64,000 nt of DNA, taken from assembly GCA_963668025.2 (NCBI GenBank), contig CAXXTH010000017.1, positions 608,001 to 672,000 of the forward strand, in the 5' to 3' direction. The notes beneath the pieces were generated by a model. The model saw only the letters and a list, made by a program, of their open reading frames with translations, did no database searches and was not told the DNA's origin. How positions within the stretch are numbered: position 1 is the first letter of the stretch; each line of letters opens with the position of its first letter. Positions 1 to 64,000 of this stretch are shown here, in pieces. Both the position numbers and the translations under genes were made by a program. The DNA comes from Candidatus Hydrogenedentota bacterium. GTDB lineage: Bacteria > Hydrogenedentota > Hydrogenedentia > Hydrogenedentales > SLHB01.

Positions 1-718
1 TCCATACGCCGAGATGATACTGCGACACCCCCAAGGCCGCACGGGGGCACGAGGTGAGCACTTCCGCGATCGTGTGGCTTTCCGTCACGGGGACCACCGT
101 GTCCCCTTCCCACTTGTGCAAGGTGTACATATATTGGGAAGTGCGTTCTTGCACTTTCAGCGGCTGGACATATAAGTGCGAATCATGCCGGTATACTTCG
201 ATGAGAATCTGGGTCGTTTCGGTGATGGGCGTCATCGCGTAGGGCGAATGGGTGTTGCGCATGAGGGCGAAATACGCGATGGTCTCGAAATCATACAGAT
301 ATGGGCAGGTGAGCTGGAAAAAATTTCCCACCATCTGGTCGCTATACCAGTCCGCCGTCAGATCCGATAAGCTGTCGAATACGAAATACGCGCCCCGCCC
401 TGCTCGCGCGATAGTGCCCCGAATGCCGTCCAGAAACGTCTCAAAACCCGCCTGAGGATCCAGATTGACCACGTTGAAACCAATATTATCCGCGATTAAT
501 GGGGCATGGCGCGCAAACCGGAAATAGTACATCTTACGGTCTATGTGCAGTTTCGCGCGCTGGCGCAAAGCATAATCGACAAAAGGCGAAACAAACGCGG
601 CGTAGTCTTCCGTGGACGCCACCTGCCAAACCACATTGTCCCCCGGAATCAGGCCACACAAGACTTGATCCAAAGCGGGGATGCCCGTGCTGGGAGAGGG
701 AAGAGACGGCTTCATCAT
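1..718 (-). CDS. 5' part (runs off the window) of a PEP/pyruvate-binding (PEP synthase/PPDK-like) domain protein with an N-terminal KaiC/RecA-like region
   Basis: Not in the ORF track. Manual translation of the minus strand from ATG 718 (GAGG RBS upstream) is open to the window edge: MMKPSLPSPSTGIPALDQVLCGLIPGDNVVWQVAS...YFRFARHAPLI...YFVFDSLSDLTADWYSDQMVGNFFQLTCPYLYDFETIAYFAL. The family is recognised from memory; the C-terminal domain is outside the window. Confidence 0.75.
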   Translation of the reverse strand, partial: MMKPSLPSPSTGIPALDQVLCGLIPGDNVVWQVASTEDYAAFVSPFVDYALRQRAKLHIDRKMYYFRFARHAPLIADNIGFNVVNLDPQAGFETFLDGIRGTIARAGRGAYFVFDSLSDLTADWYSDQMVGNFFQLTCPYLYDFETIAYFALMRNTHSPYAMTPITETTQILIEVYRHDSHLYVQPLKVQERTSQYMYTLHKWEGDTVVPVTESHTIAEVLTSCPRAALGVSQYHLGVW

Positions 719-787
719 GTACCTCGCGTGTCCAATTTCGATTTCAAGAACAGTATGCCTTATTTACAACCAAATCTCCTCCCCCAA

Positions 788-814
788 ACCCTATACCCTA
801 TACCCTATACCCTA
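788..814. repeat. Short tandem repeat (CCCTATA) x ~3.7
   Basis: accctataccctataccctataccctac, immediately after the stop of the GT2 gene. Confidence 0.9.
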
Positions 815-815
815 C

Positions 816-1673
816 CTAATAGCGCTGATACCGCTGGACATGCTGGCAGCCCAGATATACACCCAGCGGCCGCACGAACGGGAACAGCCAGGCGGCGGGG
901 CCATCAAGGCGGCCATGCGCCGCTTCGCGCAGCCATTGGAGATAGACGCGCGGTGTGGCCAGATCGCGCAGGCAATCGAAAACCGAATATGGGAATCCCA
1001 GATCCCGCAACGCGGCCCCCTCGTTACGGCAGCGGATGGCGAGCATGTGCAAGGTGTACGTATGATGATGCAATACCGCCGCGTGGGCGGGAAACGCCAC
1101 GCGCAAACCTCCTGTTTCCAGCTTGAGCTGGAATTGGAAATCTTCCCCCAGAATCTGGGGCGTGAAATGAAACCGTTCCCACACCGAGCGCAACACCGCC
1201 GCATTAGCGAAAGACATACCGCGCCCATGCCGCGCCGCATATCGCCGCATTTCCCGGGTAAAGTAAAAATAGCCATTACGCTCCCAGGGAAATTGAGGAT
1301 ACGCACGCTCCGGATCAGGTGTGGATGGGCCGCACGAAGCGCCTACGCCCGTTTCTTGAAGCGGGCGAATCAGGTTTTCGAGCCAATCTTCGTGCGCCGG
1401 AATGGCGTCTTGCGACAGGCAAGCGATAATCTCGCCTTGAGAAGCGGCGAACAGCCGTTCCCGCGCCGCACCCCAATTGAATGGGCCGTCCTGCTCCAAC
1501 ACCCGCGCGCCATGCTGCGCCAGCAAGCGCGGCGTGCCGTCCGTCGAACCGGAATCCAGGGCGATGATCTCGAGCGGACGCGCCGGTCGCTGGGCGCGCA
1601 CGGCCTCCAGGAGCCGCGCGAGCAACGCGCCCCCATTCCAGGTGGCTAAGGCTATCGTGACGCTGGGATGCAT
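816..1673 (-). CDS. Glycosyltransferase family 2 (rhamnosyltransferase-like)
   Basis: IALATWNG, LDSGSTDGT, CLSQDA (DXD-like) and GEDFQF motifs. Confidence 0.88.
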   Translation of the reverse strand: MHPSVTIALATWNGGALLARLLEAVRAQRPARPLEIIALDSGSTDGTPRLLAQHGARVLEQDGPFNWGAARERLFAASQGEIIACLSQDAIPAHEDWLENLIRPLQETGVGASCGPSTPDPERAYPQFPWERNGYFYFTREMRRYAARHGRGMSFANAAVLRSVWERFHFTPQILGEDFQFQLKLETGGLRVAFPAHAAVLHHHTYTLHMLAIRCRNEGAALRDLGFPYSVFDCLRDLATPRVYLQWLREAAHGRLDGPAAWLFPFVRPLGVYLGCQHVQRYQRY

Positions 1674-1694
1674 AGGCTCACGAGATCGATTTTT

Positions 1695-1723
1695 GCCACA
1701 GAAAGCACAAGATACACAAAAAG
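1695..1723. repeat. Degenerate 3 x 9-bp intergenic repeat arm (CACAGAAAG-CACAAGATA-CACAAAAAG)
   Basis: Same arm type occurs as an inverted pair at 32187-32250. Confidence 0.6.
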
Positions 1724-1727
1724 AACC

Positions 1728-2459
1728 TTACAAATGCTTAGCCGAATCGGGCAACGTGGATTCATATTGCTGGAGCACTTCTTCCGTCTCGCCGGACGCT
1801 TTCACGACGCCATTCTCGATCCATACCGCCCGGTTGCACATGCGCCGGACTTGCAGCGCATGATGCGACACAAACACAATCGTGCTTTCATGGGAGCGGA
1901 TGCGCTCGTTCATGGCATGGAACGATTTTTCGCGGAACGCGATGTCTCCCACGCCCGTCACTTCATCCACCAACAGCACATCCGGCTCGACTTGGAACGC
2001 CACGGCAAACGCCAGCCGCGAACGCATGCCCGAAGAATAGGTCGAGATGGGCTGCTCGAAGAAATCGCCCAATTCAGAGAATGCCAGAATGTCATCGAGC
2101 CTGGACTCGATATCACGTTTCTTCATCCCTAAAAACATGCCGCCGAGAATGGCGTTCTCGCGTCCCGACAGATAATCAAGAAATCCCAGCGACAACGTCA
2201 GCAAGGAAACACTCACGCCATTATTGATGAATACGCCCTTGTCCGGGCTCATCACCCCGGCGAGGATGCGCAGCAAGGTCGTTTTACCCACGCCGTTGCG
2301 GCCCACCACGCCCAGCGAGTCGCCCCGGTATAAATCGAATGATACATCCTTAAGCGCCCAATACACGCGCCGTTTGAACAGCCCGCCCTTCAGCCAGTAA
2401 TACATGCCCACATGCTGCATCGAGAGCAGGGGCTGTTCCTCCTCTGTATGATGGATCAT
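1728..2459 (-). CDS. wzt: Polysaccharide ABC exporter ATP-binding subunit (Wzt/KpsT-like, no C-terminal extension)
   Basis: WALKDVSF, Walker A GRNGVGKT, YSSGM signature, Walker B LLVDE. The start at 2459 overlaps the wzm stop (ATGA). Confidence 0.92.
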   Translation of the reverse strand: MIHHTEEEQPLLSMQHVGMYYWLKGGLFKRRVYWALKDVSFDLYRGDSLGVVGRNGVGKTTLLRILAGVMSPDKGVFINNGVSVSLLTLSLGFLDYLSGRENAILGGMFLGMKKRDIESRLDDILAFSELGDFFEQPISTYSSGMRSRLAFAVAFQVEPDVLLVDEVTGVGDIAFREKSFHAMNERIRSHESTIVFVSHHALQVRRMCNRAVWIENGVVKASGETEEVLQQYESTLPDSAKHL

Positions 2460-3235
2460 GACGTGACCCTTTTTGCATAAATTTTCTCGAAACGTGAAAT
2501 AAGCCATGCGCCTATGTAGATGAAGACTAAAGAAGCGGCCACCGTGATACCAAGGCTTTGCATATCCGGCCAGCGCTCGTTGATCAAGATATCCCGCATG
2601 CCTGTGATAACCGTGACCATCGGATTGAGCAGCACCCAAGGCCGGTATTTTTCCGGATAACTCTCAATAGTGTAAAACACGCACGACAAAAAGAACATGA
2701 TGCGCAGCACATATTCCACCAATTTAGCCACATCGGGTATAAACGGCACTATGGCGCATAACGGAAGCGTCACTCCCATGATCAACAATAATTCTATCAG
2801 CAGCAACCCGGGCAGCGCCGCCATATAGGCATCGGGCGTGAAGCCAAAAAGCGCCAGTACAAAAAACAACACCAATAAGCTGAAGAAGAACTGAAGCGTG
2901 GAATTGAGAATCACGCACAAAGGAAAAATAATTTTCGGGAACGCCACCTGGCGCACAAACGGCATGCTTCGCAAAATAGATGTGTTGGTGCTCAATATGG
3001 TCGAAGAAAACCACTGCCACGCCACCACGCCCACCGCCAAATTCGGGATATAATTCTCTCCGCCCCGCTTAAAAATCAACCCGAAGACCAGATAATACAC
3101 CCCGATGTTAATCAACGGCTGAATCACCCACCACAGAATGCCCAGATAGGTGCGCTGGCCATCCGCCCGGAAATCCGCCCAGGCCTTATGTAAAATCAGA
3201 TTCCGATAGGGAAACACATTTATGCAATTGAACAT
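2456..3235 (-). CDS. wzm: Polysaccharide ABC exporter permease (Wzm, ABC-2 type)
   Basis: Six hydrophobic segments, LGILWWVIQPL and LLNPM motifs; translationally coupled to the ATPase. Confidence 0.9.
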   Translation of the reverse strand: MFNCINVFPYRNLILHKAWADFRADGQRTYLGILWWVIQPLINIGVYYLVFGLIFKRGGENYIPNLAVGVVAWQWFSSTILSTNTSILRSMPFVRQVAFPKIIFPLCVILNSTLQFFFSLLVLFFVLALFGFTPDAYMAALPGLLLIELLLIMGVTLPLCAIVPFIPDVAKLVEYVLRIMFFLSCVFYTIESYPEKYRPWVLLNPMVTVITGMRDILINERWPDMQSLGITVAASLVFIYIGAWLISRFEKIYAKRVTS

Positions 3236-3415
3236 GTAAATTTAGCCCGCCTAATGACATACGCCAGAAGAAACTCCGCCATTGTAGGAGCGCTTCATAC
3301 AGAATGCAACCTGGCCCGGAACTGTTTCCGTGTCCATCGCCACACCTGGATCCCCCTATGCTAATCGCCAAATAAAGTAGCAGATAGCAACAAACAGTAA
3401 TAAACAACAAATAAC

Positions 3416-3444
3416 TTGACGTATTCCAGGCAAGCCGATATAAT
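3416..3444 (+). promoter_or_regulatory. sigma70-type promoter
   Basis: TTGACG-N17-TATAAT, 42 nt upstream of ATG 3487 with an AGGAG RBS. Confidence 0.8.
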
Positions 3445-3486
3445 CCATCCAACGGAAGCGGAAGCCATCACCACAAGGAGCGGGCC

Positions 3487-4218
3487 ATGGATGCAACGGA
3501 ACGCCAATCATCATCCCACATACTGGCGTATATGGATGGCATGCTGCGCCATCGGGAAGACTATTTTAGTGAGATCTTTGAAAACCGGAATATCCTGAAA
3601 CACTTGGCGTTGCTGCTCGGCATTATCATCAGCCTGTCGGCATTTTATGGATTCGTGATGGGCGCATCGAGTGGATGGTCTCAGATGCTGGCCTCCGCCA
3701 TCAAGGTTCCCGTGTTGTACCTGCTGACGATCCTTGTTTGTTATCCCGTACTGTACGTGGTCATCGTCATCATGGGGTCGCGACTGAGCTTTTTGCAGAC
3801 CTTGTGTTTGATCCTCTTGGCCTTGGGCCTGAACGCCGTGCTGCTCGCCAGTTGCGCGCCGATTATTTTTTTCTTCACCGTCACGGGAGCCAACTATCAT
3901 TTTCTGAAGCTCCTGAATGTAGCCATATTCGCGTTCGGCGGATGCTGGGGCATGCTGGGCCTCTGGCGCGGCTTAGTGGCCATGTGCGAACAATCGGATT
4001 TATATCCGCGCCAGGCGGTGCGCATCTTGCAGATATGGCTGCTCGTGTTCGCCTTCGTGGGCATGCAAATGACATGGTGCCTGCGGCCTTTCGTGGGAAA
4101 TCCCGAGATGGAATTTCAGATCTTCCGCGCACAGCACGGCAATTTCTATGAAGATGTGGTCAAATCAGCGGTGCAGTTGGTGGAAGGCGCGGTTTCACCA
4201 CCCAAGACATCCGTCTGA
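3487..4218 (+). CDS. Conserved multi-pass membrane protein of unknown function
   Basis: 243 aa, ~6 TM segments, C-terminal FVGMQMTWCLRPFVG motif, good RBS. Confidence 0.8.
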   Translation: MDATERQSSSHILAYMDGMLRHREDYFSEIFENRNILKHLALLLGIIISLSAFYGFVMGASSGWSQMLASAIKVPVLYLLTILVCYPVLYVVIVIMGSRLSFLQTLCLILLALGLNAVLLASCAPIIFFFTVTGANYHFLKLLNVAIFAFGGCWGMLGLWRGLVAMCEQSDLYPRQAVRILQIWLLVFAFVGMQMTWCLRPFVGNPEMEFQIFRAQHGNFYEDVVKSAVQLVEGAVSPPKTSV

Positions 4219-4247
4219 TCCGTCCGATCCGTCCGATCCGCCCGATC
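4209..4247. repeat. Tandem 9-bp repeat (ATCCGTCCG) x ~4 overlapping a stop codon
   Basis: atccgtctgatccgtccgatccgtccgatccgcccgatc. Confidence 0.85.
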
Positions 4248-4274
4248 AATCATTTCTCGAAAGCGAGGTGCCAC

Positions 4275-4694
4275 ATGATCGCTAAAACGATTCGGAAGCA
4301 TAGAGGCTGGCGCATCCTATTTTTTGCAGGCTGTGGGTTGTCAGCTATAGCGGTCAGTTTGCTGATCGGCGCAGGCCTTTGGATTCACCATGACGTGGCG
4401 GTTATCGTACACGAAGCGCAAGCCATGCATCCCGGCAACCGCATCGAGGCCCTGGCGGCCTTGGCCGAAACCAACATAGCTCCTCTAGACCAGCGAAACC
4501 GGGCGATCTGGGCTTTAGGCCAGTTAGCGGATTCTCGCGCGTTGCCCGCGCTGGAACGGCTTCAAACGCATCAAGCTTGTGATCATGCACACCAGGTTTG
4601 CCAATATGAACTGGAGAAAGCAATAGGCTTTTGTGCGGGAACGCGCATCCAGTTATTCGCGAAACTCTTGCACGGAGGAGAAACGCATCCATGA
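4275..4694 (+). CDS. Membrane-anchored HEAT-repeat protein
   Basis: N-terminal TM helix; RNRAIWALGQLADSRALPAL HEAT motif; C-terminal CxH...CQYELEKAI. Confidence 0.75.
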   Translation: MIAKTIRKHRGWRILFFAGCGLSAIAVSLLIGAGLWIHHDVAVIVHEAQAMHPGNRIEALAALAETNIAPLDQRNRAIWALGQLADSRALPALERLQTHQACDHAHQVCQYELEKAIGFCAGTRIQLFAKLLHGGETHP

Positions 4695-5026
4695 AGCGAT
4701 TTTTTTGCATTGGTGCTGCCATGTTGTTCATAGACTGGTTGCTTGGCTGGGGATGCGCAGCGGACATCCTGCCATCATGGTTGTTTTTTCTGGCCAATAT
4801 CCCCTTTGGTGCAGCATATGTGTGGATGGAATCACACTGGACCGGCGCGAATTATGAAATCCTCATATGGGGCCATCGCTTTTCGGATCTGGATTCGCTG
4901 GCTTTATGGGCAGCCGTCGTATTCTTGCAAACGGGAGTTTATTACTTTTTGCTGCGCTGGTGGAGCAGATGGCATGGCCGTCCCGGCCATGCGCATGGGC
5001 GGGACGCCCATGCTACGAGAGGATAA
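4691..5026 (+). CDS. Small membrane protein; C-terminal codons are supplied by a REP-like repeat
   Basis: ATG 4691 overlaps the upstream stop, GGAGGA RBS, 3 hydrophobic segments. Confidence 0.65.
   Translation: MKRFFCIGAAMLFIDWLLGWGCAADILPSWLFFLANIPFGAAYVWMESHWTGANYEILIWGHRFSDLDSLALWAAVVFLQTGVYYFLLRWWSRWHGRPGHAHGRDAHATRG
4970..5016. repeat. GTAG-type REP doublet (REPIN-like)
   Basis: TGGCATGGCCGTCCCGGCCATG-CG-CATGGGCGGGACGCCCATGCTAC; a second copy lies at 17499-17545. Confidence 0.75.
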
Positions 5027-5030
5027 TAGG

Positions 5031-5321
5031 ATGTCCAACCAAGACATCATGACCATCGAGGATGTGGCGAAGTACCTCAAGCTCAAACCGCAGACGGTGT
5101 ATAAATGGGCGCAAGACGGCCAGATCCCCGGCACGAAGCTGGGCAAGGAATGGCGGTTCCGGCGCAGCCTCATCGACGAGTGGATTGATACCTCCATTGC
5201 CCTCTCCAAGGCGGGATTCGATTTGCTCCACCAGCAAAGCCTGCTGGATGTCCGCCGCTCCGGCGTATCAGCGGCGGACGTGGAGCGCTTGTTGCAGGAG
5301 TTGGACCGTGGAGGACAGTGA
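5031..5321 (+). CDS. Excisionase-like HTH (HTH_17) protein, probable antitoxin/regulator
   Basis: MTIEDVAKYLKLKPQTVYKWAQDGQIPGTKLGKEWRFRRSLIDEWI; GAGGA RBS. Confidence 0.85.
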   Translation: MSNQDIMTIEDVAKYLKLKPQTVYKWAQDGQIPGTKLGKEWRFRRSLIDEWIDTSIALSKAGFDLLHQQSLLDVRRSGVSAADVERLLQELDRGGQ

Positions 5322-5709
5322 ATCGCACCTCCCGCGCGTTGTCCTCGGGCCAGATGTGCTGGCAGGGAGTTTCTTCGATGTGGACTGCCTGGCCGTGCTC
5401 GAATGGTGGCGCGACGGCAACGCACGCCTGGTGGTGACGCGCGGCTTGCTGTCGGCGTATCTGGGCGTTCTGCGGTCGATGGGCATATCCGATGGCCTGC
5501 TGCGGCGGTGGGCACTCTGGTTCACTTCGCGAGATACCGCCGACACGCATATGGATGCATCCGCCCCAACCATAACCGCTTGCCTCGAACAGGCCGCAGC
5601 CTACGAAACCTGCTGCATCATCGTGAATCATCCCGCTTGGCGGGATGCGCTATCACTCGATAGGCAGGTCTATTCCGCCCGCGCCTTCATGACGGAACAG
5701 ATCCGCTAA
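5308..5709 (+). CDS. Degenerate PIN-domain (VapC-like) protein
   Basis: GTG 5308 with AGGAG RBS overlaps the HTH gene. RVVLGPDVLAGSFF...LVVTRGLLSAYLGVL...IIVNH...VYSARAFM follows the PIN layout but lacks the first Asp. Confidence 0.55.
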   Translation: MEDSESHLPRVVLGPDVLAGSFFDVDCLAVLEWWRDGNARLVVTRGLLSAYLGVLRSMGISDGLLRRWALWFTSRDTADTHMDASAPTITACLEQAAAYETCCIIVNHPAWRDALSLDRQVYSARAFMTEQIR

Positions 5710-5870
5710 TGACGGCATCCTTTTCCTCCCATCACCTTCGCTGATACGTGATTTCTGGCGCGGCATTGACTTACCACGACTTTTCTTACTAGGATAACGC
5801 GCCTTCCGTCCCCGTATCGCGGGAATGGAAGGAGGATATGCGCCGTTTACGCAACAGAATGGACTGTCAT

Positions 5871-6374
5871 GTGAACGAGCCAAGATATCGACATATGCAT
5901 CTCTGGCGCGCCAGGGGATTTACCCTCGCGGAAGTGATGGTCGCGTTGGCGGTTATATCCGTAGCCGTCACGATTGGCATCACGCTCTACAGTGCCGCCG
6001 CGACAATCGGCCAAAACACCCGTAGCGCCCAAGCGGCTTCGACGCTTGCCGTGGAAGCGCTGGCAGCTCTCCGAAACCATCCCCATGACTATGTATGGCC
6101 CGCATTGCAAACAGGCGAACAAGTAGAAATCAAAGCGCGCAGTGGCGAACAGGCATGCAGCGCGCCCTCTGTATTGCCAATTGAACCGCGCGCAAACCGC
6201 CGGGAAGCGGCATTCTACACGCGCTGCGCCTGGCAGGCATACGCGCGGCTGCCGGAAGAACATGCGCCTTATATGGAGCTTGCCATCGTGATTCGATGGA
6301 ACGCCGCCGGACAGGCGCGGGCGTTCACACTCACCACTCTCGCGCCACGCGCCCTGGCGGAAGGAGGCGCATGA
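5871..6374 (+). CDS. Prepilin-type pseudopilin (GspI/PilV-like)
   Basis: RG|FTLAEVMVALAVI class III signal; start uncertain (5838/5871/5895). Confidence 0.82.
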   Translation: MNEPRYRHMHLWRARGFTLAEVMVALAVISVAVTIGITLYSAAATIGQNTRSAQAASTLAVEALAALRNHPHDYVWPALQTGEQVEIKARSGEQACSAPSVLPIEPRANRREAAFYTRCAWQAYARLPEEHAPYMELAIVIRWNAAGQARAFTLTTLAPRALAEGGA

Positions 6375-7003
6375 TGCGCACCCCGTTGAAACAGCGCGGC
6401 TTCAGCCTGGTGGAGCTTATCATCGCGATTGGCATTCTAGGCGTGGTGTCCACCATTGGCGCAGTCATGTTCATCCGCATGTCTGATTTGTGGGGCGGCA
6501 TGCTCCATCGTGTAGACCTCGATATTACGGCGGATAATGCGTTCGACACGATTGGACGGGATGTGCGGGGATTGCTCCCGCTTGGGCTGGCGGATAAGCC
6601 GTTCACAGGAATCCGTGGAGATAGCGAAAGTGAAGGCGGGCCTTCCTTCGCTTGTGACCAGTTTTCCTTTCCTGTGCGGATGTGGGTGAGGCAGCCCAGT
6701 GAACCGCCTCTTGAAACAGTGGGCCTTGCCACCTATGCGCTGGACCGGGAAAGCCATTCGCTGATCCGCACGCTCACGCCTGTATCCGCGTCCGATTCGG
6801 AGGGCCAGCGTACGCTCATCGCCGCAGGCGTATCGAGTTTTCGCGTGGAATATGATCCAGGGCCAGGCGGAGCGGGATGGCTGCCGGAATGGAAAGAAAG
6901 CCGCCTGCCCCGCGCCATCCGCGTGAGCATAGTCCTGATGAATCCCGATCCGCCGAACGAACAAATCGCCCGCAAAGCGGTGTTCCCCGTGGAGGCCGAG
7001 TGA
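6371..7003 (+). CDS. Prepilin-type pseudopilin (GspJ-like)
   Basis: RG|FSLVELIIAIGIL; C-terminal W..EW...LPRAIRVSI; AGGAGG RBS. Confidence 0.85.
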   Translation: MMRTPLKQRGFSLVELIIAIGILGVVSTIGAVMFIRMSDLWGGMLHRVDLDITADNAFDTIGRDVRGLLPLGLADKPFTGIRGDSESEGGPSFACDQFSFPVRMWVRQPSEPPLETVGLATYALDRESHSLIRTLTPVSASDSEGQRTLIAAGVSSFRVEYDPGPGGAGWLPEWKESRLPRAIRVSIVLMNPDPPNEQIARKAVFPVEAE

Positions 7004-7004
7004 T

Positions 7005-7985
7005 ATGCGCGATGTGTTTCGCATATACAGACGGAAAACCGATGAACGCGGGATGGCGCTCATCGCGGCGTTGGCGCTGCTGGTGGTGTTCTCGCTGCTC
7101 GGAGCGGCGTATGTGCGTTCCATGATGCTCGAAATGGACCGCACCAATATGCTCGCCGCCCAATTGCGCGCGCGCGAAGCAGCGGCGGCGGGGGTGCGTG
7201 CGGCGATCTGCAAACTGGAAATGGCGGTGGCGGCCCACGAGGCGGAGGCGCTGCTGGCGCAGCCGTTGAACTTCGATTTGCCTGGATACGCGGCGGATGC
7301 ACAGGGCGGTCTTACCCCGTCATCAAATTGGAAGGTGTCGGTGGAAGCCGTTCTAAGCGATGAAAGCGCACGGCTGAATCTGAATCATGCCCCATCAAGC
7401 GTGCTGGCGCTGGCCTTGGGGATTGACGGGGAAAAGGCCCGCGCGCTCGCCGCTTCGCTGCCACGGGCGGGCGCATCAGGCGAAGGCGCATGGCTCACCA
7501 GCCCGGATGAATTGGTCTTGCGGGGCATTCTCACGCCGGAAACCTATCAGCACCTGAATCCCAATTGGTTCACGGTATACACGGTCCCGGAGCCCGCCCA
7601 GCCTGCGGCATGGTTCAATGTCAACGGCGCACCCCCAGAGTTGCTGGCGGCGGTGCTTCATATCACCCCGGAAGCGGCGCAAGCCGTGGTCCGCGCCCGG
7701 CCCTTCATAAACGTGGCCCAACTGGCGCAAGCAGCAGGGAAAGAGCCTTCGACGTTCGGCCTCAAACCCGATGAAGCCAGCCCGGATGGCTTGCCCGCCG
7801 CGCTGGCGTTCGAGCCAGTAAGCTTCCGCATCCAATGCCGCGCCTCGGCGGCATATACCGGTGGAAGCGCCTCCGCCAAAGCGCAGGCGGAAGCCGTCGT
7901 TTGTTTTAACAATCGGAAAGAACCAGCGATTACGTATTGGAATGAATCCTCGCTGGACGGTGAGGCCGCTGAGAAGCGCATGTAG
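7005..7985 (+). CDS. gspK: Type II secretion minor pseudopilin GspK-like
   Basis: RG|MALIAALALL; DESARLNLN and FNVNGAPPELLAA motifs typical of GspK. Confidence 0.8.
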   Translation: MRDVFRIYRRKTDERGMALIAALALLVVFSLLGAAYVRSMMLEMDRTNMLAAQLRAREAAAAGVRAAICKLEMAVAAHEAEALLAQPLNFDLPGYAADAQGGLTPSSNWKVSVEAVLSDESARLNLNHAPSSVLALALGIDGEKARALAASLPRAGASGEGAWLTSPDELVLRGILTPETYQHLNPNWFTVYTVPEPAQPAAWFNVNGAPPELLAAVLHITPEAAQAVVRARPFINVAQLAQAAGKEPSTFGLKPDEASPDGLPAALAFEPVSFRIQCRASAAYTGGSASAKAQAEAVVCFNNRKEPAITYWNESSLDGEAAEKRM

Positions 7986-8022
7986 CCGGAACCAGCGTTG
8001 GTGAAATGGAGGTAGTGCAATC

Positions 8023-9261
8023 ATGCCCGAACAATCGTCTGAAGGCGAAATCAAGCGCGTCCGGCGCACTCCCGCGAAGCGCGCCGCCAAGAAGCTCGAT
8101 ATCACCGCGCAAGAAGAAACGCCGTTCACGCCATCCATTGACCCCGCCGCCCCTGTCCCGGCAGGATTCTGGGCCACCCAATTTTCGTTAGGCATCCGTG
8201 AAAGCGATATCCTGATTTTTCTGCGCCAGCTCATTTTACTGGTCGAGGCGGGAACGCCGCTGCTCAAGAGCCTGCATACGCTCGCGGCGCGCAGTGAGCG
8301 GCCCGCGTTGCGCGGCCTGGTTTCAGACATGGCTCAATTCGTCGAAATGGGCAATCCGTTATGGCAGGCCTTCGCCCGCCACCGGCGCTATTTCGACACG
8401 GTATTCGTGAATCTCGTCAAAGCCAGCGAGGCCAGCGGTACGCTGCTCACCGTCCTGAAACGGCTCACGGAATACCGGGAACGCCGGGTGCGCTTCGCGC
8501 GCCGGGTGCAAAGCGCCATGATCTACCCCATCATCGTGCTCGTGGCTTGCGCCGCCGTCGTGCTGCTCGTGGGCAAAGTCGTTCTTCCCACGCTCACCAC
8601 GAATGTGTTCGACAAGCTGGGAGCCCAAGTGCCCGCATTCACCAGCGGTTTCATTAGCACGGTCGCCTTTCTCACCAATAGTTGGGTGATTTTGCTTGGC
8701 TTCCTGCTGCTCGCGGGGCTAATCGCGCTTTATTATTATTGGGTGCGGAATCCGCTCAACCGGCTGCATATGGACCACCTCAAGCTGAGGCTCCCGTATG
8801 TGGGGCCGAATATCGTGCGCAAGAACGCCGTTGTCGAAATGACGCGCAGCTTGGGCCTTCTCCTGCGTAGCGGGCTTTCGATGATGACATGCCTAGAATT
8901 GACCCGCAGCGCGATTCGCAACCGCGCGGTGGCCCGCGTGCTGCAAGATGTCCTGGATTCCGTCGAGCGCGGGGAAGGATTCGAGCGGCCCTTGCGCGCC
9001 GTGCCGCATATCGTGCCGCCGGTAGTCACCGACATGCTTGTGACGGGTGAAGAGACCGGCCAGATCGACTCCATCGCGGAACACATCGCGGAAGCGTATG
9101 AAGAAGAAGTGAATGTCCACGTGAACACCCTGGCGGAACTCGTTCCGCCCGTCATCGCGGTGGTCATGGGCGGATTTGTGCTCGTGCTCGTATTGGCGGT
9201 ATTCCTGCCGCTGATCTCGATGATCAACCAGCTCAGCGCGGGCGCGGGAATGCCCATGTGA
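8023..9261 (+). CDS. Type II secretion/type IV pilus platform protein GspF/PilC
   Basis: FLRQL..LVEAGTPL, SEASGTL, SAMIYP, GEETGQID; two T2SSF repeats. Confidence 0.92.
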   Translation: MPEQSSEGEIKRVRRTPAKRAAKKLDITAQEETPFTPSIDPAAPVPAGFWATQFSLGIRESDILIFLRQLILLVEAGTPLLKSLHTLAARSERPALRGLVSDMAQFVEMGNPLWQAFARHRRYFDTVFVNLVKASEASGTLLTVLKRLTEYRERRVRFARRVQSAMIYPIIVLVACAAVVLLVGKVVLPTLTTNVFDKLGAQVPAFTSGFISTVAFLTNSWVILLGFLLLAGLIALYYYWVRNPLNRLHMDHLKLRLPYVGPNIVRKNAVVEMTRSLGLLLRSGLSMMTCLELTRSAIRNRAVARVLQDVLDSVERGEGFERPLRAVPHIVPPVVTDMLVTGEETGQIDSIAEHIAEAYEEEVNVHVNTLAELVPPVIAVVMGGFVLVLVLAVFLPLISMINQLSAGAGMPM

Positions 9262-9454
9262 TTGATGTTCTTGTGTAATACGTTAGCCAATTGAAGCAGT
9301 ATTTGATGGTTTTTGCCTTATTTATTGCACGAAACGGTATTGATACGCCATTCTTTTTCAGGGTGGGCCTTAATGTGTTGAAGTTCATATGAGGCCTGTG
9401 TATCATACCTGTGTGACCGGTGGTGGTATGTACTGATATACCGGATTTTGTTGC

Positions 9455-10329
9455 ATGATTGTATGGAAGCCTTCGTTTCCCCGCTATAAGCGCCCCTTGG
9501 GATACTGGCGTTTGCTGCACGCACGGCAGCGCTATTTCGACACCTTGAAATTGGGCTTCGGCGGCACGCTGGGCCTGCGCCTCGAACGGCGGCCCGGCTA
9601 TCAATCGCGCATGTGGCGCTGGCGCAACCGGTATGCGGGCCGGCGCTGTTTCGTTATCGGCAATGGCCCCCAGCCTGCGCGAAATGGATGTATGGCCGTT
9701 GCGGCGCGAAGTCACCATCGGGTCGAACGGCCTCTACACGCTCTTTGGCGGAATGGGGTTTTAGCACCCATTACCTCCTCTTCGAAGACATCGAGCAGAC
9801 GGAACTGCGCGGGCCGGAGCTCCATCGCATCCGCAATGTCGTCAAACTGGCCGCTTTGTATAACGCCTACGCCATCCGCCCCGACGCGAACACCTATTTC
9901 TTCAATGCCCGGTATGGCAATAAGCCGTATTGGCGTGAGATGGCCCCCCGGTTCAGCACGGATTTCGCCGATATCGTGTATCTTGGCTCGACGGTCACGT
10001 ATATCGCCTTGCAGCTTGCTTTCTATCTCGGCTGCGACCCGGTATATCTCATCGGCGTGGACCATGATTATGGTGAACTGTCCAAGCGGTATCCTCCGGG
10101 CAAAATCACCATCACCGAAGAGAATTACCCACTGGTGCAGCAGTGCCATTTCAGTGGGCGGTATTATACAATCGGGGATCAAATCGGCGTGCCCGATGTA
10201 GCGCGCCAAGAACAGGCTTATGCCATGGCCCGGAGCGTGTATGAATCCCATGGACGCCAGGTCCTGAACGCCTCATTATGCAGCAAGCTCGATGCGTTCG
10301 AGCGAGCGGACTACGCTTCTTTGTTTTGA
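9455..10329 (+). pseudogene. DUF115/MptE-like (Maf-related) protein with two apparent +1 frameshifts
   Basis: RNRYAGRRCFVIGNGP, then (frame+1) SLREMDVWPLRREVTIGSNGLY, then (frame+1) AEWGF...STVTYIALQLAFYLGCDPVYLIGVDH. Extra bases lie near 9667-9671 (C5 run) and ~9747. May be intact in vivo. Confidence 0.75.
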
Positions 10330-10358
10330 TCCTGGGCGCGCAAGGGGGGAAAGCGAAC

Positions 10359-11620
10359 ATGCGCATCCTATTCATTACGCATGCCATGGACCGCACCGGC
10401 GCGCCTATGAGCTTGCTGGCGTTGTTGCGCTATTTCCGCCGCCATACGGATTGGGACATGCGGATTCTGGCGCGTCGCGGCGGACTCATCGAGCCGCTCT
10501 TCCACGATATTGCGCCCGTGGACGCTTATTTGATTCCACCCGCCAAGGCCGGCCTGGCCGGTGCGGCGTGTGCGCTCCAGCATATCGGAATTGCGCGCCG
10601 GACGGCCACGCCATGCATTCAAACGGCTGCTCGGCTTCGAATCCGCTGTCCCTGGACTCAATGAACAGCGGAAACGCCTCCAGCGTGAACATACCGGCGC
10701 GTTGCGCGCCATCTATCGCGGATGGCGGCCCGATGTGGTCTTTTCCAATACGGCCATGAATGGCGATTGCATCGAGGCCCTCGAATTGGATGCGCCGCTT
10801 TTAGTTCATGTGCGAGAATTGGCGGGAACCCTGCGCCAATTGGAGGGGGTGCGCCTCGACTCATTTCTTCAGCGTCCCGCCCGGTATCTCGCCGTATCAC
10901 ATACCGTGCGCGACTACCTTGCCACCCACTATGGGCTTCCTCCTTCCCGAATAGGCCTTGCGCCAGCAGCCATTGAATGCGACGCCGTTATCGCAGGAGC
11001 GCGCACATTGGACCGCGCGTCCGTGCTACGTGAATTGGGCCTTGGCCGGGACGCCCCGCATCGTGGGAGGCGTGGGGCATGTAGGGGCGCGCAAAGGCGT
11101 GGATATCTTCGTGGCGGCAGCCCGGCGCATGCTGGACCGGCTCGATGGCCACATGAACACGCATTTTGTCTGGATTGGCGATGGCCCCGAGCTCGATGCC
11201 ATTCGCATGAAAGTGCGACAGGCAGGCTTGGCGGGCTCGGTCCATTTTATCGGTCCGCGCACCAATCCTTATCCATATATGAACGCTTTCGATGTGCTCT
11301 TAATGACATCGCGAGATGACCCGTTTCCGCGCGTTAATCTCGAATGCGGTATTCTGGGCGTGCCAGTGGCGGCGTTCGAAGGTTCGGGAGGCTCCAAGGA
11401 ATTCATCGGGAACGATTGTGGCGTGTTAGCGCCGGGATTCGACCGGGAAAAGCTGGCGGAAGCAGCGGCAGCCTTGTTGCTTGATGCCGGACGCCGCATG
11501 TCCATGGGGGGCCAAGCCGCGCGGAACGTGCGTGCGCGCTACGATATATCCTCGGTGGCTCCCGGCGTGCTGGAGGAGGTGATGGCCTTAGCTTCAGGCG
11601 CGCGAGGGAAGCTTCGATAA
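10359..11620 (+). pseudogene. GT4 glycosyltransferase with two apparent +1 frameshifts
   Basis: MRILFITHAMDRTGAP (frame 1), PDVVFSNT..LVHVRE (frame 2), RKGVDIF..SRDDPFPRVNLE (frame 3); junctions ~10545-10560 and ~11055. Confidence 0.8.
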
Positions 11621-11652
11621 CGGTAACAGCCCAGCAGCCTGCTCAAACCTCC

Positions 11653-12438
11653 TTGCCGCGGGAGCCGCTCGTATCGGTCTTAATCACCAGTTACAATTAT
11701 GCGCGTTATTTGGAGGAAGCCATTGGCAGCGTGTACGCGCAAACCTATCGAAACATCGAATTGATCATCGTGGACGACGGTTCGGAAGATGACTCCAGGG
11801 AAGCCATCGGCCGGGCCGTGCGGCATGCCCCTTTCTGTACGAAGAGCATTTTCAAGACCCATGGCGGCCAGGCAAGCGCATTGAACGCGGGCTTCGATAT
11901 GGCGCGCGGCGAATTAGTCTGCTTGCTGGACAGCGATGACGCCTGGCGTCCGGAAAAAGTGGAACGCATGGTGCGTTTCGCACTCGAGCGGCCCGATGGC
12001 GGCGTATACCAGCATCAGCTTGACGCGGGAAACGGCCAGCCTAAGCGGAATAGCCTCATGAATGGGGATATCCTGGCGCAATGGCGCGAGCTGGGCGAGG
12101 TGAATGTCGCGGTTCATTCCGATATGGTGGCGGTTTTCGTTCCATCGACGGGGCTCATGTGGCGCAAGGCCATACTCGAACGGATATTCCCGATTCCCGA
12201 GGCGCTGGTCGCCTGTCCTGACGCCTATCTTACGCGCTCTGCTTGCTGTTATGGCCCGCTGTATTCGCTGCATGAAGTGCTGGGCTCCTGGCGCGACCAC
12301 GGTAAGAATGCCGGTAAAAACGGCTTTAACTTCCGGCGTTTCTGGGTGCCTGTCGTCATGCCAGCGATTAATGAATTCTTCGCCCGCAATGGCGTTCCCG
12401 TGCGGTATGTCCACCGGCCAGAGGAGAAAATCGGATGA
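11653..12438 (+). CDS. Glycosyltransferase family 2
   Basis: PLVSVLITSYNY, IIVDDGSED, LLDSDD. Confidence 0.92.
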   Translation: MPREPLVSVLITSYNYARYLEEAIGSVYAQTYRNIELIIVDDGSEDDSREAIGRAVRHAPFCTKSIFKTHGGQASALNAGFDMARGELVCLLDSDDAWRPEKVERMVRFALERPDGGVYQHQLDAGNGQPKRNSLMNGDILAQWRELGEVNVAVHSDMVAVFVPSTGLMWRKAILERIFPIPEALVACPDAYLTRSACCYGPLYSLHEVLGSWRDHGKNAGKNGFNFRRFWVPVVMPAINEFFARNGVPVRYVHRPEEKIG

Positions 12439-13010
12439 ATGAATCGAGGCCGCCGTCAGAATTGCTGGACCATACGGTGCGTTCCGCGGCTCGGGGCATG
12501 TTAAGCCCGCCCAAAGTGCGTTATCTGAATCAGCTATACGAAGTACTCGAACGCCATGCCCCAGCGCACATCGAAGCCATTCTCGAATGGGGCACGGGCC
12601 ACAGCACTTCCTACCTTTATGATCTGGCGGAGATGCGCGGCGCACGCCTTTTCGCCACCATCGACCATGAAGCGGATTACCAAGCAGAGATGCTCCGCGC
12701 CTTCCCGCCCGCGTCTTTTTTCGAGGCCCATGTCGTAGACCTCATCGGAGCCCGGTTACGACAAGGACGGGACGATTCCTATAATTACGCCACATACCCA
12801 TTCCAGTATGGCCATGCATTCAGCCTGATCTATATCGACGGGCGGCGGCGCAATGAATGCTTGCTGGTGGCGTCGGAGCTGCTTGATGCGGACGGCGTGG
12901 CCATCCTGCACGACGCCACCCGCCGGCGGTATGAAGTAGGTATGCGCCTTTTTGAACAGGTAGCCTTTTATGAACGGGCGGGCGGTATCGCGGTGTTGCG
13001 GCGCAAATAA
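12435..13010 (+). CDS. Class I SAM-dependent methyltransferase (putative glycan O-methyltransferase)
   Basis: ILEWGTGHST, LIYIDGRRR, ILHD motifs; located inside a glycan locus. Confidence 0.8.
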   Translation: MNESRPPSELLDHTVRSAARGMLSPPKVRYLNQLYEVLERHAPAHIEAILEWGTGHSTSYLYDLAEMRGARLFATIDHEADYQAEMLRAFPPASFFEAHVVDLIGARLRQGRDDSYNYATYPFQYGHAFSLIYIDGRRRNECLLVASELLDADGVAILHDATRRRYEVGMRLFEQVAFYERAGGIAVLRRK

Positions 13011-13187
13011 GTTTTTTGAGACAGGATTTACAAGATAGGACAAGATTTTTTGATAGCGATTTCGTTGCCCCAAGAAACGTGTTAGGGCGCTTCATCGATT
13101 AGCTATAATGATTACGAGCATGTCCAATCTTGTTAATCTTGTTAATCCTGTCTAAAAAGTTCTTGCTTTATTCCGCTAAAGTGTTAC
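13011..13187 (-). mobile_element. Truncated, diverged copy of the IS66-like MITE
   Basis: Reverse complement begins GTAACACTTTAGCGGAATAAAGCAAGA and is colinear with 21824-22015, including the internal inverted 9-mer arms; the second TIR is missing. Confidence 0.75.
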
Positions 13188-13344
13188 CAAAATTTGAAGC
13201 TATTTGGATCCAGGGATGACACTGATATAGGATCAATAACATCGTGATCGGAGTCACAAAGCATTCCACTTAATATTTCAGCCGGGCATATATTTTGGTC
13301 TTGCGGCCAGCCCGGCGAAAAGATGCGCGGGCCTGGAGTCACCT

Positions 13345-16300
13345 ATGGTTTCGGTACATATCATTGCAGATAAGAAGAGTGCGCTTTTCGCTGCTTGGGC
13401 GGAAAAACTTGCCCGCGCCCTCGACTATGTTACATGGGGGCATGAGCCGGATTTTACCGCGCCCATCCAATATTATATACCTTATGCCCTATATCAGAGC
13501 CGGGTATCGGAAAGGGAACTGGCGTTATTCATGCAGCCCGGTTCATCGATGAAACCCATCGAGCGCTTCACCCAAGCCGCCGCCGATATGGATTGCTGCG
13601 TATGCCTGTCCGAAGCCTGCGCGGCGGAATTGTATGGCCTTGGCGCGGCGCAGGTGGAAATTCTCCCACCGCCGATGGATGAAGAAGCGCTCGATCCTTG
13701 TTTGACGGTGGGCGTGCCCGGCAGCGCGTTCGACGATGAGGGCGAAGGCGCGGCGTTGGTGGCGGAAGTATGGGGCATGCCGGGTGTCATCTGGCGTTTC
13801 CAAGGCGAAGGCTGGCCAGCGCCGCCGGATCCTACGGCGCACTGTTCGCACCGCGCGTTTTATCAGAGCGTGGATTGTATTCTCATCCCATCGGGCAGCG
13901 AACAGGCCGCCTGCTATGCCCGGGAAGCGCTGGCATGCGGCAAAATAGTCATCGCACCCAAATTACGCTGGCATGCATATGCCAGCGAACTCCATATATA
14001 CGAGCAAGATAGCGTCATCGAATTAAAACAGGTGCTATCACAATTGGCGGCGCGTCAAGCCAAACCGCCCTCTTCTTCCATAGACGCTTGGATTGCCGCG
14101 CATGACGCCCTATTCCAGCGGATCGGGAGCGCGCTACCCGAGGATGCCCGTGAGAAACGCCTTTCTGGCCCTGTGGGATTGTGGATGGAAAAGCAGCGGG
14201 AAGGCGCAAGCCGGGGCGGCCCGTCTTTACGGGTTCCGCGAACAGTGGCGGAACTGCGGGCGCTGGGAGTGCGGGCGGGAAGCATCGAGCGCCGCCAATT
14301 GAAATTCCATCGTTTCAGTCTTGTTCATGGATTCAACATATGGCCGCCGGAAGCCGCTGGGGCCTTCGTGGAAGAGGCGCGCGCCTCGGGCGCGTCCATT
14401 GTCTTTTCTCCAATCCTATTGGATTTATCGGAGAGCCCGCTATTCGAGGAAGAAATCCCAAACCTCTTTAAACACGCCGCCACATCCGTAGAGATCGACG
14501 CCGGTTTCGCGGCGTTGCGCCAGCGGCGGGCGAAGGAAATCGAGGTGGGATATGCGTTGCGTGAAGGGCGGTCCGGGTTGTTTGGCCGTATCCGGCGCGT
14601 ACTTGACGCCGTGGATCATGTGATTTGCCTGAGCGAGGAAGAACGGTCGCTGCTCCACGCCATGGGGGTCGAGCCTCGAGCCGTGTCGCTCGTGCATAAC
14701 GCCACGGACGTGGAATTTTATGCTTCGGGTGATCCGGAGCTGTTCGCCCAAGCCTATGCCCTGCGCGAGTATGTCTTATGTGTGGGGCGCATCGAGCCGC
14801 GCAAGAACCAGCTCACGCTGCTGCATGCGCTACGGGGCGTGGACATCCCCATCGTACTGCTTGGGCATTCCGAAACACCCGATTACCTCGAACTGGTGCG
14901 TCGGCATGCCGGGCCAAACGTCCACATCATCGACCGGCTGTCCGCCGGAAGTGAGATGCTCGCATCGGCGTATGCGGGCGCGCGGGTGTTTGTGTTGCCA
15001 AGCTGGTGCGAAGGGGCGTCGTTATCGACCCTCGAAGCAGCGGCGGCGGGTTGCGCGCTGGTGTTGTCCGACCGTTCCGCCGAACAGGAGTATTTCGGCG
15101 AATTCGCCCGTTATTGCAGCCCCGCCGACCCAGACGCCCTGCGCGCGGCCGTACTTGATGCATGGGAGCATCCGCTTACACCTGAAGCACGCGCCCGGCA
15201 GCAAGCGTTTATTCATGAGCAATACAATTGGGAGCGCCACACACGAGCGATCACTCGAGTGTATGAGGCCACCCTCGCCGCCGAAAAACGCCCTCACCGA
15301 ACGCTTGTATGTGGTTCCACGCTGCCGCATATCTATGTAGACCTGACCTCCAGCGCCCGCCGCCTCGGCCCGCCGACCGGCATTAGCCGCCTCGAAACCA
15401 TGTGCGCGTTGCATTTACAGCGTGTCATGCCTGAGCGCATCACCTTCGTGGCGTGGCATTGGGGCCTCGAAGCCTTCTCGCCGATAACCCCCGGGCAACT
15501 GCTGGATGGATCTTATAAAATGCTGGTCCATGAAGGCACGGGATGGGATGGCGATGCTTCGCAGTCCGAGGAGAACCACACGCCAAAACGCATCGAGCGC
15601 GCGGGCGTGCCGCCTTTCGGACTGGTGGATTTCGAGCCAGGCTCCTTGTTTCTCGTCATGGGCGGCATGTGGATGAACCGGAAAGACTATCTCGATGGAT
15701 TGCTGGCTACGAAGCGGGTGCGCCGCCTGCGGCTCATCGGTTGCGTATGCGACGTGATCCGCGCCCAGTTTCCGTATCTATATCCTGAAGACATATCGAG
15801 CCATTTCACCCACATGGCCAGCCGCTTCTTGCGCATGCTGGATAAAGCCGTGGCCATCTCGGCGTGCGGCGCGCGTGACCTCGAAGCCTTCTGCGAACGG
15901 CGCCTAATACCCTTAGCGGACCTTTCCGTCATCCGGCTGGGCGACGAAATAGGGGAAATCACCGAGCCTGGCGGCGATGTCTTGGCGGAATTGCAAGCCC
16001 TGCTGAACGGCGAGCCGTTTGTGCTCTGCGTGAGCGCCCTGGATGTACGGAAAAACCACACGCTGCTCCATCGGCTCTGGCTTCGGCTTATCGAGCAATT
16101 CGGCGAACGTACGCCCCATCTCGTCTTGGTGGGCGCGCCAAGCCATCATGTCGATGACTTGCTGGCTATCATGCAACACGATGAACACCTGATGCGCCGC
16201 GTCCATATTTCGCATGAAGTGCGGGATGGCGCACTTGATTGGCTCTACCGCAACTGCCTATTCACGGTTTATCCATCGCTGTACGAAGGCTGGGGCATTC

Positions 16301-17469
16301 CCGTCGCCGAAAGCCTGGCGTATGGGAAGGTATGCCTGGCGTCGAACGCGGCGTCCATCCCCGAGATCGCACCCAGCCTCACGGACCTGCTCGATCCCTA
16401 TGATTTTGCCGCTTGGTACGCCGCGATTCTGCATTACGCCTTCAACGCGGCGGGGCGGCGGCATCGCGAGTCGGCCATCGCGCGGGATTATGTACGGACA
16501 AGCTGGGCGGATACCGCCCGACGCGTGGCGGCGCTGCTGGCGGAACCCATCGCCATGCGCACCGTGTGCCCTGGCTATGAATTCGGAACGGTCCTGGGAT
16601 TTGGCTCGGAACGCGAGCCGGGCATGCAGCCCGCCGAACCGTATAAAGCGGGCGGCTGGTGGCGGGCCGAGCGAAAAGCCGCCTGGACCGTTGGCCATAG
16701 CGCCTATGTGACGATGGAACTGCCGAAAGTGGAGGGGCCGCTGCTGCTGTTTTTATATGCGGCCCCGTACCGCAACGCCGCAAGCGCGCCCATCTCCGCG
16801 CAGGCCGTTATCAACGGCGAACCCGTGGCGCACTGGACCATCGCGGAACCGCGTAGGATTGCCGCCTTGATCCCAGCGGAAGCCGCCCGGCGCACGGGGC
16901 TGATGCGCTCGTGCATCATTGAATTGCGCATCGAGAATCCCTGCCGGCCAAGCAGCGAAAGCGATAGCGAAGATACGCGCCCCCTTGGACTATTTGTCGA
17001 ATCCCTTGAATTGCGGGCCGTGGCCCCATGCGCGCTGGATGAAGCCATCTCATTCGGCGTGGATGGCGGCGCGGGAAAATACCAATTTAGCGGATGGGGC
17101 AAACCCCAGGATAGCGCCACATGGACCAAAGAAGCCGAAGCGTCGCTGGCGCTGCGCCTCGAATCGCCGCCCGCTGGCGTGATGGAGCTTTGTATAGAAG
17201 CCAAGGCCTATGTTAATGAACGGAAACCGTCGCAAACCGTCGAAATTATCGCCAATGGCCATTTGTTGGAACGCGGCGTATGGGAAACGCCGGGCATCGA
17301 GCGGCGGCGGCTCCATGTGCCGCACGAAATCCTTGATAACCAAGACGCCCTGCTGCTCACCTTCCGATTCGAGCAGTTGCAATCGCCACGTGAATTAGGC
17401 TTGGGCGCGGACGACCGCAAACTGGGCCTGCTGGTGAAAAGCCTCATGTTGCGCCCCGAGGCTCCATAA
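13345..17469 (+). CDS. 1374-aa multi-domain glycosyltransferase (degenerate GT-B + two GT4 modules + two tandem C-terminal beta-rich domains)
   Basis: CVGRIEPRKNQ..PSWCEGASLSTLEA; CVSALDVRKNH..PSLYEGWGIPVAES; repeated GW...W(T) and D.R.LGL.V domains at the C-terminus. Confidence 0.9.
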   Translation: MVSVHIIADKKSALFAAWAEKLARALDYVTWGHEPDFTAPIQYYIPYALYQSRVSERELALFMQPGSSMKPIERFTQAAADMDCCVCLSEACAAELYGLGAAQVEILPPPMDEEALDPCLTVGVPGSAFDDEGEGAALVAEVWGMPGVIWRFQGEGWPAPPDPTAHCSHRAFYQSVDCILIPSGSEQAACYAREALACGKIVIAPKLRWHAYASELHIYEQDSVIELKQVLSQLAARQAKPPSSSIDAWIAAHDALFQRIGSALPEDAREKRLSGPVGLWMEKQREGASRGGPSLRVPRTVAELRALGVRAGSIERRQLKFHRFSLVHGFNIWPPEAAGAFVEEARASGASIVFSPILLDLSESPLFEEEIPNLFKHAATSVEIDAGFAALRQRRAKEIEVGYALREGRSGLFGRIRRVLDAVDHVICLSEEERSLLHAMGVEPRAVSLVHNATDVEFYASGDPELFAQAYALREYVLCVGRIEPRKNQLTLLHALRGVDIPIVLLGHSETPDYLELVRRHAGPNVHIIDRLSAGSEMLASAYAGARVFVLPSWCEGASLSTLEAAAAGCALVLSDRSAEQEYFGEFARYCSPADPDALRAAVLDAWEHPLTPEARARQQAFIHEQYNWERHTRAITRVYEATLAAEKRPHRTLVCGSTLPHIYVDLTSSARRLGPPTGISRLETMCALHLQRVMPERITFVAWHWGLEAFSPITPGQLLDGSYKMLVHEGTGWDGDASQSEENHTPKRIERAGVPPFGLVDFEPGSLFLVMGGMWMNRKDYLDGLLATKRVRRLRLIGCVCDVIRAQFPYLYPEDISSHFTHMASRFLRMLDKAVAISACGARDLEAFCERRLIPLADLSVIRLGDEIGEITEPGGDVLAELQALLNGEPFVLCVSALDVRKNHTLLHRLWLRLIEQFGERTPHLVLVGAPSHHVDDLLAIMQHDEHLMRRVHISHEVRDGALDWLYRNCLFTVYPSLYEGWGIPVAESLAYGKVCLASNAASIPEIAPSLTDLLDPYDFAAWYAAILHYAFNAAGRRHRESAIARDYVRTSWADTARRVAALLAEPIAMRTVCPGYEFGTVLGFGSEREPGMQPAEPYKAGGWWRAERKAAWTVGHSAYVTMELPKVEGPLLLFLYAAPYRNAASAPISAQAVINGEPVAHWTIAEPRRIAALIPAEAARRTGLMRSCIIELRIENPCRPSSESDSEDTRPLGLFVESLELRAVAPCALDEAISFGVDGGAGKYQFSGWGKPQDSATWTKEAEASLALRLESPPAGVMELCIEAKAYVNERKPSQTVEIIANGHLLERGVWETPGIERRRLHVPHEILDNQDALLLTFRFEQLQSPRELGLGADDRKLGLLVKSLMLRPEAP

Positions 17470-17498
17470 GCAGCCTCCGTAGGCGATGCTATCTTAAT

Positions 17499-17545
17499 GC
17501 AGCATGGGCGTCTCGCCCCTGTGCATGGCCGGACGGCCATGCTAC
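17499..17545. repeat. GTAG-type REP doublet (second copy)
   Basis: GCAGCATGGGCGTCTCGCCCCTG-TG-CATGGCCGGACGGCCATGCTAC. Confidence 0.72.
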
Positions 17546-17693
17546 GGAAATCATTGCCTTCATTACACGGTATTTTCTTGCACGGACAAGAACAACATGC
17601 CTTCTATCCGGCGCTGGTTAAAAAGGTTTTCCCTTAAGGATATAATGCGGTATTCTAGTGTTTCGGCTTCATGGAAAGGAAAAAATACATTAC

Positions 17694-18539
17694 ATGCGGA
17701 CGCTTGTTTTCGGCGTGAAGGGCCAATTGGGCCGTAATCTCTTGCGCGTCATGGGCGAAGCCGGTGAAACGGCGGGATACGATGTGCCCGAATTGGATAT
17801 TTGCAACACCGAAGCGGTGCGGTGCGCTATCGAAGCCTTTCAACCGGATGTAGTCATCAACGCAGCCGCATATACGGATGTCGAGAAGGCGGAATCGGAC
17901 CGGGAGGCGGCATTTCGCGTGAACCGGGACGGAGCGGCCGTGGCGGCGAAGGCCGCCCACGATGCGGGCGCGCGGATTATTTACTACAGCACCGATTTTG
18001 TGTTCGCTGGCAATAAACACACGCCCTACGAAATAGATGAGCCTATTGCACCCAAAGGCGTGTATGCGGAATCCAAGGCGGCGGGTGAAGAAGCCGTACG
18101 TGCGGCCCATCCCGGCGCGGCGATCATCCGTACGGCCTGGCTCTATGGCCCCGGCGGAAACCATTTTATCGAGAAAATTCTGCGTGCGGCAGCCCGGCCC
18201 AGCCTGCGCGTGGTCGAAGATGAAATAGGCTCGCCGACATTCACTCAGGATTTAGGTGAAGCGACACGCGCCCTGTGTAATGTGAATACCGCCGGGATTT
18301 TCCACGCGGTCAACGAGGGCGCATGCTCGCGGTTTGAATTCGCACAGGCCATATTGCGGCTTGCAGGGATAAATATCCCCGTCGAGCCGTGCAAGGCCAC
18401 CGAGTTTCCAAGCGCCGCGCCGCGCCCATCCTACTCGGTATTGTCCAATGCGGCGCTCGAAGCGGCCTGCGGGTATCACATGCCGCCATGGGAAGATGCG
18501 CTGGCGCGCTATATGCTCGGAAGGGAGAAACAATCATGA
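17694..18539 (+). CDS. rfbD: dTDP-4-dehydrorhamnose reductase
   Basis: GVKGQLG, NAAAYTDVEKAE, STDFVF, YAESK, GSPT, RPSYSVL. Confidence 0.95.
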   Translation: MRTLVFGVKGQLGRNLLRVMGEAGETAGYDVPELDICNTEAVRCAIEAFQPDVVINAAAYTDVEKAESDREAAFRVNRDGAAVAAKAAHDAGARIIYYSTDFVFAGNKHTPYEIDEPIAPKGVYAESKAAGEEAVRAAHPGAAIIRTAWLYGPGGNHFIEKILRAAARPSLRVVEDEIGSPTFTQDLGEATRALCNVNTAGIFHAVNEGACSRFEFAQAILRLAGINIPVEPCKATEFPSAAPRPSYSVLSNAALEAACGYHMPPWEDALARYMLGREKQS

Positions 18540-19534
18540 CACGCATGATGGTGACAGGGGGCGCGGGATTCATCGGGTCGAATTTCGTGCGCTACCAGCT
18601 TAAAACGTATCCGGATGTCCATATCATCAATTTCGACAAGCTCACCTACGCGGGCAATATGGATAATCTGAAAGGGCTTGACGAGGCGCGCCACACGTTC
18701 ATTAAAGGCGACCTCGCCGACGCAGACGCCGTGGATGCGGCGGCGGCGGGCTGTGACTGGCTCGTTAATTTCGCCGCTGATACGCATGTAGACCGCAGCA
18801 TCCTGGGCGCGGCGGACTTCATCGCAACGAATGTCACCGGCGTCCACCACCTCGCGGAAGCGGCGCGCAAGCACGGCGTGAAACGCCTGTTGCTGGTCTC
18901 GACGGATGAGGTGTACGGCAGCATCTCCGCAGGTACGTTCCGGGAAACGGACCGGCTCAATCCGCGTAATCCCTATTCGGCGAGCAAAGCAGGCGGCGAA
19001 TTGCTGGGCATGTCGTACTTCCACACGTTTGGCCTGCCGGTCATCGTGACGCGCGGCTCAAACACCTACGGGCCATACCAGTATCCCGAAAAAGTCCTGC
19101 CGCTTTTCGTGACCAACGCTATCGACAACGAACCGCTGCCCCTGTACGGCGATGGCCGGAACATGCGGGATTGGCTGTATGTGCGCGATCATGCACGCGG
19201 CATTGATTGCGCCCTGCGCCACGGCGAACCGGGGCAAATCTACAACATCGCGGGCGGCAACGAGAGGGAGAACATCGTTCTCACGAAACGCATCTTGCAC
19301 GAAACCGGGCGCGGGGAAGAGTTGATCAAGCCCGTGCAGGATCGCCCCGGGCACGACCGGCGCTACGCCATCGATTCCGACAAACTAAAATCCCTCGGAT
19401 GGAAGCCCGAAATGGACTGGGATGAAGGCATCCGCCTCACCGTCCAGTGGTATAAAGACAACGAGTGGTGGTGGCGCAAGATCAAGAATGGCGAGTTCCG
19501 CGCTTATTACGAACGGCAATACGCGGGGCGATAA
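18536..19534 (+). CDS. rfbB: dTDP-glucose 4,6-dehydratase
   Basis: VTGGAGFIGSNF, DKLTYAGN, HVDRSI, STDEVYG, YSASKA, DRPGHDRRY. Confidence 0.97.
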   Translation: MTRMMVTGGAGFIGSNFVRYQLKTYPDVHIINFDKLTYAGNMDNLKGLDEARHTFIKGDLADADAVDAAAAGCDWLVNFAADTHVDRSILGAADFIATNVTGVHHLAEAARKHGVKRLLLVSTDEVYGSISAGTFRETDRLNPRNPYSASKAGGELLGMSYFHTFGLPVIVTRGSNTYGPYQYPEKVLPLFVTNAIDNEPLPLYGDGRNMRDWLYVRDHARGIDCALRHGEPGQIYNIAGGNERENIVLTKRILHETGRGEELIKPVQDRPGHDRRYAIDSDKLKSLGWKPEMDWDEGIRLTVQWYKDNEWWWRKIKNGEFRAYYERQYAGR

Positions 19535-19546
19535 CGGCCTCTCCCT

Positions 19547-21571
19547 TCATCCTGCCGGAGCGCTATGTGCATCCTGATCCGAAGCGGGCTCCACGCGCAA
19601 TAGCACGGTTTCGCAGGGAGCGAGGGTCAACGGGAGTTCCTGGCATACATCGGGAAACATGCGCGAGCCAAAGGCGTCCACTATGCGCGCGGGAAAGGGC
19701 AGATGGATTTGCCTAACGCCGCCTGGCGCGGAGTGGATGCCCAGCCAGCCCCGGCCCGCGTACAGCACGTCGTCCTCGTCATCATAAATGTGCACGCCCG
19801 CCTTGCGGGCCAGAGCGCGCAGCTCGGCGGCGGTCCACTGGTATTTCCCCGGCAACACCTCCGGTGCGACGGCTTGCGGACGGCGGATTTCCGTACCCTC
19901 TTGATAGGTTCGGGACACGGTGGCTCCGGCGTCGGTCCAACGTTGGAGCAGCGCGTTTTCCGCATCCGATAGGTTGCAGACCCCGAGCAGCCACACCCAC
20001 CGGTATTGGCCATCGAGCACTTGGGGCGAAATGGCCGCCATATCCGTGCGCAAGTAAAACTCATAAGGGGCGCCTATTCTTCCTAAAGGATGCCGGTTGG
20101 CCAGGACAGGAGCGGCAAGTTGTCCGAAGCTGGCATCCCAAGACGTGAATTCTTCATCCGCAATGACACATGCTTGGGCCTTCATCCGCGGTATCTCGCG
20201 CGGCGGCTGGGCCGCGTACAATTCCTGGGTGCGGCGCAACACCGCCAGCAAGCGAGGCTCGCTGAACCAGCCGCCCCACATATCAAACCACCAGCCGCCA
20301 TAGCCGCCCGCCAGCATACGCGCGGCGTTCTTGCGCAGAAAGGCCACCGACTCCTCGGCCGTGGTGGGGCCGAGCCACACACCGCTGGCGTATTGGCCGG
20401 GCGGGCACAGATCAGGAGCCTGATCTTTCAACAGCGTGGTCTTGAACGTGCGCGTATCATTTTCCGCCAGCCACAGTTTGCCATGAAGCTGGACCGAGTC
20501 CACGGCGGCCATGGGCGGCCAGTCTTCCCCCGCCACGCGGTAATAGTCATTGGGGCTGGAAAGGTAGTCCAGATCCGGACAGCGCAACAGCTTGCTCAAC
20601 GCGAAATGCCCAAAGCGGGGATCGGGGAGGTTGAAATGATAACCATAGAACGCGCCTGTCAACAGCTTGCCGTCGCTCGCTTCTTTCACCACATGGCAGA
20701 AAAACGCGATGTCATCCACTATTTGCTCGCTGTGGAACCGGAGGGTGTCGAAAATGGGCTGGTCCGTATCGGTTTTCCGCCAGCGCAGGGCCGATGGGGC
20801 CGTGGAAAGGTCCACGGGCTCTGCCGTGTCGAACGTGATATCCGCGCCGCCCCATGCCTTGCGCAAAGCCTTCACATCGCAGTGATACGCATCCGATAGC
20901 CAGATGCGAAACGCGGTGGTCCGCGCCGGATTGAGGTCGTTCAGCATGCCGCCACGGTGGTACATCCATTCCTCCGTTCCCCCAGCGGCTACATGAATCC
21001 CGATGAGCCGCTCCGCGTAGAGGGAGCCGCTTAATTGGCGCAGACATTCGCGCATCGCTTCGGCCGTGGCCTCGCGATATAGCGGCGAGGAGAAGCATTC
21101 ACGGAACGTCGTGCCATCCGCCAACTGGCAGCAGCCTTCCGGATGGGCATTCTCCCACCATTGGGGAGGATCAAGGTAAAGCCGCAAGATGACCAGCGCC
21201 TGGGGATCCGCGTTCAGCAGCACCTTGAAAGCATTGAACACCGGCCCTAGGTCATAGGCGTTCTCGGCCATCCAGAGGGGAGGATTGAACGCGCCAATCC
21301 CCGATTGGGCGTTAATCCCCCGTCCGCCCAAGTTCATAGGCAGGCAATAGAGGTGAATCCCCGTGGACGCGGCATCACGATAATAGGGCTCCCGGCCAAG
21401 ATAGGACATATAGGCGAACGGCGGAACCGTTTTACCGCCGATTTGCAGCGTAGGAATACCGCCGTCCATCACGATGCGGGCTATCGCGGCTTCAGAGGAC
21501 TGCAAAACGGAAGCGCCCGAAAAAAGTATGCACACCAACACGGATCTCGCTAAAGGGCTAAGCATATGCAT
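19547..21571 (-). CDS. Secreted glycoside hydrolase (beta-galactosidase/GH42-like TIM barrel)
   Basis: Signal-peptide-like N-terminus; GIHVAAGGTEEW, LDYLSSPNDY, LWLAENDTRT, WWFDMWGGWF motifs; exact family uncertain. Confidence 0.7.
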   Translation of the reverse strand: MHMLSPLARSVLVCILFSGASVLQSSEAAIARIVMDGGIPTLQIGGKTVPPFAYMSYLGREPYYRDAASTGIHLYCLPMNLGGRGINAQSGIGAFNPPLWMAENAYDLGPVFNAFKVLLNADPQALVILRLYLDPPQWWENAHPEGCCQLADGTTFRECFSSPLYREATAEAMRECLRQLSGSLYAERLIGIHVAAGGTEEWMYHRGGMLNDLNPARTTAFRIWLSDAYHCDVKALRKAWGGADITFDTAEPVDLSTAPSALRWRKTDTDQPIFDTLRFHSEQIVDDIAFFCHVVKEASDGKLLTGAFYGYHFNLPDPRFGHFALSKLLRCPDLDYLSSPNDYYRVAGEDWPPMAAVDSVQLHGKLWLAENDTRTFKTTLLKDQAPDLCPPGQYASGVWLGPTTAEESVAFLRKNAARMLAGGYGGWWFDMWGGWFSEPRLLAVLRRTQELYAAQPPREIPRMKAQACVIADEEFTSWDASFGQLAAPVLANRHPLGRIGAPYEFYLRTDMAAISPQVLDGQYRWVWLLGVCNLSDAENALLQRWTDAGATVSRTYQEGTEIRRPQAVAPEVLPGKYQWTAAELRALARKAGVHIYDDEDDVLYAGRGWLGIHSAPGGVRQIHLPFPARIVDAFGSRMFPDVCQELPLTLAPCETVLLRVEPASDQDAHSAPAG

Positions 21572-21823
21572 GAGCAAATCTCCCTTCCAAGCTGTTATAG
21601 ACGGGATTTGCGCCATAAACAAGGCTGGAGCGCAAGACACGAGACAGCAATGCATTCTCGCTGCGTCAATCCCGTGCAAAGGGCCTTCTAAAAACGTCTC
21701 ATGGGCGAATCCGCACCGCCGCAAATCGCAAAAGGCCATTCGAGTCGAAGCTTCCGAACTCCAAACTCTTTGCAAGAAAGGACTTAGCGCTTGTATGGAG
21801 TGCGGCGGCTTGCTACCGTTTTA

Positions 21824-22102
21824 GTAACACTTTAGCGGACTGAAGCAAGAGCTGCTTTTTTTGACATGATTTACAAGATGGACAAGATTGGACAAGACCG
21901 CCAGGGTTATTTGCAGATTTGAAAATTACTCTGAAAAGTGTCCGGGCGCATTCTTTTGTGTAGCAAAATTGCCATCAAAAAAATCTTGTCTCATCTTGTA
22001 AATCATGTCTAAAAATGAATGCCTCCATCATAGGCGGTTTATTATGTATTCTCAGTTCAAAGACCGTCCCGATGTTTTTACTTCAATCTGCTAAAGTGTT
22101 AC
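21824..22102. mobile_element. 279-bp non-autonomous MITE, IS66-like
   Basis: TIRs GTAACACTTTAGCGGACTGAAGCAAGA / GTAACACTTTAGCAGATTGAAGTAAAA (23/27 identical); perfect 8-bp flanking duplication CCGTTTTA at 21816-21823 and 22103-22110; no transposase ORF. Confidence 0.85.
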
Positions 22103-22347
22103 CCGTTTTATTGTTTTCTTTCGGTGCAAGTAGATCGTTTTCCGGTCTTGCGGCTTGCCAGCTCTGTTTTTGTAGATCCCCGCAAATGGGAATCCTGGGC
22201 GTTCCCTGTGAATCCCCGTTCACGCCAAAATACACCCTATGGCTGATTCAAGCGGTTAAAGTGTCATAAATCATAAACCTTGCCAACACGCCCGCCAATT
22301 GGCACAATAACGCAAACACTATCTCGACACCTGGAAGGAGACACTTC

Positions 22348-23583
22348 ATGAGCACATTTCAACACATCCATATCCCTGCGGGCGAACCGATCACGGTGCA
22401 GCCATCGGGCGGGCTTCAAACTCCGGATAAACCTATCATCGCTTTCATCGAAGGCGATGGCACCGGGCCGGACATTTGGCGCGCATCGAAACACATTTTC
22501 GACTCCGCCGTGAAACACTGTTATGCCGGCAAACGCGAGATCGCCTGGATGGAAGTATACGCGGGCGAAAAAGCCAATACTCTGTATGGCGCCTATTTAC
22601 CCGATGAGACCGTGGACGCCATCCGTGAATACGTCGTCGCCATCAAGGGGCCGCTGACGACGCCTATCGGCGGCGGATTCCGCAGCCTGAATGTGACGTT
22701 GCGCCAGGTGCTCGACCTGTTCGCGTGCGTCCGCCCGGTCCGGTATTTCGAGGGCGTCCCCAGCCCCGTGAAACATCCCGAGAAGGTGGACATGGTCATT
22801 TTCCGCGAAAACACGGAAGACGTGTATTCGGGCCTCGAACTCGAAGAAGGGACGCCGGAAGCGGCAGGGCTCATCGATTTCTTGAAGGAACGTTATGGCT
22901 GGAAGATCCGGCCCGATTCCGGTATTGGGATCAAGCCTATCAGCGCCACGTGCAGCAAGCGCTTGGTGCGCGCTGCTATCCGATACGCCGCAAAGCATGG
23001 CCTCAAGAGCGTCACACTCGTTCATAAAGGCAACATCATGAAATACACCGAAGGCGCTTTCCGCAAATGGGGCTATGAGCTCGTGCGCGAGGAATTCTCC
23101 GATATCGCCGTGAGCTGGGACGATTGCAACGGCGAACCCGGCGATAAGATCCTTGTGAAAGACACCATCGCCGATATCTTCCTCCAGCAGGTGCTGACAC
23201 GCCCCGAAGAATTCGATGTGGTGGCCACCATGAACCTGAACGGCGATTATGCCAGCGACGCCCTTGCGGCCCAAGTGGGCGGCATCGGCATCGCGCCGGG
23301 GGCTAATATCAACTACGAAACCGGCGCGGCCATCTTCGAAGCCACCCACGGCACTGCCCCCAAATACGCGAACCAGGACAAAGTCAATCCGAGCAGCGTC
23401 GTCCTCTCGGGCATCATGATGTTCGAGCACATGGGCTGGACCGAAGTATCCGACACCATCATCAACGCCATGGTAAAGACTTTCAAAGCCAAGACCGTGA
23501 CCTACGACTTCGCACGGCTCATGGAAGGGGCCAAGCTGCTTAAATGCAGCGAATTCGCCCAAGCCGTCGTGGACAACATGTAA
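22348..23583 (+). CDS. icd: Isocitrate dehydrogenase (NADP, E. coli-type)
   Basis: [58 protein letters not shown]. Confidence 0.98.
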
Positions 23584-23602
23584 CCACAAGACGCCGTAAC
23601 AT

Positions 23603-23630
23603 GCGGGGCGGTTTAAACGCCGCCCCGCTT
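23603..23630. terminator. Hairpin between convergent icd and kinase genes
   Basis: GCGGGGCGG-TTTAAACG-CCGCCCCGC. Confidence 0.7.
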
Positions 23631-23662
23631 ATAGGCTTGGCATGCCGAGGTGTGCTTAGCGG

Positions 23663-24832
23663 TTATAACGCATCAGACAAAGGCAGGCACAGGCGGAATT
23701 CCGTCCCCTCGCTGGGCGATGAAGTAAAGCTAACCTTGCCCTTCAAGAATTTCTCGCCGAACAGCTTCATCGAATACGTGCCTATTCCACGCCCCGAATC
23801 GGCTTTGGTACTAAAATGCCGCTGGAATATGCGGGGCGCGACCGTATCGAGAATCGCTTGGTCATTCCATACACAAAAACAAAGCGCATGGTCTTGCGAA
23901 TCTATCTTGAGCCGGACTTCACCTCCAGGTTCGGTCGCTTCAAAAGCATTGAGCACCATGTTGGTCAATACTCGAAGCACAAGCGTGGCGTCGGAACAGA
24001 TGGATAGAGACGGCTCAATATGGGGAACCGCCAGCCGCTTGCCTTGCGCGGCGGGATGATTGATGAACGCCTCTTGTATATCATAGATAATCTGTCCGAT
24101 GAACATCTCTTGTGGAGAGACTTGGTATTCGAAGACGCCCTGCCGCAGCAACATGGCTTGCAGCTTAACTTCATCCGTTAAACGCATAGAAAGGGCATAA
24201 ATGATCTCTATCAACTCACGAGATGGCTCATTGTTATCATCGAGCGCCAGCAAATAGCAATTACCCGCCAATCCGGACACGAGATTAATGATATCGTGGA
24301 AAAACGTCCGCTCCAGCATGGCCCAGCGTTCATACGCCGTGATATCCTGTAAAAAGAGCACTACGAATGGCCGGTCATCCAAAATAATCCGGCATGCCCG
24401 GACCCGCAGGCTGATATCGGTTTCTTGGCCGTTCACGAGCGCGGTTAATGCGCATTTCCGTTCCACCGGCTCAGCGCTGGCGAGGCTGGATACAATTGCA
24501 ATAGCCGCACCGCACGTGGCGCATGGCTTCGCCGTTCCACATCCACCGGACATTTCAGATGCATGCACGCAATTCACCACTTCGCCGGGGCGCATGCCGA
24601 GCATTGTGGCGGCATCGCTAATTCCCAGCATTTTCAGGAATGTCTCATTCATAGCCAGCACTTGCCGGTGTTCATTCAATATGGCGAGAATGCCGCTTGC
24701 AGCAGTCAGCAGGCCCTTGATCACCGGATGCCCTGAAATGTAATCGATATCCTGCTGAAGCTGTTCTTTAGGAATCCTGGCTGCTGATGCAAAATATGTG
24801 TCATTCATGGAAGGGTTCCTTGCGCTGTTCAT
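23663..24832 (-). CDS. Cytoplasmic sensor histidine kinase with Cys-rich PAS-like domain
   Basis: H-box FFHDIINL, N-box NMVLNAFEA, FSTK..GRGIGTY; input motif C-x9-C-x5-C-x2-C; alternative start 24808. Confidence 0.88.
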   Translation of the reverse strand: MNSARNPSMNDTYFASAARIPKEQLQQDIDYISGHPVIKGLLTAASGILAILNEHRQVLAMNETFLKMLGISDAATMLGMRPGEVVNCVHASEMSGGCGTAKPCATCGAAIAIVSSLASAEPVERKCALTALVNGQETDISLRVRACRIILDDRPFVVLFLQDITAYERWAMLERTFFHDIINLVSGLAGNCYLLALDDNNEPSRELIEIIYALSMRLTDEVKLQAMLLRQGVFEYQVSPQEMFIGQIIYDIQEAFINHPAAQGKRLAVPHIEPSLSICSDATLVLRVLTNMVLNAFEATEPGGEVRLKIDSQDHALCFCVWNDQAILDTVAPRIFQRHFSTKADSGRGIGTYSMKLFGEKFLKGKVSFTSSPSEGTEFRLCLPLSDAL

Positions 24833-24912
24833 CGTCCAATCAGATGGAATATTACCATACTCGAATGCAATTACGCCGATTCATTACGCCGATTCATGAT
24901 TCTTATCCGCCC

Positions 24913-25833
24913 CTACGAGCGGGGATGGAATTGCTTATGGGCGCGGCCCAGGCGCTCCGCGCTGACATGGGTGTAGATCTGCGTGGTGGCAATGTCGGCA
25001 TGGCCAAGCATTTCCTGTACATCACGCAGGCCCGCGCCATTATCGAGAAGATGCGTGGCGAAGGAATGCCGGAGCATATGGGGCGTCACGTTCATCGGCA
25101 CATTCGCGGCCCGGGCGTAGCGCTTGACGAGGCTCCATATGGACGAACGGTGCATTCGCTTGCCCCGGCTTGATACAAACAGGGTGTCATCCAGTACTTT
25201 CCCTCGAGCGCGCACCTCCAGCCAGCGGGCCAACCGTTCCCGCGCCTGGCTTCCCAATGGCACCAAACGCACTTTGGTTCCTTTCCCGCGCACGCGGACG
25301 GCGCTCTCCTCGAGCGACACGTTGCGCAACGGCAGATTAGCCAGCTCAGAAATCCGCAGGCCGCTCGAATAAAACAATTCGAGAATGGCCGCGTCGCGCA
25401 ATCCCTCATCGGTTGTTTTATCCGGCATGGCGAGCAAACACTCGAGGCTCAGGGGAGACAGCACATCCGGCAAGGCGCGGGTGAGATGGGGCTGCTCGAA
25501 TCCGTCCGACGGATCGTGCGCGGCAAGGCGTTCGTCACGCAAAAAACGATGAAACCGGCGGATGGCGCTCAAGTGGCGCGCCGCCGAGCGCGCGCATAAT
25601 CCGCTCTTGCGCATCTCGATGAGATGATCGAGAATATGCTCCCGCGTGGCCTCGCCGATATCATGCACGCCACGCCGTTCGAGGAAAGCAAGATACGTAC
25701 GCACATCCGCGGCGTATGCAGCCAGCGTTTTCTCTGATAGCCCTGCTTCAAAAATGATCATCTGCAAGAATTGATCATGCAGCGGAGCCAGCGGGCCAAG
25801 CGCTTCCGCCGCGTCTTCTGCTTCTGTTTTCAT
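24913..25833 (-). CDS. xerD: Tyrosine recombinase XerD
   Basis: RDAAILELFYSSGLRISE, GKGTKVR, TPHMLRHSFATHLL, QEMLGHADIATTQIYTH; C-terminal HKQFHPR. Confidence 0.92.
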   Translation of the reverse strand: MKTEAEDAAEALGPLAPLHDQFLQMIIFEAGLSEKTLAAYAADVRTYLAFLERRGVHDIGEATREHILDHLIEMRKSGLCARSAARHLSAIRRFHRFLRDERLAAHDPSDGFEQPHLTRALPDVLSPLSLECLLAMPDKTTDEGLRDAAILELFYSSGLRISELANLPLRNVSLEESAVRVRGKGTKVRLVPLGSQARERLARWLEVRARGKVLDDTLFVSSRGKRMHRSSIWSLVKRYARAANVPMNVTPHMLRHSFATHLLDNGAGLRDVQEMLGHADIATTQIYTHVSAERLGRAHKQFHPRS

Positions 25834-25904
25834 GGCCTATATCCTGCCTTGCCGGAAACCGAAGTGCAAGGCGCGCGCATGTGGGCGTCTCTTATCCATT
25901 TTGC

Positions 25905-26726
25905 CTACTCGATTGGCTCCACCGCCAAGGGCATGTTCATGAGGGCAATGACGCTAGAGGGATGAGAGGCTCGCGCACGCCGTTTAGGCTGGCCTTCTTC
26001 GGCTGGCCGGAAAAGGCTGAGCTGCTCGAAAGGCGCTTTCAACGAAAGGAGCGGGGGCGGATTCTTGCCCAATTTCCATGCGGCGGCCTCAGCAGCCTTG
26101 CGGATCATCGCGCATGCCCGTGCGGGCGGTATGTGAACAGCCCCCGTGTAGCGGCGCGCATACTCCGCCTCGGTGCATTCTTCACCGGTTCCGGGCATGA
26201 CGCCCCGCTTCACCGCACACGTGACTATGCCCGGTGCAAAAGCCTCTGCTTCTTGGGTGAACGCCCGGTCGCCCGCCCCGAAAAATGCGGGCACGCCCAA
26301 TTCGGCCGCGCATAAAGCAAGCTGGCCGAACTCACCAATCGATACGCCGTTCACCGACAGGTCGATGTACTGCATGTTTTGCGTGTGTGGCAAATGGGCG
26401 TGTTCCGTCGAAGCCTTCGCGTGCTGGCCCACCCAAGCAACGCCATCAAATGTGTCATCCAATCCAAAAGGCCAGGCCGGATGCCAGCCACGGGAATACT
26501 CGGCGCGTGGGTCAAGATGGATAAAGTCAATTCCCCCAGCGCCATGGCCATCCACGGCCAATACTTCATCCGCGCCCCCAGCGAAAAATCCGTCAATCGC
26601 CGCATTCGCCTCTTGCGTGAGCAGGCGGCGGCCCATTTCATAATATCGCGATTCCGGGAAACACCACGTTGGAAAATCCAGTACGCCGGAAACGCCTTCC
26701 ATATCGGTCATGAGGCAAATCTTCAT
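25905..26726 (-). CDS. D-aminopeptidase DppA (peptidase M55)
   Basis: DMEGVSG, DGHG, GQHAK, HT, IGEFG motifs. Confidence 0.9.
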   Translation of the reverse strand: MKICLMTDMEGVSGVLDFPTWCFPESRYYEMGRRLLTQEANAAIDGFFAGGADEVLAVDGHGAGGIDFIHLDPRAEYSRGWHPAWPFGLDDTFDGVAWVGQHAKASTEHAHLPHTQNMQYIDLSVNGVSIGEFGQLALCAAELGVPAFFGAGDRAFTQEAEAFAPGIVTCAVKRGVMPGTGEECTEAEYARRYTGAVHIPPARACAMIRKAAEAAAWKLGKNPPPLLSLKAPFEQLSLFRPAEEGQPKRRARASHPSSVIALMNMPLAVEPIE

Positions 26727-27925
26727 TATCCATTTCCTATAACACGTGAGCCGTCTGAAGCATGGGCGCTATCTACATTCGTTTCGCGCAATACTTTCTG
26801 ATATGCCTCCTCGAGCGTTTGCGCATAGTCCTGCGGCTGATGCCGCCATTCCACATCAAGCCGGGCCTGCCGGCCCAATGTCTGCCGCAACCCTTCGTCG
26901 CGGAGCAATAACACAAGGGCTTCCGCGAAAGCCGCTTCATCGCCATCCTCGACGACGAGCCCATTGCGCCCGTTTTCCAGGGGATGCGCGCCGCCATGGC
27001 ATGCCACGATCGCCTTTCCCGCCGCCATGGCGTTCAGCAGTTTCATGGGATAACCGGACCATGACACGCGCGGGCACGCCACAACAGCGCTGCGCTGCAA
27101 TACCTTCCGCAAGGCGTCCAGATCGGGCGTGGCGCATACTTCGCACGGTTCCAGCGGACCCAGCGCCGCCGATGCAATCCGGGATGCCGTGGCAATGCAC
27201 AGAACTGCTTCCGGCATCACGCGGCGCACCTGCCGCATGGCGCGGCCCAGCAAAGGCAGATTTTGGTAGGCGTCCAGATTGCCCATATACAAGACCACGG
27301 GCGCATTCGCGGGCGGCCCGCTAAACACCGCATCAAACAGCGCCGCGTCACACGCGGGTGGCGCGACGGATACCTTCCCGGGACGGCACCCGCAGGCGAT
27401 CAAATAATCCACGAGGACGCGATGAGGCGCGATCACCCCGTCCGCATGGGGCGGCAAATGCCGGTCCAGCCAAGCCCCAACGCCCGCAGCGCCAGGGATG
27501 CGCGGGAGGAAATAGGGCAATTCGTCGGCCATGGCGTTATGGGCGTGATAGAGCAGCGGAATATGCATTCTCCCGCACCCACGCAGCGCCGCCAATGACG
27601 CCAGCAACCCTTCGTAGTTGTGGGCATGCACTAACTCGATATGCTGTTCGCGCACCAACCGGCGAAGTGCGGCGGCGAGTGCGGCGTCAGCCACTGGCTT
27701 CATGAAAGCTGGCCCCGCCGCCGTCCGGCGCAAGCCGGGAATGTGCGTGCAACGGTGAATCGCCATGCCACAAGGTGCGTCTCCAATTCCATAAGAGTAC
27801 ACCACAAGATGGACTTCATGGCCCCGTTCCATCAACGCCCGAGCGGTTCCCTCGAGCAGCACCTGAGAACCTTGCGGCACGGGAAAAGGGCATGCGCCCA
27901 CCATGGCGATGCGTAATGGTTTCAT
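26726..27925 (-). CDS. GT4 glycosyltransferase
   Basis: LVHAHNYE, YMGNLDAYQ, GYPMKLLNAMAAGKAIV. Confidence 0.9.
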   Translation of the reverse strand: MKPLRIAMVGACPFPVPQGSQVLLEGTARALMERGHEVHLVVYSYGIGDAPCGMAIHRCTHIPGLRRTAAGPAFMKPVADAALAAALRRLVREQHIELVHAHNYEGLLASLAALRGCGRMHIPLLYHAHNAMADELPYFLPRIPGAAGVGAWLDRHLPPHADGVIAPHRVLVDYLIACGCRPGKVSVAPPACDAALFDAVFSGPPANAPVVLYMGNLDAYQNLPLLGRAMRQVRRVMPEAVLCIATASRIASAALGPLEPCEVCATPDLDALRKVLQRSAVVACPRVSWSGYPMKLLNAMAAGKAIVACHGGAHPLENGRNGLVVEDGDEAAFAEALVLLLRDEGLRQTLGRQARLDVEWRHQPQDYAQTLEEAYQKVLRETNVDSAHASDGSRVIGNG

Positions 27926-27928
27926 ATG

Positions 27929-29524
27929 CTACTCCAAATACCCGAGCGCCCGCAGGCGCTCTTCGATGATGCGCTCTTCTTCCTCGCTGTACGGCGCGGG
28001 CGGCATTTCTACGTCGCTAAACACATCGCCGGAGTGGGGGAGGGCGTCTTGGCGGAACAGATCAACGCCTTCCAAGGGCGGCCCTTGCACTCCGAGGCGC
28101 GCGAGAACCGTCGGGGCCACATCGAACAGGCTTGCCCGTCGTGCCAACGAGGGTTCTGATAGGAACAACACGCCCGTGGGCCGATGGCTGCCGTTCATGC
28201 CGCGCTCCTTGCCGCCGAGACGCTCCGCCGGGCCAATACGCCGGAAGCATGGGCCGCCCCGGCTCCGCAAGCAGGCATGGGAATATCCGTCCTCAAGCGC
28301 CAGCTCGAGAATAATGTCCGGCGCTTCGGAAACATATGGCCCTTCGTACAGCTCCTCGCGCCGCCAAGCCTTGGCTACGGGAGGCCAGGCTTCAAGCGTC
28401 GCGCACAGGTCCGTGCAGAACGCGCCATAATCAGATGGCTCCACTTGGCCCAGCGCCTCGCGCCCACGCAGATTCACCCGGATCGACGGGAAGTAGTTGA
28501 GTTCCTCCGACCACGCCCGCGTGGCGGGCCAATGGATGCCGCCAAAACGGGAGCGGCTTTCCGCCTTCGACGCCAGCCCATGGAATCGGCGGAACAGGCG
28601 GCCTTGCCAGCTCGAGGGAATCGTAGCCAAGGCCAGGCCTTTGAGCCAGCTATCGGATGTGGATGCGAACGCCAAAAGACCTTGTTCCGCCAGCCAATTG
28701 TTCAGATGGACCACGCCCGTGCCCGCGCCGCCAAATCCATGATCCGACACCACGCCCACGGTGCAATCGCCGCCTGCGGCGGACTCGAGCGCGCCCACGG
28801 CTTCATCAAGCCGGGCATACACCCGCAGAACGGCATCCTCGAATCCGGTAAGCTGTCCGCTGGCGCGCGGCGAAGCGGGATCGTGAAACGCCCAGAAATG
28901 ATGCGCCACGGTATCCGATTCGCCGAAGACCAGCATGAAAAAATCCCAAGGCTCTTCCGCCAGCAGTTCGCAAGCGATACGCTGCTTGATGGCGATGCCC
29001 TCGAGTAGTTTCGGCAAGGCCTGCGCATGCCAGCCGGGGCCGATATGGGACTCCTGGAAATCAGCGAAGCGCCAATCCCGCACTCGAGGATAGTATGCCG
29101 GCGGATACACGAAGGAACGATCCACGCGGGTGGCGACCGGCGAATCAAATCCCGACACCAGCACGCCGTTCACGGGCTCCGGCGGATACGTGGCCGGAAC
29201 GCCCAGCACACAAACACGCCGCCCGGCCTTCGACAAAACATTCCACAAGGCGGGCGCGCGGCGGTAGGTGGCGTTGGTGAAACGCAAGGCATAAGCCCCC
29301 GGCGCAGGTGTAGTAAAGTCAAACACGCCATGCCGCCCGGGATTCACGCCCGTAACACAAGTAGTCCATGCGGGGAATGTGGCGGGGGGGGTTACGCTCG
29401 CGCACGGCATGAATGCGCCTTCGTTGAGCAATCGGGCCAGATGCGGCAAGTGGCCCTCGCGCATCCAGCGTTCGAGCAGCGAATGCTCCGCCCCATCAAG
29501 GCCTATCAGTAGAAATCGCGGCAT
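27929..29524 (-). CDS. Alkaline-phosphatase-superfamily type I phosphodiesterase/nucleotide pyrophosphatase
   Basis: LIGLDGA, TFPAWTTCVTGVNPGRHG, VSDHGF, GSHR; C-terminal ERLRALGY; start placed at the second Met (leaderless promoter geometry). Confidence 0.9.
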   Translation of the reverse strand: MPRFLLIGLDGAEHSLLERWMREGHLPHLARLLNEGAFMPCASVTPPATFPAWTTCVTGVNPGRHGVFDFTTPAPGAYALRFTNATYRRAPALWNVLSKAGRRVCVLGVPATYPPEPVNGVLVSGFDSPVATRVDRSFVYPPAYYPRVRDWRFADFQESHIGPGWHAQALPKLLEGIAIKQRIACELLAEEPWDFFMLVFGESDTVAHHFWAFHDPASPRASGQLTGFEDAVLRVYARLDEAVGALESAAGGDCTVGVVSDHGFGGAGTGVVHLNNWLAEQGLLAFASTSDSWLKGLALATIPSSWQGRLFRRFHGLASKAESRSRFGGIHWPATRAWSEELNYFPSIRVNLRGREALGQVEPSDYGAFCTDLCATLEAWPPVAKAWRREELYEGPYVSEAPDIILELALEDGYSHACLRSRGGPCFRRIGPAERLGGKERGMNGSHRPTGVLFLSEPSLARRASLFDVAPTVLARLGVQGPPLEGVDLFRQDALPHSGDVFSDVEMPPAPYSEEEERIIEERLRALGYLE

Positions 29525-29694
29525 GGAGGGCATTGTAGCAAACCATGCGCTTCGCGCACGTTATAATTCCAAAGATGGGCCATTAAGTTGATTCCATACC
29601 AACCGGCAGGTAGAATTCACACTAATTACGCTGCGTCTTGGGCGCGGCGAAAAATCAAACCTAACCCTATTGCCGGATACACGGAAAATCATAT

Positions 29695-30150
29695 ATGAGC
29701 ATTCTCGGAATTGATATACCGGAAGAAGCAGTGTGCTTATTCTCCGAGCCCATCGCCAAGCACGACATGCTGGCCCAGCTTGCCCATGCCGTGGCATCCA
29801 CGGGAGCGATCACGAACGAGGAAAACTTCGTCAAGGCCCTCTTCGACCGGGAGCAGGTCATGAGCACGGGCATCGGTTCGGGTGTGGCTATCCCGCATGT
29901 GCGCATCGAGGAAGTGACCAGGCCCGCACTGGGCGTGGGCATTTCCAAGACGGGCGTCGAGTACGACACCCTCGATAATGACCCGGTCTATGTGGTGGTG
30001 CTATTCGCCATGCCGGCAGGCTCGCACAAGGAATATCTCAAGCTCCTTGCGGAAGTCATGATGCAGCTTAAAGCGCCGGGTTTCACGGAAGAGCTGAGGG
30101 CATGCACGACGGCCAAGCAGATTATCAGCCTCATGACGGAAGGGGTTTGA
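29695..30150 (+). CDS. PTS EIIA (Ntr/fructose-type) protein
   Basis: REQVMSTGIGSGVAIPH. Confidence 0.92.
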   Translation: MSILGIDIPEEAVCLFSEPIAKHDMLAQLAHAVASTGAITNEENFVKALFDREQVMSTGIGSGVAIPHVRIEEVTRPALGVGISKTGVEYDTLDNDPVYVVVLFAMPAGSHKEYLKLLAEVMMQLKAPGFTEELRACTTAKQIISLMTEGV

Positions 30151-30168
30151 ACAGCCCACTGCACTACA

Positions 30169-30720
30169 TTATAGCGCCAGCCGGATCTGTTCAAGCGAGG
30201 GCTCGCCAAAACAACGCCGGATAATATCCTCGATACCCGCATGCAGCCCCTTCCCGCGCCGCCGCCGGTTGCAGGGGAAATCAAAGGCTCCATCTTGAAC
30301 GGCAAGCACCGGGATATCATCTTCCGATAGCGCCAGAGGCCACAGGTAGCAACTGAACGGTTTTACACGCACGGGGTCATAGCCGCGCTTGAGCGCCGCC
30401 GCATGAAGGCTGCACCACACGGCCCCCTTCGACCGGTAGGCGAATGCGCAGAGGCCGTTTTCATCCGCCGCCAGAACCGTTTCGCCGTCGCTGGACTCCT
30501 CGAATACCTCGGAGTGGCGCAAGCGGGACGCAAAACGCATGGCGTCGCCCAGCCAGCCTACCGCCGCGGATTGTTCCGCATCAGACACCACGACTTCATA
30601 GCAGGCGCAACAGCTCGTTTGCCCCGCGCATAAAACCGGGTCGCATATGTGGGCGATCCCGCGCAAGGCCTTCAGGTCGGCGCGGAGCGTGCCCGCAAAA
30701 CCAGTAATCTCGATATGCAT
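30169..30720 (-). CDS. Cys-rich DUF3109-like protein
   Basis: C...C..SCC N-terminus, CAF, CSLH and KPFSCYLWPL motifs. Confidence 0.65.
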   Translation of the reverse strand: MHIEITGFAGTLRADLKALRGIAHICDPVLCAGQTSCCACYEVVVSDAEQSAAVGWLGDAMRFASRLRHSEVFEESSDGETVLAADENGLCAFAYRSKGAVWCSLHAAALKRGYDPVRVKPFSCYLWPLALSEDDIPVLAVQDGAFDFPCNRRRRGKGLHAGIEDIIRRCFGEPSLEQIRLAL

Positions 30721-30760
30721 GTATGGGCCTTTGAAACAGTAGCGCCCCAGCGATTTGTTT

Positions 30761-31654
30761 CTATCCTTGGTGATGCACCGTCATCCACGGGAGCGTCAGC
30801 GCGCGCAGTATCGTGGCCACGGCGCGGGATTTGTTCAGGCAATAAAAATGCACGCCCCGGCATCCTCGTGCGACCAAATCTTCCACCTGGCGGGTGGCAT
30901 GATACACCCCCACGTCAAACTGGCCTTGCGGGTCATCCATATGCGACTCGAGGCGGGCCAGCAATTCAGGCGGAAGCGTGCTGCCGCATAAGGACGAAAT
31001 GCGCTTGATCTGGTGAAGATTCGTGACCGGCAAAATGCCGGGAACTATCGGCACATGGATGCCCAGCGCTCCACACCGATCACGGAACCGGTAAAAATCG
31101 TCATTATCATAAAAAAGCTGGGTGATAATGATATCCGCCCCGGCGTCCACTTTACGTTTCAAGTGATCGAGGTCCGCGGCGCGATTGGGGGCCTCCATGT
31201 GCGTTTCCGGGTACCCAGCGACAGCCACGCCAAAATCGGGAAATTCGCTCCGAATCAAGGCGACCAATTCGTTCGCATGCCGGAAACCGCCCTCGACTAC
31301 CGGAAACTCCGAAGCCCCCTGCGGCGCATCGCCACGCAACGCCATGATAAAATCCACATGCCGCGTTCGAGCGTCACGCAAATAATCCCGCAATTGATCC
31401 GCCGTCGAACCGACACAGGTTAAATGCGCGGCAACATGCACGGAAAACTCATTGTGAACCCGCTCAACGATATCGAGCGTCCTTCCTTGAGTCGAGCCGC
31501 CAGCGCCATACGTACAAGTCATGTAGGAAGGCCCAAACCGCATCAATTCTTGGATATGCTGGAACAAGTCGTTTTCACTGGCGTCTGTCTTGGGCGGAAA
31601 TAGCTCTATCGATATCGCTACTTTGTCAGAATGGTAGAAGTCCGCTAACTGCAT
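30761..31654 (-). CDS. metF: 5,10-methylenetetrahydrofolate reductase
   Basis: ELFPPK, TYGAGGS, AHLTC, ALRGD, AGYPE, TQLFYD, HFYCLN. Confidence 0.96.
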   Translation of the reverse strand: MQLADFYHSDKVAISIELFPPKTDASENDLFQHIQELMRFGPSYMTCTYGAGGSTQGRTLDIVERVHNEFSVHVAAHLTCVGSTADQLRDYLRDARTRHVDFIMALRGDAPQGASEFPVVEGGFRHANELVALIRSEFPDFGVAVAGYPETHMEAPNRAADLDHLKRKVDAGADIIITQLFYDNDDFYRFRDRCGALGIHVPIVPGILPVTNLHQIKRISSLCGSTLPPELLARLESHMDDPQGQFDVGVYHATRQVEDLVARGCRGVHFYCLNKSRAVATILRALTLPWMTVHHQG

Positions 31655-31705
31655 GATGGCTTCCCGGATTCCTTTCTTTCGTACATGTACTGCTTCATCC
31701 GGATT

Positions 31706-31734
31706 ATTGTATGCGGCATCGCTCCAAGCCGCAA
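31706..31734 (-). promoter_or_regulatory. sigma70-type promoter of metF
   Basis: TTGCGG-N17-TACAAT on the minus strand. Confidence 0.6.
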
Positions 31735-31803
31735 CCTTTTATTTAATGAGAAATCGAAGCCTAAGATAGCATGAACCATGCTTTTATGCGGATAATGGGC
31801 AAG

Positions 31804-31885
31804 ATAAAAACTTGAGGGCCCTCGATGCGGGGGGGGTTGCTATCGAGGGCCCTGCCGGGACCGTGCGCTTCGTCATGTAACGCCA
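31804..31885 (-). ncRNA. Putative ~80-nt sigma54-dependent small RNA ending in a C-rich-loop hairpin
   Basis: Lies downstream of a -24/-12 motif; 12-bp perfect stem AGGGCCCTCGAT/ATCGAGGGCCCT with loop AGCAACCCCCCCCGC, followed by CAAGTTTTT. Confidence 0.5.
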
Positions 31886-31895
31886 CTACGAGGGA

Positions 31896-31911
31896 GCAAC
31901 GTTTATGCCAA
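31896..31911 (-). promoter_or_regulatory. sigma54 (-24/-12) promoter motif with an upstream IHF-like AT-rich site (~31938-31963)
   Basis: Minus strand TTGGCATAAACGTTGC = TGGCA-N6-TTGC, with exact GG-N10-GC spacing. Confidence 0.65.
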
Positions 31912-32186
31912 ATCTATTCCCATTCCAGAAAACGGCGCTAACTATCTTATTTGTAATGAGTTATAGCTTCTATCGCCAACCCAGGCCATACATGCCATTA
32001 CGGAAAATGGCAAAATTCTGTCATAATGACAAACATGCTATCCGGTTGGCGCTTATAAAACGCCAAATCGTTGCCACATCATCCGCGTCTTCCCGAGGAT
32101 CAAAATCTTCGGACTCTTCGCGGAAGCTCCAACATACTGGTGGAGAGCCAGGCCAGGCAAATCACGTTAAAAACTACCCCGAATTG

Positions 32187-32250
32187 GCCTCAAGAGACAC
32201 AAAAAACGCAATAATCCGTTCATTTTGTGTCTTTTGCGCCTTTTGTGGCT
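32187..32250. repeat. Inverted pair of 3 x 9-bp arms
   Basis: GCCTCAAGAGACACAAAAAACGCAATA ... TTTTGTGTCTTTTGCGCCTTTTGTGGC. Confidence 0.7.
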
Positions 32251-32437
32251 CATTTTCTGGAAATGAGGGGAGTGGCATGTCAGATATGTTTGGACGAACA
32301 AACACAAATACGCTGATAAGAGGGAAAAGCACCCTTTCTTAATGCGATTGCCCTGCTGCCAGGCCCCATTGCATCCTGCATTTCAACGGGCTACAGTATA
32401 CAAGTAAAATCCATTACATCGGTTCAAGGAGGTTTAT

Positions 32438-32878
32438 ATGACGATTCGAACTCTCGTCCAAGATGCGCTCAAAGAGGCCATGAAAAACAAAGATACCTTT
32501 CGGCTCGAATGCCTGCGTATGGCGAAAGGCGCTTTATTGCTCAAAGAAAAGGAATCCAGCTCAGAGATTACGGAAGAACAAGCCATGGCGGCCCTGCGCG
32601 CGGAAGTAAGAAAGCGGCAGCAGAGCATCGAGATTTTCCGACAACACGGGAAAGAAGAGGAAGCCCAAGAGACCGAGCGCGAGATTAGTGTCTTCAACGA
32701 GTTTCTCCCCCAGCAACTATCCGAAGAAGAACTCGAAAACCGGGTGCGGGCGTATTTGGCGGCGCATCCCGAGATGAACCATCCCGGCAAACTCACGGGA
32801 GCGATAAAAAAAGAACTCGGCGAACAAGCGGATGGCAAAGCCCTCAACGCCATATGCCAGCGAGTGCTTGGCGCATAA
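32438..32878 (+). CDS. GatB/YqeY domain protein
   Basis: LKEAMKNKD..RL, EVRKRQQSIEIF, FLPQQLSEEE, ADGK; AGGAGG RBS. Confidence 0.93.
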   Translation: MTIRTLVQDALKEAMKNKDTFRLECLRMAKGALLLKEKESSSEITEEQAMAALRAEVRKRQQSIEIFRQHGKEEEAQETEREISVFNEFLPQQLSEEELENRVRAYLAAHPEMNHPGKLTGAIKKELGEQADGKALNAICQRVLGA

Positions 32879-32891
32879 AAAACAAAGTAAA

Positions 32892-32920
32892 GCCTCGGAG
32901 AGCTTCAAACCCTCCGAGGC
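32892..32920. terminator. Hairpin between convergent yqeY and flaG
   Basis: GCCTCGGAG...CTCCGAGGC. Confidence 0.65.
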
Positions 32921-32940
32921 GTTCCAAAATTCCAATCTAT

Positions 32941-33312
32941 TCAGGCCAGTTCGTCGAACAAGAGTCCTTGCACCTGCCGAACCCGCTCCATGATTTGAAG
33001 CTGTTCCTCGGGAGGAATCTGCTGAATGATCTCACCGTCTTGCCCCATAATCTGGGCAATGACCTGTTTGCTTGCTTCATCGAGACGTAGTTTTGTCCCG
33101 GTACGTTCCAGTGCAGCACTCTGAACAGATTGCGCCTTTTCCGTTTGCGAATCGTCGGAAGCTGTCTCCGGCTCCGTCTTTGGCAAGCGCACCATGGGCG
33201 CACTCGCAGCCGCTTCCTCATTCGAGGAGCTTTCTTGCTGCGTAGTCCGAGGCTGGAACTGGGCAGCAAGGGCGGCGCGCACATCTTGACTGGCCACGCT
33301 ATTCACTGCCAT
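32941..33312 (-). CDS. flaG: Flagellar protein FlaG
   Basis: Directly follows a flagellin; C-terminal GEIIQQIPPEEQL...GLLFDE. Confidence 0.88.
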   Translation of the reverse strand: MAVNSVASQDVRAALAAQFQPRTTQQESSSNEEAAASAPMVRLPKTEPETASDDSQTEKAQSVQSAALERTGTKLRLDEASKQVIAQIMGQDGEIIQQIPPEEQLQIMERVRQVQGLLFDELA

Positions 33313-33349
33313 GATCCATTCCTCCTATCAAACACCCGGCACACTGCCG

Positions 33350-34198
33350 CTACCCCAACAACGTAAGTGCATTTTGAGGCAGGATATTTGCCTGAGCAAG
33401 CACCGACGTGCCTGAACTGACGAGGATCTGGTTCCTGGTGAAGCCTATCGTCTCTTTGGCGATATCCGCATCACGAATCTCGCTCTCGGCAGCCGTCGCA
33501 TTTTCTTCCTGCGTCGCCAGATTATTTATCGTGTAATCCAAGCGATTCTGATACGCACCCAACTGGGAGCGCATGGAAGATACGGCGTTAATCGCGTTAT
33601 CAAAGGTTGTGATGGCTGTCTGAGCCGTTGCTTGAGTCGTGAGCGAAGAAGCAACAATCGATGTCGCTCCAATGCTGCCTGCGTTGACCCGGATGCTGTC
33701 CGTCGAGAAATTCAACGTAAACGTCTCGCCGTTCTTCGCGCCGATTTGCAGAGTGATGTTGCCATACCCTGTACCGGTGCTGCTCAGCATATAGATGCCG
33801 TTGAAGTTCGTCTGCGACGCGATCGACTCGATCTGCGCCGTGAGCTGGGCGCGCTCCTTATCGAGTTCCGTCCGGTTGGTGTCCGTATTCGTGCCGTTCG
33901 CGGCCTGCACCGCCAATTCACGCATACGCTGGAGCATATTGCCCACTTCGACCAGCGCGCCTTCCGCCGTCTGCACCATGCTGATGCCGTCTTGCGCATT
34001 GCGCTGCGCCACCTCCGAACCTGTCGCCTGGGCCTTGAATCCCTCAGCGATATACAGGCCAGCCGCATCATCAGCGGCGCGGTTAATCTTCAAACCGCTC
34101 GATAAGCGCTCCAACGACGTATTCAACGCGTCAGATGACTTTTCCAGTGAACGCGAGGCGTTCATTGCCGGAATATTCGTATTGATATTGAGACCCAT
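33350..34198 (-). CDS. fliC: Flagellin (short, D0/D1 only), third in tandem
   Basis: INTN..ERLSSGLKINRAADDAAG; RSQLGAYQNRL; IRDADIAKE; AAGGAGG RBS. Confidence 0.97.
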   Translation of the reverse strand: MGLNINTNIPAMNASRSLEKSSDALNTSLERLSSGLKINRAADDAAGLYIAEGFKAQATGSEVAQRNAQDGISMVQTAEGALVEVGNMLQRMRELAVQAANGTNTDTNRTELDKERAQLTAQIESIASQTNFNGIYMLSSTGTGYGNITLQIGAKNGETFTLNFSTDSIRVNAGSIGATSIVASSLTTQATAQTAITTFDNAINAVSSMRSQLGAYQNRLDYTINNLATQEENATAAESEIRDADIAKETIGFTRNQILVSSGTSVLAQANILPQNALTLLG

Positions 34199-34429
34199 GT
34201 TCAAACCCTCCTTGAGTGCTATACGGGGAGTCCCATCCCCGATCTAAAGGCTCGCCTGTTCAGGCCATCCTCCCATTGGATCACCCTCTTTAGCTCGCCG
34301 CCGGCCTTTCTGCACGGTGTGTCCCTCACCTTACAGTACCGGTTCTCAATCTGTTGGCTTCACCTCCTTCACGCAACGATGTTGCTGGATTGGCGGCATA
34401 CTTCCTCTTTCGCTAACCCATTATTCCCG

Positions 34430-35278
34430 TTATTGAAGCAGTTGAAGCGCTGACTGCGGCAACACATTAGCTTGCGCCAGCATGGAAGTGCCCGCGCTCA
34501 CCAAGATCTGGTTTCGCGTGAAACTAATAGTCTCTGTTGCGATGTCCGCATCACGAATCGCACTTTCCGCCGAGGTCGCATTCTCTTCCTGAACCGCAAG
34601 ATTATTAATCGTATAATCCAAACGATTCTGGTATGCGCCCAACTGGGAACGCATGGAAGACACCGCATTGATCGCGTTGTCAAATGTCGTGATAGCCGTC
34701 TGTGCGGTCGCCTGGGTCGAGAGCGATGACGCCAGAATCGATACCGTCCCAATTGTTCCTGAATTGATCCGGATGCTATCCGTCGAGAAAGTCAACGTGA
34801 AGGTTTCGCCATTCTTCGCGCCGATTTGAAGCGTGATGTTGCCATACCCGGTGCCCGCACTATTGAGCATATAGATGCCATTGAAGTTGGTTTGGGTGGC
34901 GATCGATTCGATCTGCGATGTAAGCTGGGCGCGTTCTTTATCCAATTCCGTCCGGTTGGTGTCCGTATTGGTGCCGTTCGCAGCCTGAACGGCCAATTCG
35001 CGCATCCGCTGGAGCATGTTTCCTACTTCAACCAGCGCGCCTTCCGCCGTCTGCACCATGCTGATGCCGTCTTGCGCATTGCGCTGCGCCACATCCGAAC
35101 CCGTAGCTTGCGCCTTGAATCCTTCTGCAATATATAAGCCCGCGGCATCATCCGCTGCGCGGTTGATCCGCAGACCACTGGATAGCCGTTCCAGCGAGGT
35201 TTCTAAGGCCGATGTCGATTTTTCAAGCGAACGGCTAGTATTCATCGCAGCTATATTTGTATTGATATTAAGGCCCAT
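34430..35278 (-). CDS. fliC: Flagellin (short), second in tandem
   Basis: Same conserved termini; AAGGAGG RBS. Confidence 0.97.
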   Translation of the reverse strand: MGLNINTNIAAMNTSRSLEKSTSALETSLERLSSGLRINRAADDAAGLYIAEGFKAQATGSDVAQRNAQDGISMVQTAEGALVEVGNMLQRMRELAVQAANGTNTDTNRTELDKERAQLTSQIESIATQTNFNGIYMLNSAGTGYGNITLQIGAKNGETFTLTFSTDSIRINSGTIGTVSILASSLSTQATAQTAITTFDNAINAVSSMRSQLGAYQNRLDYTINNLAVQEENATSAESAIRDADIATETISFTRNQILVSAGTSMLAQANVLPQSALQLLQ

Positions 35279-35490
35279 GTTCTTTCCCTCCTTGAGCGCC
35301 CGGCGGGGAGTCCCTTCCCGCCATAGGGCTAAGTTGAATGTGGTCCATTTCCCAGCGGCCAGCTATGCTCACGCATTGTCCCTTGGCCAGCCGCCGGGAC
35401 ATTTATCTATTCGATATGCGCCCCCTTTCTTGCAAATCGCTTCATTCGTATTACCCTTCCCTTGAGCGCGCTCTACTCTTTCCAGTGTCC

Positions 35491-36342
35491 CTACTGGAGG
35501 AGTTGGAGCGCTGTTTGCGGAACCACGTTGGCCTGTGATAACACCGACGTGCCCGCGCTCACCAATATCTGATTCCTGGTAAAGCTAATCGTCTCTTTAG
35601 CCATATCCGCGTCACGAATCGAGCTTTCAGAGGACGTTGCATTTTCTTCTTGCGTTGCCAAATTGTTAATCGTGTAATCCAGCCGGTTCTGGTAAGCGCC
35701 CAACTGGGAGCGCATGGAAGATACCGCATTGATGGCGCTATCAAATGTCGTGATAGCCGTCTGCGCTGTCGCTTGAGTTGTCAGCGATGACGCCACAATT
35801 GAGGTCGTTCCAATAAGGCCGCCGTTGATGCGGATGTTATCCGTCGCAAAAGTCAGCGTAAGCGTTTCACCCGTTTTTGCGCCAATCTGGAGCGTAACAT
35901 TCCCATACCCCACACCTGCGGCGTTGAGCATGTACAATCCATTGAAGTTGGTCTGGGTGGCGATGGACTCGATCTGAGATGTTAGCTGCGCTCGCTCTTT
36001 ATCAAGCTCCGTCCGGTTCGTATCCGTATTCGTGCCGTTCGCCGCTTGAACGGCCAATTCACGCATCCGCTGGAGCATATTGCCTACTTCAACCAGTGCG
36101 CCTTCCGCCGTCTGCACCATGCTGATGCCATCTTGCGCATTGCGCTGCGCTACCGCGGAACCTTTCGCCTGCGACCGCAATCCCTCTGCAATATACAGCC
36201 CGGCTGCATCATCCGACGCGCGGTTAATGCGTAATCCACTTGATAGACGTTCGAGGCTGGTATTCAGAGCTTTTGTCGATTTGTTAAGGTTGCGGTTCGT
36301 GTTGATGGCCGCAATATTTGTGTTGACGACTAAACCTGCCAT
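35491..36342 (-). CDS. fliC: Flagellin (short), first in tandem
   Basis: Start MAGLVVNTN at 36342 with GGAGGA RBS (ORF track over-extends to 36495). Confidence 0.97.
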   Translation of the reverse strand: MAGLVVNTNIAAINTNRNLNKSTKALNTSLERLSSGLRINRASDDAAGLYIAEGLRSQAKGSAVAQRNAQDGISMVQTAEGALVEVGNMLQRMRELAVQAANGTNTDTNRTELDKERAQLTSQIESIATQTNFNGLYMLNAAGVGYGNVTLQIGAKTGETLTLTFATDNIRINGGLIGTTSIVASSLTTQATAQTAITTFDSAINAVSSMRSQLGAYQNRLDYTINNLATQEENATSSESSIRDADMAKETISFTRNQILVSAGTSVLSQANVVPQTALQLLQ

Positions 36343-36985
36343 TGCTACATCCTCCGTGAGTACATTGTTGCGTATCCGTACGCAACTGCCCAAAATGCTT
36401 GCACGTTTTCCATAAACGCATCGTCCCAACGCGCCTGAACTATGGAAAAACATGCTCCGCTTCCAAACAATAGGCCCGAAAGCAGAACCCAGCACCGCAT
36501 CCCAGTTCGTATGGCCCCGGCTTCATGCACCTGTCCTTGTGTTATTCCCAAACAGGTATCGCATGCAGCCGCAGGCCCACGGGTCCCATGGAGTGCGCTA
36601 CTGGCGCGGCCACCCCGTTTCATTCCAGCGGCGCGTCCCACCACGCCAGACTAGAAATCCCTCAGCGCCAACTTGGCTTTCCCTGCCTGAACACGCCCGC
36701 CGCGCCGCATCTAACCGTCCCGAAAGAGTGCTTCACGCCTGCCGTGCTCGAGTCGCCGCCGAGCCTCCCCGTGAAAGGGAGACCGGATGTCCGCTCATTC
36801 AACTGTATATCCAGGTCTTGCCCTGGTTAAAGTGCTACTCCTTTCAACCGTCCTCCGTGACGGCCCCTCCGGCTTCTCGCAGCGCCCAGTCCCACCGTGC
36901 GCCACTCGCCGCCTTCGGCGATTTCCAGCATCCTTGCCTTCCGAGCCTCTGGGCGGCTTCACCAGCCACTTTCCAGCGCTCTCGA
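36343..36985 (-). promoter_or_regulatory. ~640-nt GGA-rich 5' leader of the flagellin operon with CsrA-type hairpins
   Basis: No credible ORF; hairpins TTGCGT-ACGGAT-ACGCAA, GGC-AAGGAT-GCT and CCGTC-ACGGAG-GACGG. Confidence 0.6.
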
Positions 36986-36990
36986 CGTAT

Positions 36991-37017
36991 TTATCGGCAG
37001 GCTTGAGCCAAACTTTA
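36991..37017 (-). promoter_or_regulatory. sigma28 (FliA) promoter
   Basis: TAAA-GTTTGGCTCAAGCCT(N15)-GCCGATAA, an exact consensus match. Confidence 0.92.
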
Positions 37018-37150
37018 GTCATTTTTTTCGAAACAACTCATTTTTTTTGAAAACAGTTTTTTAGGCGTAAAAACGCTTTGCGCCTGGCCAATCATTGTTC
37101 TAGAATATGCCCATATAAAACCGTACGGTAGTTTCGAGGAGCATACCCAC

Positions 37151-37657
37151 ATGCCTGACGCCGCCAATTTCCGCTTCGACCACTCTCTTGGCCCTATTTA
37201 TGGCTGGTTCAGCGAACGGGGCTTGCGCTGGTTGAAATTGCCCAATCCGGCTCATCAAGCTCCACGCTTGCCCCTACTCCACTCCTCCGTGAACGATATG
37301 CGCGTCTGGACACTCCATGCCGCTCTGGAACGGTATTTCGCGGGCATTCGCCAAGACTTTCAAGAGGTGCCGCTCGACCTTCAGCAAGGCACTCCTTTCC
37401 AGCACAGCGTCTGGCTCACGGCCCGGGATACCGTATGGGGTTGCGCTTCCTCATACGGCGCACTTGCCCGTCAATTGGGTAATCCCAACGCCTCCCGCGC
37501 CGTAGGCCAAGCCCTTGGCGCCAATCCTGTCCCCATACTCGTGCCTTGCCACCGCTTTCTCGCCCACGATGGCCGCTTAGGCGGATTCTCCTGCGGCCTA
37601 GAATGGAAACGGCTCTTGCTCGATACCGAAATAATCTCCGCCAAAACCCGCGATTGA
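37151..37657 (+). CDS. ogt: Methylated-DNA-protein-cysteine methyltransferase
   Basis: GTPFQ..VW, SYG.LA, RAVGQA, NPVPILVPCHR active site; upstream TTGCGC-N17-TAGAAT. Confidence 0.93.
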   Translation: MPDAANFRFDHSLGPIYGWFSERGLRWLKLPNPAHQAPRLPLLHSSVNDMRVWTLHAALERYFAGIRQDFQEVPLDLQQGTPFQHSVWLTARDTVWGCASSYGALARQLGNPNASRAVGQALGANPVPILVPCHRFLAHDGRLGGFSCGLEWKRLLLDTEIISAKTRD

Positions 37658-37750
37658 TTTCTCCACACAAGAGAGAAATAATGCTTCTACAGATCCACTC
37701 TGACGGCATAGTGAGTATTATAATTATAGTGAGATTAGGGAGAATTCTGA

Positions 37751-38581
37751 ATGCCGGCATGCATCCATGCTCCATTTGAGGTGATTTTTCTAGGCACAAG
37801 CGGCGGATTCATGATTCCCTCGTTTCATTGTCCATGCGAACGATGCCAGGAAGCCCGGCAATCTCCCGCCAAGGCCCGGACCCGTGCATCCGTATTAGTC
37901 CGTGGCGTAGAAACCATCCTCATTGACGCGAGCGCGGACATGGCTCTCCAGTTGGAGCGGGAATCCATTCGCCAAATAGATCGCATGTTTATCACCCACT
38001 GGCACTATGACCACATCCAAGGCTTGCCCGACCTCTTAATGCCCGCTAAGTTCGGAGGATGGAAACCGGTCGAGTTATATTTTCCCTCTCAGATGGCCCA
38101 CCACTTCGATGAAGACTTGGATTACCTGAATGGCATTGTGCAGCTTCATCCCGTTGAGCCAGGCGATTGCCTCGAGCTGCCCGATGGGCGCTGGGAGGTC
38201 GTCAAGACCACCCATACCCCGGAAAGCATCGGATTCATCTTCGGAAAAAAGGAGCGCCTGGCCTATCTGGTCGATGGGGTTGTACCGCCGCTGGAAACAC
38301 AGGAAAGGCTCAAGGACGTCTCTGTCTTGGTATTGGAATCCACCTTCGATGAAATCGAACCGCCCGAGGCGAGGCAATGGCCAAACTTCCATGCCCAGGC
38401 CGCTATCGATTTCTGGAAAAAGACCGGCATTCCTAAGTGCTATCTCACCCATCTGGCGTGCCATAGCTTCATCAATGGCCTGGTCGTGGCGGGCTTTTCA
38501 GACGAGAAACGAAAAGAGCTGGAACAGGCATACTCAGGGCTGGTTTTCGCTCATGACAAGATGCGTTTTCAATTGGCTTAA
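37751..38581 (+). CDS. MBL-fold hydrolase (PhnP-like phosphodiesterase)
   Basis: FLGTSGG, CPCERC, THWHYDHIQG, LTHL, FAHD. Confidence 0.88.
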   Translation: MPACIHAPFEVIFLGTSGGFMIPSFHCPCERCQEARQSPAKARTRASVLVRGVETILIDASADMALQLERESIRQIDRMFITHWHYDHIQGLPDLLMPAKFGGWKPVELYFPSQMAHHFDEDLDYLNGIVQLHPVEPGDCLELPDGRWEVVKTTHTPESIGFIFGKKERLAYLVDGVVPPLETQERLKDVSVLVLESTFDEIEPPEARQWPNFHAQAAIDFWKKTGIPKCYLTHLACHSFINGLVVAGFSDEKRKELEQAYSGLVFAHDKMRFQLA

Positions 38582-38645
38582 AGTAAAAACTGATAAAAAG
38601 AAACTCAGCAGCTTCATTTTATCCTTTACATTTTCAACTCCCCTA

Positions 38646-39150
38646 TCAATTAAAAGGGACACGAACATCGAGTGCCATTTCCATATGCAATATCTCCTTT
38701 CCCACATTCCATTGAAGGTGGAACCGCCCATTTATTCCAACATCACCAATGTAATGCGAGCTATACATAAAAGATCCTTTCTCCCCAACAGAATCAAACA
38801 TGCTGGGAGCCTGCCATTTTCTCCTATCAAAATAGTCCTTCCACTTTTTCCTAAACGCCAAGGGGATACTGTATCCTATCCCACGGGAATTGATGTCAAA
38901 ATAGACTTACATCCATCGTTTGTGTATCAGCGAATATCCTCGCATATATCCGAAATATTCATCGATAATCCGGGATGTCTATATAATCATGCTTAAAAAG
39001 CCGCAAAGCGAATGGGTCAATTTATATGTACATTTTGATTTCGGAAACGTTGAGCCGGGACGAGCCGCCCACCTTCCGCACTGCGCCATGCAACCAAAGC
39101 TGCTGGATGAATTTTCAAGCGGCAGCCCCGTTACCTGAAATGATGAAATG
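38646..39150 (-). pseudogene. AT-rich degraded coding remnant
   Basis: One minus frame reads protein-like to stop 38646 (...VYFDINSRGIGYSIPLAFRKKWKDYF...EMALDVRVPFN) but has in-frame TAG and TAA; no family recognised. Confidence 0.3.
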
Positions 39151-39338
39151 TATTATGTATTTAACAATGCCATCCGAAATGATGCCCAAAAAAGCAGCTC
39201 AACATCAGATAGTTCTAAATCCAGCCACGTAGACAGCCAAGATGAACGCTCATCATGGAGATTCCATGCGTGATGTAATTTAGGATTTACTTTTGTGGTG
39301 GGACTGAAAAATGCCTTGTGTTATGCTAAGGGCTTCCA

Positions 39339-40190
39339 TCAGGGATTGATGGGTCCACGACGCTGCTTCTCGAAATCGTCCAATTTACCTCGAGTATGCC
39401 ATCGCAATACGGCCCGAAATAACCATGGCAAGTGCCTTGAGAACAGAAGTAGGAGCTTTCCGTGGCCGGATACCACTACCTCGAAGCGCCGCTTTTCGAG
39501 GCCGTGAAGAATAGTTTTTGCCGCTTGCTGGGGTGATATGGCGAGCCAATTGGGAGCAGGATCAGGGGCGTCCGCATGGAAATTTCCTTCATTATCCACC
39601 TTCCGAAACTCCGTCGCGACAAGGCCGGGCTCGATGCATGTGACCGAAATTCCTCGTTCCGCAAGCTCGTAATAGAGTGATTCCGCAAGGCCGCAGAGGG
39701 CGAATTTGCTGCTGCAATACGCCGAAGCCGATGGAGAAGCCATGCGCCCCATCACGCTGGAAACGATTCCAAGACGCCCTTTGGACACCGCCAAGTGCGG
39801 TAAAACAGCATAAATGGTATCGAGTACGCCGAAGAAATTGGTGTCGAATTGGCGGCGATAATCGCCTGTTTGGAGCTTTTCAAAAGGCCCGCTGACGCCA
39901 AATCCGGCGTTGGCAACCACCACATCGATGCCTCCAAAGGCCTCCACGACGGTCTTCACGGCGGCGTCCAGACTCGCGCGCGACGTGACATCGCACGCTA
40001 CCGCCAGCGATTTCCCTCCCGCCGATTCGATACGCCGCGCCAGCGATTCGATCTTTTCCATCCTTCGAGCAGCCAACGCGACACGCGCTCCCTGCTGGGC
40101 GAAGGCCTCCGCGAGGGCCGCGCCAATCCCCGCCGAAGCGCCCGTGATGAAGACGGATTGGCCTTGATACGTCTGTTTCATGCTTGTCAC
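39339..40190 (-). CDS. Short-chain dehydrogenase/reductase
   Basis: TGASAGIG, ANAG, YCSSK. Confidence 0.93.
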   Translation of the reverse strand: MTSMKQTYQGQSVFITGASAGIGAALAEAFAQQGARVALAARRMEKIESLARRIESAGGKSLAVACDVTSRASLDAAVKTVVEAFGGIDVVVANAGFGVSGPFEKLQTGDYRRQFDTNFFGVLDTIYAVLPHLAVSKGRLGIVSSVMGRMASPSASAYCSSKFALCGLAESLYYELAERGISVTCIEPGLVATEFRKVDNEGNFHADAPDPAPNWLAISPQQAAKTILHGLEKRRFEVVVSGHGKLLLLFSRHLPWLFRAVLRWHTRGKLDDFEKQRRGPINP

Positions 40191-40223
40191 CTTCTTGCGT
40201 TAACTTCAGATTTCCCGAATATG

Positions 40224-41309
40224 CTACCTTGGCGGTTCTCCAGTTGCCCGCTGCAACGGCAGCCGAATCTCGAACAACGCCCCGCCTTCCGCCCGGTTAC
40301 GGTACGTAATCCGCCCGCCATGCGCTAAAATCGTGCGCTGGGCGATGGTAAGGCCAAGCCCTGTCCCGCCTTCTTTCTGGGTAAAGAACGGTGTAAACAG
40401 ATCTTCATCCGCATTAAGATGAATGCCAGGCCCATCGTCGGCGATTTCAAACACCGCATCGCCTCCTTTTTGGATGGCCCGAAACGTCACCTCGCCATTC
40501 TCCGGCGCGGCATCGACCGCATTCACCAAGATATTTCCAAGGGCCTGCGCCACCATTTCGGCATCAACATAACATGTTGAAAGATGCTCTTCGCTCTCAT
40601 ACGCGATCCGAACTTGCTTAGTTTGCGCCCGGCGTCCTCCAAACTGAAGCGCCCGCTCCACGAGATCCCGAGGCGCACACCATTCCGGTTGCATGTCAAA
40701 TGGCTTTGCAAAACCAAGAAACTGGGCTATCGAACGCTCCAAGCTGGTAGCTTCTTGCAGAATGGCCTTGGCATGGCTCCGGCGGGTGTCATCAGCCTCC
40801 ATTCTGCGCATCAACAATTCCGCCATGCCGCTGATCACACTCACTGGATTGCGCAATTCATGCACCACCCCGGCGGTTAATTCCCCCAAGGCGGCCAATT
40901 GTTGATTAGCAGACGCGGCGCGCTCGAGGCGGCGCCACTCCGTAAGGTCCGTAAACAATAAAATGGCACCATTAAAAGGCGCTTCCCCTTCAAGTAAACT
41001 CGCGGATAATCCCACTTCCCGCTCGCCATTTCCGGGCAGCGCCAGCAATACCTCCCGGCGGCTCACCGCTTCGCGGGTCCGGGCCACTTCATCGAAAACA
41101 TCCGCCAATGGCCAGGCCGCCTCGAAATCGCGCAAGCGCATGCCAGGGCGAAGCGCGTGGGGGGGAACACCAAGGCAAGCGCGCGCCGCGGGATTGATAG
41201 TGATAATGGCCCCATCGGCATTCAGGGCGACCACTCCACTGGAAAGGCTCGATATGATTTGTTCGTTATGATCTCGCGAATACGGTGCTGGCTGATTGTT
41301 TTCGTCCAT
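40224..41309 (-). CDS. PAS-domain sensor histidine kinase (NtrB/AtoS-like)
   Basis: VHELRNP, NILVNAVDA, DDGPGI, FTPFFT..GTGLGL. Confidence 0.93.
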   Translation of the reverse strand: MDENNQPAPYSRDHNEQIISSLSSGVVALNADGAIITINPAARACLGVPPHALRPGMRLRDFEAAWPLADVFDEVARTREAVSRREVLLALPGNGEREVGLSASLLEGEAPFNGAILLFTDLTEWRRLERAASANQQLAALGELTAGVVHELRNPVSVISGMAELLMRRMEADDTRRSHAKAILQEATSLERSIAQFLGFAKPFDMQPEWCAPRDLVERALQFGGRRAQTKQVRIAYESEEHLSTCYVDAEMVAQALGNILVNAVDAAPENGEVTFRAIQKGGDAVFEIADDGPGIHLNADEDLFTPFFTQKEGGTGLGLTIAQRTILAHGGRITYRNRAEGGALFEIRLPLQRATGEPPR

Positions 41310-41322
41310 GCCGCCTGCCTCC

Positions 41323-42198
41323 TCACTCCTGCGTCGGCCCCTTTTCCGCGCGTAATCCCGCCTTCACCGCTCGCGCAAGACTGGCGAATTCATCCAGCGA
41401 AAGGGTTTGTGGGCGGCGCTCCCCATCGATTCCAACGGCATCCATGGCGTCGAGCACGACTTCCTTAGGCGCTCCGAAAGCGCCTGAGCGTGTGAGCGAA
41501 TTGCGCAGCGTTTTCCGTCGCTGGCTAAATGCCGTCCGGATGATGCGCATCAAAAAAGACTTTTCGAGATCTGGATAGAGTTCTTCCGTTCGATTGCGCA
41601 AACGCACCACGCAGCTATCCACGGCGGGGATGGGGCGGAAACACGTCCGCGGCACTTTACGCACGATATCCGCTTCCGCATGCAGTTTTGTAGCCAGCGC
41701 CAGCACGCCATAATCTCCGCCGCCAGGCTCCGCCACCATGCGCAGAGCCACCTCCTCCTGCACCATCACCACCATATGGGCGAAAAAAACGGACGATTCC
41801 CAGAAATGAAACAGAATGGGCGTGGTGATGTAATACGGCAAATTGGAGACCATCTTGCGGCTGGTTCCGTCTGGCAGGTATTCATCGAGCAATTTATTTA
41901 CATCGTGATTCAGCACGTCGCCCCGGAAAAGCTTGACATGCTCGAGCGCGCCAAACCGGTCTTCCAGGCACGGCATGAACGTGCGATCAATCTCGATGGC
42001 CAGCACGCGGCCCGCCTGCTGGCTCAATCGCTCCGTCAACGCACCGAGCCCCGCTCCCACCTCGATGACATCATCCGCTTTAGTGAGCAGGGCCGCGTCG
42101 CACATAATGCGGTTGATATTCTCATCCAGCAGCAGATTCTGGCCCAATTGCTTCTTAAATTGGATGCTATATCGCTTGCACAATTCCTGAAGCGTCAT
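41323..42198 (-). CDS. rsmA: 16S rRNA m6,2A dimethyltransferase
   Basis: KKQLGQNLL, IEVGAGLGALT, SNLPYYITTP, MVQEEVA, FSQRRKTL. Confidence 0.96.
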   Translation of the reverse strand: MTLQELCKRYSIQFKKQLGQNLLLDENINRIMCDAALLTKADDVIEVGAGLGALTERLSQQAGRVLAIEIDRTFMPCLEDRFGALEHVKLFRGDVLNHDVNKLLDEYLPDGTSRKMVSNLPYYITTPILFHFWESSVFFAHMVVMVQEEVALRMVAEPGGGDYGVLALATKLHAEADIVRKVPRTCFRPIPAVDSCVVRLRNRTEELYPDLEKSFLMRIIRTAFSQRRKTLRNSLTRSGAFGAPKEVVLDAMDAVGIDGERRPQTLSLDEFASLARAVKAGLRAEKGPTQE

Positions 42199-42334
42199 CG
42201 CCTGTTCCCTACCGTTGTTGCAGATCCCATTATTTCAGGAACACGCCATTTTTGGCAATGGCTTCCCGAGCGGAACATGGCTTCCACGCCATGCAAAATA
42301 CCCCGCTTTTGCTATAACAGATACAGGCAGCCCA

Positions 42335-44596
42335 TTATGCGCCCGCTTCAAAAACAAGCCGCCGAACTTGGGACTGCCGCGCCGCTTCATGAATAAGGCT
42401 TGCGGCCATGGCTGGCGTCGAATCTTCTTCCGGCAGCCGGATGGCGGCAGGCGGAGCCATGGGAAAGATTGAGTGGAAACGCCCCATCATATGGATATAA
42501 CCGGCTGATGACTGGCGCGCCTTGCTGGCGTACTCCACGCCAGGGGTATAATATAAATCGTGTGTAATCGGGTTGCTCTTGATCACCCCGCGCGCGGGAT
42601 CACGGAACGCTCGGATATCAAGCGCTGCAAACCGGGCGCACACCTCGCTGTCGCGAACGGGGACCGCCTCGAAATGCAGGCCGAATTCCTCGCTCAGGCA
42701 CACGCCCTGTTCACGCACGTACGAAGCGAGCCGCAAACCCAATTCGAAGGCTTCCTCGCTCTCATGCATCTGGCGTCCGGACAGCATTTGCACACATTCA
42801 TTTAATCCCGCGATGCCAATGGCATAACACACATCATCCAAATCAAGAAGCGGCGTTCCTTGGTGTTCCGCCGACAGGAAACTCGATGGCCCGAATGACT
42901 TAGCCACGAACAGCCGCTCGAGAAACGCCCGCTTTGCCGTGTGGGCTTGTGCGGCAAGCCGGGCCAAATGCGCCAGTTCAGTGCGCACCCCTTCTTCGCC
43001 GCCGCCCCGATACGCCGCTCGAGGCAAATTCAACGTCACCTGATTGGCCCATACGCCTCGGAGCTGCCAAGCCTCCCGCGGCGGCTCCCCATTCAGGGAG
43101 TCCGTATCTTCCCGCTCGAACGCCACCATCATAGCGCCGCCAGAAGCCGCATATGCGGCGGCGCGCTCGAGCCATTCCGATGGCAGGGGCCGTGAAGGAT
43201 CAGCCGCGTCAAAATGCACGCATAGCACCGGATCCACCGCATCCCCTCGGGAAAAGCGTTCTTCCGTACAGACATCGAACAGAGCCAGCGCCACCCGGCG
43301 GGCCAGGCTGCGTTCTCCCTCCTCGCCAGGCGGCCCTTCCCATGCGATATGCACCACCCCAGGGGTAACGGGATAGCGAGGCGGGGGGGATCGATACGCA
43401 AGGCCGATCAGCGCCAGGCGCACAAACTGGCGCAACGCGTCTTCACTCAGTCCCGCCGCATAAGGGGCCAAATGACTATTCAAGGCGTCCCATCGCACGG
43501 CGCCCATGAAATGCGGCCGAATCGCCGCGCTAAACCGGCCCAGATGGGAGAGAAAGCTTTCCGCATTCCGAGGCGGGCGCGCATGCCGCGGATGGCCTGG
43601 CGCAGGCATCCCAAACCGGGTTACATACGCGAGAGAAGCGCTGCATGCCTGGAATCGGTCAATAAACCCCAAATCATGGAGGTGGATGTCGCCCAGCATA
43701 TGGGCGTCCGCCTCCTCACGGCCATACACGCGTGTCAAGGCGAACTCACGCTTAACCCGTTCCGCCAGCTCTAGATCCGTCGCCAGGGGATCACGCGGAT
43801 AGGACGATTCATCCCGGTTCGGCACACAGATGATCTGTTCTGCATCAAACAGCGGAACGCCCAGGCGCATGTGCCGCAAGCGAAATTCTTCGAGGCCATG
43901 CTCGATAAGCTTCGCATCCACCAGCTCGCGCACCAGGGAAGCGGTGAGCGTCTTCACCTCCGAGGAGAGTATCTGCTGCTCGACTTCCAGCGCCACCAGC
44001 CGCGCGCGATCCTCATCCATACCCGTTTCGCGCATGAGCGCTTCCACGATTTTATGCGTATCCCAAGCAGCCAGGGTGTCGCCGCTCGTGCGCACAAACA
44101 TCGAAGCGGGCGAAGCCGTCTCGCTCTCCAAGCGTCCCCGCCGGGCCTCCGCCAATTCATAGAGAAGCGGCTTCATATTTCCTTCGCGCAATTCCCGGAT
44201 CCGGGCGCGCTTATCCCGGTACCGCGCATACACAAGGGCGATATCACCGTGGCCCAATTCGATCAGGACGCGTTCGACCGCGTCATTCACTTGGTCCACG
44301 GTAGGCGTTTGGACGCGAAGGGATTTAGACAGATACAGCGCCACCCCCGAGGCCAGGCTCTCGGCGCGGTCCCGGTCGATCTGGCCCACGGACTCCATGG
44401 CCCGGATAATCGCGCTGGCGATCTTAGCTTTTTCAAAAGGGGCTTGGCGTCCATCCCGTTTAATGATCGAGGTGAATGCTTCCGGAGGCGCGCCAATTAA
44501 GGAAGGAAACAACAACTGCGCGTCGTACGTCCCTTCTTGGGCGTGCGGCGCGTCTACAGGCTTTTCATACGGATTGTCGGCTTGGGATGCGGTCAT
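42335..44596 (-). CDS. Double ATP-cone, class III ribonucleotide reductase (NrdD)-like protein, apparently catalytically degenerate
   Basis: IIKRDGRQAPFEKAKI ATP-cone; second cone FVRTS...LTASLVRELV; AHMLGDIHLHDLG, TLNLPRAAY, IGIAGLNECV; no C-terminal CxxC/RxxGY domain. Confidence 0.8.
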   Translation of the reverse strand: MTASQADNPYEKPVDAPHAQEGTYDAQLLFPSLIGAPPEAFTSIIKRDGRQAPFEKAKIASAIIRAMESVGQIDRDRAESLASGVALYLSKSLRVQTPTVDQVNDAVERVLIELGHGDIALVYARYRDKRARIRELREGNMKPLLYELAEARRGRLESETASPASMFVRTSGDTLAAWDTHKIVEALMRETGMDEDRARLVALEVEQQILSSEVKTLTASLVRELVDAKLIEHGLEEFRLRHMRLGVPLFDAEQIICVPNRDESSYPRDPLATDLELAERVKREFALTRVYGREEADAHMLGDIHLHDLGFIDRFQACSASLAYVTRFGMPAPGHPRHARPPRNAESFLSHLGRFSAAIRPHFMGAVRWDALNSHLAPYAAGLSEDALRQFVRLALIGLAYRSPPPRYPVTPGVVHIAWEGPPGEEGERSLARRVALALFDVCTEERFSRGDAVDPVLCVHFDAADPSRPLPSEWLERAAAYAASGGAMMVAFEREDTDSLNGEPPREAWQLRGVWANQVTLNLPRAAYRGGGEEGVRTELAHLARLAAQAHTAKRAFLERLFVAKSFGPSSFLSAEHQGTPLLDLDDVCYAIGIAGLNECVQMLSGRQMHESEEAFELGLRLASYVREQGVCLSEEFGLHFEAVPVRDSEVCARFAALDIRAFRDPARGVIKSNPITHDLYYTPGVEYASKARQSSAGYIHMMGRFHSIFPMAPPAAIRLPEEDSTPAMAASLIHEAARQSQVRRLVFEAGA

Positions 44597-44812
44597 GGCT
44601 CCACAAGGCGCTTGGGGCAACCGGAAACCTGCTCCGCCGTGGAGAGGCTTTTCTGTTTACATTATAGACAGCCGCCCATGCGAACCGAAGTGTACCGGAT
44701 CCAACCCCTGGCAGACAACATGCATCTAGAAAATGGCATGCCGCCATTGCCCCGGCTAGGTTTCACCGGCTCCCATTCCTGGCAAGAACAAACAACAAGT
44801 GCAAGATATATG

Positions 44813-44848
44813 CGCCCGGCAGGTTCGCTGCACGCAAACCGCCGGGCC
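44813..44848 (-). terminator. Hairpin downstream of the RRM gene
   Basis: GCCCGGCAGGTT...AACCGCCGGGC. Confidence 0.5.
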
Positions 44849-44859
44849 ATTTATGAAAA

Positions 44860-45144
44860 CTAATAACGCGATTGATAACCGCCACGGGCCGGGCTTCTTT
44901 CCTCACGCGGACGCGCCTCATTCACCTTGAGGGTCCGGCCGCCCAAATCCGCGCCATCCATTTTCTGGATAGCCGTATGTCCTTCCGAATCGTTCTCCAT
45001 CTCGACAAATCCGAAACCACGGGAACGATTGGTCATCTTGTCCATGATGACACGCGCCGACGTAACCTGGCCGAATTGTGCAAACGCATCTTCGAGGTCC
45101 GAATCGTTGGTCTGATACGACAAATTGCCTACATAGATCCTCAT
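44860..45144 (-). CDS. RRM RNA-binding protein (RbpA-like)
   Basis: RNP2 IYVGNL, RNP1 RGFGFVEM, LKVNEARPRE. Confidence 0.96.
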   Translation of the reverse strand: MRIYVGNLSYQTNDSDLEDAFAQFGQVTSARVIMDKMTNRSRGFGFVEMENDSEGHTAIQKMDGADLGGRTLKVNEARPREERSPARGGYQSRY

Positions 45145-45360
45145 AATAATCCCCTCTTACACTGTACATTTGGGTTGATGCGCGTGGAAATCCATGGCGG
45201 CAGGCCGGACACAGGCATATATGCCGTTCGCGGCGGCGTTGCTTTAGCCGCTCGCGACCGAACTCTCTCGCGAATTCTAGGCGCTCTCCCCTTTTCCGAC
45301 AAACACCTCCCGTGTCCGGTGAGCGGGCAGCAGATCCCGTTACCCTCGTGAGGCTGTTTT

Positions 45361-45389
45361 AGCATATCCATGAACTCTTAAAGAGTCAA
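45361..45389 (-). promoter_or_regulatory. sigma70 promoter of the RRM gene, implying a ~210-nt leader
   Basis: TTGACT-N17-TATGCT on the minus strand. Confidence 0.7.
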
Positions 45390-45515
45390 GTTTCTGTGCT
45401 TGTTTCCCATTTCCGCCTAGAAGCCAACACAGCAGTCGAATAACCATCCATCACGCCCATACGCGCCAGGCCGTTTCTTTTCATCCGCCCCGCGCATTTG
45501 TTAGGATATCGGATA

Positions 45516-46373
45516 ATGGGTGCATATGTATATACCGGCTCAGACCAGCGCCGCATCACGCGCGTGATTCCCGATCTTATCCGCCATCGGGAGCTCCTGA
45601 TGGAACTCATCTGGAAAGATTTGCGCGTTCGGTACCGGTATGCCGCCGTCGGTTTTTTGTGGGCGGTGCTCGAACCCCTATGCATGACGGTCATTCTGTC
45701 CCTAGTGTTTTTTATCTTGGTGCCGTCGAAGACTGGCCAGCACGGGCTTACTCCCTTATTGGTGCTGGGCGGATACGTCCCTTGGCAGTTTTTTTCCAAT
45801 TCCATCTTAACCGCCACCCGTTCGCTGGTGGATAATCCCCATCTGGTGAAGAAGGTCGCTTTTCCCCGCGAGATCATCCCACTGGCGGCGGTAGGCGGCG
45901 GATTGGTCAATCTAGTCATCGGCATCGTGCTCTTGGGCGTCATCGGCGCTTTTCTCGGCCTGCGTCCCGGCATCGAGCTTCTCTATCTCCCCCTCGTGCT
46001 GACGATTCTGATAGCGATGGCCATCGGCCTGTCACTGCTGCTATCCAGTTTGAACGTATACTTCCATGATGTCAGCTATTTGGCCAGCGTGGCCCTGATG
46101 TTCGCTTTTTACGCCTCGCCGGTGTTTTATAGCATCGATTTGGTCCGGGGGGCCCTTGAACAACATGGCGCGCCGAGGCTGTTGTATCTCTACCTCGCCA
46201 ATCCCATGGCGGGGCTTATTGGCGCGTTTCGCCAAGCCGTGGGAGTTCCCATAGAATCACCTGCTCCCATCCCGCATATGCTGGTTTGGCCCGCCATTTG
46301 TGCTGTTCTCCTGCTGGCGGTGGGCGTCGTGGTGTTTCGGCGCAACGCCCCCACCTTATCGGACAATTTGTAA
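45516..46373 (+). CDS. wzm: Polysaccharide ABC exporter permease (Wzm)
   Basis: DLRVRYR..VGFLWAVLEPL, LVKKVAFPRE, YASPVFY, NPMAG; start uncertain (45498/45516). Confidence 0.92.
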   Translation: MGAYVYTGSDQRRITRVIPDLIRHRELLMELIWKDLRVRYRYAAVGFLWAVLEPLCMTVILSLVFFILVPSKTGQHGLTPLLVLGGYVPWQFFSNSILTATRSLVDNPHLVKKVAFPREIIPLAAVGGGLVNLVIGIVLLGVIGAFLGLRPGIELLYLPLVLTILIAMAIGLSLLLSSLNVYFHDVSYLASVALMFAFYASPVFYSIDLVRGALEQHGAPRLLYLYLANPMAGLIGAFRQAVGVPIESPAPIPHMLVWPAICAVLLLAVGVVVFRRNAPTLSDNL

Positions 46374-48466
46374 TGGCGCTCATTGAAGTAACAAACGTCA
46401 CGAAGCTTTTCCGAATGCACCGGGGAACGCGCGTGCTCGTTGGGCGCGGCGGGCTTGCTGACTGGCTGCATGGCCGGAAACGCGAAACGTTCGCCGCCCT
46501 TAAGAACGTGAACTTCCACGTCGAGCCGGGCGAATCCGTGGGCATCATCGGCCGGAATGGCTCCGGGAAAAGCACCCTCCTTAAAATCATCGCGGGCGTC
46601 ACGGTTCCTACGAGCGGCGGCATCACCGTGCGCGGGCGCGTCGCCTCCCTCCTCGAGCTAGGCGCGGGCTTCCATCCCATGCTCACCGGGCGCGAAAATA
46701 TCTACCTTAACGGAAATCTGATCGGCATGCGCCGGTCGCAGATCGACGAGGTCTTTGACGATATTGTGTCTTTCTCCGGCATCGGTGAATTTATCGATAA
46801 TCCGGTGGACACCTATTCGAGCGGCATGTTTGTCCGTCTCGGATTCGCCGTCGCGGTCCATTCGGATCCCGATGTCTTTCTCGTTGATGAAGTGTTGAGC
46901 GTGGGAGACGAAGAATTCCAGCGGCGCTGCCAGCAGCGCATCAGCGAATTAATGGCCCAAGGCAAAACCATTGTATTCGTTTCGCACGACCTCAATATCG
47001 TCAACACCATATGCCGCCGGGTGGTGCTCATGCAGCATGGCGAAATGCTCATGCGCGACACCCCGCAATCCACCATTGATTTCTACCTGCGCCAGATAGG
47101 TTCCGAGCAGGGCATTCACAATTTCTCGAATGAACCTATCGAAGCCATTGCCTGCCATGGCCGCTTGTCCATGTTTTATGAACGCCGTGAAACCACCGCG
47201 CCCAGCGGATTTCTCGCCGCCGTACGCTGCATGGAGCAACTCCATTATTCCACTTCCGCCACATGGGCCATCGAGCAACGCCAGTCCTCGGGCTGCCTGA
47301 TGCTTGGCCGCATGCCTCGCGTCCCCATCACCCATATATGGACCCTGCGTATCGAGAATGGACGGCTCTTCTGGGATATCGCGATTGATTGCAGCCAAGA
47401 CGCCCCCATACAAATGCTCGAAATCCAAATGCAATTCCCCGCGCGCTACACCCAATGGATCAATGGCGATTTTAACGGGACTTTCCCGGATATACTTCCT
47501 TCCGATTTGGAATGGTCGCTCGTAGCCCCCGCACAACATGGGTATCATGAAGCCGCCATTTACGGAGAAGAGGCATGCGAATTGCCGCCGCTCCTCATCC
47601 ATGTGCATGCGCACAATCCCTACGTGTCCCTGCAATGGTTCAACACGGACTACATGGCAAGCGCCCGGGCGCTCACAGTGGCTTGCCGCATACCCGAAGC
47701 CGAATGGCCGCTCAAGGCGGGACGGCACGAATTGATGTCCATTGAAGTGCGGCCCGCGGAAAACCATGCGGAAGTGAGCGACTGGGCGCATAACCGCGAA
47801 GCCCAGCGCCATCTCATTCTGGGAGCGCTTCAAGCGCGATATTACCGAGGCGCTATCCAATTAATGTATGCCGGTGAAACGCTCACCGCTTTTCTGGGCT
47901 TCTATGCATCCATGCTCATCGGCGGGTTATGGAATGACAGTACGGCTTTGAAATGGAATGCAGCCACACGCACCGGCGATTGCATCGAAGCCACGGGCGA
48001 ATCGAGGCGGTTCCCCTTCCGCCAGCATTGGCGTATTGAAATCACACCGGAAGGCCTTGCCGTGTCCATCGAACTGGAGGCGCTCGAGCCGCTCGATGTC
48101 GAGGAATATCACGCCTGCATATGCTTGCGGCCAGAATATGAACACTGGCGGACCGAACACGAATCAGGTGCATATCCTGATTTTGATCCCGACGCCGAAG
48201 ACTGGCGGCATGCGAACCGCCTCTATGCGCCTGGGCGATTCGGCGCGGCGTTGAGTTCAACCTATCCGCGTGTTACCATGGCCAGCGTAGCCAATGCGAT
48301 ACCATTTCGGTTCACCGCAATCAATTCAGGCTATATGCAACACGCCCGCGTGCTGGAAGCGTTGCGCACGCCGGATGTCGGCTGTATCCACTTCGAGCCA
48401 GGCCGGCGCCTGTATTTTGCAGGCCTCATTAACGTGGGCGAACCAGACCCGCCGACCAACGGCTAA
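46373..48466 (+). CDS. wzt: Wzt ATPase with a ~450-aa C-terminal extension made of two similar domains
   Basis: ATG 46373 overlaps the wzm stop; GRNGSGKS, YSSGM, FLVDEVLSVGD; long internally repeated tail. Confidence 0.9.
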   Translation: MALIEVTNVTKLFRMHRGTRVLVGRGGLADWLHGRKRETFAALKNVNFHVEPGESVGIIGRNGSGKSTLLKIIAGVTVPTSGGITVRGRVASLLELGAGFHPMLTGRENIYLNGNLIGMRRSQIDEVFDDIVSFSGIGEFIDNPVDTYSSGMFVRLGFAVAVHSDPDVFLVDEVLSVGDEEFQRRCQQRISELMAQGKTIVFVSHDLNIVNTICRRVVLMQHGEMLMRDTPQSTIDFYLRQIGSEQGIHNFSNEPIEAIACHGRLSMFYERRETTAPSGFLAAVRCMEQLHYSTSATWAIEQRQSSGCLMLGRMPRVPITHIWTLRIENGRLFWDIAIDCSQDAPIQMLEIQMQFPARYTQWINGDFNGTFPDILPSDLEWSLVAPAQHGYHEAAIYGEEACELPPLLIHVHAHNPYVSLQWFNTDYMASARALTVACRIPEAEWPLKAGRHELMSIEVRPAENHAEVSDWAHNREAQRHLILGALQARYYRGAIQLMYAGETLTAFLGFYASMLIGGLWNDSTALKWNAATRTGDCIEATGESRRFPFRQHWRIEITPEGLAVSIELEALEPLDVEEYHACICLRPEYEHWRTEHESGAYPDFDPDAEDWRHANRLYAPGRFGAALSSTYPRVTMASVANAIPFRFTAINSGYMQHARVLEALRTPDVGCIHFEPGRRLYFAGLINVGEPDPPTNG

Positions 48467-48520
48467 CCCAAAACCGGCAGGGCATCGTATGCGCCGCCGC
48501 GAAAGAATAGGTTATTTACA

Positions 48521-49819
48521 ATGGATAGCGTGGAGACTCGCGGCAAGCAAGCGGCCCAATACCTTTCGGCGATAAAAAAAACCAAACGCAGGGTGATCAC
48601 GCGGCGCGCCGTGATGTGGCTCGGGCAGACCTGCAATCTCCGCTGTTATTTCTGCTATTTCGTCAACCGTATCAGCGATTTCCGCCACCCCGAGCACCCA
48701 TTCATGTCGGTGGAAAAAGCAAAAGCCATCTGCAAGACCGTTCGCGAATATTATGGATGCAGCTCGATTGACATCCAAGGCGGCGAACCTACTATTCATC
48801 CCGATATACTCGAATTGATCACCTATTGCCGCGATATCGGCTTATACCCCACCTTGATCACTAACGGCCTGCGCCTCGCCCACCCTGGCGAACTGGAAAA
48901 ATATGTGGATGCGGGCGTGCGCGATTTCTTAGTCAGCCTCCACGGCATCGGCGCAGTGCATGACCAAGTCGTCGGCCGCCCTGATGCATACGAAGACATC
49001 ACGACCGCCATTGGGCGCATGCGCGAATTGGGCGTTCCATTCCGCTTCAACTGCACCATGTCGGAGCCGGTCGTGCCGCTGCTTCCGGAGATTGCCCAGA
49101 AGGCTATTGAATACGGCGCGCTTGGCGTGAACTATATCGCCTTCAATCCGTTCGGCGACCAGGAAACGGGACAGCGCACCTCCAAAAACGTGCCCCAGTA
49201 TGGCCAGATACAAGCGCCGCTCACGCAAGCCCTTGATATGCTTGAAGAAGCACACATCGAAGTGAACGTCCGCTATATTCCGCTGTGTATTGTCGAGCCG
49301 CGCCATCGGAAAAATGTCTACAATTACCAGCAATTGTCATATGACCTGCATGAATGGAATTATGCGAGCTGGCTTTGGACCATGATGCAGCCCCAAATGA
49401 TGCAGGAGGGCAAACTCGCACCGGTATTTCATGCAGGCGCTACCGGCAGCAAATATTACCGCTCGCTCCCCACGTATTGGCGCGATTACGCCGCCGCCCA
49501 TCCCATCGCGGCGCGGCTGCGCTTTGGGCTTCATAACATATTGGGCGCTCTAGACATGGCCATGCGGGGAAAAGACGCCATCTTCCGGGATGAGGCGCGA
49601 ATCCGCGCCGCGCAAGACTGTAAATACCGATATCACGAAGCGTGCGCCCGCTGCGCCGTGAAGAGCATCTGCGATGGTTTCCATGGCGATTACGCGGATC
49701 TGTTTGGCACCGAGGAAGCACGGCCCATGACGGATATGCAACCCGTCGATGATCCATGCTTTTTTATTCGCGAGCAAGAAAAGATCGTCGAACCAGAAGA
49801 GCAGGGCTGGGCGTTATAG
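48521..49819 (+). CDS. Radical SAM protein with C-terminal Cys cluster
   Basis: CNLRCYFC (CX3CX2C), QGGEPT, ITNG; tail C-x7-C-x2-C-x5-C. Confidence 0.92.
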   Translation: MDSVETRGKQAAQYLSAIKKTKRRVITRRAVMWLGQTCNLRCYFCYFVNRISDFRHPEHPFMSVEKAKAICKTVREYYGCSSIDIQGGEPTIHPDILELITYCRDIGLYPTLITNGLRLAHPGELEKYVDAGVRDFLVSLHGIGAVHDQVVGRPDAYEDITTAIGRMRELGVPFRFNCTMSEPVVPLLPEIAQKAIEYGALGVNYIAFNPFGDQETGQRTSKNVPQYGQIQAPLTQALDMLEEAHIEVNVRYIPLCIVEPRHRKNVYNYQQLSYDLHEWNYASWLWTMMQPQMMQEGKLAPVFHAGATGSKYYRSLPTYWRDYAAAHPIAARLRFGLHNILGALDMAMRGKDAIFRDEARIRAAQDCKYRYHEACARCAVKSICDGFHGDYADLFGTEEARPMTDMQPVDDPCFFIREQEKIVEPEEQGWAL

Positions 49820-49841
49820 CCTTTATTGAGACGAAAATACC

Positions 49842-50708
49842 CTATTCCATGATTATCATTTCTTCACAATACGGGAAATAGGGCCGTAATTTATTATAAT
49901 TGCGCTCGAATCGCAGTTTGGAATTGATTTGTTTCACCAATAGATCCGTTGAATGCTCATTGTATCTTTTACAGATAAATCTGGTATCTAGGCCGAGGAT
50001 TTTGCACGCTTCCAATGTAGGGCAAAAATTGATGGAATGAAAAACTATCTTGCCGCGCTCCCGAGTAGTGATGGGCGCCTCCTCTTCGACAATGCCAAAC
50101 CGGCATAACAATAGCTTGTAGGCGCTTTCCACTGGCTCTTTATCAAGAAATGAAAATGATTCTTTGTTTTCTTTAAACCACGCGAGGCGGCGCTGGACAG
50201 AGTCTTCGTTGAACGCGGCCAGCTTTTCTTCGGTGATATGGCGCAATCGCTTTATTTCATCCCGGACACTCTTTAAGTAGAGTACTTCACATTCCTTATG
50301 CAATATATCTGGATAGATGGCGACTGTCTTGCCAGCCCTGTCAAATATCTCGCTACAGGATATACAAATCCGGTTTCTTCCTTGTTTGCGTGATTGCTCT
50401 ATTGAATATCCATATGCGACTTCCGTAATCCCTGCCCATACAATCGCGGAAGAACACATCGGACAGGGTTCATGTGTGGATACCATCACGCATCCAGTAA
50501 GGTCTTTCCCGATTTCTTTTGAAGCCCGCTTTATTGCATTGATTTCCGCATGGGATGTGGGATCGTTCGCCGTTTCTTCCTCATCATGAGCCTGAGACAA
50601 AATCTGGCCATTCTTGATGATTACTGCACCAAATCCATGATTTCCTTCCCGCAGGCTTAACCGAGCCTCCGTAAGTGCTGTGTTCATGCCGATTTCATGC
50701 AGGTTCAC
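49842..50708 (-). CDS. Zn-dependent nucleoside/nucleotide deaminase (TadA/GuaD-like) fused to a Cys-rich C-terminal domain
   Basis: FGAVI, HAEINAI, EPCPMC; extra ~140 aa with FCPTLEAC..IC..YCEE; visibly lower GC than its neighbours. Confidence 0.85.
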   Translation of the reverse strand: MNLHEIGMNTALTEARLSLREGNHGFGAVIIKNGQILSQAHDEEETANDPTSHAEINAIKRASKEIGKDLTGCVMVSTHEPCPMCSSAIVWAGITEVAYGYSIEQSRKQGRNRICISCSEIFDRAGKTVAIYPDILHKECEVLYLKSVRDEIKRLRHITEEKLAAFNEDSVQRRLAWFKENKESFSFLDKEPVESAYKLLLCRFGIVEEEAPITTRERGKIVFHSINFCPTLEACKILGLDTRFICKRYNEHSTDLLVKQINSKLRFERNYNKLRPYFPYCEEMIIME

Positions 50709-50829
50709 TGTCCCCCCCCAAAAAGCATCTTTGGTGATGAAACCCGTAGGACATTACGACTTAGCCGCGCGGCTTTATGCGCCGACTGTATTCAACGAGG
50801 AAAGAGCCGATAAAGGCCGTTCACCGCCT

Positions 50830-52737
50830 TTATTCTTCGCGAATCCAGACCTGCATTTCGCCCGGTTTCCGGTTGTCCCATAAGGCATAGGGAATAGCCA
50901 CGACATGGCAGGGCCGCCGGAGAGGCTCACTCGATGTATACAGCCCTTCTTTCCAGCCTTTCTCGGGAATCTCCCATCCTTCCGTCTTCAAGGCGACAAT
51001 GCCACCCAAAATCCGCTTCTGCATCGTGCGAATCGGAGCGGAACGCGGCAGCACGATGCGGTCCAAATTCGCGCCATTATCCGCTTCTTCCAGACAATAC
51101 ACGATCGGCCCGCGCTGGAGGGCGATGCGTCCCATATCATGACGCACCCGAGGATGGGCGCGCATCCGTTCCACCGGCATGGGCAGCTCAAGCTCCAAGA
51201 CATCTCGTTTGTTCCAAGTCCGGGTGATATGCGCATATCCATTTTTCATGAGGTCCGCAAGTGCTTCCGTCCGGCCATTGACCTTGACCGAAGCATTACG
51301 GCACCATCCCGGAATGCGCAACGCCAGCGTAAATGCGCAGGTCGCATCAGGTTCCACCGAGACTCGAATACGTCCATCCCAAGGATACTGGGTGCGCTGT
51401 TTCACGACGACCGGCACGCCTTCCATATCGAAGCGCGCCTCGCTCTGTCCATATAAATGGATGAAGCAAGCGCCCGGGCGCACGCCATAGAAATATTGCC
51501 CAAGAGACGCCAGCAGCCTTGCCACATTGGGCGGACAACATGCGCATCCAAACCATTCCTGGCGCGACACGGTCCCGAATTCGCCTCCGTGCCGTTCTTC
51601 ATTCGGCCGGACCGCCAGCGGATTGACATAAAAAAATCGTTTGCCGTCCAGCGACACCCCGCTCAACACGCCGTTGTATAGCGCCCGTTCCATGGCGTCG
51701 CCATATTTTCCTTGCGGGTCGATGGCAAGCATGCGGTGTGCAAAAAACACCAAGGCAATGGACGCGCATGTTTCGGCATATGCCGCCTCGTTGGGCAGAT
51801 GGTAGTCGGACGTGAAACCTTCATTTGACGCGGTGGAGCCGATGCCCCCGGTGATATACATGCGCCGCTCGGTGAGGCTGGTCCAAAGCCGGCGGCATGC
51901 ATCCAACAGGGTGGAATCTCCTGTCTCCGCCGCCACATCGGCCATGCCGGAATACAGGTACAAGGCGCGAACGGCGTGCCCAACAGCTTCCCGCTGCTCC
52001 CGCACCGGTTGATGGGCCTGGAAATATTCTTCGGAAAACGGAAGTGATTCACCGCGTTCAAGGGCTTCTTGAATAAAATAATGCGGCTCCACCCCCCGTT
52101 CATCAATAAAATACGCGGCCAAATCCAAATATTGCCGTTCGCCTGTGGCGCGGTAGAGCTTGACCAAGGCCAGCTCGATCTCCTCATGGCCCGGATATCC
52201 CCGGCGCTGGCCTACACCCCGGCCAAAAGTGCCTGCGATGTGCTGGGCATACCGGCGCATGACATCCAGGAAACGTTTTTTACCCGTTGCGCTGGCATAT
52301 GCCACGGCCGCTTCGATTAAATGGCCCGCGCAATAGAGCTCATGCATCAGGGCTAGATTGGTCCAGCGCTTTCCAGGCTCAACCAGTTGGTAGTAAGAAT
52401 TCAGATAGCCATCATCGAGCTGGGCCTTCTCCATGCGCGTGACCGCGCGGTCGATCTCCCGCTCGAGTTCAGGATTGGGATGGGTGGCAAGGCTATAAGC
52501 CGCCGCTTCGATCCATTTGGCCAGGTCGGAATCCCAGAATGGATGCGGCGTGTTGGGCATGCCTGGCCGCCATTCCATTTTCCACACATCGAGCCGGCCG
52601 GTGTCCCGCAGATTCTTCAATTCCACTGGCAGCGTAACTTCCCGATTGGTGGCGGCACGGGCGGACCAGAACGAATCGGACAAGGTGACGGCTTGATAGG
52701 GAATGGGCGTCAGAGGTTCAGCCTTTGCGGCATGCAT
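50830..52737 (-). CDS. GH127 beta-L-arabinofuranosidase (HypBA1-like)
   Basis: DSDLAKWIEA, HELYCAGH, GHEEIELAL, GHAVRA, YAETCA, CACCPPN, RGPIVYCLE. Confidence 0.93.
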   Translation of the reverse strand: MHAAKAEPLTPIPYQAVTLSDSFWSARAATNREVTLPVELKNLRDTGRLDVWKMEWRPGMPNTPHPFWDSDLAKWIEAAAYSLATHPNPELEREIDRAVTRMEKAQLDDGYLNSYYQLVEPGKRWTNLALMHELYCAGHLIEAAVAYASATGKKRFLDVMRRYAQHIAGTFGRGVGQRRGYPGHEEIELALVKLYRATGERQYLDLAAYFIDERGVEPHYFIQEALERGESLPFSEEYFQAHQPVREQREAVGHAVRALYLYSGMADVAAETGDSTLLDACRRLWTSLTERRMYITGGIGSTASNEGFTSDYHLPNEAAYAETCASIALVFFAHRMLAIDPQGKYGDAMERALYNGVLSGVSLDGKRFFYVNPLAVRPNEERHGGEFGTVSRQEWFGCACCPPNVARLLASLGQYFYGVRPGACFIHLYGQSEARFDMEGVPVVVKQRTQYPWDGRIRVSVEPDATCAFTLALRIPGWCRNASVKVNGRTEALADLMKNGYAHITRTWNKRDVLELELPMPVERMRAHPRVRHDMGRIALQRGPIVYCLEEADNGANLDRIVLPRSAPIRTMQKRILGGIVALKTEGWEIPEKGWKEGLYTSSEPLRRPCHVVAIPYALWDNRKPGEMQVWIREE

Positions 52738-52823
52738 GGGCGGGTGCTCCTTATTATGGGAGAGTCTTATGTAAGCTTTTAGGAAAATTCGTCAAAAAGA
52801 CGGGAAACACCGCGACAGCGCCC

Positions 52824-54002
52824 TTAACCTACCGCTTGAGCCGTATCCTCGACAGCCGAACACCCCGCGAATTGCGATGAGGCGCGGCGGAGGGCTGGCT
52901 TTCGTTTATCAAATAAACTGCGCCATTTCTCGCTCTGTGCATAAGCCATCAATCTGCGAAAATATTCAGGGTTCATATCGGGGAACGCATGAGCGCCTCG
53001 AAGCGCCTTATCCGTATTGGTGCGGTCAAAACTGGGCTCGAGGCCCATATAAGGCCGGTAATTGCTGAAACTCGATGCGATCAATCCCTCGAGTGAGGTG
53101 AGTTCTCCTTCGATTTCAGATACCAGCTCGATCCGCTGGCTTTTTTCACTCAACAGCACATTGGACCACATTTCCATCTCATAATGGGTCATCGGGTTGG
53201 AATTCGTGAGATGGTACGCAAGGCCGGTCGGGCCTTCAAGCTCGATAATGTGCCACATGGCCTGAACCGCCCAGTCCACGGGGATGAGGTTTTTGGTGCC
53301 GCGTATATCGGCCTCGACTCGGATGAGGCATTCCTGATTCGTGCGCCGTTGCGAAAGAAGGTCTATCATGCGCATCACGTTGTAAAAATTCATGAACTGG
53401 AGAATGCGTCCATCCGTCGACGAGCCCATAATAATGCTTGGGCGGAAAATACACCCGGTGGCGCGCCCTTCCTTGAAGGCGCGGCGGACCATTTTCTCCG
53501 ACTCAAATTTGCTTCGTTCATATGCGTTATTGAATTCTTGGCCTTCATCCAATTCCGTCTCATGCGCCACGCCCACGCGCTTGCCCGCCACATAGGCCGT
53601 GCTTACATGATAGAGCGGTATGCTTGTGCCTTGAATGAACTCAAGAATATGCGCCACGCCGTCTACATTCGTGGCCCAAATCTCATCATCTTGGCTGGGA
53701 TTAAAGCTCGTGCATGCCGCGCAATGAACAAACGCGCCTATACATTCCCGCAACTCCGCTTCTTCCCGAGGAGCAAGCCCTAAATGGGGATGGCGCGCGT
53801 CACCCAGTACGATGCGAATGCGCTCCATGTCGTCTGGCCTGCCCAAATGCTCGAGCACCGTCTCGATGCGCGCCGCCGCTCGGGCATGGTCCGGATCCCG
53901 CAACAACACGACGGGCGAGAAACCCCGAGCAAGAGCTTCGCCCAACACCCAACTTCCCATGATCCCTGTGGCCCCGGTCAGCAGCACATTCCGGTTGCGC
54001 AT
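52824..54002 (-). CDS. Extended SDR, thioester-reductase/male-sterility type
   Basis: LLTGATGIMGS, HCAA, HVSTAYVAG, YERSK, FRPSII; GAGAGGA RBS before ATG 54002. Confidence 0.87.
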   Translation of the reverse strand: MRNRNVLLTGATGIMGSWVLGEALARGFSPVVLLRDPDHARAAARIETVLEHLGRPDDMERIRIVLGDARHPHLGLAPREEAELRECIGAFVHCAACTSFNPSQDDEIWATNVDGVAHILEFIQGTSIPLYHVSTAYVAGKRVGVAHETELDEGQEFNNAYERSKFESEKMVRRAFKEGRATGCIFRPSIIMGSSTDGRILQFMNFYNVMRMIDLLSQRRTNQECLIRVEADIRGTKNLIPVDWAVQAMWHIIELEGPTGLAYHLTNSNPMTHYEMEMWSNVLLSEKSQRIELVSEIEGELTSLEGLIASSFSNYRPYMGLEPSFDRTNTDKALRGAHAFPDMNPEYFRRLMAYAQSEKWRSLFDKRKPALRRASSQFAGCSAVEDTAQAVG

Positions 54003-54354
54003 CAGTTTCCTCTCTAGGAGTAATCCACGATCTTTATGAGACACACTACCTCCCGGCTCAGGAATCCGAAAACCCCTAGTACGGCGGGCATGAAGGGCAT
54101 TCAGCCACCCAGTAATGAACCTATCCACTAAGCGGATAGGCAGTTAGAGGGTTGCATTATGCCCGTTTGGCCTCATAAAAGTCAATGAGTGATTTATATG
54201 TTCCAAATACTAACAAAATAATCACGCCCATACAAAACCTCTCGCGCGGCGCGATACAATTGTATATACTACAGACTAAAGCCAAGCTTGTCACGTATCC
54301 TGGAAGAATGAAGCAAACCAGAAGCCCGCACGCGGCATCAAGGAGAAGGACCGG

Positions 54355-54723
54355 TTGGCTCGCATTCTTATAGTGGACGACGACGAACAAGTTCGTAACG
54401 TCTTTCACCGATTATTCGAAAATGAATCCTTCGAGGTCCATGAAGCCGCCGACGGCAACGAAGCCCTGGAAAGTATCCGGAGGTTTCCAGCCGATATCGT
54501 CATCACTGATATCGTCATGCCGGAAAAAGAAGGCTTTCAAACTATTCGTGAATTGCGCAGGGAATTCCCAGCGCTGAAGATCATCGCCGTTTCAGGAGGC
54601 GGGCTGCTCGATCCCGGCCTCTATCTGGAATGCGCCAAACAAATCGGGGCAAGCTACGCATTTTCCAAACCAGTTGACCGGAATGTCTTGTTGGACGCCG
54701 TACGTAAACTTCTAGAGACATAA
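54355..54723 (+). CDS. Single-domain response regulator
   Basis: ILIVDDD, TDIVMP, SGGG, SKP; TTG start with AGGA RBS. Confidence 0.93.
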   Translation: MARILIVDDDEQVRNVFHRLFENESFEVHEAADGNEALESIRRFPADIVITDIVMPEKEGFQTIRELRREFPALKIIAVSGGGLLDPGLYLECAKQIGASYAFSKPVDRNVLLDAVRKLLET

Positions 54724-54733
54724 GGGGGAACCA

Positions 54734-55222
54734 ATGCCCAGGCGGAATGCCTGCCAACTAGGCGTATGGGCCATGCTCTGCGCCCTGCTCGCAATCGCTT
54801 TATCTGGATGCCTGACTCGCTCCTCGCATGCCACGGCTCCGCCAAGCATTTGGCCGTTGCCGGCATCGTACCGGGAGGTCACGAGCGAGTTTGGCCGCCG
54901 GGCGAATGGCCACTTCCATAAAGCCATTGACATCCGCGCCCCGAAAAAAACTCCCGTTTGCGCCACCGCCCCCGGCGTCGTGATTAGCGCGGAACGGAAC
55001 GGCGATTACGGCAAAGTCGTACGCATTGACCACCAAAACGGATACGAAACCTGGTATGCCCATCTAAACCGCATCAAGACAAAACCGGGACGGTACGTAA
55101 AAAAGGGGAAAGTCATTGGCAAGGTCGGAAAAACAGGAAACGCCACGGGCTATCATTTGCATTATGAGGTGCGCAAGAATGGGCAGCCGATCGATCCTCG
55201 AACCGTGCTTCCCCGCCAATAG
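54734..55222 (+). CDS. M23 peptidase lipoprotein
   Basis: Lipobox LSGC; HKAID, YAHL, TGYHLHYE. Confidence 0.92.
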   Translation: MPRRNACQLGVWAMLCALLAIALSGCLTRSSHATAPPSIWPLPASYREVTSEFGRRANGHFHKAIDIRAPKKTPVCATAPGVVISAERNGDYGKVVRIDHQNGYETWYAHLNRIKTKPGRYVKKGKVIGKVGKTGNATGYHLHYEVRKNGQPIDPRTVLPRQ

Positions 55223-55264
55223 AACCGATCTGACTGATCGGACATATTGGACCGATCATACAAA

Positions 55265-55292
55265 AATAAGCGCCTTATAGAGCGCTTAGTTT
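55265..55292. terminator. Bidirectional terminator-like hairpin
   Basis: TAAGCGC-CTTATAGA-GCGCTTA flanked by A- and T-tracts between convergent genes. Confidence 0.55.
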
Positions 55293-55312
55293 ATTTATTT
55301 AGGTTTCTTGGC

Positions 55313-56731
55313 TTATGCCAGGTGGCTCGCCACAATGGCGAGGCCGCTCGCCACACTGGTAAAGGTGTCCCGATGGATTAAGCGCTCCCAGCCGAACCGT
55401 TCCGCAAGCATATGGCGTACAGCGGGGATCAAGCTGGTGCCACCCGTCGTCAGCACATAGTCGAGTTCATCCGGCTGCACGCCTGCGGCTCGTTCGGCTT
55501 CTTTGACGCTGTCAAGCATGTATTCAAGAGCCGCTTCGATGATATGGCCGAATTCCTCGCGATTAATCATCACGCCGATCTGCATGGCGTCGCCATGCCT
55601 AAGCTCGATAGGAGCCTCTTGCTCTTCGGATAACCGCCGCTTGGCATACTCGACCCGGCGCACCAGCGGATATCCATAATTCCTCTGGATAAGGGTCCGC
55701 AACGCGCGGATCGCCTCCGGACTCGGACAGCTTGCCTCCACGGCGATCAGCCAATTCACAATCTCTTCCGTGTTGAGCTTGTACATGCTTTGCCAATCGA
55801 GAATATTATTATAAATGAACTGCGGCATGGGCAAGTTCGATGGGCCATAACGCGTCCGGCTGCCTAGGCAGGGGAATATCTTGGCGCGCATGATTTCCCT
55901 GTCCAGCACATCGCCTGCGATGGGAACGCCCGCGACACCCAGAATGCGGCTCTCGGCAAGCCGTTCCGCGACATCCTGTGCGCCGCCAAATTCCATGATG
56001 CACACATCACAGGTGCCGCCGCCGATATCCACCACCATCAGCCGCTGCCGCTTCAAGGTGGCTACGGCATACTCCACGCAAGCAGCCACCGGTTCATAAA
56101 AGAATGCCACCTGCTTGAATCCGGCCAGATAGGCCGCCCGCTGCAAACGTTCCTCGGCAAGCGCTCCTCCGTCGTCATCGCCGCTGAACCGCACCGGCCG
56201 CCCAAATACCGCCGTCTGCACATCTTCTTGCGCTTCCGCATCCACCGCCGCTTTTATCGGTTGCAAGATATGCGCCACCAATTCCTCAATCTGGAAATGC
56301 GTCCCGAAAACTTCTGTTCCCTTGAACGAACGGTTGCCCAGCGAACTCTTGATGGACTGGAAGAGGCGTCCTGGCGAATTCACCTCGATTATGGCCCGCG
56401 CCCGCACCGCCTCCCGGACGCCTTCGCCTTCCGAGGGGGGGCGGTAGCCATCTTCTTTATCCGGTTCGGAGGCGACGTATCCCTCGATATCAATCCCGAG
56501 GTCCACTTGTTTCAGGATGACTTCCCGGTCCACATTGCGTTCGATGAACGCATTGGCTGCACCGCGCCCGACAATATGCTCCCCATCCCGCGATATATAC
56601 AACAACGAGGGAAGAGAACGCGGATTATCATTCAAGGCGTCCAGTTCGAGCACCCGCACTCCGGAAGCGTCCTGAACCGCCGCGCTCGAGTTGGTCGTCC
56701 CAAAATCTATGCCACAATTTAAAACAGCCAC
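55313..56731 (-). CDS. Hsp70-family ATPase lacking a substrate-binding domain (YegD-like)
   Basis: GIDFGTTNS, GRPVRF, EPVAA, VDIGGGTCD, TGGTSLIP, FTSVASGL. Confidence 0.9.
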   Translation of the reverse strand: MAVLNCGIDFGTTNSSAAVQDASGVRVLELDALNDNPRSLPSLLYISRDGEHIVGRGAANAFIERNVDREVILKQVDLGIDIEGYVASEPDKEDGYRPPSEGEGVREAVRARAIIEVNSPGRLFQSIKSSLGNRSFKGTEVFGTHFQIEELVAHILQPIKAAVDAEAQEDVQTAVFGRPVRFSGDDDGGALAEERLQRAAYLAGFKQVAFFYEPVAACVEYAVATLKRQRLMVVDIGGGTCDVCIMEFGGAQDVAERLAESRILGVAGVPIAGDVLDREIMRAKIFPCLGSRTRYGPSNLPMPQFIYNNILDWQSMYKLNTEEIVNWLIAVEASCPSPEAIRALRTLIQRNYGYPLVRRVEYAKRRLSEEQEAPIELRHGDAMQIGVMINREEFGHIIEAALEYMLDSVKEAERAAGVQPDELDYVLTTGGTSLIPAVRHMLAERFGWERLIHRDTFTSVASGLAIVASHLA

Positions 56732-56947
56732 GTGTACGCTACCATATCTTGAACGCCAAAAAGCGGCCACGCAGCCGCTTCAGAAACAACACTCATTTTA
56801 CATTGCGTGCCATCAGGAGCCAACGCGGCGCCCGAACCCCGTATCAATATACGATCCACCCTGCCTAATGCAACAGTGTATACCAACCCCTTGCCAAACT
56901 TCATTCGTAAGCATACACTACTCAAGGCTTAAATGGGAGAACGCCCT

Positions 56948-58417
56948 ATGCTCGAAACCATCGATCTGAACGTTTCGCTTCCCAAAGAGGAAACCCGGAA
57001 GACCCTCGAAGAGTTAGACATCCGGCTGGGGCTGCTGCAACGCGAACTGCGCGACAAGGGCATTCCATCCATCATTATTATGGAAGGATGGGACGCCGCA
57101 GGCAAGGGCACCGCCATCAATCGCTTTTTGCGCCCATTGGATCCCCGTGGATTCCAAGTGCATGCCACACGCTCCCCTACGGCCGAAGAGGCCTATCATC
57201 CCCCCATGTGGCGGTTTTGGCAGCGCTTGCCCAAACAAGGCGCCATTGCCGTGTTTGATAAAAGCTGGTATGTCCACGTACTCGAAGACCGGGTCGAAGA
57301 AAACAAATCCACGGATGAGTGGAAGCTGGCCTATGAGCGCATCCGCACCTTCGAACGCCAGCTCGTGGATGACGGAGCCGTCATCCTGAAGTTCTGGATG
57401 CACATCAGTAAAAAGGAACAGGCCAAGCGCTTCCAGGAACTCGAGAATGACAACGCCCTATCCTGGCGGGTCACGAAGGAAGACCGGCGCCGCCATAAAA
57501 AATACAACGAATACTACCAAGCCGTCGAGGATATGCTGGTCGAGACTTCCACCGCCAACGCGCCATGGACGGTTATTCCCGCCCATGATCGCCGGTACGC
57601 GCATGTCCGCATCGCGGAGACCATTGCCGCCGCCTTCGAGCAGGCCTTGGCGCGGCCCGCGCCCTTGCCCGCGCCTGCGGCCAAAATCCCCAAGCGCCGG
57701 GTCAGCCCCCTCGATCGCGCCGACCTCACTCGGTCCATTGCCCGGGAAGAATATGACAAAACAATCCCCAGCCTTCAAGATGAGATGCGCCAGCTCGAGC
57801 ATCTTCTCTATGGGCAGCGCGTTCCCGCCATCATTCTGTACGAAGGATGGGACGCCTCCGGGAAGGGCGGGAATATTAAGCGGCTCACCCGCGAGCTCGA
57901 CCCCCGGGGATACGAGGTCGTTCCAGTCGCCGCTCCGGCGGGCGATGAAAAGGTTCACCACTATCTGTGGCGATTCTGGAAGGCCATTCCCAAGGCGGGG
58001 CACATCGCCATCTTTGACCGAAGCTGGTATGGCCGGGTATTGGTCGAGCGCGTGGAAGGTTTCGCGACTCCTCAAGAGTGGCAGCGCGCCTACCGGGAGA
58101 TCAATGAGTTCGAGCAAGAGCTGGTCTCCTACGGAACCGTCTTAGTGAAATTCTGGATTCACATCTCTCCCGAGGAGCAACTGGCCCGCTTCAACGAGCG
58201 CCAAAACACACCCTATAAGCAATGGAAAATCACGGATGAGGATTGGCGAAACCGGGAAAAATGGGGAGCCTATTGGGACGCGGTTTCCGAGATGATCGAG
58301 AAGACTTCCACCACGTTCGCTCCATGGACCATTATCGAGGGGAACGATAAACTCTACGCCCGCATCAAAACTCACCGCGCCGTCATCGAAGCCTTATCTA
58401 GCCGCTTGAAAAAATAA
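56948..58417 (+). CDS. pap: Two-domain polyphosphate kinase 2 (polyphosphate:AMP phosphotransferase)
   Basis: Two PPK2 domains: EGWDAAGKG..FDKSWY and EGWDASGKG..FDRSWY; KITDEDWRNR. Confidence 0.93.
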   Translation: MLETIDLNVSLPKEETRKTLEELDIRLGLLQRELRDKGIPSIIIMEGWDAAGKGTAINRFLRPLDPRGFQVHATRSPTAEEAYHPPMWRFWQRLPKQGAIAVFDKSWYVHVLEDRVEENKSTDEWKLAYERIRTFERQLVDDGAVILKFWMHISKKEQAKRFQELENDNALSWRVTKEDRRRHKKYNEYYQAVEDMLVETSTANAPWTVIPAHDRRYAHVRIAETIAAAFEQALARPAPLPAPAAKIPKRRVSPLDRADLTRSIAREEYDKTIPSLQDEMRQLEHLLYGQRVPAIILYEGWDASGKGGNIKRLTRELDPRGYEVVPVAAPAGDEKVHHYLWRFWKAIPKAGHIAIFDRSWYGRVLVERVEGFATPQEWQRAYREINEFEQELVSYGTVLVKFWIHISPEEQLARFNERQNTPYKQWKITDEDWRNREKWGAYWDAVSEMIEKTSTTFAPWTIIEGNDKLYARIKTHRAVIEALSSRLKK

Positions 58418-58449
58418 AGCCAAGATAAAGCCACCTCCAAAGCCGGATC

Positions 58450-58478
58450 CACAGCGCTCTTATTCAAGAGCGCTGTGT
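58450..58478 (+). terminator. Hairpin after the PPK2 gene
   Basis: CACAGCGCTCTT-ATTC-AAGAGCGCTGTG. Confidence 0.65.
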
Positions 58479-59279
58479 CATGTCTACTAGACATATCAAA
58501 ACTCCGCACCAGAAAACGAGAAAGAAATCATATGTAAAATAAAATAAAAATGCTTAATAGAAGATTATAAATTTATTTGACAATATATTACTTGTTTGCA
58601 TTTTCTTTCACCGGTCCTGAAAACCCATCCTCGTTAGTTCCGGGCTTTTAGAAAGGCTGCCCAGTTTTAATGAAAAGACAAGGATGCTTGTCATTTCGCG
58701 AGCATTGATGGCGAAAGATAGATTCAGAAAAAAACTATTCCTTCATTTTGGAAAAGGCCCTCAAATTCGAGTGGCCAACGAAATGAAAAGCAGCCGCACC
58801 TGAAGCGGATTATTTGCCCTCCGTGGCCATTCCAAAGGAGCAGGCGTGAAAAATCCAACCTTCCCCACCTCAGTTTTTACTTCAGTTCGCCGTGTATATC
58901 ATACAGCATTTTCCCTGATTTCATGTTGAGTCATGCTGGATTTTGCGGGTAAATCCATCCTTCCCTTTCTCATGCCTTGTTGAAGGCATATACCCATCTT
59001 TTTGCGCTTTTTCCAAAACAGCACGCCAGCATGGACATGTTTAATTATGCAACAAACCTTATGCGGGTGCTTCTGTAGGAGAGGAAGCATCCATATCATG
59101 TGGGCATGTCCTGATAAACACTAGAATATTTCGCCAGAATCAAACATATAAAGGGCTGCTTACTGGATTAAACGCATAATGCCTCGCTATCTAGAATCTC
59201 ATTTACAGATAAAGAATATCCCATATGTCATGTAAGCAAGCAGAGAGCATTCGCATCGAAACTTCCCGCAGATCATGGA

Positions 59280-59347
59280 TGCACAAAAATGTACGTCCAT
59301 ACCGGTGTAAATCTGCTTTTGATCAGTGTTTGCACAAAAATGTACGT
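59280..59347. promoter_or_regulatory. Pair of identical 17-bp operator-like direct repeats
   Basis: TGCACAAAAATGTACGT at 59280-59296 and 59331-59347. Confidence 0.7.
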
Positions 59348-59381
59348 GAAAATCCAGGGGTATGCCCTCCAAAACATATCC

Positions 59382-59410
59382 TTGCCAATGCGCACTCGCT
59401 TTGGTACACT
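59382..59410 (+). promoter_or_regulatory. sigma70 promoter giving a leaderless mRNA
   Basis: TTGCCA-N17-TACACT with extended TG; ATG 7 nt after the -10 box; no SD. Confidence 0.7.
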
Positions 59411-59417
59411 GATGTGC

Positions 59418-59972
59418 ATGGAAACTAAACTATACGTTGCAAATCGAGTCCGGGAGATTCGCTGCCGCTTACGGATGAGGCAGCAAGATCTAGCGGATCA
59501 GGTTGGTGTAAGCCGGCAAACGATCATTTCCATTGAGCGCGGGCGCTTGTTTAATCCGACGGTGCATACCTGCTTGATGCTATCGCGCGTGCTCCGCGAA
59601 CCTGTGGATTTTTTGTTTTACCTGGTGCCTCATCATGCCGCCATTCAACAGGAAGCGTTTCCTGAGCCCAAAGAAGGAGCGCATGATTTGCGCGCGCCTG
59701 ATGATCAGTCCGCCTTGAACACGGATACTCCTCTTGAATCGTTTGCGGAACGAAATGAACCCCAAGCAGAAGCTGCTCCCGTTCGCTCCTCGGGATATGG
59801 CGCGGATGCTTTGCAAGCGGAATCCAATGCGGAGAAGCCATTCCACACACCCCAGTACGAATATGCTCAAAATGAAAATAAAGATATTTCTTCGGAAGAG
59901 CCGAAGTTGCCTTCTGAAGAAGAAAATGAGGAGCCTATCGCACAAACGGTGTGGGATTTTTCGAGGGCATAA
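59418..59972 (+). CDS. XRE-family HTH regulator with a long acidic low-complexity tail
   Basis: NRVREIR..MRQQDLADQVGVSRQTIISIERG..NPT; E/P/A-rich tail ending QTVWDFSRA. Confidence 0.85.
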   Translation: METKLYVANRVREIRCRLRMRQQDLADQVGVSRQTIISIERGRLFNPTVHTCLMLSRVLREPVDFLFYLVPHHAAIQQEAFPEPKEGAHDLRAPDDQSALNTDTPLESFAERNEPQAEAAPVRSSGYGADALQAESNAEKPFHTPQYEYAQNENKDISSEEPKLPSEEENEEPIAQTVWDFSRA

Positions 59973-60037
59973 TAAGGCGGCAGGACTGGGAGCGACGCGC
60001 CTGTTCTTTGACGGCGGGAACGAGGTATATAAACAAG

Positions 60038-61021
60038 ATGGACATCCGAGAGCAAATTGAGAAAATCGACAGCTTATCTCTAGGTTTCCAGCATTCGCAA
60101 ATCTTGTTCACCGCCCTTCGGGCAGGCGTATTCCCGTTGCTCGATACGCCCCGCACGGCCCCAGAAATGGCCCAGCTCTTGGGCTGGAGTGAGCGGGGAA
60201 CCCGAATGCTCTTGAACGCCTTGGCGGCGCTTGAGCTTCTTACGATTCAAGAAGGCCAGTACCAGAATACCGAGACAGCCGCCAACTGCCTTGTATCAGG
60301 CGCCCCCGGCGATCAGACCCATATCGCCGCGCACCGGGCGGAAGGATGGGCGGCATGGTCCCGCCTGGCGGAATCCGTACGTACGGGTGGGAGTGTGGTT
60401 CCAGGCGCTCAGGTGCGCAACACCGAACAACTGCGCGCCTTCATCTGCGGCATGTCTGACATCGCCCGTCACAGCGCCCAATCCATTCTGGACGTGTTGG
60501 ACCTATCACCTTATCACCGCCTCCTCGATTTAGGTGCAGGGCCCGGCTCCTATTCCATCGCATTTTTGGAACGCCATCCGGAAATGTGGGCTACCCTTTT
60601 TGACCGCCCGGAGGTATTGGATATCGCCCGTGAAGAAGCTGGGCGAGCGAGTTTGGAAGCGCGCATGAACTTTATGCCGGGGGACCTGTTGCGTGACACA
60701 TTGCCGCCAGGCCATGACCTGATGCTGTTGTCAAACATCCTTCATTCCTTTGGCCCAGATGAAAACGAGTCACTCGTCTCCCGCTGTTATGCCGCTATCG
60801 AGCCAGGCGGCTTGCTCATCATTAAAGATTTTCTTCTCGATAATGACAGCGCAGGCCCGGCATTCGGGCTGTTATTCGCTCTGCAAATGCTGCTCCATAC
60901 CCCTAATGGCGACACGTACTCCGCGGCTCAAGTGGCCGAATGGACCAGCCGAGCTGGGTTTTCGGCGGGCGAACTCCTTTCTCTCACGCCCCACACACGC
61001 CTTTGGCTCGTGCGGAAATAA
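60038..61021 (+). CDS. O-methyltransferase (dimerisation + Methyltransf_2 domains)
   Basis: LLDLGAGPG, LFDRP, PGDLL, LSNILH, GGLLIIKDF. Confidence 0.9.
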   Translation: MDIREQIEKIDSLSLGFQHSQILFTALRAGVFPLLDTPRTAPEMAQLLGWSERGTRMLLNALAALELLTIQEGQYQNTETAANCLVSGAPGDQTHIAAHRAEGWAAWSRLAESVRTGGSVVPGAQVRNTEQLRAFICGMSDIARHSAQSILDVLDLSPYHRLLDLGAGPGSYSIAFLERHPEMWATLFDRPEVLDIAREEAGRASLEARMNFMPGDLLRDTLPPGHDLMLLSNILHSFGPDENESLVSRCYAAIEPGGLLIIKDFLLDNDSAGPAFGLLFALQMLLHTPNGDTYSAAQVAEWTSRAGFSAGELLSLTPHTRLWLVRK

Positions 61022-61183
61022 GGTTTGGCGCGTGAAGACATTGCTTCCCGGACAGAAAAGCATGCCTATGCCAGAAAGGCAATCATTCGCCACACACATC
61101 CATATTCTTTTTTGCCCGACGAAATGGTAAAATAATTAGACTATGAATCCAATATTGATCTGGTTGAGAAAGGCAAGACAACG

Positions 61184-61522
61184 GTGTTTTTTCACAAACG
61201 CAATAAAGCGGTTCCTCCTGAAGTCCGGCAGCAAGCTGGCCAAGACAAGATGGCGCCTTCCGGTTTTTTCCGTATTGATTATGACATGATGCGCAAGGGG
61301 AATATCACCATGCGCAAACGTACGCCCATCCGCCAATTTTGCGTCACGGTGGACGGCGCGTCCCGGCTGGTGACTAGCGGCGACACCGTGGACCGCAAAA
61401 CGTATCTGGCGCTTGTGGCCGCAGGCGCGATTGACCCCATACCGGAAGCAATGCCCTCCCATGCGGAGGAGCACGTTGCCGTACCTATTCTAGAAGCCGA
61501 CGAGCCCATTGACATGCCATGA
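61184..61522 (+). CDS. Hypothetical protein
   Basis: 112-aa ORF filling the intergenic gap with a globular-looking core; no family recognised. Confidence 0.6.
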   Translation: MFFHKRNKAVPPEVRQQAGQDKMAPSGFFRIDYDMMRKGNITMRKRTPIRQFCVTVDGASRLVTSGDTVDRKTYLALVAAGAIDPIPEAMPSHAEEHVAVPILEADEPIDMP

Positions 61523-61650
61523 TGCCGCGCATGAGCACCCATATCTAGCAGGCATTCCACATGCTTGCCGTCATGCTGCGTATACATTGGTAGATGCGGG
61601 AGATAGGGCTGTCTTTAGAACGGCTTAATGCATGTATCCAAACCAGATAC

Positions 61651-61678
61651 TAAAGATTTGTCCGGTTTCCGCCGATAC
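61651..61678 (+). promoter_or_regulatory. sigma28 promoter of the fourth flagellin; CsrA-type hairpin in the leader
   Basis: TAAA-N16-GCCGATAC; leader has TGC-AAGGA-TGCA (~61711-61721) and an AAGGAGGA SD. Confidence 0.8.
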
Positions 61679-61753
61679 ACCAATCGGAATCAGTAAGAGA
61701 TTCCAGCCGATGCAAGGATGCAAAGGCGACAATCATTCAAGGAGGAATGAACC

Positions 61754-62665
61754 GTGGGTCTCCGGATCAATACCAATGTAGCCGCCATCAACGCCGCGCG
61801 CACACTTCAAAAATCCACCCGCGCCCTCAATGTTAGCCTCGAACGTCTTTCTTCAGGGCTTCGTATAAATAGTGCTAAGGATGATGCGGCAGGATTAGCC
61901 ATTTCTGAGGGCTTGCGAACGGTCACCAAAGGTTCAATCGTAGCGCAGCGCAATGTACAAGACGGAATCAGCTTGCTGCAAACCGCGGAAGGCGCTCTGA
62001 CAGAAACCACCAACATGTTGCAGCGAATCCGTGAACTCGCTGTCCAAGCATCCAACGGCACGAATACGACAGATGATCGAGAAGCCATTCAAGCCGAAGT
62101 AGACCAGTTGATCGAACAGATCAATTCGGTTGCCAGGGATACGGAATTCAATGGCATCCGCCCCCTGGACCCTTCTAATACCTTGCAAACAGTGAACACT
62201 GCTCCTGTTTCCACCACCGGAAAGCTGACGCTTCAAGTGGGATTGCGGGAAGGCCAGACGATGCAAATCGATTTGAAAGCGGGAATGTCCGGGATTGGAG
62301 GGTCTTCCGCCGCCGCTCTTCCAGGTGCTGGAACCTTCACGACAATCGCCGATTTGACAACGACAGGCGTCTCTACCCAGGCGAATGCAAGTGAAGCCAT
62401 TACCGCCATCGATAGCGCGATTAGCTACATATCCGATTTACGGGCCCAATTTGGAGCGCAGCAAAACCGGCTCGAATACAACTTGGATACGTTAGCAATC
62501 CAGGAAGAAAACTCATCGGCTTCTGACAGCGCGCTGCGCGACGCCGATATCGCCCGCGAGACCACTAATTTCACCCGAAACCAAATCTTGGTGAGTTCAG
62601 GCACTTCAGTCCTCGCGCAATCGAACGTCATCCCGCAAACCGCATTACAATTGCTGGGACAATAA
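61754..62665 (+). CDS. fliC: Flagellin (divergent fourth paralog)
   Basis: GTG start; INTNVAA..ERLSSGLRINSAKDDAAG; RAQFGAQQNRL. Confidence 0.97.
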   Translation: MGLRINTNVAAINAARTLQKSTRALNVSLERLSSGLRINSAKDDAAGLAISEGLRTVTKGSIVAQRNVQDGISLLQTAEGALTETTNMLQRIRELAVQASNGTNTTDDREAIQAEVDQLIEQINSVARDTEFNGIRPLDPSNTLQTVNTAPVSTTGKLTLQVGLREGQTMQIDLKAGMSGIGGSSAAALPGAGTFTTIADLTTTGVSTQANASEAITAIDSAISYISDLRAQFGAQQNRLEYNLDTLAIQEENSSASDSALRDADIARETTNFTRNQILVSSGTSVLAQSNVIPQTALQLLGQ

Positions 62666-62692
62666 CCAAAAACGGAACAGCACATATACAAG

Positions 62693-62721
62693 AAGGCCCC
62701 TGGAAGCACCAGGGGCCTTTT
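62693..62721 (+). terminator. Rho-independent terminator
   Basis: AAGGCCCCTGG-AAGCA-CCAGGGGCCTT-TT. Confidence 0.85.
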
Positions 62722-62762
62722 ACATAAATAACCGATTCCGCATAGGTAGAAGACGAAAGGTT

Positions 62763-63212
62763 CTAAGCAAGCAGCGTTTTTAGTTCATCCATAAATTCAT
62801 TGAGATCACGGAATTCACGATACACCGAAGCGAACCGTACATACGCCACGCCGTCCAACCGTTTCAATCGGTCCATGACCGCCAAGCCTACTGTCTCCGT
62901 GGAGACTTCGTGTTCACTCGAATTGAATAGGGAGCGTTCCACATCATCAATAAGCGACTCGATCTGCTCCAAACTCACGGGGCGTTTTTCGCAGGATTTG
63001 AGAATGCCGCTTTTGATCTTCCAACGGTCGAAAGGCTCCCGCCTTCCGTCTTTTTTGATGACCATTTGGGCGACTTCTTCGATTCGCTCATACGTCGTGC
63101 AACGGCGGCCGCATTTAAGGCATTCCCGCCGCCTGCGAATGGAATCGCCTTCTTTTGACGCTCGAGAATCAACCACCTTGCTCTCGAGATGCCCGCAAAA
63201 TGGACAGCGCAT
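62763..63212 (-). CDS. nrdR: Transcriptional repressor NrdR
   Basis: [27 protein letters not shown]-cone, [13 protein letters not shown]. Confidence 0.98.
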
Positions 63213-63246
63213 TCTAGTGCCTGCTCCTGTTTCTCTCGCTCTAACA

Positions 63247-63292
63247 CCACAATAGGTTCTAATCTAACGCGAGAAGTTTCTACATATTGTGC
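63247..63292. promoter_or_regulatory. NrdR-box-like site(s) upstream of nrdR
   Basis: TTTCTACATATTGTGC (63277-63292) fits the core of acaCwAtATaTwGtgt; weaker copy CCACAATAGGTTCTAA 30 bp away. Confidence 0.5.
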
Positions 63293-63322
63293 ATCACACT
63301 CTAACAGACCTGTGCCTTGGGG

Positions 63323-63871
63323 TCAAGAAAAAAACGAAAGACTCGTTTGTCCATATCGGACGTTACGAACGCATTGAAATCCCGCCCTATCGAGGGGGGG
63401 CTCTTGCCGGGCGTCATGCTCGATGATGATGCATCCTTCCTGCGCCAACACGCCGCCCGCCTGGAGGGCATCCAGCAATGCGGGAAAATCCACCTGCTGA
63501 TAGGGCGGATCGGCAAATACAATGTCGAAAGAGGATTCCCGCCCGCCAATGAGGCCTATTAACCCGTTCGGAAGCGTTCCGGTGATGCAATGCCCTGAGG
63601 AGGCAACCTTTGCGCGCTCGAGGTTCTCATGAATGAGGGCGATGCTGCGCTTGTCATTATCGACAAACACGGACCTGGCGGCTCCACGGCTCAACGCCTC
63701 GATCCCATTGGCCCCTGTTCCTGCATATAAATCTAAAAAGCGGGCACCTGACATTCGAGGTGTTAGGATATTGAATAACGATTCCCGGACCCGGTCTAAC
63801 GTAGGGCGGACTTCTTCTCCTTTTGGCGTAGCGAGCCGGACGCCTCGGGCGGTTCCCGCAATGATCCGCAT
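63323..63871 (-). CDS. rsmD: 16S rRNA m2G966 methyltransferase RsmD
   Basis: MRIIAG..RPTLDRVRESLFNIL, LDLYAGTG, EALSRGA, FADPPY. Confidence 0.96.
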   Translation of the reverse strand: MRIIAGTARGVRLATPKGEEVRPTLDRVRESLFNILTPRMSGARFLDLYAGTGANGIEALSRGAARSVFVDNDKRSIALIHENLERAKVASSGHCITGTLPNGLIGLIGGRESSFDIVFADPPYQQVDFPALLDALQAGGVLAQEGCIIIEHDARQEPPLDRAGFQCVRNVRYGQTSLSFFS

Positions 63872-63909
63872 AGCTACCCCCGATTCCGCATATTCCCACG
63901 GCAAGGGCG

Positions 63910-64000
63910 CTAAGCCCGCGCGACATGGGCAAGAAGACCTGTGAGATGATCAGTGCTGGCAACGGGCTCGGCGCTTACCGAACCGACGATATCCTCGAAA
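63910..64000 (-). CDS. 3' end of an unidentified gene
   Basis: Open frame ...FEDIVGSVSAEPVASTDHLTGLLAHVARA* from the window edge. Confidence 0.3.
   Translation of the reverse strand, partial: FEDIVGSVSAEPVASTDHLTGLLAHVARA

Follow-up and report, generated by a model that had tools for sequence, protein, structure and literature searches.

Three tandem open reading frames on the minus strand of the window, by which we mean the whole 64-kb stretch of DNA analysed here, encode flagellins, all with Pfam Flagellin_N (E about 1e-43) and Flagellin_C domains. Flagellin 1 (35491..36342, 283 aa; Flagellin_N 5.3e-43, Flagellin_C 5.7e-26) is followed on the same strand by flagellin 2 (34430..35278, 282 aa) and flagellin 3 (33350..34198, with the ATG at 34198 as its likely start), both also assigned with Pfam. 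The genes are separated by spacer 1 (35279..35490, minus strand), which is 212 nt long and contains 10 GGA with 2 on the opposite strand, and spacer 2 (34199..34429, minus strand), with 9 GGA counted over 34205-34429; the densities are 4.7 and 4.0 GGA per 100 nt, respectively. Operator-type GGA hairpins also precede flagellins 2 and 3: GGCGGG-AAGGGAC-UCCCCGCC at 35322-35302 in spacer 1, with a Shine-Dalgarno sequence AAGGAGG at 35293-35287, and GGGGA-UGGGAC-UCCCC at 34240-34225 in spacer 2, with AAGGAGG at 34213-34207. A fourth, solo flagellin lies on the plus strand (61651..62665 including promoter motif and leader; gene 61754-62665) and serves as an internal comparison. It has its own sigma-28 motif 75 nt upstream, in keeping with the ordinary leader of about 70 nt that had been ascribed to it, and this leader contains a GAUGCAAGGAUGC hairpin plus AAGGAGGA.

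A distant sigma-28 promoter and the Csr genes

Upstream of flagellin 1, the motif TAAAGTTTGGCTCAAGCCTGCCGATAA occurs exactly at 37017-36991 on the minus strand, in the form TAAAG-N15-GCCGATAA and with an A-rich tract immediately 5' of it. It is the sole match to TAAA-N14-16-GCCGATAA in the 64-kb window, where 0.02 matches are expected and only 2 of 100 shuffles contain one. From the end of the -10 element to the first flagellin ATG (36342) the distance is 648 nt. We assign a sigma-28 (FliA) type promoter to 36991..37017 (minus strand) based on this unique exact match, the family alignment described below, and the presence of a FliA-type sigma factor in the genome (FliA_WhiG, 251 bits). TAAA-N15-GCCGATAA before a late flagellar gene, together with fliA in the genome, is the consensus arrangement of a sigma-28 late flagellar promoter. 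Beyond the promoter lies a divergent methylguanine-methyltransferase-like gene (37151-37657, plus strand).

The original prediction placed an exact TAAA-N15 promoter about 650 nt before the first flagellin, with no second sigma-28 motif in between, and both statements hold. Allowing up to 2 mismatches revealed no second motif within 1.2 kb 5' of either flagellin 1 or flagellin 2, and 32001-38500 contains no additional one at up to 1 mismatch. No sigma-70-like promoter was found within the leader, and inspection by eye revealed no sigma-54 motif close to the flagellin 1 ATG. Transcription of the array would thus begin at the sigma-28 promoter, with the leader co-transcribed with the flagellin genes, as we infer from the sequence; a nearer promoter of another sigma type could possibly drive flagellin 1. 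Genome-wide, TAAA-N14-16-GCCGATAN has 15 matches, including the one 75 nt before the fourth flagellin. Another is located 222 nt 5' of a 583-aa ORF without identification, and elsewhere in the genome there are two short sigma-28-driven units that end in terminators, one of which is GGA-dense.

The genome also contains csrA (91 bits; C17:1385181-1385339), which adjoins fliW (118.6 bits; G000 C17:1385181-1385736, G000 being the source genome), so that both genes on which the proposed Csr control depends are present and adjacent. A CsrA match was found in 51 of 54 genomes of the same family. Of the three others, one, at 100% completeness, also has no flagellin; flagellin is present in the remaining two (76% and 81% complete).

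Composition and folding of the leader

The leader (36343..36990, minus strand, 648 nt from the end of the -10 element to the ATG) is non-coding according to codon scores. ORFs of 184 aa (plus strand) and of 99 and 75 aa (minus strand) extend over it. None of the three has a Pfam family, and their codon-usage scores range from -0.14 to -0.28, compared to 0.157±0.107 for real genes here and -0.35±0.28 for antisense frames, which bears out the earlier statement that the leader has no credible ORF. We also considered a decayed flagellin gene as its origin and rejected it: tblastn with the four flagellins gave noise (best E 0.13, search space 648 nt). A blastn search of the leader against its own genome yielded the self-match only. 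Contigs from four DNA sequencing runs that cover 35400-37300 have an identical or near-identical leader, with no informative variants.

Over 36343-37017 the minus strand contains 28 GGA and 9 ANGGA and the plus strand 4 GGA and 3 ANGGA; the numbers originally counted by eye (about 28, 9 and 4) are exact, and the orphan AAAGGAG noted at the same time is present at about 36841. The sense strand of these 675 nt comprises 249 G, 152 C, 145 A and 129 T. With 37.5% G and 4.3 GGA per 100 nt in the sense strand, the base composition of the leader is itself unusual: intergenic sense strands in this genome (n=1557, gaps of at least 200 nt from a rough gene map) have 24.5±4.0% G and 1.65±0.75 GGA per 100 nt. 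Windows of 675 nt across the genome contain 12.0±4.2 GGA per strand, and 28 is reached in only 688 of 490,378. When the 648 transcribed nucleotides were shuffled 2000 times with dinucleotides preserved, GGA occurred 18.5±3.0 times and reached 28 in a fraction of 0.0015; ANGGA occurred 4.0±1.9 times, compared to 9 in the leader (fraction 0.011). AGGA (5 vs 3.4) and GGAG (6 vs 5.9) are not enriched over the shuffles. Composition accounts for about two thirds of the GGA counted, since shuffles already yield 18.5 of the 28, as the caveat attached to the original prediction had anticipated, and a real excess distinguishable from the shuffled controls remains on top.

The minimum free energy (MFE) of the leader is -293.8 kcal/mol, compared to -251.3±7.0 kcal/mol in dinucleotide shuffles, none of which (0 of 294) is as low. 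A second comparison with 20 shuffles gave about -288 vs -250±6 kcal/mol, a z of -6.3. In the MFE fold, 7 GGA lie wholly inside hairpin loops, compared to 1.7±1.3 in the shuffles (0 of 294 reach 7), and 10 are fully unpaired, compared to 4.3±1.9. Thus, the loop exposure of GGA is above that of the controls. The loops concerned include ACGGAG, GGGACG, AGGGAAA, GUGGGA and the operator loop CGGA. A simple scan for local stems (at least 4 pairs, loop of 3-9) found 8 GGA in loops vs 4.1±2.0, which is borderline by that measure alone (fraction 0.053). The three hairpins named at the outset were all recovered, CCGTC-ACGGAG-GACGG and TGCGTA-CGGA-TACGCA in the MFE fold and GGCA-AGGA-TGCT in the local stem scan.

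Proceeding from the 5' end, all on the minus strand, the leader begins with a small hairpin, CGCU-GGAA-AGUG (36967..36978, local stem scan), at the position of the family-conserved GCCGGAAUGG element. The second 5' hairpin, GGCA-AGGA-UGCU (36927..36938, local stem scan), is similar to the operator hairpin (GCAAGGAUGC) found in the leaders of solo flagellins, and hairpins akin to it lie near the 5' end of at least eight other leaders. Farther downstream are the hairpin GCCGUC-ACGGAG-GACGGU (36847..36864, MFE fold), with ACGGAG in its loop, and the motif ACAGTTGAATGAG (36794..36806), which is common to leaders of other genera: it is exact in the source genome and in one relative (G063), and variants with 1-2 mismatches occur in nine further leaders. 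The 3' end comprises the hairpin GUUGCG-UACGGAUA-CGCAAC (36367..36386, MFE fold and local stem scan), which we designate operator hairpin BS1, followed by the Shine-Dalgarno region CACGGAGGA (36350..36358, 7 nt before the ATG), where two overlapping GGA form BS2. Outside the BS1 region, no DNA similarity to other genera was found in the leader. A GGA hairpin loop just 5' of the ribosome binding site and GGA overlapping the Shine-Dalgarno sequence are the two features of a hag/flaA-type operator.

Long flagellin leaders in related genomes

The closest named flagellin, from a Candidatus Hydrogenedentota MAG, is 63% identical, and scans of genomes and of metagenome contigs with flagellin 1 found no relative above 63% and 61% protein identity, respectively. 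Of 54 family genomes searched, 52 yielded flagellin, mostly in tandem arrays. Using a set of 36 array loci from 36 family genomes, we found a sigma-28 motif (at most 1 mismatch) 163-692 nt, mostly about 500 nt, before an array gene in 34 relatives, probably members of the phylum Hydrogenedentota, in addition to the source genome. In all 35 of these array loci, the promoter sequences align column by column as CTAAAGTT-N4-5-CTAAAGTTGCCGATAA, with CTAAAGTT present twice. The 2 of 36 loci without such a leader are L132, which has no motif and whose contig starts close by, and L134, which has a solo-type gene. In the same loci, 15 solo flagellin genes have their sigma-28 motif 77-85 nt upstream. 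Because 34 relatives have the promoter at a distance, the long leader is a conserved trait of the arrays and not an accident of a single genome.

Between genera the leaders cannot be aligned except in three parts: (i) The first ~30 nt have the consensus AAACGACAGAAAGGCCGGAAUGGNCC, obtained from an alignment of the promoter and first 42 nt of 35 leaders, and in many leaders fold into a small hairpin whose loop contains or adjoins a GGA. (ii) A second hairpin of GCAAGGAUGC type is frequent and copies the operator hairpin of solo leaders. (iii) The last ~45 nt comprise a GGA-loop hairpin plus CACGGAGGA or CAAGGAGG, one or the other of which precedes nearly every flagellin gene compared. A DNA search of 40 relatives with the leader returned a single match, of 43 nt, at the operator.

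Composition and motif content are nevertheless retained where the sequence is not. All 35 leaders have 30-40% G and 11-22% T, and GGA exceeds the leader's own shuffle mean in 34 of 35, with a total of 612 vs 450 expected and 182 on the antisense strand; ANGGA totals 256 vs 101 expected. Removal of the first 45 and last 60 nt, with 7 near-duplicates dropped and only remainders of at least 80 nt kept, left 27 middle parts, in which GGA occurs 336 times vs 268.5 (1.25-fold) and ANGGA 123 times vs 55.5 (2.2-fold). The base at position -2 of GGA is A in 37% of cases, compared to 21% in the base composition (28 middle parts), which fits the A(N)GGA preference known for CsrA. For 16 relatives' leaders chosen across genera, every one folds better than its shuffles (18 each; z from -1.6 to -8.1, mean -4.5), and GGA lies wholly in hairpin loops 74 times vs 17.1 expected from composition-keeping shuffles (4.3-fold). 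With the local stem scan applied to 35 leaders, the count is 183 vs 98, above expectation in 30 and at or below it in 5. In all of these family counts the genomes are kin rather than independent trials, with no detectable sequence similarity outside the leader ends.

A closer comparison is available in one genus, seven of whose leaders can be aligned with one another, although that of the source genome cannot be added to them. In this alignment 174 of 590 columns are invariant, the indels are not multiples of 3, and the conserved blocks include CUCC-AGGGACA-GGAG, UUUGGGACAC, GGCGGAAUG at the 5' end and the operator. RNAalifold predicted 121 pairs, and one or more compensatory changes occur in 42 of these; a GCAGCC/GGCUGC hairpin, for example, varies as CAGCG/CGCUG and CAGCA/UGCUG, whereas GGA hairpins such as CUCC-AGGGACA-GGAG are invariant. 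GGA is invariant in 28 of 76 instances vs 296 of 2114 for trinucleotides in general, and in 16 of 63 vs 200 of 1886 when the last 60 columns are omitted; GCT, CTT and GAG are conserved about equally with GGA. Covariation among relatives, which had been suggested as a check on the leader, is thus found in one genus (42 of 121 pairs), whereas the leader of the source genome has no alignable partner and therefore its own fold is without covariation support.

Interpretation and relation to known CsrA systems

CsrA prefers A(N)GGA, and RNAs that bind it characteristically keep their fold and their loop display of A(N)GGA even as the sequence changes. Upstream of its operator the leader looks like an RNA selected in this way. 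Our reading is therefore that of a 5' leader with multiple CsrA-binding sites, joined to the flagellin mRNA as an operator with built-in decoy capacity. Judged from motifs and predicted folds, this seems to us a reasonably probable interpretation, though some distance from certain. The flagellin mRNA probably binds many CsrA molecules, and its leader may soak up CsrA, with binding at the distal sites and any titration deduced from the sequence.

In the mechanism we propose, one sigma-28 transcript would comprise the long untranslated leader and the three flagellin genes. Its last 45 nt would act as a two-site CsrA operator, formed by a GGA hairpin and the GGA-containing Shine-Dalgarno sequence, while the first ~65 nt would offer two more GGA hairpins and the variable 500-nt middle further GGA in loops. 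CsrA dimers could then bind at several places on the leader, with the distal sites serving as a platform or a decoy. These sites might set the amount of free CsrA arriving at the operator and, because flagellin mRNA is abundant, might also pull CsrA off its other targets during late flagellar transcription; FliW would stay the protein antagonist of CsrA. Two further functions would be compatible with this mechanism: CsrA bound to the conserved pair of 5' hairpins could protect the 5' end, as it does in E. coli flhDC, and control might act at multiple levels, as in the six-site pgaA leader. A G-rich, C-poor, folded leader might in addition keep Rho off a long untranslated RNA. More tentatively, and as a reading that is less likely than not, the array leader of this family could be a cis-encoded CsrA sponge of CsrB-like capacity that would bind at least four CsrA dimers per transcript, so that the onset of late flagellar transcription would itself release the wider CsrA regulon.

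The principal rival explanation is that the leader is a structured 5' UTR with a job other than extra CsrA binding, for instance stability of an abundant mRNA against RNases, a lack of Rho loading sites, mRNA localization or the binding of another factor; CsrA would then act at the terminal operator alone, and G-richness and folding would account for the GGA farther 5' as by-products. Such a role would account for the strong folding of 17 of 17 leaders tested, for the G (30-40%) and T (11-22%) contents of all 35, and for conserved elements without GGA, namely the compensatory GCAGCC/GGCUGC hairpin and the ACAGTTGAATGAG motif, and the excess of plain GGA in the middle parts is only 1.25-fold. 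It does not predict that ANGGA would be 2.2-fold enriched in those same middle parts with A enriched at -2, that loop GGA would exceed composition-keeping shuffles 4.3-fold, or that two 5' hairpins would copy the operator hairpin of solo leaders, and we consider it unlikely.

Improbable, in our view, is a separate CsrB-like sRNA that is either ended within the leader or cut out by an RNase, with the genes reached by read-through. The relevant site is a terminator-like hairpin of 15 pairs, 6 of them G-C (36488-36454), followed by AUGUUUUUCC with its U5 (36445..36488 in all, minus strand, 108 nt before the ATG), which is a weak candidate for an attenuator or a 3' end. In 7 of 35 leaders there is a short T run at a distance of 96-112 nt from the ATG, and the two short, terminator-ended sigma-28 units elsewhere in the genome, one of them GGA-dense, also count in its favor. 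However, the region has 6 terminator-like sites where shuffles have 5.0, and in the MFE fold a downstream segment can pair with the U run. Runs of at least four T are missing from 17 of the 35 leaders, and most relatives lack a canonical counterpart of the hairpin. Furthermore, no promoter motif was found between the hairpin and the ATG, so that the genes would rely on read-through, and Rfam offers no match: there was no family in the whole window at gathering score, only a chance ES173 match in 36200-37200 at E up to 10 (15.4 bits vs a cut-off of 90, in the A-rich tract 5' of the promoter), and only a tRNA in the loci of 20 relatives. The original prediction of a CsrB-like RNA fused to, or processed from, the flagellin transcript therefore survives in part. 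A non-coding GGA-rich leader with an excess of loop GGA, csrA and fliW in the genome, and counterparts in 34 relatives speak for it, whereas a separate or processed molecule finds no support, with neither an Rfam match nor a conserved terminator.

That the region is a functionless spacer, such as the remains of a decayed gene, with an irrelevant far promoter match, agrees with the lack of sequence conservation between genera outside the two ends but is very improbable given that promoter and long distance are kept in 34 relatives, that it folds far better than shuffles, that conserved blocks and compensatory pairs occur within one genus, and that tblastn revealed no remnant of a flagellin in it (best E 0.13, with a tiny search space).

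Returning to the proposed multi-site CsrA-binding leader, its length is five to eight times what an operator needs, and its folding and CsrA-type loop motifs are kept across the family despite sequence drift. If CsrA does bind at many sites, the flagellin mRNA level would be an input to the CsrA regulon and not an output alone. To our knowledge, FliW-type CsrA systems are usually held to lack sponge RNAs, and the short Campylobacter flaA leader is the only RNA antagonist that we know to have been documented in one of them. If the leader is indeed a sponge, FliW-type bacteria would have a fast-evolving RNA antagonist that keeps its display of GGA hairpins, and flagellin loci might harbor an unrecognized, widespread class of mRNA-embedded CsrA decoys. 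The 35 natural leader variants provide a series in which to ask what a sponge requires. Among the publications listed by a literature search, none describes a long multi-GGA flagellin leader, and the term 'hydrogenedent' was absent from a subset of them.

Among known systems, CsrB, CsrC and RsmX-Z of Gammaproteobacteria are independent sRNA genes with their own terminator and GacA/UvrY-type control, and the GGA density of CsrB-type sRNAs is somewhat above the 4.3 per 100 nt of the leader. The leader resembles them in that a non-coding, fast-evolving RNA carries many GGA, a large share of which are displayed in hairpin loops. Unlike them, it is fused to an mRNA, is sigma-28-driven, has no Rfam match, and is not an independent unit with its own terminator: it runs into the flagellin gene, with a single weak, non-conserved terminator-like site. 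The hag leader of Bacillus subtilis, the target in the Hag-FliW-CsrA partner switch, has a sigma-D/sigma-28 promoter, a BS1 GGA hairpin and BS2 over the Shine-Dalgarno sequence. The last 45 nt of the present leader and the 75-nt solo leader match this layout, and the difference lies in the roughly 600 additional structured, GGA-rich nucleotides 5' of the operator here.

Long non-coding leaders with multiple CsrA sites, which in the present case are predicted, are represented in E. coli by the pgaA leader, with six sites, and the flhDC mRNA, on which two sites at the 5' end protect from RNase E (PMC7652899). By analogy, a role similar to that of the flhDC sites is conceivable for the two GGA hairpins conserved at the 5' end here. 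The genes and the phylum differ.

The nearest parallel is the flaA leader of Campylobacter jejuni, described by Dugar et al. 2016 (PMC4894983) as both a target and a titrator of CsrA. Both are flagellin leaders with GGA in hairpin loops, in organisms with a FliW-type CsrA and no known Csr sRNA. Whereas the flaA leader is short and has two GGA hexaloops, the leader analysed here is ~640 nt long with 28 GGA, 7-9 of them in predicted loops, and precedes three flagellin genes, each with its own predicted operator. Because titration of CsrA by a flagellin leader has already been published for C. jejuni flaA, we regard the present leader not as a new principle but as a probable enlarged, family-wide version of the CsrA-flagellin leader already known, one that may have sponge capacity.

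Promoter and leader elements shared among flagellin arrays

The promoter of the flagellin array in the source genome (window 36991-37024, minus strand) carries a doubled CTAAAGTT element that is also found in the promoters of 34 relatives from the same family. In all of these arrays, one copy occupies the -35 position and the second directly adjoins the -10 element; in the source genome this second copy is degenerate (CTCAAGCC). Promoters of solo flagellins, unlike those of the arrays, lack the second copy.

Downstream of this promoter, a short motif, (A)CAGTTGAATG(A/G)G (window 36794-36806, minus strand), recurs in flagellin leaders that are otherwise unalignable, namely those of the array loci L114, L123-L126, L128, L131, L135, L148 and L149. 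In the source genome it sits at ~+185; one genus has it at ~+150, others at ~+33 to +42. The ATG within the motif can be ruled out as a start codon because it is not conserved among the leaders. Closer to the coding region, 7 of the 35 leaders (source genome, L120, L124, L126, L128, L135 and L142) have a short run of T 96-112 nt upstream of the flagellin ATG, and its placement is similar among the seven even though some pairs have little sequence similarity.

A candidate flagellar small RNA

Outside the window, on the minus strand of contig C17 of the source genome (C17:1420470-1420031), two sigma-28 motifs spaced 192 nt apart each start a short unit, and both units end in a hairpin followed by a U run. 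The first unit, ~120 nt long, contains AAGTTGAATGGG, a motif in common with the flagellin leader. The second, 221 nt long, has eight GGA (5.4 ± 1.6 in shuffled controls), with hairpin loops holding two of the eight (0.3 ± 0.5 in shuffles), and a predicted folding energy of -76.4 kcal/mol (-62.5 ± 5.0 kcal/mol in shuffles). This second unit is a candidate flagellar small RNA that would stand alone and might bind CsrA.

Other very GGA-dense windows or gaps occur in this genome at C10:328126 (-), C22:22651 (-), C17:1256251-1265837 (-) and C18:143837-144403 (+), with a maximum of 39 GGA in 675 nt; these may be coding regions for glycine-rich or acidic proteins.

CsrA in the family and a repeat array

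G007 is the only family genome at 100% completeness without a flagellin match, and a CsrA match is likewise absent from it. The joint absence fits a CsrA that is dedicated to the flagellum and was lost along with motility.

Beyond the window, promoter-pattern matching also returned a minus-strand locus at about 6100-7060 on contig C2 of the source genome, only because its repeat mimics the promoter pattern. There, a 36-nt repeat, GTTTCCATGCTTGATAAAGCATGGCTCCATTGAAGC, is regularly spaced by unique spacers of ~30-36 nt, an arrangement that looks like a CRISPR array.
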